In this document: one piece after another, positions 1-24,000 of the stretch
How positions within the stretch are numbered: position 1 is the first letter of the stretch
Layout of the letters: each line of letters begins with the position of its first letter
Source of the DNA: an uncultured Thermoproteales archaeon
GTDB lineage: Archaea; Thermoproteota; Thermoprotei; Thermofilales; B9-G17
Length of the DNA stretch: 24,000 bases
Assembly (NCBI GenBank): GCA_964550975.1
Contig: CAZKAY010000005.1
Span: 1-24,000, forward strand
Reading direction: 5' to 3'
The notes under the pieces: generated by a model
Databases searched by the model: none
What the model was told of the DNA's origin: nothing
Seen by the model: the letters and a program-made list of their open reading frames with translations, nothing else
Position numbers and translations under genes: made by a program

Positions 1-623
1 TTCTCTAATAATTTGAGTGAATTTGCCTCGGTAAATTCCATTTCATTTAGATTTAAAAATCTTATATGTATTTTATCTAAATATAGAATCCATTTCTTTA
101 TTCTTAGATAGGAATCTGGTAATACTGGGATTTCAATTCCTAATTCTATCTTCGTTATATTCCTTGCTATTTTACATAGTTTTGTTAAAAAAGTGTCTTC
201 AATAATATGTATCCTAAGCTCATCAAGACCTGCCTTTTCTAACATCCTTATTTTCTCCATATTTATTCCTAGGCCGCTTGTATAAAGATGTATATGATGT
301 TCTTCTCCAAAGGCGTCTTTAAGTATTTTTATTATATAGAGTGTTTTTTTAAATCTTAACAAAGGTTCGCCTCCCGTTATTCCTGTGCCCATCGCATCCA
401 TTCTTTCAGCTTCCTTTAAAATCCCCTTATAACTCTTTACTGATATGTCATTTACGTACATTCTATCCTTATTTCTTCTTTCTAAACTAATAGGACAATA
501 GAAACATTTATAGTTACATATACCTGTTACAAACAAAACTAGTTTTTTACCCTTTTGGCATAGAATACATCCACGGGGCAGGTTTCCATAAACTATACTT
601 CCGGTTTTTAATTTTTTAATCAC
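1..623 (-). CDS. Radical SAM domain protein (PflA-activase-like), C-terminal part cut off by the window edge
   Basis: My reverse-strand translation from GTG at 623 gives VIKKLKTGSIVYGNLPRGCILCQKGKKLVLFVTGICNYKCFYCPISLERRNKD...GITGGEPLL. It contains the CX3CX2C motif (CNYKCFYC) and a GGEPL motif. The start overlaps the stop of the upstream GNAT gene by 8 nt. It is absent from the ORF track because it runs off the window. Confidence 0.75.
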   Translation of the reverse strand, partial: MIKKLKTGSIVYGNLPRGCILCQKGKKLVLFVTGICNYKCFYCPISLERRNKDRMYVNDISVKSYKGILKEAERMDAMGTGITGGEPLLRFKKTLYIIKILKDAFGEEHHIHLYTSGLGINMEKIRMLEKAGLDELRIHIIEDTFLTKLCKIARNITKIELGIEIPVLPDSYLRIKKWILYLDKIHIRFLNLNEMEFTEANSLKLLE

Positions 624-1086
624 ATTCATCCTCTTCATCTATTTCTAATATTTCTGTGCAACAATCCTCTCCATCGGGATAGTATTTTTTAACTAAATAA
701 TTTTTTCTAAAACCTATTTTATCATAAAGATTTTGCGCAGCTATGTTAGAAGGTCTGACTTCGAGTCTAATCGTTTTACATTTTTTCTCTATAAATTTTT
801 CTAAAAGTTTTTTAATCAATTTTTTCCCAATACCTCTTCTTCTATATCTTTCATCTACAGCTATTGAGTATATATGTCCTACATTTTTGTACTGGATTAC
901 GCCCACAATGTATCCGACAATTTTTTGTAAAGGATATATTTCTGCTACTAAAAATAATTTTCTGGATAAAGTAAATAGAAAGTGTAGATATGAGTATGGA
1001 TAAGGGTACCTAAATGAGTTTCTCTCTATCTTATGCACAGTTTCTAAGTCTTCTTCCCTTATTTCTCTAATTTTTATCCATCTCAC
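616..1086 (-). CDS. rimI: GNAT-family N-acetyltransferase (RimI / archaeal Ard1-like protein N-terminal acetyltransferase)
   Basis: 156-aa ORF with the GNAT acetyl-CoA loop (IAVDERYRRRGIGKKLI) and downstream NLYDKIGF. It overlaps the upstream NMNAT gene by 4 nt. Confidence 0.85.
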   Translation of the reverse strand: MRWIKIREIREEDLETVHKIERNSFRYPYPYSYLHFLFTLSRKLFLVAEIYPLQKIVGYIVGVIQYKNVGHIYSIAVDERYRRRGIGKKLIKKLLEKFIEKKCKTIRLEVRPSNIAAQNLYDKIGFRKNYLVKKYYPDGEDCCTEILEIDEEDECD

Positions 1087-1607
1087 TTATTCTTTCCCTC
1101 AAGGTTATATATCATTCTTAATCGTTGAGGAGCATTTATTTCATCTAAATACTTAGCTACTTCTGGATGAAGATATTTTCTCCAAGCATCATTTTCTAAC
1201 ATTTTTTTTCTTATATTTGTTGCAGAAAAATTTTTTCTATTAAAGAAGGGTATATTAGATACACTAATATTTTCTCTTTTCAATAACATTATAGAGAGAG
1301 GGTCGTTGGTAAAGACTATATCAAATTTTGGCGAAAAGGTCTTAATATAGGCGACCCACGTAGTATGAATTTCATCTGTATCTGGAAGTCCTATAATGAT
1401 ACATCTATCATAAAGTTTTTCATATCTTAAAACACGCCATATCATTTCAATTCTTTCGCCCAGAGTAAATGGATTTCTAATGGTATAAGAGATCTGGGCG
1501 CTTCCAATTCCTATTATTATTTCATCGGCTCTTTTGAGCATCCATTTAAGAGCATAGAGATGTCCTAAATGAAATGGTTGAAATCTTCCAATAAATAGGC
1601 CTCTCAT
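1083..1607 (-). CDS. nadM: Nicotinamide-nucleotide adenylyltransferase (archaeal NadM type)
   Basis: 174-aa ORF. The N-terminal GRFQPFHLGH (HxGH nucleotidyltransferase motif) and the size are typical of archaeal NMNAT. Confidence 0.9.
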   Translation of the reverse strand: MRGLFIGRFQPFHLGHLYALKWMLKRADEIIIGIGSAQISYTIRNPFTLGERIEMIWRVLRYEKLYDRCIIIGLPDTDEIHTTWVAYIKTFSPKFDIVFTNDPLSIMLLKRENISVSNIPFFNRKNFSATNIRKKMLENDAWRKYLHPEVAKYLDEINAPQRLRMIYNLEGKNK

Positions 1608-1649
1608 TTTAATTTCACTTAGATAAAAAATTACTACTCAAAAATAATT

Positions 1650-2024
1650 CTACTGTTTTTCTCCTTTTCTTTTCTTTATATCGACTTTAATCTTCTCCCA
1701 ATCAATTCCCTTAGAGTATATCCATCTCAAATGTTCTCTCAAAGTTTTCGTAGCTTTTTCTCTACCCATTCTTGCAACATTCCACGTTACAAATGGCGGA
1801 TAAAAGCTAGCCTTTTCAAGTCTTATCTCACCGTTTTCATCTACCTTAAACTTTACAAATCCAAGTTCCCTTAAATAACACGTATCATTAGGACATAATA
1901 TATCTACTTCATTTTGTTCTTTCTTCAAGTAGAGCAACTTATATTCACTTGGATCCTTTATAACTCTACCACATGGACATTGAATATAATTTTGAGATTC
2001 AGACAAAATCAGTCCCCCATTCAC
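1650..2024 (-). CDS. Hypothetical protein with a putative zinc ribbon (CPCG...CPNDTC)
   Basis: 124-aa ORF with no competing ORF and two Cys pairs about 25 residues apart. I do not recognise a family. Confidence 0.55.
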   Translation of the reverse strand: MNGGLILSESQNYIQCPCGRVIKDPSEYKLLYLKKEQNEVDILCPNDTCYLRELGFVKFKVDENGEIRLEKASFYPPFVTWNVARMGREKATKTLREHLRWIYSKGIDWEKIKVDIKKRKGEKQ

Positions 2025-2098
2025 TACAATATAGTATTGAAAAACTTAAATACTTTATGTCTATGAATTTTTTATAAAAATTCTAAATAGATTAGTAA

Positions 2099-2172
2099 TG
2101 GGGCCGGAGGGACTTGAACCCCCGACCTGCTGGTCTGGAGCCAGCCGCCATACCTTGCTAGGCTACGGCCCC
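2099..2172 (-). tRNA. tRNA-Trp (anticodon CCA), no intron, no encoded CCA tail
   Basis: The reverse complement folds as a 74-nt cloverleaf: acceptor GGGGCCG/CGGCCCC plus A, anticodon arm GCTGG-CTCCAGA-CCAGC, T arm GGGGG-TTCAAGT-CCCTC. Confidence 0.9.
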
Positions 2173-2212
2173 TATTTACTACTATTTTTTGAATATAATA
2201 AATTTTACTATA

Positions 2213-2307
2213 CGCCGGGGGTGGGATTTGAACCCACAAGACCATAAAGGTCACCAGGTGTCTTATATACTCGAGCCTGGCCCCTTACCTGATTCGGGCA
2301 CCCCGGC
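2213..2307 (-). tRNA. tRNA-Ser (anticodon CGA), class II, with a ~10-nt insert after position 37
   Basis: 95 nt. Acceptor GCCGGGG/CCCCGGC plus G, anticodon stem CCAGG/CCTGG enclosing CTCGAG-TATATAAGAC-A, long variable arm GACC-TTTAT-GGTC, T arm GTGGG-TTCAAAT-CCCAC. Confidence 0.85.
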
Positions 2308-2311
2308 TTAA

Positions 2312-2385
2312 CGGGCCCGGTGGGATTTGAACCCACGACCTACGGCTTAGGAGGCCGCTGCGCTATCCTTCTGCGCTACGGGCCC
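2312..2385 (-). tRNA. tRNA-Arg (anticodon CCT), no intron
   Basis: 74-nt cloverleaf: GGGCCCG TA GCGC-AGAAGGATA-GCGC A GCGGC-CTCCTAA-GCCGT AGGTC GTGGG-TTCAAAT-CCCAC CGGGCCC G. It lies only 4 nt upstream of tRNA-Ser(CGA). Confidence 0.9.
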
Positions 2386-2407
2386 AATAAGAATATATCA
2401 TGACTTT

Positions 2408-2416
2408 AATTTAAAA
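2408..2416 (-). promoter_or_regulatory. TATA-like box (TTTTAAATT on the minus strand) for the tRNA-Arg/Ser array
   Basis: Centred about 27 nt upstream of G1 of tRNA-Arg (2385). Archaeal TATA boxes normally sit about 26-27 nt upstream of the transcription start. Confidence 0.45.
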
Positions 2417-2501
2417 TTTTTGCATCAATTTTCTTTTTTACAATAGTAATATTTATGGAAAAGAATATATAAGGTTCATTAATATAGGTTAGATGATTTA
2501 G

Positions 2502-2858
2502 GTGATAAAAGTGGGTTTTGATCTAGAAAAGCTGCGAAGCAAAAAGAGTGAAACTGAGAAATTGATAAAAGAGCTTGAAGAAAAATTGAGTGATAGAAAA
2601 GAGGTATTCGAAAAAATTCTAAGAAAGGAGGATAAACTTTACGAAAGTATGAGAGCTACTAGAGATGCTTTAGAATTAAGTCGTATAGAAATTCTTCTTC
2701 AGAAAATTTCTGAAAAGAAAAGAAAGGTTAAAGGAGAAATTGAGGAACTAGAGAGAAAATTAAGAGGCGCTAGAAGAGAGTTAGAGGAAATAAATAGAAG
2801 AATAGAGATAATTAAACCTAAAAAGGTTAGATGGATAACAGAATATGATACGAAATAG
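2502..2858 (+). CDS. Hypothetical coiled-coil protein
   Basis: 118-aa ORF rich in E/K/R/L heptad-like sequence (EKLIKELEEKL...EIEELERKLRGARRELEEINRRIE). A GGTGAT Shine-Dalgarno-like motif at 2501-2506 favours the second GTG at 2511 as the true start. Confidence 0.55.
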   Translation: MIKVGFDLEKLRSKKSETEKLIKELEEKLSDRKEVFEKILRKEDKLYESMRATRDALELSRIEILLQKISEKKRKVKGEIEELERKLRGARRELEEINRRIEIIKPKKVRWITEYDTK

Positions 2859-2892
2859 CATTAGTTATAAAATTAAATTGCACTGAGAATTT

Positions 2893-3123
2893 TTATCTTG
2901 AATTTAGATATCTTTGGGGGAGTTTGTATAGTATATATAACCAGAGTCCATAGAAAAATAATCCTATGATTGTTCTTAAAGTACTATTATGAATATATTG
3001 CATTATAATTTTTTCAATGAAGATCATTATAAGTAAGAGTAGAAACCAGAGCATGAATATGTGAAATGATATAGTTATAGCAGCTTTTATCCATGATATT
3101 TTTTTCTGCATATAATTTCCCAA
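2893..3123 (-). CDS. Small membrane protein (2 predicted TM helices), hypothetical
   Basis: 76-aa hydrophobic ORF starting 1 nt after the stop of the GT4 gene on the same strand. Confidence 0.4.
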   Translation of the reverse strand: MGNYMQKKISWIKAAITISFHIFMLWFLLLLIMIFIEKIIMQYIHNSTLRTIIGLFFYGLWLYILYKLPQRYLNSR

Positions 3124-3124
3124 A

Positions 3125-4138
3125 TTATATTTTTACTTTTATTAAAAAAGCTGTAATTATTGCTAAAATTGATGTACAAATTTCTATGAAGAAAATGGTC
3201 TTTATAATATATTTTTCCTCTAGAGGACCAGTAATACTAAGTATTATCCGCGTTAAAGTTATTGGAGCATCTTTTTCCTTTGACGCTTTTATTAAACCGT
3301 TTTCCATTACCTCTACTGGTCTATATCTTATAGTTCTTCTTTCCTTAAATCCCTTTACAGAGGAAATTACGTAAAATGCATTTATAATATGAGGTATTAA
3401 TGCTATCATTACTACTATCTCAAGTCTACATATTATTGCAATGGCCCCAAACGCTCCACCCACGGAGAGGCTTCCCACGTCTCCTGAAAACACTTTTGCT
3501 GGATATTTGTTATAATAATAGTAGGAGAGAAGACTACCTAGCATAATTATCGAAAAAATAATACTTCTAGTCTTGTTTAATATAATAGATGATAAAAGTA
3601 TAGCTATAGCTATAAAGCTACATGTACCCGGCATAACCCCATTAAAAACTTCTAGCATATTAACCGCATTAGCTGAACCACCTACTATTAAGGGTAACAA
3701 AGCCCAGTAAACTAGGGTTAATCTAAGTTTCCCAAGAAATGGAACCTCTGGTCTACCTAATACAATTTTATCTGGAAATAAATATGAAGAGGCAATTAAG
3801 GGTATTGTTGATAATATAGTTGTGGTCATTTTTACAATTCCCTTTAATACCTTAAAGTCGTCGATTAATCCTATTATGCCATTTATTAAAACGACTAATA
3901 AAAAAAGGAGTGTTTCTACATAATATTGATGGAAAAGGATAAGGGATGATAGAGATCCAGAAAGTATTCCTATAAGTATTGCTATTCCTCCAAGACTTGG
4001 GACAATAGGTTTAGATGGTTTATGTATATCTACTCCGGTTTTATTTATCTTTAATGCAAGTTTGATTACCAGGGGTGTTGTTATAAAGGTTGTAAAAAAG
4101 GAAATGATGAATATATATAGATAGTAAAGGATCATCAT
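3125..4138 (-). CDS. Glycosyltransferase family 4, polyprenyl/dolichyl-phosphate HexNAc-1-phosphate transferase (AglH/MraY/WecA-like)
   Basis: 337-aa polytopic membrane ORF with the motifs [10 protein letters not shown] and [11 protein letters not shown] characteristic of the MraY/WecA/AglH family. It overlaps the DHS gene by 4 nt (ATGA). Confidence 0.85.
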
Positions 4139-5154
4139 AGAGAATTCGCCATTATGGCAGTGCTATTTTTTCTAATATACCCTTCTTCTTGAAATCTTTT
4201 TAATACATAGCATACCATTAGAGGAAAAAGTAGAGTAGCATCCCCATGAATCGTGGCACGTTGACCTCGGATTTTCATTTTTCTCCATGTTATTGCTTCT
4301 CTTGTAGTAGCTCCGCTGAGGCTACCATCCCATTCAACCGAAGTAGTTACGTATATTGAATAGTCTAATCCATTCTTAAACTGAGACCACCATATAGTAT
4401 GATGCTTACTAATTCCTCCACCTAATATTATTGCCCCAAGTCTTTTGGAAGAATATATTATTTTTGATATTTTTCTCATATCAGCTAATGGATCTAATAC
4501 TAACTGTTTTTCGTTTTTTCTTAAACGTAGTGTCTCATTGAAAAAGAAAATAGATGTGCCGAACGCTGAATCTACGATTCCTGGAGAAAATATAGGTATT
4601 CCTTTGAGAGAGCATATTCTTAAAAAGGAGTCAGGATCCTTTATGGCTTTTCCTACCTCATATAAAATTTCACTTGGACTCCATATATTTTTTATTTTAA
4701 TGAGTTTTTCTAATAATCTATAAGTGAAGGTTTCGATTTTTTCTCCGTAATTTTCTATAGGAATAAAAATATTACCCAACCTATGAATTCTCATTTTCCT
4801 AAGCAATTTATCATCTACATAGAACGTTCCTTCAAAGTATTTTCCTCCTGTACTCTTAGCTATATCATGATCTATGCTTCCACCAGTAGTTATTATAACA
4901 TCAACTAGCCCATACTTTATATATTTAGTAATTAGTTTTCTAAGTCCTGTAGCAATCATATTTGCAGTAAAGGATAAGAAAACAGTGCATTCTTCGTCTC
5001 TCAGCATATTTATAATTATATTTAGAGAATCATAGAAATCCTTTGCAGTAAATCCACCCATATTTTTAAACTCAGATAAAATATCTATAAAATTCATAGA
5101 GTCATTATAATTGAAGCCTTTAATATATTTAGTTAAAAAATCTTTTCTTCTCAT
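4135..5154 (-). CDS. dys: Deoxyhypusine synthase
   Basis: Motifs [32 protein letters not shown] and WDGSLSGA match deoxyhypusine synthase. The track ORF extends to 5223, but that would overlap the upstream methyltransferase by 47 nt. The ATG at 5154 ([10 protein letters not shown]...) gives a normal length. Confidence 0.9.
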
Positions 5155-5176
5155 TTCTTTCACTAAATTAATGAGC

Positions 5177-5647
5177 TTATCTTCTAAGAGTATACAGGTA
5201 AATATTATGTGTTCGCCAACCATTTCTCATATTTACCTTTTTAAGTGGAGTCCATCCAGTAATTTCAAAGTCATGGGAAACTATTCTAACGCCATTTTTT
5301 GTCTCTCTCTTTAATTTCGGTTTTAATTTTTCATTCACACTTGTTAATAAATATAGAGTAATTACATCGGCGCTACTTATATCTACATTAAAGAAGTCTC
5401 CATGTATAACGTATGCTTTACCTTCAAGTCCATTTTTCTTAATGTTTTTAATACATGCTTCAACCAGGTCTTTTCTTATCTCAACACCTATAGCCTTTGC
5501 ACCAAATTCCTTTGCAGCGATCATTAAAATTCTTCCATCACCACATCCCAGATCATATAAAATTTCTCCAGGTTTCAATTCCGCCAGTTTAAGCATTTCA
5601 TGAATAACTATCTCTGGAGTAGGGACAAATGGTACTAGTGAGACCAT
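5177..5647 (-). CDS. Class I SAM-dependent methyltransferase, resembles the crenarchaeal protein lysine methyltransferase aKMT
   Basis: SAM motif [11 protein letters not shown]. The N-terminus VPFVPTPE and C-terminal [10 protein letters not shown]...YLY resemble the Sulfolobus aKMT sequence as I remember it. The track ORF starts at TTG 5665. The ATG at 5647 ([12 protein letters not shown]) fits the family N-terminus better. Confidence 0.7.
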
Positions 5648-5746
5648 ACTCCCACACTTACACAATTAATAAAAATCAAATATATATTATTATCGAAATT
5701 ATCATTAATTAGCGATATAGAATATTGATAATTGTGAGAGGTTTCC

Positions 5747-6592
5747 ATGAAGGTTGGAATTACCGGTAATCTTAAAGTTTATCAGATTATTGAAAGCATA
5801 ATTAGAATTCTAGATGAGATGAGTATAGAGTATGTGATTGACAGTGATTTCAAATATTTTTTAAAAAGGGGGGTCCTTCCATTTGAAAATCTTTTTAAAA
5901 TGAATGATATAGATATCCTTTTAATAGTTGGAGGCGATGGCACAGTACTAAGAAAAGTTAAAAAAATGCCTAAAAAGAATCCACCTATATTAGGTATAAA
6001 TACGGGGACTGTGGGTTTTTTGCTTGAAATAAAACCAGAACAAATAAGAGATGCTCTTACAAGGATTATAAAGAAAAAGTATTATATAGATGAGAGAAGC
6101 AAGTTGTCAGTAAGACTTCCTTCTCGAAAAAATTTTGAAGTATTAAATGAATTTTTAATAACTTCTTATCGCATAGGAAAGGCTATAAGACTATCTGTCA
6201 ACGATCAAGATGGTCAAGAGATTTTTAAGGGACGTGTAGATGGATTAATAGTATCTTCAACCACAGGATCTACGGGTCATGCTTTATCTGCAGGAGGACC
6301 TATAATTGATCCAAAATTAGACGTAATATTAATACTTACAATAGCTTCTATGACGCTTTTCTCTCGTCCCATAATTTTACCTATTAATTCAATTATATCA
6401 ATAAAAATACTAAGTCCTAAATGTGTAATTATAGGAGATGGATGGTTAATAGATATTCTAAATAAGGGAGATATAATCAAAGTATTTAGATCGCCTACAA
6501 AAGTTAAGTTCATAAGGTTTTCAAAAAATTTTTATGAGAAAATAATAAGGAGATCCGGAGGAGGCAACTATATTCTTCAGGAAATTGGGTAA
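5747..6592 (+). CDS. nadK: NAD kinase
   Basis: 281-aa ORF with the motifs VGGDGTVLR (GGDGT) and SSTTGSTGHALSAGGPI typical of ATP-NAD kinases. Confidence 0.9.
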   Translation: MKVGITGNLKVYQIIESIIRILDEMSIEYVIDSDFKYFLKRGVLPFENLFKMNDIDILLIVGGDGTVLRKVKKMPKKNPPILGINTGTVGFLLEIKPEQIRDALTRIIKKKYYIDERSKLSVRLPSRKNFEVLNEFLITSYRIGKAIRLSVNDQDGQEIFKGRVDGLIVSSTTGSTGHALSAGGPIIDPKLDVILILTIASMTLFSRPIILPINSIISIKILSPKCVIIGDGWLIDILNKGDIIKVFRSPTKVKFIRFSKNFYEKIIRRSGGGNYILQEIG

Positions 6593-7011
6593 CGAAATAT
6601 TTTTGTAAGTATAGGGTATAACCAAAGGCTAAGTATAATATACCACCAAATAAAACCTACATAATTACCTGTAAGTGGAAAGAAAATTTTTATATTTATA
6701 AAATAGGGAGATATGTAGAATATTAGAAACCATACACCAGCAGACACTATGTTACTTTTCATTTTTTCTTTTTCAATCCATTCTTCCATTTTTCTTATAC
6801 TTTCCCTTTTCCGAATAATTTTCCTATATTTTTTAATATTTTTTTCTTCAAGCACTTTTTTCCTACTTTCCTCCCATTTTTGTATCTCCTCTCGATAAAG
6901 CTTCATTCTTTTCTCATCAACTATCAATTTCCTTATAATCATTATAATAATCATAAATATAGATGCTAAAAATAGTGAATAAAAAAACGTTATGAAAAAG
7001 TCTGTATTCAT
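6577..7011 (-). CDS. DUF106-like membrane protein (archaeal YidC/Oxa1/EMC3-like insertase candidate)
   Basis: 144-aa ORF with TM1, then a charged coiled-coil (RKLIVDEKRMKLYREEIQKW...), then two TM helices. This architecture, and the VD.EKMK motif as I recall it from Mj0480-type DUF106 proteins, fit the family. It is shorter than typical members. Confidence 0.55.
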   Translation of the reverse strand: MNTDFFITFFYSLFLASIFMIIIMIIRKLIVDEKRMKLYREEIQKWEESRKKVLEEKNIKKYRKIIRKRESIRKMEEWIEKEKMKSNIVSAGVWFLIFYISPYFINIKIFFPLTGNYVGFIWWYIILSLWLYPILTKIFRYPIS

Positions 7012-7025
7012 CTAATCACCGTATA

Positions 7026-7113
7026 TGGGCCCGGTGGGACTTGAACCCACGATTCGGGCTTCAACAGTCCCCCGCCACGTCAGGGCGATGTCATGCCGCT
7101 AGACTACGGGCAG
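7026..7113 (-). tRNA. tRNA-Val (anticodon GAC) with ~16 extra nt between anticodon stem and T stem and an unpaired 5' CU
   Basis: The reverse complement reads CTGCCCG TA GTCT-AGCGGCA-TGAC A TCGCC-CTGACGT-GGCGG GGGACTGTTGAAGCCCGAATC GTGGG-TTCAAGT-CCCAC CGGGCCC A. There is no anticodon-loop intron. The 21-nt variable region is too long for a class I tRNA. Confidence 0.8.
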
Positions 7114-7218
7114 TAATTAATAAGCAACATGTAATATATGAATTTTATGCTACCAATTGAGGAAAACTTAATAAATGACTAATTCATTTGTCTCCTAAGA
7201 ATTAGTGCTGAGGGATGT

Positions 7219-7641
7219 TTGTTGAGTCTGATATATAATTATGAGAAACTGCTTGATAGAGCTATAGAGCAGTTACCTAAAAAAAGATTGAAAAAAACTG
7301 AGCGATTTGTTGTTCCTGAACCCGAGGTAATTATTAGTGGAAAAAGAACTATAATACAAAACTTTAAGCAGATTTGCGATGTCTTAAATAGAGAGCCTAG
7401 AATAGTTTTAAGATATTTATTAAAAGAGCTAGCTATACCTGGTGCTTTAGAGGGAACAGCTGCAGTACTTTTAGGTGAAAAATCTAGGCGCGTGGTTCAA
7501 GCAGTTTTAAATCGATTTATAAAAGACTACGTATATTGTCCGATATGTGGTCAACCTGATACAAATTTAATAAAGGAGAAAAAGATGATGTTTATAATAT
7601 GTATGGCTTGTGGAGCCAAATCAGCTGTAAAGTCCTTTTAA
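7219..7641 (+). CDS. eif2b: Translation initiation factor aIF2 beta subunit
   Basis: 140-aa ORF with a TTG start. YEKLLDRAIEQLPKK, LRYLLKELAIPG and the C-terminal zinc ribbon CPICGQPD...CMACGA match aIF2-beta. Confidence 0.9.
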   Translation: MLSLIYNYEKLLDRAIEQLPKKRLKKTERFVVPEPEVIISGKRTIIQNFKQICDVLNREPRIVLRYLLKELAIPGALEGTAAVLLGEKSRRVVQAVLNRFIKDYVYCPICGQPDTNLIKEKKMMFIICMACGAKSAVKSF

Positions 7642-7688
7642 ATATATAAGGAAGATTTAAATAAATCTAAAATATGTAGTGATGATGT

Positions 7689-8024
7689 ATGGCTAGAAAT
7701 ATTGGAATACCCGGAATTCAACCTCCTAAGGAGTCTTGTAATGACCCACTATGTCCATTTCATGGAAAACTATCAGTCAGGGGAATAATGCTAGAAGGTA
7801 AAGTAATCAGGAAAAAAATGTCTAAAACTATTGTAGTTAGCCATGAATATCTACATTACGTGCGAAAATATAGAAGATACGAGAAAAGAAGGAAGAAAAT
7901 ACATGCTCATTTACCGCCTTGTATTAAAGTTAAAGAAGGAGATAATGTAATTATAGGTGAGTGCAGACCTATATCTAAATCTGTATCTTTTGTAGTTCTA
8001 GGAAAAGGTGGTAGAAATGGCTAA
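7689..8024 (+). CDS. rps17: 30S ribosomal protein uS17 (S17P)
   Basis: 111-aa [19 protein letters not shown]...HAH...[17 protein letters not shown] is typical of archaeal S17. A GTGAT SD-like motif lies upstream. Confidence 0.9.
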
Positions 8025-8442
8025 ACGTGGAATAAAAATGGGGGGTAGAGTTTTTCATTTACATATTACTCCTGGAATAAATGTGGAAAGCATAGTTAAA
8101 GTAACTGATAATTCTGGAGCACAAACTGCTAGAGTTATAGGAGTTTTAGGAAAAAAGACGGTGAGAAGGAGGATTCCAAGTGCCGGAATAGGAGACATTG
8201 TTGTAGTATCTATTCAAACTGGTAAATTAGAGTTAAGAAGACAAATTATGCATGCAGTAGTAGTTAGACAAAGAAAACCATATAGAAGGCTCGATGGTAC
8301 ATGGATATGCTTTGAAGATAATGCTGTTGTTTTATTAACAGCAGAAGGCGAGCCTAAAGGAACAGAAATTAAAGGTCCCATAGCTAAGGAGGCAGCCGAA
8401 AGATGGCCCAAGTTATCTAATATAGCTTCTATAATTGTTTAA
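8017..8442 (+). CDS. rpl14: 50S ribosomal protein uL14 (L14P)
   Basis: [17 protein letters not shown]...GDIVVVS...[12 protein letters not shown] matches L14. The ATG at 8017 (MAKRGIK...) is preferred over the GTG at 8008. It overlaps the S17 stop by 8 nt. Confidence 0.9.
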
Positions 8443-8454
8443 AATGAAGTTACC

Positions 8455-8964
8455 ATGATAGAGACTAAGATAATCGAAAGAGAAGTTTTTATTCAAAACA
8501 AAGATGAGGGAAGTCGATTTTATAACAATGGATATGGTATATGGTGTGAACAAGGGCTAAAGCTTTCATTAGTAGAGGCGTTATACCTAGTTGAGAAGGG
8601 AGAAATAGTTATAAAAGATGAAAATGATAAAACTTTGACATTAAAAGATATAGTAAACCTATTTTCAAAAATGGATAAAAAATTCTGGTTAAAGTATTCT
8701 ATATATAATGATTTGAAAAAGAGAGGATTTAACGTTAAACCAGGTTTTTCAGAGGAGGAGATAGAATTTTTAATGGGAGAGGGAGGTAAGAAGTTTTCAT
8801 TTAATTATATAGTAATTGGATTAGAAGAGGGAGTAAAATTGGATTTTAATAGTTTAACACAAATGGTGGATGAAGCATTAAGGTCTCAAAAGGAATTAAT
8901 ACTTGCAATTATAGATAAAGAAGGAAATATTTCTTACTATACTGTTACTAAACTAATAAGATAA
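8455..8964 (+). CDS. tRNA-splicing endonuclease family protein, probably the non-catalytic (structural, beta) subunit
   Basis: 169 aa. LSLVEALYL, YNDLKKRGFNVKPG and ELILAIIDKEGNISYYTV align with M. jannaschii EndA as I recall it. The positions of the catalytic Tyr and His read M and F here (IEFLMGEG, KKFSFNY), while the Lys position is kept. Confidence 0.7.
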   Translation: MIETKIIEREVFIQNKDEGSRFYNNGYGIWCEQGLKLSLVEALYLVEKGEIVIKDENDKTLTLKDIVNLFSKMDKKFWLKYSIYNDLKKRGFNVKPGFSEEEIEFLMGEGGKKFSFNYIVIGLEEGVKLDFNSLTQMVDEALRSQKELILAIIDKEGNISYYTVTKLIR

Positions 8965-8965
8965 G

Positions 8966-9061
8966 CGCCGCGGGTGGGATTTGAACCCACGAGGCCTTTC
9001 GGCCAAGGGGCTCGCCAGTTTTTAGCAACCCCTCGCCCTAACCTGACTAGGCGACCGCGGC
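8966..9061 (-). tRNA. tRNA-Ser (anticodon GCT), class II, with a ~11-nt anticodon-loop intron
   Basis: 96 nt. GCCGCGG/CCGCGGC plus G, anticodon stem AGGGG/CCCCT enclosing TTGCTA-AAAACTGGCGA-G, variable arm GGCC-GAAA-GGCC, T arm GTGGG-TTCAAAT-CCCAC. It starts 2 nt beyond the stop codon of the EndA-like gene on the opposite strand. Confidence 0.85.
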
Positions 9062-9084
9062 AAAATAAATATACGTGTTCGAAG

Positions 9085-9092
9085 ATATATAT
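9085..9092 (-). promoter_or_regulatory. TATA-like box (ATATATAT) for tRNA-Ser(GCT)
   Basis: Centred about 27-28 nt upstream of G1 of the tRNA (9061). Confidence 0.4.
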
Positions 9093-9097
9093 TTTTC

Positions 9098-10450
9098 TTA
9101 TGTGAAATACGCTTGTCTTAGATAATGATTATATTGAGTCCTGGGACTTATTTCGTATGCAATATTTTTTAACATAAGTTCTCTTATTTCCTTTAAGCTT
9201 GTTGCTCTGTATAGAACCCAGCTTAATTTTACAAAGGCTGTTTCAGAAAGCATATCTTCACATGGAATAACTCCCATTTTTAGTAATTCTATACCTCTCC
9301 TATATACATTTAAGTTTACTCTCCCCCATATACATTGAGAGGTTATTGCCACTGGTATTTCTTCATCAATTGCTCTTTTAATTGATTTAAGTAACTTTTT
9401 GCCCACATGTCCTAATCCGGTGCCTTCAATCACAATTCCCTTATAGTTTAGGTCTATCAATCTATCAATTATTTCTCCTTCCATTCCAGGGAAAAATTTT
9501 ATCAATGCAACTTTTTCTTCAAAGCCGTTTTCCAGAGAAATTTTTCCTCCTACTCTTTTTCTAACATTTTTTGTTAACATTACTATTTCTCCATCTTTTA
9601 CCATAGCTATTGGGCTAGAATTAATCGACTGAAATGCGTCACGTCTACTAGTATGACATTTCCTAACTCTAGTACCTCTATGAACTAGCACTATATCATC
9701 ACTAGTATCTCCATGCATTGCGACTACAACTTCACCGAAAATAGCCTTCGTAGCTATAACAAAAGATGAATAAAGATTAAGTATAGTGTCTGAAGAGGGT
9801 CTGTCAGATGATCGCTGAGCACCTACAAGTATAACTGGTCCTGGAAGGTTCCTCAGAGAAAAGCTTAATGCAGCGGCAGTGTAGCCCATAGTATCAGTAC
9901 CATGCGCTACTATTATCCCGGAAATCTCTTCTTCCAAATATTTTTCATAAATTTTTTCTGCAAGAGTGCTCCATTTATTAGGATCCATATCTTCACTAAA
10001 AATACTAAACACCATTTCTACTTTAATGTTGGCTATCTCCTCTAACTCCGGAATCATTGTATATATATCCCGTGGTGTATAAAAAGGGTATACCGCACCA
10101 GTTTTATAGTCAATACGCGAGGCAATAGTTCCTCCGGTACCAAGTATTATAACTGTGGGAAGTGATGGATTGTAGTTTATTTCTTTATACTTTTTAAGAA
10201 TAGGTTTCACGTACTTTTTTAGAAGTCTGATCTTTTCAACTTTAGCAATGTTTATACCAATATTATAACCATTTTTTAATTTCAATATTATACAGTCAGG
10301 ATCTCCATACTGAGGTCTAGGCATCACTATTCCTTCAATTCTATTACCATTGGTCAATGATATTGAAATAGCATCAAATACATCTATGTTATTTTGACTA
10401 AATAAAATTCTTATCTTTTCACTATATCCTTGTTTTTCCATCCTGTTCAC
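9098..10450 (-). CDS. gatD: Glutamyl-tRNA(Gln) amidotransferase subunit D
   Basis: 450-aa ORF with an asparaginase-type domain (ILGTGGTIAS, AHGTDTMGYTAAALSF) behind a GatD-type N-terminal domain. GTG at 10450 or ATG at 10441. Confidence 0.9.
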   Translation of the reverse strand: MNRMEKQGYSEKIRILFSQNNIDVFDAISISLTNGNRIEGIVMPRPQYGDPDCIILKLKNGYNIGINIAKVEKIRLLKKYVKPILKKYKEINYNPSLPTVIILGTGGTIASRIDYKTGAVYPFYTPRDIYTMIPELEEIANIKVEMVFSIFSEDMDPNKWSTLAEKIYEKYLEEEISGIIVAHGTDTMGYTAAALSFSLRNLPGPVILVGAQRSSDRPSSDTILNLYSSFVIATKAIFGEVVVAMHGDTSDDIVLVHRGTRVRKCHTSRRDAFQSINSSPIAMVKDGEIVMLTKNVRKRVGGKISLENGFEEKVALIKFFPGMEGEIIDRLIDLNYKGIVIEGTGLGHVGKKLLKSIKRAIDEEIPVAITSQCIWGRVNLNVYRRGIELLKMGVIPCEDMLSETAFVKLSWVLYRATSLKEIRELMLKNIAYEISPRTQYNHYLRQAYFT

Positions 10451-10462
10451 TTACATTTTAAG

Positions 10463-10621
10463 CTAACCAGTTTGTTGAAGATATGTAGGATAAACTATCC
10501 TTTTCATATAATTCCTCCTATTTCTTCTTCTAGGAAATGGATTTTTCCTAGGAATCGGAGGAATTTTTGGCGTTGCGTTTCTTACCTTTCCAGCCTTATT
10601 TAACGAACCATGTGAAGGCAT
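10463..10621 (-). CDS. rps30e: 30S ribosomal protein eS30 (S30e)
   Basis: My own translation gives MPSHGSLNKAGKVRNATPKIPPIPRKNPFPRRRNRRNYMKRIVYPTYLQQTG (52 aa, too short for the ORF track). The MPSHGSL.KAGKVR N-terminus is the eS30 signature. GAGGTGA lies 4 nt upstream of the ATG. Confidence 0.85.
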   Translation of the reverse strand: MPSHGSLNKAGKVRNATPKIPPIPRKNPFPRRRNRRNYMKRIVYPTYLQQTG

Positions 10622-10746
10622 CTTCTCACCTCTTCTTAATTATTACAACAATCCTCTATAAGTAAATTTCGTTCATCAAAGATGAAAGTTTCTCTACTAT
10701 TTTTGTAACTATTCCTCGCATTTATTAGTATTTTCAATGGGAAAAA

Positions 10747-10755
10747 TTTATATTT
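10747..10755 (+). promoter_or_regulatory. TATA-like box (TTTATATTT) with an upstream purine-rich BRE-like GGGAAAAA for tRNA-Val(TAC)
   Basis: Centred about 27 nt upstream of G10778 (third nucleotide of the predicted tRNA) and 25 nt upstream of C10776. Confidence 0.45.
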
Positions 10756-10775
10756 CACAACTTACGATATTTATT

Positions 10776-10864
10776 CTGCCCGTAGTCTAGTGGTTAGGAT
10801 TTCACTCTTACGAGGATTAACATTAAGATAGGTGAGGACCCCGGTTCGAATCCGGGCGGGCCCA
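10776..10864 (+). tRNA. tRNA-Val (anticodon TAC) with a 17-nt intron at 37/38 and an unpaired 5' CU
   Basis: CTGCCCG TA GTCT-AGTGGTTA-GGAT T TCACT-CTTACG[AGGATTAACATTAAGAT]A-GGTGA GGAC CCCGG-TTCGAAT-CCGGG CGGGCCC A. Confidence 0.8.
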
Positions 10865-10958
10865 TTTATCTCTTCTATAAATCAATTTACTATAATTTAT
10901 TATTGAAAAGAAAGATAAATTTAAACTAATATAAAGTCTTTGAATATTAGGGGATATT

Positions 10959-11672
10959 TTGTCTGAAAGTATTTTTGACAACATATGGATAGTATTATAT
11001 GAACCTATCTATGAAATAAACATAGGCTATATAGCTAGATGTATGAAGAATTTCTCTCTAAGAAATTTATTTCTTGTAAATCCTATAACTATTATAGGTT
11101 CAACAGCTTTCAAGTACGCGTCAAAGGCAAATGATATTCTTGAAAATGTTAAAATAGTAGATTCTATTAAAAAAATATTCGATGAAACCGATTTCATTGT
11201 AGGTACAACAGGTAAAGTCGGTGGGCCTCGAAATATCGTTAGAAGATCGGTTTCTCCAGAAGTTTTTGCAAAAAATGTTAGTAAAATAAATGGGATAGTT
11301 TCAATAATTTTTGGTAGAGAGGATATCGGTTTACCCAACAACATTTTAGCTCAATGTGATATAATTATAAATATAAAGACGGATCCAAAGTATTCGATAC
11401 TTAATATTTCTCATGCAGCAGCTATAATTTTTTATGAGATCTTTAAGTACTATAAGCCCAGAAAAATAAAGAAAATATCTTCTGAATATCAATTGAAAAT
11501 ACTTGAGAGAAAAATATCATCAATTTTAGAGGAAATTAATTTGTCTGAACGCGAGAGAATTCGTGCAAAATTAGTATTTAAAAGAGTACTTGGAAGAGCG
11601 TTTTTACAAAAAGATGAGATAGGGGTTTTATTAAATATGTTTAAGAAAATTGAAAGAAAAATAATGAAGTAA
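10959..11672 (+). CDS. SPOUT-class RNA 2'-O-methyltransferase (TrmJ/TrmH family)
   Basis: 237-aa ORF with a TTG start. IVLYEPIYEINIGYIARCMKNF, IIFGREDIGLPN and SILNISHAAAIIFYE match the SpoU/TrmJ motifs. Confidence 0.8.
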   Translation: MSESIFDNIWIVLYEPIYEINIGYIARCMKNFSLRNLFLVNPITIIGSTAFKYASKANDILENVKIVDSIKKIFDETDFIVGTTGKVGGPRNIVRRSVSPEVFAKNVSKINGIVSIIFGREDIGLPNNILAQCDIIINIKTDPKYSILNISHAAAIIFYEIFKYYKPRKIKKISSEYQLKILERKISSILEEINLSERERIRAKLVFKRVLGRAFLQKDEIGVLLNMFKKIERKIMK

Positions 11673-11859
11673 AGAGCATATTAGTTATTAATAATCTCCC
11701 AATACTTATTCAGATAATCTAATGTATTTACCTATAGATAAAACGGTAGACTCAGAAGTTAATATATTCCTAACACATTAAGATATATCTCTCTATATAT
11801 GGAAGGTGTACATCACAAGCATTAATACATTATGTTATCTCTACTATTTTTGACCAAAT

Positions 11860-13077
11860 ATGAATATCACAAAATTAGAGGATATTTTTAACTTAGCTTT
11901 GCAGTCGAGAATTTTTTTAAATCGTGAATTTTTATTACCGGATTATGTTCCAGAGGAATTGCCTCATAGAGATAAACAGATAATGAAGCTAGGAAGTATC
12001 TTAGCACCCGCGTTAGCTAATTCAAGGCCTCAAAATGTTTTTATATACGGATTAACAGGTACTGGAAAGACTGCTGTGACGAGATATGTATTAAGAAAAA
12101 TGCTCGAGAGAGACGATAAAAAGGTTGCTTTTTCTTATATTAATTGTAGGATGAATGACACTAACTACAGAGTACTCGTGGATCTAATAAAGTCTCTTGG
12201 AAAACAAGTTCCCTTTACTGGATTATCAACAGCAGAGGTTTTGAATAGATTTACAGAATATTTAGATCGAAAAAATAGAATAATGATTGTAGTATTAGAT
12301 GAAGTAGACTACTTAGTTAAAAAAAGTGGGGACAATATATTATATCATCTCACAAGATTAAATTCTATACTTAAGAAATCTAAACTTTCGATTATAGGGA
12401 TCACGAATGATCTAAATTTTATTAGTTATCTTGATTCACGAGTAAAAAGTAGTTTATGTGAAAGGGAATTAATTTTCCCCCCATATACTACTCAAGAGCT
12501 TGAAGATATATTAATTCGACGAGCAGAAAAAGCTCTGAGAAAGGAAGCTATAGGAAATGGCGTTATTTCTCTATGTGCAGCTATTGCTGCTAAGCAAAAT
12601 GGGGATTGTCGTTTAGCATTAGATCTATTATTAAAATCGGCTGAGATAGCTGAAGAAGAAGGATTATCTAAGATTACTGAAGATATCGTACGCAGAGCTC
12701 AACGAGAAATAGAGAGAGATCTCGTAATTGATTTAGTGAAATCAATGCCATTTCATTTAAAAATGATCTTGTTCTCAATATATTTGCTTAAAGAGCGAGG
12801 AGATAAAAGGATTACGACTGGTGATGTATATGATTTTTATAAAAAGCTTGGAAATAAACTGGGTATCGACATAGTTACTCATAGACGGGTAAGCGACATA
12901 ATTAGTGAACTAGATACATTGGGTATAGTTAATTCGAAAATTGTTAGCCTAGGACGCTATGGTAGAACGAAGATAATAAATCTTTCTGCAAGTAAGAAGA
13001 GTATAATTATGGGATTAAGAGAGGATAATTATTTTACTACAATCATAGATGAAATATTGAAGACAAATTATAGATAA
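11860..13077 (+). CDS. cdc6: Orc1/Cdc6 replication initiator
   Basis: 405-aa ORF. LPHRDKQI, Walker A GLTGTGKT, Walker B VVLDEVDYL and a C-terminal winged-helix region (HRRVSDIISELDTLGIV) are present. Confidence 0.9.
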   Translation: MNITKLEDIFNLALQSRIFLNREFLLPDYVPEELPHRDKQIMKLGSILAPALANSRPQNVFIYGLTGTGKTAVTRYVLRKMLERDDKKVAFSYINCRMNDTNYRVLVDLIKSLGKQVPFTGLSTAEVLNRFTEYLDRKNRIMIVVLDEVDYLVKKSGDNILYHLTRLNSILKKSKLSIIGITNDLNFISYLDSRVKSSLCERELIFPPYTTQELEDILIRRAEKALRKEAIGNGVISLCAAIAAKQNGDCRLALDLLLKSAEIAEEEGLSKITEDIVRRAQREIERDLVIDLVKSMPFHLKMILFSIYLLKERGDKRITTGDVYDFYKKLGNKLGIDIVTHRRVSDIISELDTLGIVNSKIVSLGRYGRTKIINLSASKKSIIMGLREDNYFTTIIDEILKTNYR

Positions 13078-13131
13078 CTCATTATTTAGCGAGTAAGAAT
13101 ACATATTTATTTTAACCTTTATATAAATACT

Positions 13132-13305
13132 ATGGCAAGAATTTCTGTTAGAATTCCAGAATATTATGATAAAGTCATGAAAAAACTTATAAAGGCGGGT
13201 TTATTTAAATCCAAATCAGAGATCTTAAGAGAATCAATAAATATTTTTATTGAATATGAGCTAAAAAATATGGTGATTAGTGAGAATGAATATAACACAA
13301 TTTGA
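13132..13305 (+). CDS. Ribbon-helix-helix (CopG/NikR-like) DNA-binding protein
   Basis: My own translation gives MARISVRIPEYYDKVMKKLIKAGLFKSKSEILRESINIFIEYELKNMVISENEYNTI (57 aa, below the track cutoff). The pattern R-I-S-V-x-I-P ... G-x-F-x-S-K-S-E-x-x-R is the classic RHH signature. It overlaps the start of the next gene. Confidence 0.7.
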   Translation: MARISVRIPEYYDKVMKKLIKAGLFKSKSEILRESINIFIEYELKNMVISENEYNTI

Positions 13306-14041
13306 AAAAGAGGTCTTTACCTTAGTTCCAACTGGAATAAAGGGATTGGATAAAGTTATCGGAGGCGGTTTTATAAAGGGTAGAACGTATCTTGTAGCAG
13401 GAGAAACAGGTACAGGTAAAACACTTTTTTCATTAAATTATCTAGTATATGGAGCTTCGATAAATGAGCCTGGAGTATATATACTAGTAGATGAAGATGT
13501 GGAAGATTTAATGCGTGGTGCTAAAGCCTTTGGATGGGATCTTGAGGTTCTTGTAACACAGAAAAAATTGAGTATAATGACACTACTGCCAGAATTTACC
13601 GAGAGGTTTAGAAATAAATCGATTGATACCATAATTTTATCAATAGCTAAAGATATAATGAGAGAAGTACGTAGAATTAATGCTAAGAGACTTGTAATAG
13701 ACCCCGTGGCGCCACTTGTAATTGCTGAGAAAAATGTTATATCGACACGCGAGTATATAAGAAATTTAGTCATTACAATTGAAAGAGGCTTAGGTACAAC
13801 TACTATAATTACTTCTGAGATTCCTACTAATAGTAATGCTTTAAGTAGATTTGGTGTAGAAGAATTTTTGGCTGCAGGAGTTATAGTACTTGGAATCGAA
13901 AGAAAGGGTAATGATTTTTATAGAACACTATTTATAAGAAAGATGAGATGGAGACCAGTACCTCCAAGCATTTATCTCTTTGATATAGTACCAAGTTATG
14001 GACTAGTTGTAAAACCGTTTAAAGTTCCCGAGGTAAAATAA
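13286..14041 (+). CDS. KaiC/RadA-like RecA-superfamily ATPase (single domain)
   Basis: VPTGIKGLDKVIGGGFIKGRTYLVAGETGTGKT (Walker A) and RLVIDPV (Walker B) are present. GTG at 13280 or ATG at 13286. Confidence 0.8.
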   Translation: MNITQFEKEVFTLVPTGIKGLDKVIGGGFIKGRTYLVAGETGTGKTLFSLNYLVYGASINEPGVYILVDEDVEDLMRGAKAFGWDLEVLVTQKKLSIMTLLPEFTERFRNKSIDTIILSIAKDIMREVRRINAKRLVIDPVAPLVIAEKNVISTREYIRNLVITIERGLGTTTIITSEIPTNSNALSRFGVEEFLAAGVIVLGIERKGNDFYRTLFIRKMRWRPVPPSIYLFDIVPSYGLVVKPFKVPEVK

Positions 14042-15101
14042 ATGGCCGGCCACCTATCAAAATATATTTAACTATTTTTTCCTTAGGTATAAATGGTAAT
14101 GAAATACTGTATGTATGATAGTTTTTTACGTCCAAAAGTTGTATTAAGTTCTTAGATTTAGATATAATAATACCGTATCCATATTCTACTTTATCAACAA
14201 TATTATATTCCTTACTAGATAGGTACATTTTATTTAGAGTTTTTTTCCTATAGTTCTCTAAAGAGATTATAATAATTTTTTCTTTATCTATTCTTTTAAC
14301 AAAATAATATTTCTTTTTTCTTTCGATAATATCTCCTGCTTTAATAGTTGGAAGAAGCAGTCTTATAGTGGTCTGATATTTTTCTTCTTTTCTAGGAGTG
14401 GATTTCAACATTTTAGATGTGGTAGACATACTAAATGGATATTTTTTCCTAAGGTTTCTTACAATTTTATTAGCTAATGATTTTGAATTAAGTTTGATAT
14501 CGATGGATCCTCTCTCTCCTTCTTCTATATCTATAAAGAACATTTCTTTTTTATTCTCGTAAGTAGATTTTACAGTGTTTTTAACTACCTTTAAAATATT
14601 TTTCTTTTCTTCTCCCTTTATTGGTCTATTTTTAGCCCTTATCTGTATTATAACTCTTTTGCTCTTGTAAAAATTAATCTTACATTTTCTACATATATGA
14701 TATTTTATTGTAACTTCTATTTTTTTATTAGTATTATATAAAACTTTGTCGTCTATATACCTTGAAATTGTTATATCGGCTTGAAATATTCTTTCATCGT
14801 CTTTATCACTAATTACATTTATTTCTATAGAAGAGAGTTTAAATATGTTGGTATCGAGAACGGATTTATTTTTAATCACTTTAAGTATAATTTTCTTTAA
14901 AAATTTTTCCCAATTAACTTCTTTTTTTCTTGGAAAATAATAGTTATCCAGATATAGGGATCCGCATATTTTGCATTCATTTAAGGATATTTTAGAAGGG
15001 AGTCTTATATTGTCAATTTTAGATCTATAGCAATTTATACATATATTATTGTAAAGTTTTTCAGTACTTTTCCCACAGAGTGCACAGAATCGTTTATACA
15101 T
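14019..15101 (-). CDS. NMD3-family protein (archaeal homologue of the 60S subunit export/biogenesis factor)
   Basis: The N-terminal Cys clusters FCALCGK...CINCY...CKICGS match the NMD3 N-terminal domain. The ATG at 15101 (MYKRFCALCGK) is preferred over the track start at 15149, which would overlap the upstream gene. Confidence 0.7.
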   Translation of the reverse strand: MYKRFCALCGKSTEKLYNNICINCYRSKIDNIRLPSKISLNECKICGSLYLDNYYFPRKKEVNWEKFLKKIILKVIKNKSVLDTNIFKLSSIEINVISDKDDERIFQADITISRYIDDKVLYNTNKKIEVTIKYHICRKCKINFYKSKRVIIQIRAKNRPIKGEEKKNILKVVKNTVKSTYENKKEMFFIDIEEGERGSIDIKLNSKSLANKIVRNLRKKYPFSMSTTSKMLKSTPRKEEKYQTTIRLLLPTIKAGDIIERKKKYYFVKRIDKEKIIIISLENYRKKTLNKMYLSSKEYNIVDKVEYGYGIIISKSKNLIQLLDVKNYHTYSISLPFIPKEKIVKYILIGGRPFILPREL

Positions 15102-15103
15102 TT

Positions 15104-15433
15104 TTAACCCATTTTTATTATTTGAACATGTGGTATGTTTTCTATCCATATTGCAGCGATATATATGTTATCATAAATTTTAGATAGGGCATCTACTACA
15201 TCTTTTCCGATAGCATTAATAATGGTGGCGCTTTTACACATTTTTTCTATTTCGGAAATTTTTATTTTTTTCTCTCCATAAAATTTTTTACTAATAGTTA
15301 TCTTCGTTTTACCTTTAATTAGGGTACGATCTATCAATTTTTCGTCGCAAAGGGCTAATACAGTAATATCTAAATGCCTATGTATTTTCATATAGCAGTA
15401 TTTTTCAATGTAATTAGGCATTTTTCTCGCCAA
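15104..15433 (-). CDS. DUF424-like conserved archaeal protein (function unknown)
   Basis: 109-aa ORF. MKIH...VLALCDEKLIDRTL...ISKKFYGEKK...TIINAIGKDVV...IENIPHVQII resembles the COG2412/DUF424 pattern as I recall it. Its stop lies 2 nt before the NMD3 start. Confidence 0.5.
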   Translation of the reverse strand: MARKMPNYIEKYCYMKIHRHLDITVLALCDEKLIDRTLIKGKTKITISKKFYGEKKIKISEIEKMCKSATIINAIGKDVVDALSKIYDNIYIAAIWIENIPHVQIIKMG

Positions 15434-15609
15434 AATTATGCTAATACTTTTACTAAAAGTATTATCTATATTCCCTATTAACTAAAGTAAATATATTTTT
15501 ATATTCCAATCCTCTTATATATGATACATAGTTTTAGTTTTTTCCTTAACCTATGACTAAAAATAAGTTCATAAAATCTAGCTTAGCAAAGTGTATTTTT
15601 AAATTCAAA

Positions 15610-15695
15610 TGCCCGGGGAGGGATTTGAACCCTCGACCCTCCGGTTTCAGATGTCATCTTCAGCCGGATGCTCTCCCAGTCTGAGCTACCCGGGC
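15610..15695 (-). tRNA. tRNA-Phe (anticodon GAA) with a ~12-nt anticodon-loop intron
   Basis: GCCCGGG TA GCTC-AGACTGGGA-GAGC A TCCGG-CTGAAG[ATGACATCTGAA]A-CCGGA GGGTC GAGGG-TTCAAAT-CCCTC CCCGGGC A. Confidence 0.9.
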
Positions 15696-15937
15696 GTCTA
15701 ATAATATTAACATATGCAGATTTATAAAATTTTCTAAATGCATGAGGTTAATAGTGTTTTCATTACAAATTCTTGATAGTTTCTAGTCCCATAATGGACT
15801 TGGAATTTTTTCAATATAACTATATATTTAGAAATTACAGAGAATAGGTGTTATCTTATAAAATTAAAACTCGTTACTATGCTGATAGAGAAAAAAACAT
15901 AAATAAGCCTAAACAATATTTTAATAAGCATATTATT

Positions 15938-16024
15938 GGGGCCGTAGTCTAGCTTGGTATGATGCGTGGCTTGGGTCTAAGGCAAGAACCCACGTGGACC
16001 GGGGTTCAAATCCCCGCGGCCCCA
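15938..16024 (+). tRNA. tRNA-Pro (anticodon TGG) with a ~13-nt anticodon-loop intron
   Basis: GGGGCCG ... CGTGG-CTTGGG[TCTAAGGCAAGAA]C-CCACG TGGAC CGGGG-TTCAAAT-CCCCG CGGCCCC A. Confidence 0.85.
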
Positions 16025-16046
16025 TAATTACTACTAAGTGGGAAAT

Positions 16047-16508
16047 ATGAGTGATAATAGAGTTTCTATATATGCTGTTAGGGTGACTTCAGGACAGGAG
16101 AAAAATATAGCATTACTATTAGAGACAAGAATAAAATCCAATAATATTCCGATTAAATCGATTATTGTATTAGATAAAATTAAGGGATTTATATTTATTG
16201 AATCCGACTTACCAATATACATAGATAAAATTATTTATGGTCTACGATATATAAAGGGGAGAATGAGTGGTCTAATAAATTATGAGGATCTTGAGAAGTT
16301 TATTTCACCAAAACCAATCATCGACAACTTAAACATAAATGACATCGTAGAGATAATTGGTGGGCCCTTTAGAGGAATGCGAGGAAAAATATTATACCTC
16401 AATAAGGATAAAAATGAGATAAAAGTAGAAATATTTGAAGCCGCGTATCCTCTACCCGTAACTATTAATGCCGACTACGTAAAGATAGTTAAAAGGGCTC
16501 GGGAATAA
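16047..16508 (+). CDS. spt5: Transcription elongation factor Spt5 (NusG homologue)
   Basis: SIYAVRVTSGQEKNIA (NGN domain) and a C-terminal KOW (IVEIIGGPFRGMRGKI). The ATG at 16047 is preferred over the GTG at 16038. It starts 22 nt after tRNA-Pro. Confidence 0.9.
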   Translation: MSDNRVSIYAVRVTSGQEKNIALLLETRIKSNNIPIKSIIVLDKIKGFIFIESDLPIYIDKIIYGLRYIKGRMSGLINYEDLEKFISPKPIIDNLNINDIVEIIGGPFRGMRGKILYLNKDKNEIKVEIFEAAYPLPVTINADYVKIVKRARE

Positions 16509-16520
16509 ATAGGGATAAGT

Positions 16521-17825
16521 ATGCGCATGGAGTTTAGGAAGGGTCAAAAGATAAAAGTTGAGGGGCCAGCATCTCTCTTGATAAAAGATGGAGTTCTATG
16601 GGTTTTTGGAAAAGAGATTCGTAGCAGGGAAAGAATAACAATTCCCATTGATAAGACTATTCTGCTTGAAGTTTTAGAAGATACTATAGCTGAAGTAAGC
16701 TTAGGCGAAAATGCTACAATAGATAAAATAGAAGATCCTATAATTCCATATGAGTGGAGAAGCACCATAGAGAATATATATTATGATATTAAACCACTTA
16801 AAATACTGATACTTGGAGGGACGAACACCGGGAAATCCTTATTTACAATTCATTTAGCTAACTTTTATTCAGCAGAAAATGAAAAGGTAGGCGTTATCGA
16901 TGAGGATTTAGGGCAATCTGAAATAGGACCCCCAACGGTTATAGGTAGTACATTAATAACTAAACCTATAACAAGTTTTTCTCAAAGTAGATTATATGAT
17001 GGATATTTTATAGGTACGATTGATCCAGAGAATGTTACAGAAAATATACTTGTTGGTGTGAAAATATTACTAGAAAAAATCCTTAAAGAAGATCCAAGTG
17101 TAGTAATAATAAATACTGATGGCTGGATATTCGGGGAGAAGGCTAGAAGATTTAAGATAAATATGATAAATCTGCTAAGACCCGAGGTAGTTGTAGCTAT
17201 TCAAAGATTCAATGAAATAGAACATATAATTAGACCCTTTGAGAGACAGAAATGGGTTCAAATTATAAGATTATTAGCTCCAACCATTTTAAAACCAAGA
17301 TCACCAGAGTTAAGGAAACTTATCAGAGAATCTATGTATATAAGATATTTAAAAGATTTAAAAATAATAAAAGTAAATATACACAAAATCCCGTTGATGT
17401 TTTCAAGTTATGCTTCTTCATTTCCACTTCCTTTAAAATCTATGGAGAAAATTAGATCTTCTCTCAAGGAGGATTCATTTAAAAAAATAGAATATATTGG
17501 GATGAATTCCGAGGAACTAATAGTAGTCATAAATGATATGAGCATTAAAGATATCTTAAATGATATTTTAAGAAGCATGTTTACCGACAGAAAGATTAAA
17601 ATTATAAAGAAAGGAGAGGAGCACGGAATAATCGTAGGAATATATGATTATAATAACAAATTCTTAGGTATAGGATACATTGATGAAATATATTATAAGC
17701 GAGGGATTATTAAGATAAGGGCAGGAATTAGGTCTTCAGATACAGTTGGACTAATATGCTTAGGTCAACTTAAACTAGATGAAAAATATAATGAAAGAAA
17801 AAGGATAAAGATGTGGGATCTATAG
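16521..17825 (+). CDS. Clp1/Grc3-family polynucleotide 5'-kinase
   Basis: 434-aa ORF with P-loop ILGGTNTGKS, DEDLGQSEIGPP and INTDGW, the characteristic Clp1 motifs. An N-terminal beta-rich domain precedes the kinase core. Confidence 0.75.
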   Translation: MRMEFRKGQKIKVEGPASLLIKDGVLWVFGKEIRSRERITIPIDKTILLEVLEDTIAEVSLGENATIDKIEDPIIPYEWRSTIENIYYDIKPLKILILGGTNTGKSLFTIHLANFYSAENEKVGVIDEDLGQSEIGPPTVIGSTLITKPITSFSQSRLYDGYFIGTIDPENVTENILVGVKILLEKILKEDPSVVIINTDGWIFGEKARRFKINMINLLRPEVVVAIQRFNEIEHIIRPFERQKWVQIIRLLAPTILKPRSPELRKLIRESMYIRYLKDLKIIKVNIHKIPLMFSSYASSFPLPLKSMEKIRSSLKEDSFKKIEYIGMNSEELIVVINDMSIKDILNDILRSMFTDRKIKIIKKGEEHGIIVGIYDYNNKFLGIGYIDEIYYKRGIIKIRAGIRSSDTVGLICLGQLKLDEKYNERKRIKMWDL

Positions 17826-17826
17826 T

Positions 17827-19116
17827 ATGTATAGTTTAAAAAATTTTATCGATTTCCATAAAGACGTTATGGGAATAAATGATGTATTATCAGTAAGATA
17901 CGAGATAGCACGTATGTTAAAAAAATATCAGGAAAGGACATTAAAATTTAATAAAATAAAGGAATATCCCGGAAAATATGTTGTAGGAAATTTAATCAAT
18001 AGCCGGAATATCATAAAATATATTCTAAATGCAAAGAGTGACGTAGAGGTTTACAGTAAGATTATTAATGCATGTGAGCATCCCTTAAAACCTAAAGAGG
18101 CGAATGATGCTACCTTTCTTTATGAAAAATATGATGATTTAAAAAATATTCCAATATTATTACATTATGAAAGAGACGGTGGTCCCTATATAACTTCCTC
18201 TGTAGTTATAGCTAAAGATCCTGAAACCGGAATACAAAATGCATCTATACATAGATTAATGATGATAGATGAAAAACATTTAACGATAAGGATAGTTCCC
18301 AGACATTTATATCGAATTTATAAAAAATCCAAAGATAGAGGTGAAGATCTAAATGTTGCAATAGCTATTGGTTTACATCCCATAATTTTAATTGCAGCAG
18401 CCGCTTCACCACCATATGGAGTCGATGAAATATACGTGGCAAATAAGTTATCAGATAATAATATAGATGTATTTTATTTAGAAAATAGTGAGCTTTTTGT
18501 TCCAACAAGTGCTGAAATAATCATAGAAGGAAGGGTTCTTAAAGATAAGCTTGCAAATGAAGGACCATTTGTGGATATAACTGGAACATACGATATCGTA
18601 AGAAGACAACCAATAATAGAGGTAAAGAATGTGTTTATGGCGGAAACCCCATATTATCATGCAATTCTACCAGCTGGAATAGAACATAGATTACTAATGG
18701 GATTATATAGAGAAGCGATAATATGGAGAAGAGTATCTGAAGTAGTGCCGCATGTAAAGGCGGTTAGATTGACTACAGGTGGCTGTGGATGGCTTCACTG
18801 TATAATTTCTATAAAGAAAAATAATGACGGAGATCCTAAAAATGCCATTCTTACAGCATTTTCAGCACATCCTTCATTAAAAATGGTTATAGCTGTAGAT
18901 GAAGATATAGACGTGGATGACCCAAATGATGTGGAATGGGCAATTGCAACTAGATTTCAAGCCGATGAAGATCTAATAATAATTAAGAATTGTAGAGGAT
19001 CTAGCATAGATCCTTCAGCAGACCAACATAATCTGCTTACATCAAAAATGGGAATAGACGCCACAATACCCCTTAAAAAAGATATTACAAATTTTATTAA
19101 AGCAAAAATCCCATAG
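17827..19116 (+). CDS. ubiD: UbiD-family (prenylated-FMN dependent) decarboxylase
   Basis: 429-aa ORF. DGGPYITSSVVIAKDPETGIQNASIHRLM, EGPFVDITGTY and DVEWAIATRF are UbiD family motifs. In some archaea a UbiD homologue serves the modified mevalonate pathway, but substrate assignment is not possible from sequence alone. Confidence 0.85.
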   Translation: MYSLKNFIDFHKDVMGINDVLSVRYEIARMLKKYQERTLKFNKIKEYPGKYVVGNLINSRNIIKYILNAKSDVEVYSKIINACEHPLKPKEANDATFLYEKYDDLKNIPILLHYERDGGPYITSSVVIAKDPETGIQNASIHRLMMIDEKHLTIRIVPRHLYRIYKKSKDRGEDLNVAIAIGLHPIILIAAAASPPYGVDEIYVANKLSDNNIDVFYLENSELFVPTSAEIIIEGRVLKDKLANEGPFVDITGTYDIVRRQPIIEVKNVFMAETPYYHAILPAGIEHRLLMGLYREAIIWRRVSEVVPHVKAVRLTTGGCGWLHCIISIKKNNDGDPKNAILTAFSAHPSLKMVIAVDEDIDVDDPNDVEWAIATRFQADEDLIIIKNCRGSSIDPSADQHNLLTSKMGIDATIPLKKDITNFIKAKIP

Positions 19117-19438
19117 GGGCCGTCGTCCCTCATGCTCGGACATCACATGTCCTATAAAGGTATCATGTCATTCAATCTAGTATCTCATGACCACCACCGT
19201 TCATCCTTAGGGCCGCTCTCTCCCGAGCCTAACCCGATTCGGATGATAAGGCTGAGAAAACTCTCCTTACGAAGAGTTTTCTCAGCCTACGGTGGTCCCA
19301 TGAGGCTAAATGTCATTATGACAGAGGATACCTTTACAGGACATGGAGGATATCCTGGCATGAGGTTAGCGTCCCCCGCCATATAGACCGTTTGCGGTTA
19401 CAGGGGAGGCCTAGCCCCCCGGGACTTTACACGGCCCC
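19116..19438 (-). ncRNA. Signal recognition particle RNA (7S / SRP RNA)
   Basis: GC-rich 323-nt block in AT-rich DNA. The termini pair (GGGGCCG / CGGCCCC). On the minus strand, GGGUUAGGCUC-GGGA-GAGAGCGGCCC closely parallels the universal helix 8 motif (E. coli GGUCAGGUCC-GGAA-GGAAGCAGCC). A long helix-6-like hairpin GGCUGAGAAAACUCUUC-GUAA-GGAGAGUUUUCUCAGCC precedes it. Two 5' hairpins are separated by UGUAAC (the Alu-domain UGUAAU motif). Long-range pairings (CCUCAUGC/GCAUGAGG, AAGGUAUC/GAUACCUU) give a rod shape. Confidence 0.85.
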
Positions 19439-19453
19439 AAAATAATATATTGT

Positions 19454-19813
19454 ATGGCCTATATATCTTTTTTCAATAAGTTAGGTTTATTTACTTCAAT
19501 CCCCTATTTTTTATTGAACATTATGATAACTGGGAAAGATTTGGAGAGGATTCATGCTTATGCGGTAAAAGAGAAGAAGAAAATAATTTTTATCTTTGAT
19601 AGATATAAGTTTCGTTTAGTGATAAATAGTTTCATTCATGCAGAGGACGAAAATGAGTACATTGTTCAATGGAGATATGCTTTTGGTAGTATGGTTCCGG
19701 ATCAAGTTTTAAGAGGGTTTAAGATAAAGGAAATAGTTATAAAAGATGTTAAGGGAGAAAAAAGATTGAAGGGTCTTAGTGATCTATTAAAAATTATTCC
19801 TCGATTTTACTAA
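19454..19813 (+). CDS. Hypothetical protein
   Basis: 119-aa ORF with no recognisable motif. The first 23 codons overlap the putative SRP RNA promoter, so the ATG at 19523 (MITGKDLERIH...) may be the real start. The 3' end overlaps the histone gene tail-to-tail by 20 nt. Confidence 0.45.
   Translation: MAYISFFNKLGLFTSIPYFLLNIMITGKDLERIHAYAVKEKKKIIFIFDRYKFRLVINSFIHAEDENEYIVQWRYAFGSMVPDQVLRGFKIKEIVIKDVKGEKRLKGLSDLLKIIPRFY
19459..19467 (-). promoter_or_regulatory. TATA-like box (GATATATAG on the minus strand) for the SRP RNA
   Basis: Spans -29 to -21 relative to the predicted SRP RNA 5' G at 19438. Confidence 0.45.
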
Positions 19814-20048
19814 TAAGGCTTTTTAGAGAAATATTGGCGATTTCTCGTAAGGCAAAATCTATATCTTCTTTTCTTACAGTTTTTCTACCTGCATGTTTTG
19901 AGGCTTGTAGGGCGATTAAGGCTACTCTAATGGCTATTTCTTCCAATAATTTACATAATCTTTCTGTAGCTTCGATACTAACTCTCTCAGCCCCAATTTC
20001 ACGGATTAATCTATCTATCGGTGCTATTGGTATCCTACTTTTTTTCAT
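19794..20048 (-). CDS. Archaeal histone (HMf-type histone fold) with a ~15-aa C-terminal extension
   Basis: IPIAPIDRLIREIGAERVSIEATERLCKLLEEIA...ASKHAGRKTVRKEDIDFALREI matches the archaeal histone consensus. The 84-aa length compares with about 67-70 aa for typical members. Confidence 0.9.
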   Translation of the reverse strand: MKKSRIPIAPIDRLIREIGAERVSIEATERLCKLLEEIAIRVALIALQASKHAGRKTVRKEDIDFALREIANISLKSLISKIEE

Positions 20049-20351
20049 AGATTTCCTCTCTTAAATATTTGATAATATCAATAATCTATTTATTTTTCTT
20101 TTTCTCGTTAATATTGTTTATGCAGGAATAAAATGAATCAATAAATGTTATAAATCTAATCTCGTCCTTATAATATCATGTTTCAAGTTATATCTACTGT
20201 AAGAATACCTAGAACCGGAGAATTTATGCATCAATCTATTTTAATTAAATAAACATATATCCAGCAAAATTAATTTAGAAGTGTTTATAAATATTATCTG
20301 TAGATCTTTGTATAAAGGCTTGGTTATACTGAAATTGATGAGGAGATTTAA

Positions 20352-20603
20352 TTGAGAAGGATGGGTAAAATTATAAACGTTATTGAGAGAAGGATAATTG
20401 TTTCCTCAAGTTTTGCACCAAGAATGTACAGCGCGGTCTATGATAGTGATTTAAAATTAATTGGATGGGTTGTAGACGTATTTGGTCCAGTAAATACACC
20501 ATATGTAAGAGTAAAGATGAAGTCTAATGTTTCTCCTCAAACTATTAAAGGAGAATATCTCTATGTAGATGAAAATAGAAGATTGATAAAAGAGGTGAGA
20601 TAG
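20352..20603 (+). CDS. gar1: H/ACA ribonucleoprotein complex subunit Gar1
   Basis: MRRMGKIINV...IGWVVDVFGPVNTPYVRVK...GEYLYVDE matches archaeal Gar1 (G.V.DVFGPV..PY). It has a TTG start 5 nt after GAGGAG. It sits directly upstream of tfb, as in many archaea. Confidence 0.85.
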   Translation: MRRMGKIINVIERRIIVSSSFAPRMYSAVYDSDLKLIGWVVDVFGPVNTPYVRVKMKSNVSPQTIKGEYLYVDENRRLIKEVR

Positions 20604-20627
20604 CTGACCGAACCCTACTTTATTTCG

Positions 20628-21524
20628 ATGAAATGTCCATATTGTGGTGGAAGAATTATAAAGGATGCTATAAGAGGAGAACTTGTATGTCTTGATTGTG
20701 GAAGAGTTATAGAGGATCATACAATAGATCATGGCCCTGAGTGGCGTGCATTTAATGATGAGCAAAGAAAAAGACGTGAGAGAACGGGATCTCCATTATC
20801 TCCACTAAAACCAGACCAAGGACTTTCTACAGTAATAGATTGGAGAAATGTAGATGGTAGTGGAAGAGTATTAAAAGCTGAGAAACGACCTAGAATATCT
20901 AGGCTTAGAAAATTAAATAGAATTATAAGTATCTCTGCATCTACGGAGAAAAATTATAGTATAGCATTTACTGAAATTGGTAGAATGATTTCTCAGCTAG
21001 GATTACCTAAAAGCATAGCTAATGAAGCAGCTATACTATATAGACATGCAGCTAAAAAAAGGCTTATTAAAGGCAGATCTATTGAAAGCATGGTTGCAGC
21101 ATGTATATATGCTGCATGCAGACAATATAAAATACCCCGTAGTTTAGATGAAATATCTGACGTTGCGAGAGCTAGTAAGAGAGAAATAGGGCGAAGCTAT
21201 CGACTTTTAATGAGAGAAATAATACGAAGTATACCACCTTCTCGAGCAATGGATTATATACCACGTTTAGTTAACGATTTAGGATTAAATCAAGAGACAA
21301 AAATATTGGCTACTAAAATTATTGAAATTGCTTCGGAACTTCGATTGGGTAGTGGTCGAATACCTAAGGGATTAGCTGCTGCAGCAGTATATCTTGCAGC
21401 AATTATAATTGATAAAAGACATACTCAACGTGATATAGCTAGCAATGCTGGAGTAACAGAAGTTACAGTAAGAAATAGATTTAAGGAAATAATTGAAAAG
21501 CTAAATTTTGAGATTTTTGTATAA
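20628..21524 (+). CDS. tfb: Transcription initiation factor TFB (TFIIB homologue)
   Basis: 298-aa ORF with an N-terminal Zn ribbon CPYCGG...CLDCG, a B-reader/linker (GPEWRAF) and two cyclin-fold repeats (ACIYAACR..., AAAVYLAA...). Confidence 0.95.
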   Translation: MKCPYCGGRIIKDAIRGELVCLDCGRVIEDHTIDHGPEWRAFNDEQRKRRERTGSPLSPLKPDQGLSTVIDWRNVDGSGRVLKAEKRPRISRLRKLNRIISISASTEKNYSIAFTEIGRMISQLGLPKSIANEAAILYRHAAKKRLIKGRSIESMVAACIYAACRQYKIPRSLDEISDVARASKREIGRSYRLLMREIIRSIPPSRAMDYIPRLVNDLGLNQETKILATKIIEIASELRLGSGRIPKGLAAAAVYLAAIIIDKRHTQRDIASNAGVTEVTVRNRFKEIIEKLNFEIFV

Positions 21525-21547
21525 TTAAGAGGTTATGTGGTAAATAG

Positions 21548-21940
21548 ATGAGCAGAATAATCCTAGAAGTTGTTGAGAGAAAGGCTATTAAATTAATAAA
21601 GGAGACCGGATCAATACTTCAAATAGACTTAGCTAAAAAACTAGATATAGATCCTCGCAGTTGTTCTAAAATAGTAAGGACGTTAGAGCGTCGTGGTTTA
21701 ATTAAGAGAAAAGCAATAATGTACAAAGGTAGAAGGACCTATATGCTAACTCCAACTAAACGTTTACTAGAAGAGTTTTCAATCGATCCATTAATAATGG
21801 ATCTGCCCTGTTTATTCTGTCCATATATGGAGGAGTGTTACGAAGGTATAAGGATATCTCCAGAGAAATGTAAAACTATAGAAAAATGGTTGCTTGAGAA
21901 ATGTGAAAAGAAAAAACAGCTTGAAAAATATGATAGATGA
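21548..21940 (+). CDS. Winged-helix DNA-binding protein with a Cys-rich C-terminus (possible TFE-beta / RPC39-like factor)
   Basis: 130 aa. The wHTH core is QIDLAKKLDIDPRSCSKIVRTLERRGLIKRK. The C-terminal CLFCPYMEEC...C...C cluster could bind metal or Fe-S. The TFE-beta assignment is an inference from domain architecture and position next to tfb only. Confidence 0.5.
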   Translation: MSRIILEVVERKAIKLIKETGSILQIDLAKKLDIDPRSCSKIVRTLERRGLIKRKAIMYKGRRTYMLTPTKRLLEEFSIDPLIMDLPCLFCPYMEECYEGIRISPEKCKTIEKWLLEKCEKKKQLEKYDR

Positions 21941-23324
21941 AATTTTAAGCGTGGTTGCTAAGAAGATTGAACCAAATGAGGAGGAGAAACTAAGAATACA
22001 AGACACTGCTAATAAGATAGTATCAATATTAAAAGAATTGTGTAAAAAGCAGGGATTTGACATTAAGGTTGAAATAGGAGGATCTATAGGTAAAGGAACG
22101 TGGCTTAGCGGGGAAGCGGATATAGATATATTTATGCTTTTTCCCTTAAGTATTGAGTTAGATAGAATGATTTCTTTAGGTCTTAATATAGCTAGGAAAA
22201 CTACTGAGATAGTCGGCGGGGTACCCGTTGAAAAATATGCACAACACCCTTATATTGAAACATATATTAATGGGATGACAATCGATATAGTACCTGCATA
22301 TCAAATTGAGCATCCAAGTCAGATAAAAACAGCTGCGGATAGAAGCTCACTTCATTTAAGATATGTAAATTCTAAGTTAAATGATAGAATGCGAAAAGAA
22401 ATAAGAATTTTAAAAAGATTTCTTAAAGGTATAAATGTATATGGATCGGAGATAAAAACACAGGGGTTCTCCGGATATTTGTGTGAGCTTTTGATAATAT
22501 ATTACGGGAGCTTCATAAACTTGCTTAGAAATGCTATTAAATGGATTCCATGGAGAACATATATAGATATAGAAAATTTTTATGGAGGAGATATGCAGAA
22601 AATATTTAAAAAATTTAATAGCCCCATTGTAGTAATAGATCCTGTTGATAAAAATAGAAATGCAGCAGCTGCGGTTTCAATGAAAAAATTGTTGGAATTT
22701 AAGACAGCGTCAAAATTTTTTTTAAATAAACCTTCTTTTAAATTCTTTTTCCCCGAAGCCACAAAGCCTATTACGTTAAATGAGTTTCAGCAAATAATAT
22801 ATTCGAGGAAAACTTATGTAGTATGTCTTTTACTTCCAATAAAAATTATGTCACCAGATATAATATGGGGTATTGGATTTAAAGTTTCTAGAAAACTGAG
22901 AAATATATTAGAGAAATATGACTACAGAGTACTAGATATTGGTGTATGGACAGATGAGAGAGAGATATTAGCTATACTATTTGAGGTAGAAAATATTTCT
23001 CTACCTTATGTTAAAAAACATCTAGGCCCGCCAGTCGGGTCGGTAAATGAGATGGATTTTATAAAAAAATATTTTCATAAGGGAGAAATGGTCGCGGGTC
23101 CATTTATAGAAGGAGGGAGATGGGTTGTATATAAGCCGAGAAGGTACGTATCTATAAGAGACTTGTTGCTAGAATATGTTTTTCAAATAAGTAATGTAAG
23201 AAAATTTTTAAGTAAAGATAAAATATATTTTCTCCTTAATGAAGAAGTTTTAAAAACAGTTAAAGATAAATCCTTTTTAATTTATTTAAAGGAATGGCTT
23301 ATTAAAAAATATAAATGGCTTTAA
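21930..23324 (+). CDS. cca: CCA-adding enzyme (archaeal class I tRNA nucleotidyltransferase)
   Basis: GGSIGKGTWLSGEADIDIFMLFP, HPYIE, DIVPAY, AADRSSLH and GFSGYLCELLIIYYGSF align with the archaeal CCA-adding enzyme. The ATG at 21930 is preferred over the TTG at 21894. None of the 8 tRNA genes encodes a CCA tail. Confidence 0.9.
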   Translation: MIDEILSVVAKKIEPNEEEKLRIQDTANKIVSILKELCKKQGFDIKVEIGGSIGKGTWLSGEADIDIFMLFPLSIELDRMISLGLNIARKTTEIVGGVPVEKYAQHPYIETYINGMTIDIVPAYQIEHPSQIKTAADRSSLHLRYVNSKLNDRMRKEIRILKRFLKGINVYGSEIKTQGFSGYLCELLIIYYGSFINLLRNAIKWIPWRTYIDIENFYGGDMQKIFKKFNSPIVVIDPVDKNRNAAAAVSMKKLLEFKTASKFFLNKPSFKFFFPEATKPITLNEFQQIIYSRKTYVVCLLLPIKIMSPDIIWGIGFKVSRKLRNILEKYDYRVLDIGVWTDEREILAILFEVENISLPYVKKHLGPPVGSVNEMDFIKKYFHKGEMVAGPFIEGGRWVVYKPRRYVSIRDLLLEYVFQISNVRKFLSKDKIYFLLNEEVLKTVKDKSFLIYLKEWLIKKYKWL

Positions 23325-23357
23325 TTATCTAAGAATGATTCAATATAAAGTGAAAAA

Positions 23358-24000
23358 ATGAGGGGGAAAATCGATTGGAAAAGTATTGGATTAAAATGTG
23401 GTATAGAGTTTCATCAAATGCTTAATACTAAGCATAAGCTTTTTTGTGGATGTCCTACAATTATCAGGAAGGATGACCCGCATTTTATATTTAGAAGAGT
23501 GCTTAGACCTACTATGAGTGAGATGGGAGAAATAGATAAAGCTGCACTATTTGAATTTAGAAAACATCGATTCTTTCAATATGAAGGTTATAATGATACG
23601 ACATGCTTAGTTGAAATGGACGAGGAACCACCTCATAGTATTAATGAAGAAGCCATAAAGATAGCTTTAGAGATAGCTCTACTTTTACATGCCAATATAG
23701 TTGATGAAATACATGTGATGAGGAAAATTGTGATTGATGGATCAAATACTTCAGGATTTCAGAGGACGGCACTTATAGCCTTAAATGGATATATCAAACT
23801 CGGTGAAAAGAAAATCGGCATAAATACTATATGTTTAGAAGAGGATGCTGCAAGAAAAATTTCAGAAGATGAGGAGAAAGTAGTGTATAGGTTAGATAGA
23901 TTAGGTATACCTTTAATAGAAATTGCTACTGCACCTGAAATTTCAAGTCCTGAAGAAGCGTTAAATGTTGCTTTAAAAATCGGACAACTTCTCCGTATTA
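23358..24000 (+). CDS. gatE: Glutamyl-tRNA(Gln) amidotransferase subunit E, N-terminal part (runs off the window)
   Basis: My own translation from ATG 23358 gives [34 protein letters not shown]..., the GatE/GatB N-terminal signature. The frame stays open to position 24000. Confidence 0.85.

What the first reader, a model, noticed from the sequence alone, without database searches (positions are those of the whole stretch)
7026..7113. tRNA-Val(GAC) has the same unpaired 5' CU plus a ~16-nt insert at a non-canonical position (variable loop / T-arm junction)
The anticodon loop CTGACGT is uninterrupted. However, 21 nt (GGGACTGTTGAAGCCCGAATC, plus-strand 7051-7071) lie between the anticodon stem and the T stem, where a class I tRNA has 4-5 nt. 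Part of the insert (UUGAAGCC) is nearly complementary to the downstream T-arm sequence (GGGUUCAA). Intron-exon pairing of that kind is what a bulge-helix-bulge or relaxed BHB splice motif needs. Non-canonical intron positions are known mainly from Thermoproteales and other Crenarchaeota. This gene also starts CTGCCCG against a 3' strand CGGGCCC, as in the Val(UAC) gene. I could not fix the exact splice junctions by eye.
Basis: partly seen in the sequence, partly recalled or inferred. Interest (0 to 1): 0.62.

Follow-up and report, generated by a model that had tools for sequence, protein, structure and literature searches.

The report
Valine tRNA gene: odd intron, missing start
This valine tRNA gene of an uncultured hydrothermal-sediment archaeon carries an ordinary short archaeal intron at a rare site in the variable loop, and it does not encode its first two bases, which a reverse (3'-to-5') RNA polymerase encoded in the genome probably adds afterwards; that would be the first natural job known for this enzyme in archaea.

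Summary
Window 7026-7113 (- strand) is a tRNA-Val(GAC) gene with 21 nt between the anticodon and T stems, and a 5' CU facing C71 C72.

**Insert.** It is a 16-nt protein-spliced intron (7053-7068) between positions 46 and 47.
- A 4-bp helix (C41-G44 with intron CCCG) is flanked by two 3-nt bulges.
- Removing it gives a 72-nt tRNA that aligns without gaps to intron-free relatives.
- The same architecture frames 17 parsed genes from ten genomes of the order (61/68 helix pairs).
- Endonuclease alpha and beta subunits and RtcB ligase are encoded.

**5' CU.** It is part of a systematic trait.
- Five of about 40 tRNA genes here lack G1 G2: all three Val, elongator Met and Arg(GCG).
- Twelve of 43 genes in the sister genus lack 1-3 bases.
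- In both genomes the promoter sits correspondingly closer, so transcription probably starts at the first pairing G.
- An intact Thg1-like polymerase is encoded.
- Completion by this enzyme is inferred, not shown.

This scan had already noted the 5' trait on the sibling Val(UAC) gene and in another genome.

The parts
7026..7113 (-). tRNA-Val(GAC) gene, 88 nt as encoded
   Evidence: ARAGORN; Rfam RF00005 at 38.4 bits; identical or nearly so in five other assemblies.
7112..7113 (-). Gene positions 1-2 (C, U), which cannot pair with C72 and C71. Probably promoter-proximal spacer rather than tRNA sequence.
   Evidence: Flagged non-standard by the covariance model; T-arm-anchored script; promoter geometry.
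7111..7111 (-). G3: first nucleotide that pairs with the 3' strand, preceded by a pyrimidine. Inferred transcription start.
   Evidence: It lies 38 nt from the start of the BRE/TATA motif. The shortest normal tRNA genes have G1 at 37 nt.
7069..7111 (-). Encoded part of the 5' exon (G3 to G46, Sprinzl numbering)
   Evidence: BHB scan; gap-free alignment of the spliced form with intron-free orthologues.
7053..7068 (-). 16-nt intron ACUGUUGAAGCCCGAA between positions 46 and 47
   Evidence: The only BHB candidate that leaves all four arms intact. The same framing is found in relatives.
7026..7052 (-). 3' exon (U47 to A73); CCA is not encoded
7071..7074 (-). 5' strand of the central 4-bp helix (C41 G42 G43 G44), followed by bulge G45 G46 | A
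7055..7058 (-). 3' strand of the central 4-bp helix (intron CCCG), followed by bulge A A | U47
7079..7081 (-). Anticodon GAC
7136..7149 (-). BRE/TATA-like promoter motif CATAAAATTCATAT. Its start lies 36 nt upstream of gene position 1.
   Evidence: Gibbs motif search over the upstream regions of all tRNA genes of the genome.
8455..8964 (+). EndA-family protein, probably the structural (beta) subunit of the splicing endonuclease
   Evidence: PF01974 at 50.5 bits and PF02778 at 46.3 bits. Best solved match is the structural half of the M. kandleri enzyme, 5x89. A second, stronger paralogue lies on contig C84.
10776..10864 (+). Sibling tRNA-Val(UAC) gene with the same CUGCCCG start and a canonical 37/38 intron

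Best explanation
This is the organism's only detected tRNA-Val(GAC) gene, and it needs two repairs at the RNA level.

**1. Intron removal.** A 16-nt intron sits between positions 46 and 47 of the variable loop.
- In the precursor, C41-G44 pair with the intron's CCCG.
- This 4-bp helix is flanked by the 3-nt bulges GG|A and AA|U. The inner helix is only 2 bp and the outer helix 1 bp, so the motif is relaxed (HBh').
- The heteromeric (alpha-beta)2 splicing endonuclease cuts in both bulges and RtcB joins the exons.
- The result is a 72-nt tRNA with variable loop GGGUC.

**2. 5' completion.** The gene does not encode G1 and G2.
- The promoter lies about 2 nt closer than in normal tRNA genes, so transcription most likely starts at G3 and gives a leaderless, 5'-triphosphorylated, truncated precursor.
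- The genome's Thg1-like protein, a 3'-5' RNA polymerase, then adds G2 and G1 opposite C71 and C72.
- A variant route starts 1-3 nt upstream, with CU trimmed before the same fill-in.

**Status.** Shown: the anatomy, its conservation, the genes for the enzymes and the promoter geometry. Inferred: the actual cleavage, the transcription start and the G additions.
For: **Intron**
- It is the only BHB candidate that leaves all arms intact.
- I set the junctions by a rule independent of pairing: 3 nt after the anticodon stem and 2 nt before the T stem. With that rule, 17 genes from ten genomes of the order show 61/68 central-helix pairs and a mean 6.4-bp inner helix. Shifted registers give 1.1-1.8 of 4 pairs and under 1 bp.
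- The helix covaries: CGGG/CCCG, CGGU/GCCG, UGGU/GCCG, and CCAG/CUGG in Glu(CUC) of this genome.
- The spliced form aligns gap-free with intron-free Val tRNAs of relatives at 78-88% identity, and ARAGORN then calls a plain 72-nt Val(GAC).
- One strain variant changes only a bulge base.
- EndA alpha is present (167 bits to A. pernix 3p1z_B, aligned without gaps across the stretch that I take, from recall, to hold the Crenarchaea-specific loop), as are EndA beta and RtcB.

**5' end**
- Exactly 5 of about 40 tRNA genes have pairs 1:72 and 2:71 broken. All read YUGCCCG against CGGGCCC-A73, and they include all three Val and the only elongator Met.
- The sister genus has 12 of 43 genes lacking 1-3 nt. 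The first pairing base is always G after a pyrimidine.
- Distance from promoter motif to position 1:
  - sister genus: commonest value 37 (median 38) in 29 normal genes, against median 34.5 in 12 truncated ones (p = 9.5e-6);
  - this genome: at least 37 in normal genes, against 34-37 in the five truncated ones (p = 8e-4).
- An intact TLP is encoded: PF04446 at 102 bits, and 162 bits over its full length to the M. acetivorans TLP 5axk, with the RxDG and SDE motifs present.
- tRNA-His here has A at -1 opposite C73, so the enzyme is needed for G-1 in any case.
- Every genome found with a 5'-mismatched tRNA gene has a Thg1-family gene.
- Archaeal TLPs repair 5'-truncated tRNAs in vitro (PMC3061083, PMC6471195).
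Against: - Neither splicing nor the mature 5' end was observed.
- The inner helix of this intron is only 2 bp and the outer helix 1 bp. Forming the central helix requires opening three pairs of the anticodon stem. The two conformers are about equal in computed energy, -22.9 against -23.4 kcal/mol at 37 C.
- The TLP is widespread in the order (at least 23 of 41 genomes), and most of those genomes have normal tRNA genes. Its presence is necessary but not specific.
- Promoter positions come from a motif search and are good only to 1-2 nt. For this gene an A at -1 could also serve as the start.
- RNase P RNA is present, so leader removal is available and the start need not be at G3.
- The genome is 94% complete, so an unassembled intact copy cannot be excluded.
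Confidence: 0.6

Rival explanations
1. The intron is as described, but the 5' end is not repaired. The tRNA works with C1 and U2 unpaired, or as a form starting at G3 with a 5-bp acceptor stem.
For: No RNA evidence for repair. Single 1:72 mismatches also occur sporadically in Val tRNA genes of four other genomes of the class.
Against: - The affected genes include all three Val isoacceptors and the only elongator Met.
- The sister genus has genes lacking three pairs.
- The 3' strand stays a perfect CGGGCCC template, and promoters are shifted by the number of missing bases. That fits non-transcription of these bases rather than tolerance of them.
- By general knowledge, elongator tRNAs of thermophiles need a closed 7-bp acceptor stem.
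Confidence: 0.12
2. G1 and G2 come from an upstream mini-exon, through a second intron at 2/3 or by trans-splicing.
For: Introns at 3/4 are known in Thermoproteales (PMC4090602). For Val(UAC), Arg(GCG) and Met, a GG lies 34-36 nt upstream with A/U-only 4-mers that could pair.
Against: - That GG is the start of the BRE/TATA motif, which normal tRNA genes share at the same distance.
- Val(GAC) and Val(CAC) have no such site.
- The A/U-only helices are expected by chance in 68% A+T sequence.
- The sister genus would need the exons G, GG, GCG and GGG, and these are not there.
Confidence: 0.04
3. The 21-nt stretch is kept in the mature tRNA as a long variable arm, making a class II-like Val tRNA.
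For: GGG...CCC could form a 3-bp stem. The inserts of relatives contain a hairpin.
Against: - Insert length varies from 15 to 28 nt among orthologues, while the two 3-nt bulges and the 4-bp helix keep their register.
- The helix uses anticodon-stem bases.
- Intron-free orthologues have a 5-nt loop NGGUC, identical in length to the spliced form.
- Here the loop would be 10 nt on a 3-bp stem.
Confidence: 0.04
4. The gene is a decaying pseudogene, or the features are assembly errors.
For: A low covariance-model score of 38.4 bits. A. pernix has one unexpressed tRNA-Thr gene with a disrupted acceptor stem (PMC3241643).
Against: - It is the only Val(GAC) gene detected.
- It is identical in four independent assemblies from other samples and differs at one bulge base in a fifth.
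- All other stems are perfect and it has its own promoter motif.
- The same traits recur in a second genus.
Confidence: 0.04

Closest known systems
Non-canonical archaeal BHB tRNA introns (Marck and Grosjean 2003; Sugahara et al. 2008; reviewed in PMC4090602, which lists 45/46 among known sites)
   Same: - Protein-spliced, with a 4-bp helix between two 3-nt bulges.
- The relaxed outer and inner helices are typical of Crenarchaeota with (alpha-beta)2 EndA.
- Near-identical intron ends occur in different isoacceptors (Val, Pro, Ala, Thr), as in the intron spread reported for Thermoproteales.
   Different: - The site is 46/47, one nucleotide 3' of the listed 45/46. Glu(CUC) of this genome and Val(GAC) of one relative do use 45/46.
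- At 16 nt with a 2-bp inner helix, this copy is near the minimum.
- The ...CCGAA|UC intron family was found only in this order: 24 loci in 10 of 41 genomes, and 0 of 79 in the rest of the class.
Mitochondrial tRNA 5' editing (Acanthamoeba, Dictyostelium DdiTLP3, Physarum, chytrids; PMC4284800, PMC5041481)
   Same: - Mismatches are encoded in the genome and confined to the first three acceptor pairs.
- The 3' strand is intact and serves as template.
- A Thg1-like 3'-5' polymerase is encoded.
- Many different tRNA species are affected, and the set differs between relatives.
   Different: - This is an archaeal chromosome, not an organelle.
- Promoter geometry suggests the wrong bases are never transcribed, so no excising nuclease would be needed.
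- Reviews state that archaeal tRNA genes have no 5' mismatches (PMC3061083, PMC4284800).
Archaeal and bacterial TLP repair of 5'-truncated tRNA in vitro (M. acetivorans, I. hospitalis, B. thuringiensis; PMC3061083, PMC6471195, PMC4820378)
   Same: The enzyme family is the same: 162 bits to MaTLP 5axk. The reaction required here, templated G addition opposite C at positions 2 and 1, is what those enzymes do.
   Different: Those substrates were artificial and the natural substrates are unknown. Here the substrates would be dictated by the gene structure.
Leaderless tRNA transcription in Nanoarchaeum equitans (Randau et al. 2008, as cited in PMC4284800)
   Same: The promoter sits at a fixed distance, so that transcription starts at the tRNA's 5' nucleotide.
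   Different: RNase P RNA is present here. In the truncated genes the inferred start lies inside the tRNA.

Membership tests
Archaeal BHB-type tRNA intron | Central 4-bp helix flanked by two 3-nt bulges on opposite strands, with the splice sites after the second bulge nucleotide | tested here: met
   CGGG/CCCG with bulges GG|A and AA|U. The register is supported in 17 related genes.
Archaeal BHB-type tRNA intron | Flanking helices h and h' (strict hBHBh' form) | tested here: not met
   Inner helix 2 bp and outer helix 1 bp. It fits only the relaxed HBh' class, which Crenarchaeota with (alpha-beta)2 EndA accept (PMC3241643, PMC5829648).
Archaeal BHB-type tRNA intron | Removal restores a canonical cloverleaf colinear with intron-free orthologues | tested here: met
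   A 72-nt product that aligns gap-free at 78-88% identity; ARAGORN calls Val(GAC).
Archaeal BHB-type tRNA intron | Splicing endonuclease of broad specificity and RtcB ligase are encoded | tested here: met
   EndA alpha on C84, EndA beta at window 8455-8964, RtcB at 599 bits.
Archaeal BHB-type tRNA intron | Excision seen in RNA | not testable with these tools
tRNA 5' editing or TLP-dependent 5' completion | Encoded mismatches restricted to acceptor pairs 1-3, with an intact 3' template strand | tested here: met
   5 genes here and 12 in the sister genus. All other tRNA genes have 7/7 pairs.
tRNA 5' editing or TLP-dependent 5' completion | A Thg1-like 3'-5' polymerase with catalytic motifs is encoded | tested here: met
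tRNA 5' editing or TLP-dependent 5' completion | Mature tRNA carries the corrected 5' nucleotides | not testable with these tools
   No RNA data.
tRNA 5' editing or TLP-dependent 5' completion | A nuclease removes the mismatched nucleotides before fill-in | tested here: inconclusive
   Promoter geometry suggests the bases are not transcribed. RNase P RNA is present and could trim them if they are.
Leaderless tRNA genes (N. equitans type) | Promoter at a fixed distance from the first transcribed tRNA nucleotide | tested here: met
   The commonest distance is 37 nt in the sister genus, where half of the normal genes lie at 37-38. In the truncated genes the first pairing G lies 34-39 nt away.
Leaderless tRNA genes (N. 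equitans type) | Absence of RNase P | tested here: not met
   RF00373 at 137 bits on C65.
Class II tRNA (long variable arm) | A conserved variable-arm stem-loop is kept in the mature tRNA | tested here: not met
   Insert length ranges from 15 to 28 nt and the framing is BHB. Orthologues have 5-nt loops.

The most novel reading that the evidence does not exclude
In this uncultured archaeal family, promoters have crept into tRNA genes. Between 12% and 28% of tRNA genes no longer encode their first 1-3 nucleotides. They are transcribed as leaderless, 5'-truncated, triphosphorylated precursors, and the Thg1-like reverse polymerase rebuilds the acceptor stem on the 3' strand. If so, this enzyme is essential for valine, methionine, arginine and other tRNAs. 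That would give the first natural substrates for an archaeal TLP beyond tRNA-His, and the first editing-like 5' completion of tRNAs outside organelles.
Probability: 0.55. Interest if true: 0.85.

Novelty: new variant of a known kind. Interest (0 to 1): 0.7.

Why it matters
The intron alone is a routine addition to the catalogue of non-canonical archaeal introns. It is useful mainly for gene finders: ARAGORN mis-handled several tRNA genes here.

The 5' end matters more. What archaeal and bacterial Thg1-like 3'-5' polymerases do in cells has been an open question since 2010. Reviews state that archaeal tRNA genes carry no 5' mismatches for them to repair (PMC3061083, PMC4284800).

Here a set of essential tRNA genes, in two genera, cannot yield working tRNAs without such a step. 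The promoter positions also suggest a simple route that needs no nuclease. The question therefore becomes directly testable, by tRNA 5'-end sequencing of hydrothermal-sediment samples and with two recombinant proteins.

Tried and rejected
- **Naming the organism.** The search for related loci with the TLP found nothing. The organism is known only as a hydrothermal-sediment metagenome lineage, from record names. Placing its order and class among the Thermoproteia is my inference.
It is present in this sequence and in its MFE fold, but it is not conserved in orthologous introns and is not in BHB geometry.
- **Upstream GG mini-exon or 2/3 intron.** Rejected.
- **Long variable arm, pseudogene, assembly error.** Rejected.
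- **An apparent counter-example.** Three genomes with a 1:72-mismatched Val gene seemed to lack Thg1 by Pfam. This was a sensitivity failure. A search with a divergent homologue from the same genus found the gene in all of them. The Pfam-based count of 23/41 is therefore a lower bound.
- **A genus that does seem to lack the enzyme.** Five complete genomes of genus g5 lack a match to both the Pfam model and this genome's TLP. They showed no truncated genes by the two patterns searched.
- **Single-sequence folding energies.** They do not discriminate between the conformers.

Full report
**What is there**

Window 7026-7113 on the minus strand is called a tRNA-Val(GAC) by ARAGORN and by the Rfam tRNA model (38.4 bits). 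The model places a 17-nt insertion in the variable region and marks pairs 1:72 and 2:71 as non-standard.

Read directly, the gene is: CUGCCCG UA GUCU AGCGGCA UGAC A UCGCC CUGACGU GGCGG [GGGACUGUUGAAGCCCGAAUC] GUGGG UUCAAGU CCCAC CGGGCCC A. CCA is not encoded.

The genome is a 1.99-Mb draft of 157 contigs with 31.7% G+C. It has an archaeal SRP RNA. The same locus occurs at about 99% identity in five independent metagenome assemblies whose record names point to hydrothermal vents and sediments. The tRNA gene is identical in four of them and differs at one bulge base in the fifth. The features are therefore not assembly errors.

**The insert is a BHB-type intron at 46/47**

I scanned the gene for the archaeal splice motif: a 4-bp helix flanked by two 3-nt bulges on opposite strands, cut after the second bulge base. 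Many chance 4-bp candidates appear. Only one leaves all four arms intact:
- central helix C41 G42 G43 G44 with intron CCCG;
- bulges G45 G46 | A and A A | U47;
- intron ACUGUUGAAGCCCGAA, 16 nt, window 7053-7068.

The inner helix is only 2 bp and the outer helix 1 bp, so this is the relaxed HBh' form.

Removing the intron gives a 72-nt tRNA with variable loop GGGUC. This product aligns without a gap to intron-free Val tRNAs of relatives, whose loop is UGGUC, at 78-88% identity. ARAGORN calls it a plain Val(GAC).

Comparative evidence is the strongest support.
- Relatives carry inserts at the same place, ending ...CCCGAA|UC or ...GCCGAA|UC, in Val, Pro, Ala and Thr tRNAs.
- The exact motif CCGAAUC + T stem occurs 24 times in 10 of 41 genomes of the order. 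It occurs in none of the 79 other genomes of the class and has no reversed-pattern control hits.
- I defined both junctions without reference to pairing: 3 nt past the anticodon stem and 2 nt before the T stem. With these, 17 automatically parsed genes show 61 of 68 central-helix pairs and an inner helix of 6.4 bp on average, directly abutting the bulges.
- Eight shifted registers give 1.1-1.8 of 4 pairs and under 1 bp.
- The helix covaries with the exon: CGGG/CCCG, CGGU/GCCG and UGGU/GCCG. In Glu(CUC) of this same genome, where the site is 45/46, it is CCAG/CUGG.
- Insert length ranges from 15 to 28 nt while the framing stays fixed. This argues against a retained variable arm.

It is absent from the orthologous introns, so it is not what defines the splice sites.

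The machinery is encoded:
- A catalytic EndA subunit, 167 bits to A. pernix 3p1z_B. The alignment runs without gaps across the stretch that I take, from recall, to hold the Crenarchaea-specific loop. That loop confers broad specificity (PMC3241643).
- A second, weaker EndA paralogue inside this window at 8455-8964, whose best match is the structural half of the M. kandleri enzyme.
- RtcB.

Position 45/46 is a listed non-canonical site (PMC4090602). 46/47 is its neighbour. This part is a new member of a known kind.

**The 5' CU belongs to a systematic trait**

A script anchored on the T arm shows that exactly five of about 40 genuine tRNA genes have pairs 1:72 and 2:71 broken. All five read YUGCCCG against CGGGCCC-A73:
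- Val(GAC), Val(UAC) and Val(CAC);
- Arg(GCG);
- elongator Met.

All other tRNA genes have 7 of 7 pairs. A whole-genome covariance search finds no further Val, Met or Arg(GCG) copy.

The only other genome of the same family, from a different genus, has 43 tRNA hits. Twelve of them lack 1-3 pairing 5' nucleotides:

| Gene (sister genus) | 5' strand as encoded |
|---|---|
| Met | UGG... |
| Lys(UUU) | CGG... |
| Gly(UCC) | CCGGCCG |
| Arg(CCU) | UGG... |
| Ala(CGC) | ACGCCGG |
| Gly(GCC) | UUCGCCG |
| Pro(CGG) | UAUGCCG |
| Val(CAC) | UGG... |
| Arg(CCG) | UUG... |
| Arg(UCU) | GUG... |
| Arg(UCG) | UGG... |
| Ala(GGC) | UGG... |

In all 17 cases the first nucleotide of the uninterrupted paired run is G preceded by a pyrimidine, and the 3' strand is intact.

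The affected set differs between the two genera. Val(GAC), Val(UAC) and Arg(GCG) are normal in the sister genus, and Arg(CCG) is normal here. The state is therefore gained or lost easily.

Two pattern searches covered the 120 genomes of the class.
- The 2-nt form as a tRNA gene was found only in these two genomes. All other hits are coding sequence.
- Single position-1 mismatches turned up in Val genes of four other genomes.

**Promoter geometry**

A Gibbs search of the 60 nt upstream of all tRNA genes finds a BRE/TATA-like motif: RGAAAAAUUUAUAU here and GAAAAGUAUAUA in the sister genus.

| Genome | Gene set | Motif start to position 1 (nt) | Motif start to first pairing G (nt) |
|---|---|---|---|
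| Sister genus | 29 normal genes | commonest value 37 (median 38; range 35-48) | same as position 1 |
| Sister genus | 12 truncated genes | 32-38 (median 34.5) | 34-39 (median 36) |
| This genome | normal genes | 37 or more | same as position 1 |
| This genome | 5 truncated genes | 34-37 | G3 at 36-39 |

The difference between truncated and normal genes gives Mann-Whitney p = 9.5e-6 in the sister genus and 8e-4 here. Related genes are not independent, so these p-values overstate the case.

The promoter has thus moved in by about the number of missing bases. This fits a transcription start at the first pairing G. Many normal genes at 37-38 nt would then be leaderless, as described for N. equitans (PMC4284800). 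The resolution is 1-2 nt. RNase P RNA is present (137 bits), so a start 1-3 nt upstream followed by trimming is not excluded.

**The candidate enzyme**

The genome encodes one Thg1-family protein of 256 aa.
- It scores PF04446 at 102 bits plus PF14413.
- It aligns over its full length at 162 bits with the M. acetivorans Thg1-like protein 5axk, with the RxDG and SDE motifs present.
- It lies 16 nt after an AdoMet decarboxylase and spermidine synthase gene pair.
- tRNA-His here has A at -1 opposite C73, so the enzyme is needed for G-1 in any case. The sister genus encodes G-1.

On distribution:
- By Pfam the family is present in at least 23 of 41 genomes of the order.
- An apparent absence in three genomes with mismatched Val genes was a sensitivity failure. 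A divergent homologue from the same genus finds the gene in all of them.
- Every genome seen with a 5'-mismatched tRNA gene therefore has the enzyme.
- Many genomes with the enzyme have normal genes.
- Five complete genomes of one genus lack the enzyme by two searches and showed no truncated genes by the patterns used.

[quoted passage not shown] Two papers state that annotated archaeal tRNA genes have no 5' mismatches (PMC3061083, PMC4284800). My literature searches found no report of such genes.

**Alternatives**

- An upstream GG exon is rejected. The only recurrent GG is the first two bases of the promoter motif that normal genes share, and Val(GAC) and Val(CAC) have no candidate.
- Tolerance of the mismatch is unlikely, given which tRNAs are affected and the 3-nt cases.
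- A pseudogene or an assembly error is contradicted by uniqueness, conservation across assemblies and recurrence in a second genus.

**Verdict**

- The intron reading is about 90% secure.
- Post-transcriptional addition of G1 and G2 by the TLP is about 60% secure. Within that, I favour a start at G3 over trimming by about 3:2.
- This scan had already reached the TLP reading for the sibling Val(UAC) gene on this window (e1-2485873), and a similar one in another genome (e1-2365579).
- What I add: the exact splice junctions, the order-wide intron family, the extension to Met and Arg(GCG), the 12 genes of the sister genus, and quantified promoter geometry in two genomes.

Noticed in passing
G000 contig C37:11726-11812 (outside the window): tRNA-Arg(UCU) with a roughly 14-nt insert inside the T loop: GUGGG UUCGA[GACCUGUAGGCGAA]AAUCCCAC. 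This is a further non-canonical intron. ARAGORN missed it and Rfam hit it only partially (model positions 8-63).
   Followed up: partly
G000 contig C73:1398-1487 (outside the window): tRNA-Glu(CUC) has a 15-nt variable-loop intron at 45/46, with central helix CCAG/CUGG and bulges CG|A and AA|A. The Glu(UUC) gene is intron-free.
   Followed up: partly
G000 contig C64:11146-11235 (outside the window): tRNA-His has C73 but A at position -1, so G-1 is not encoded and must be added after transcription. The sister genus encodes G at -1.
   Followed up: partly
Sister-genus genome G001, e.g. C3:260430-260497 and C8:29827-29893: Gly(GCC) and Pro(CGG) genes lack three pairing 5' nucleotides (UUCGCCG and UAUGCCG). 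The covariance model aligns only positions 4-67. These are the most extreme cases among the 12 truncated genes of that genome.
   Followed up: yes
G025 (L117), G100 (L133), G101 (L123), G104 (L124): Val tRNA genes with a single C1 or U1 opposite C72, in one other family of the order and in a distant family of the class. All four genomes have a Thg1-family gene. The trait may be wider than the family studied.
   Followed up: partly
window 2213-2307, 8965-9061, 10775-10865, 15610-15695, 15937-16025: ARAGORN's default run mislabels intron-containing genes. Ser(GCU) is called Pyl(CUA), Val(UAC) is called Arg(ACG), Phe(GAA) is called Ile(GAU), and Pro(UGG) is called Ser(UGA) in intron mode. It also misses the Ser(CGA) gene that Rfam finds.
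   Followed up: partly
window 7130-7151 and G000 contig C6, upstream of 23854: Val(GAC) and Thr(CGU) share an identical 20-nt promoter stretch, CAUAAAAUUCAUAUAUUACA, although the tRNAs are unrelated.
   Followed up: no
L162 and L164, between the EndA-like gene and gatD (window about 8955-10100 equivalent): Two of the five other assemblies of this locus carry a 392-aa TnpB/Cas12f-like gene inserted right after the EndA-like gene. It is absent from the window and from three assemblies, so it is a strain-level mobile-element polymorphism.
   Followed up: no
G000 contig C22:13632-15787 (L001): The Thg1-like gene follows AdoMet decarboxylase and spermidine synthase genes with a 15-nt gap, as if in one operon with polyamine synthesis.
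   Followed up: no

Follow-up and report, generated by a model that had tools for sequence, protein, structure and literature searches.

In a single archaeal population, the complete expected set of valine tRNA genes, with the anticodons UAC, GAC and CAC, lacks the first two nucleotides of the acceptor stem, G1 and G2. In the best-supported interpretation, a proposal to which we assign a probability of roughly one half, the 5'-truncated tRNAs encoded by these genes would be completed by a Thg1-like activity that adds G2 and then G1 in a templated 3'-5' reaction, such that the whole tRNA-Val family would become usable only after two G's have been added in the 3'-to-5' direction. Archaeal genomes usually carry one gene per Val anticodon. 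Two of the three genes are located in the window, that is, the whole 24,000-nucleotide stretch of DNA that was analyzed, which is archaeal, with a G+C content of 32%, and encompasses genes for GatD, Cdc6/Orc1, TFB, Spt5, SRP RNA, the tRNA-splicing endonuclease EndA and a CCA-adding enzyme; the third gene is found on another contig. The two genes in the window comprise the following features:

10778..10864, plus strand: tRNA-Val(UAC), encoded part from G3 to A73; cmscan with RF00005, 38.6 bits over 10776-10864; anticodon TAC at 10809-10811
10776..10777, plus strand: CT dinucleotide at tRNA nucleotides 1-2 of Val(UAC), with no pairing to C72 and C71; both pairs are non-standard in Rfam
10857..10864, plus strand: 3' acceptor strand CGGGCCC and discriminator A73 of Val(UAC); C71-C72 correspond to 10862-10863 and have no encoded partner
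10813..10829, plus strand: 17-nt intron AGGATTAACATTAAGAT of Val(UAC) at the canonical position 37/38, read from the sequence
7026..7111, minus strand: tRNA-Val(GAC), encoded part from G3 to A73; cmscan with RF00005, 38.4 bits over 7026-7113; ARAGORN, Val(gac)
7112..7113, minus strand: CT dinucleotide at tRNA nucleotides 1-2 of Val(GAC); TT in 4 of 11 assemblies
7053..7068, minus strand: putative non-canonical intron of 16 nt, ACTGTTGAAGCCCGAA, located in the variable loop (~46/47) of tRNA-Val(GAC)

The Val(UAC) gene (10776-10864, plus strand) reads CTGCCCG TA GTCT AGTGGTTA GGAT T TCACT CTTACG[A..17 nt..]A GGTGA GGAC CCCGG TTCGAAT CCGGG CGGGCCC A. In both window genes, the 5' strand CTGCCCG faces the 3' strand CGGGCCC-A, and only the pairs 3:70 to 7:66 are encoded; the 15-nt 5' end, CTGCCCGTAGTCTAG, is also common to the two. 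All three Val genes possess the D, anticodon and T arms and the discriminator of the Rfam RF00005 cloverleaf, scoring 38.6, 38.4 and 52.7 bits for UAC, GAC and CAC, respectively, against a gathering score of 29, and in all three the seven acceptor pairs are incompletely encoded, with 1:72 and 2:71 missing. These are the only non-standard pairs in the alignments of both Val(UAC) and Val(GAC) to the tRNA model, which, in the case of Val(CAC), aligns positions 3-68 only. Thus, several claims of the initial annotation of this DNA, namely, the lack of pairing at 1:72 and 2:71 in Val(UAC), the 15-mer shared by the two Val genes, the 17-nt intron at 37/38 and the T arm CCCGG TTCGAAT CCGGG, are borne out. 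Where it spoke of a C1-U2 mismatch, the absence of pairing stands, but the two bases are better described as missing from a gene that begins at G3.

The intron of Val(UAC), when inspected by eye, contains a CTTA/TAAG central helix between the 3-nt bulges CGA and ATA; a scripted search placed the bulge-helix-bulge (BHB) motif in a register shifted by 1 nt. In the Rfam alignment, the variable loop of Val(GAC) accommodates an insertion of ~17 nt, and the putative intron at this site can be drawn, again by eye, with a CGGG/CCCG central helix flanked by the bulges GGA and AAT; it was not reported by the strict BHB script, in which outer helices of at least 2 bp were required. The introns also affect automated calls: ARAGORN labels Val(UAC) as Arg(ACG) and, by comparison with Rfam, mislabels Ser(GCU) as Pyl(CUA), both artefacts of the introns, and misses Ser(CGA). 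Seven tRNAs in the window were identified by Rfam, and Pro was added by ARAGORN.

The third isoacceptor, Val(CAC), lies on a contig (L035) that also has 32% G+C and that belongs to the same population. The gene reads TTGCCCGTAGTCTAGTGG...CGGGCCCA and, with TTGCCCG...CGGGCCCA as its acceptor strands, has the same 5' defect. The locus that contains it, with FEN1, DUF371, tRNA-Val and rpoE, is identical in 11 assemblies, and contigs of this type co-occur with contigs of the window type in GBSed 3300003332, ERZ940666, ERZ27245482 and ERZ23491060. The similarity pattern of the encoded proteins, 99% identity followed by a drop to ~60%, is the same as in the window. Of the 120 matches to GCCCGTNGTCTAGYGG in a metagenome scan, 64 had a recognizable T arm and a complementary 3' strand; 63 of these 64 tRNA genes pair at both 1:72 and 2:71, the sole exception being the Val(CAC) gene described here.

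The defect is restricted to valine. The six other tRNAs for which the initial annotation had reported perfect 7-bp acceptor stems in the window (Trp-CCA, Ser-CGA, Arg-CCU, Ser-GCU, Ile-GAU and Pro-UGG) indeed have them, and all nine non-valine tRNAs of the organism that were compared (Trp, two Ser, two Arg, Ile, Pro, Lys and Tyr) are normal. In Arg-CCU, Arg-UCG and Lys-CUU, the very stem that the Val genes would be expected to form, GGGCCCG/CGGGCCC, is complete. The defect is thus present in 3 of 3 Val genes and in 0 of 9 other tRNAs, a distribution that has a probability of 1 in 220 under random assignment.

For comparison across samples, the locus was recovered by exact-protein look-ups in JGI, ENA and Logan records from different samples, including JGI 3300003332 from Guaymas Basin sediment, ERZ940666 from a hydrothermal vent, several ERZ272... 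and DOMB18 assemblies, and Logan runs. The Val(UAC) gene, with CT followed by GCCCG..., is identical in sequence in all 8 assemblies that cover it. In Val(GAC), the dinucleotide is CT in 7 assemblies and TT in 4, and the 5' end from G3 onwards is constant in 11 of 11; in Val(CAC), the dinucleotide is TT in all 11. Therefore, the missing GG is not an assembly error, the reading being the same in 8-11 independent assemblies. The initial annotation had made its case depend on resequencing of the 5' end, and the independent assemblies, a check of this kind, are all without GG.

Across the population, "position 1" of the Val genes is C or T and "position 2" is always T, with G in neither. By contrast, C71-C72-A73 is unchanging in the three paralogues and in all assemblies. 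This combination of varying 5' bases and fixed C71-C72 is expected if added G's pair with the 3' bases, whereas the encoded 5' bases lie outside the tRNA. Elsewhere, the paralogues diverge, with differences in their T arms, D loops and introns. Each gene is nearly invariant over 8-11 assemblies, the frequency of changes not exceeding that in the flanks.

The phenomenon is known from one species-level population only. The GatD protein encoded in the window shares 99% identity with a protein from an ENA contig of 41 kb, and its next relatives show 60-64% identity; the GatD cluster includes RLE73521.1, annotated as "MAG: Thermoprotei archaeon", and the contigs of the population include ERZ940666 k127_25916 and GBSed_10000355. 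Orthologous Val loci were sought in the relatives found in the GatD scan (identity of 62% or less), and no tRNA was present nearby; the contigs of the GatD homologues differ from the window in gene order and offer no Val locus for comparison. The contigs of relatives found via RpoE likewise lack the tRNA.

The position of the promoters is relevant for the interpretation of the CT dinucleotide. Those of the two window genes were read directly from the sequence:

10742..10754, plus strand: promoter of Val(UAC), consisting of a BRE-like A-run (10742-10746) and the TATA octamer TTTATATT (10747-10754), AAAAA-TTTATATT
7135..7146, minus strand: promoter of Val(GAC), consisting of the A-run AAAA (7146-7143) and the TATA octamer TTCATATA (7142-7135)

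The center of the TATA element of Val(UAC) is ~27 nt upstream of G10778, as originally proposed for this gene, and the motif is retained in all assemblies, with divergence appearing only further upstream. A similar arrangement of an A-run and an A+T-rich octamer (BRE/TATA) precedes 10 of the 12 RNA genes that we examined in this organism; the remaining two, Ser(CGA) and Tyr, lack a separate promoter and follow a preceding tRNA at a distance of 4 nt, which implies that a 5'-processing activity is present. When counted from the last A of the A-run, the spacing is:

Trp, Ser(GCU), Lys and SRP RNA: 31 nt to the first G of the RNA
Arg(CCU): 32 nt to the first G of the RNA
5S rRNA: ~32 nt to the G closing helix I
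Val(UAC), Val(GAC) and Val(CAC): 30 nt to "position 1", 31 nt to T2 and 32 nt to G3
Arg(UCG): 29 nt to G1
Ile: 35 nt to G1
Pro: 41 nt to G1

In archaea, RNA polymerase initiates ~26-27 nt beyond the TATA center and favors a purine preceded by a pyrimidine. Given the TATA spacing and a purine preceded by T, G3 is the expected start, and transcription of the Val genes most likely begins at this nucleotide. The "CT" is then probably not part of the tRNA at all but represents the -2/-1 initiator positions or promoter-proximal spacer. The spacing from the A-run fits a start at G3 without proving it. In the eight promoters that are close to the RNA 5' end, this distance ranges from 29 to 32 nt, and "position 1" of the Val genes, at 30 nt, falls inside this range; the value for Arg(UCG) shows that there is some play in the spacing. 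We therefore rejected promoter spacing as a discriminator for Val, considering the 29 nt of Arg-UCG and the 30 nt to Val "position 1".

From the observed anatomy of these genes, their conservation, the restriction of the defect to valine and the lack of a cis exon (see below), we infer a pathway with a transcription start inside the tRNA, a nucleotide addition step and an enzyme that performs it. Transcription beginning at G3 would yield a leaderless, 5'-triphosphorylated pre-tRNA-Val with five acceptor pairs and with C71-C72-A73 as a 3' overhang; alternatively, transcription might start slightly upstream, in which case RNase P or fraying would expose the G3 end. The splicing endonuclease and a ligase would take out the intron, and CCA, which is encoded by none of the tRNA genes here, would be added. 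The recessed 5' end would then be filled in the 3'-to-5' direction, with G2 placed opposite C71 and G1 opposite C72 (10862-10863 in Val(UAC), the proposed template), and A73 would end the addition after G1. The predicted mature 5' end is GGGCCCGTAGTCTAG followed by Val-specific sequence, for example, GGGCCCGTAGTCTAGTGGTTAGGATTTCACTCTTAC, where the genome reads CTGCCCG....

Two of the proteins that such a pathway would involve are encoded in the window:

8455..8964, plus strand: tRNA-splicing endonuclease (EndA), Pfam tRNA_int_endo_N and tRNA_int_endo
21930..23324, plus strand: archaeal class I CCA-adding enzyme, 464 aa, Pfam NTP_transf_2, tRNA_NucTransf2 and CAA_C

Thg1-family 3'-5' polymerases are the only known enzymes that fill such ends. 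In all three Val genes, the defect (Y1-T2 opposite C72-C71) is of the kind expected in a substrate for 5'-editing or for repair by a Thg1-like protein (TLP): it falls within the first three nucleotides at the 5' end, the Watson-Crick replacements are dictated by an intact 3' strand, and the remainder of the stem is perfect. Pfam searches detected no Thg1/TLP domain (PF04446) among the ~75 genes in ~62 kb of this organism (the window and neighboring contigs). The Thg1-family entries in PDB are limited to eukaryotic Thg1, BtTLP and MaTLP, and none of these is crenarchaeal.

The simplest alternative to completion by a Thg1-like enzyme is that there is no repair, and that tRNA-Val matures in a frayed or shortened form, starting at G3 with a 5-bp stem or carrying an unpaired Y1-U2, which ValRS, the elongation factor and the ribosome tolerate. 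Indeed, nothing in the sequence requires repair, and the free variation of "position 1" is just as compatible with an unpaired base; furthermore, some functional tRNAs are known to contain a terminal mismatch, such as C1xA72 in the bacterial initiator tRNA. We nevertheless consider this possibility unlikely, although deserving of attention, because C71-C72 is strictly kept in three diverged paralogues despite having no encoded partner, and because all nine other tRNAs have the G+C-rich, perfect 7-bp stems that are expected for a hydrothermal habitat. To our knowledge, there is no cytosolic elongator tRNA with a 5-bp acceptor stem. We also considered, and rejected, the possibility that a 5-bp stem uses C71-C72-A73 itself in place of an added CCA, an arrangement that appears to conflict with tRNA geometry.

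The two G's could also be added post-transcriptionally by an enzyme other than a Thg1-like protein, for example, a ligase that joins an annealed GG dinucleotide, or a new 5' nucleotidyltransferase. Apart from the failure to find a TLP gene among the ~75 genes noted above, this possibility is favored by the presence, at the locus or on the contig, of genes for enzymes acting on RNA ends (a Clp1-like polynucleotide kinase, the CCA-adding enzyme and EndA) and for unannotated proteins of 359 and 445 aa. However, no such activity is known, whereas the required activity is already the exact property of TLPs, and the inspected DNA amounts to ~4% of the genome size that is typical of such archaea, so that the absence of a TLP means little; an alternative enzyme therefore seems improbable to us. 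Addition of the G's by reiterative transcription (slippage) was rejected because the template upstream of G3 is not C.

It is still more doubtful that the missing 5' nucleotides are brought in by a separate exon, in cis or in trans, through BHB splicing, one of the options listed in the initial annotation. The organism does possess a splicing endonuclease, canonical introns and a probable non-canonical intron in Val(GAC), and a "caat(t)GG" sequence is present ~37-41 nt upstream of both window Val genes. As a cis 5' exon, this sequence had to be rejected: six assemblies have AG in place of the GG upstream of Val(GAC), no GG occurs within 100 nt upstream of Val(CAC), where the divergent rpoE is only 48 nt away, helices for a BHB motif at T2|G3 are absent upstream, and a strong BRE/TATA at the standard distance would be contained within the intron, leaving no leader for pairing with a trans partner either. 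When the window, L006 and L035 were searched for the patterns CGGG-N4-GG and GG-N-CGGG, as well as for sequence complementary to the 5' end of the Val genes, matches were obtained only in coding regions and in the tRNAs themselves. Thus, neither of the hallmarks of an intron-disrupted or split tRNA gene, a BHB motif at the junction and a partner exon, was found in the sequence at hand, and we know of no precedent for a 2-nt tRNA exon.

Finally, the suggestion that the window genes are a pair of pseudogenes, that is, decaying or silent copies with intact Val genes elsewhere, is barely tenable: given that ~62 kb of the genome was seen, other copies are conceivable, but the same defect affects all three Val anticodons, with one gene per anticodon being the norm in archaea, and each gene retains a promoter that conforms to the consensus, the complete cloverleaf and an intron that can be spliced and is essentially invariant across 8-11 assemblies, none of which resembles the lost promoter or structure, relaxed conservation and intact paralogue of a tRNA pseudogene. 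Because Val(CAC) shows the identical defect, intact copies elsewhere are unlikely.

Thg1-like 3'-5' polymerases occur widely among archaea and bacteria, and in vitro they repair tRNAs with truncated 5' ends. The valine tRNAs of this population, an essential family whose acceptor stem can assume its standard form only after the addition of two G's opposite C71-C72, provide a concrete candidate for a substrate in vivo. If completion by a Thg1-like enzyme is confirmed, these tRNAs would be the first natural substrate set of an archaeal Thg1-like polymerase and the first case of tRNA 5' "editing" outside organelles. Reverse polymerization would then be built into routine tRNA biogenesis in a free-living lineage, and a promoter could be placed such that transcription starts within a tRNA. 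If, on the other hand, there is no repair, a hydrothermal-vent archaeon would be translating with 5-bp or doubly mismatched valine tRNAs, which would be equally unexpected.

Previous work provides a framework for these possibilities. Archaeal and bacterial TLPs prefer 5'-truncated tRNAs, add nucleotides under Watson-Crick templating, act on substrates other than tRNA-His and accept triphosphorylated transcripts (PMC3061083; PMC6471195), and a crenarchaeal TLP clade that includes Pyrobaculum aerophilum has been described (PMC3245924). The natural substrates of archaeal TLPs "remain to be identified" (PMC6471195), and, according to a 2024 paper, a process resembling 5'-editing "does not appear to occur" in bacteria and archaea (PMC11404450). 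Similarly, reviews published between 2010 and 2024 describe the natural TLP substrates as unknown and tRNA 5'-editing as apparently confined to protist mitochondria (PMC3061083; PMC6471195; PMC11404450). In the literature that we searched, the coverage of which is incomplete, no report of genomically 5'-truncated archaeal tRNA genes was found.

The Val genes share with the disrupted tRNA genes of archaea, those with non-canonical introns as well as the split, tri-split and permuted ones, the property that the mature sequence is not contained in one gene piece, but differ from these in having no BHB motif, complementary leader or partner exon for the 2 nt. A parallel with respect to transcription is provided by the leaderless tRNAs of Nanoarchaeum equitans, in which the promoter is at a fixed distance, transcription starts at the tRNA 5' end, and ppp-tRNAs are made without RNase P (PMC10100707). 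In the organism analyzed here, the first G similarly lies 31-32 nt past the A-run in Trp, Ser-GCU, Lys, Arg-CCU and SRP RNA. In N. equitans, however, the start is at +1 or -1 and never within the tRNA, and, unlike N. equitans, our organism must also process 5' ends, considering Ser-CGA and Tyr, located 4 nt behind a tRNA, and the longer spacers of Ile and Pro.

With respect to the addition step itself, the acquisition of G-1 by tRNA-His, which is catalyzed by Thg1/TLP and occurs opposite C73 in archaea, is likewise a post-transcriptional, C-templated 3'-5' addition of G (PMC6471195; PMC3245924). In that case, a single nucleotide is added beyond a complete stem in one tRNA species, whereas here two nucleotides would be added within the stem in three Val species. 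Similar genes are those subject to mitochondrial 5'-editing of the DdiTLP3 type in Acanthamoeba castellanii, Dictyostelium discoideum and other protists, in which, as in the Val genes, the first 1-3 encoded 5' nucleotides are unpaired with an intact 3' strand (PMC6471195; PMC11404450). In the protist mitochondria, the 3' strand dictates the corrected bases, and a Thg1/TLP 3'-5' polymerase fills them in; the Val genes are alike in form. The differences are that the main (cytosolic) translation system of an archaeon is concerned here rather than an organelle, that only the Val family is affected, and that, given the promoter position, the odd bases are probably never transcribed, so that excision would not be needed. 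The predicted Val substrate, without G1 and G2, with C72 and C71 as the template and with a 5'-triphosphate, also matches the substrates that MaTLP, BtTLP and IhTLP repair in vitro (PMC3061083; PMC6471195). Those substrates, however, were man-made, whereas the one predicted here would be encoded in the genome.

The valine tRNA with the CAC anticodon and an overlapping protein gene were located on a metagenome contig of 32% G+C (L035):

5857-6372, minus strand: gene for a DUF371 protein, convergent with tRNA-Val(CAC)
5872-5942, plus strand: tRNA-Val(CAC), same locus in L151-L160 from other assemblies

This is the third valine tRNA of the population represented by the window. Its sequence, TTGCCCG...CGGGCCCA, lacks an intron and is identical throughout 11 assemblies, and its spacing from the A-run/TATA element, counted from the last A of the run, is that of Val(UAC) and Val(GAC) in the window. 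The final 33 codons of the DUF371 reading frame, whose Pfam domain stops at residue 138, cross the tRNA gene antisense from end to end, with the stop codon lying within the tRNA promoter spacer.

A further contig of the same population (L148) and the window encode the following tRNAs:

L148 15684-15773, plus strand: tRNA-Arg(UCG)
L148 17886-18104, plus strand: tRNA pair Lys(CUU)-Tyr(GUA), 4-nt spacer
window 2213-2385, minus strand: tRNA pair Arg(CCU)-Ser(CGA), 4-nt spacer

The 5' end of tRNA-Arg(UCG) is intact (GGGCCCG), with only 29 nt separating the A-run/TATA element from G1, compared to 31-32 nt elsewhere. Initiation at the customary distance would fall on G2/G3, so that some transcripts of this tRNA might also be 5'-short. 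Judging from the gene arrangement, the organism must possess a 5'-processing nuclease because the two members of each tRNA pair lie only 4 nt apart and tRNA-Tyr(GUA), a 130-nt gene that begins with C1 and contains at least one long intron, has no promoter of its own.

Two additional tRNA features of the window are:

7053-7068, minus strand: insertion of ~16 nt in the variable loop of tRNA-Val(GAC)
15938-16025, plus strand: intron-containing tRNA-Pro(UGG), predicted by ARAGORN

The insertion is probably a non-canonical intron at ~46/47, given that a relaxed bulge-helix-bulge (helix CGGG/CCCG, bulges GGA and AAT) can form; one bulge base shows a G/A polymorphism. In the window, ARAGORN mislabelled two intron-containing tRNAs and did not detect Ser(CGA), whereas tRNA-Pro(UGG), which it identified, falls below the Rfam gathering score.

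The genomic surroundings include:

window 7689-8964, plus strand: ribosomal protein genes S17 and L14, directly followed by the tRNA-splicing endonuclease gene
L140 5265-6443 (also in contigs L006, L142 and L143; equivalent window site ~8964-8966): insertion of ~1.6 kb with a gene for a TnpB/Cas12f1-like protein (MJ0013 family)

This insertion, present in some strains, separates the endonuclease gene from the adjacent tRNA-Ser(GCU), which remains intact. About 30 kb (window 8455-8964, 10959-11672, 16521-17825 and 21930-23324; contig L137 12731-15716) holds many tRNA and RNA-end enzymes, including EndA, the CCA-adding enzyme, GatD/GatE, a SpoU-type methyltransferase encoded immediately after Val(UAC), and a Clp1-like polynucleotide kinase that weakly matches a PUA-like domain. 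The 359-aa protein overlapping the end of gatE has no Pfam match. The S17/L14 pair is located apart from the usual large ribosomal-protein operon, and gene order around GatD differs in relatives of ~60% identity, the latter suggesting a heavily rearranged genome.
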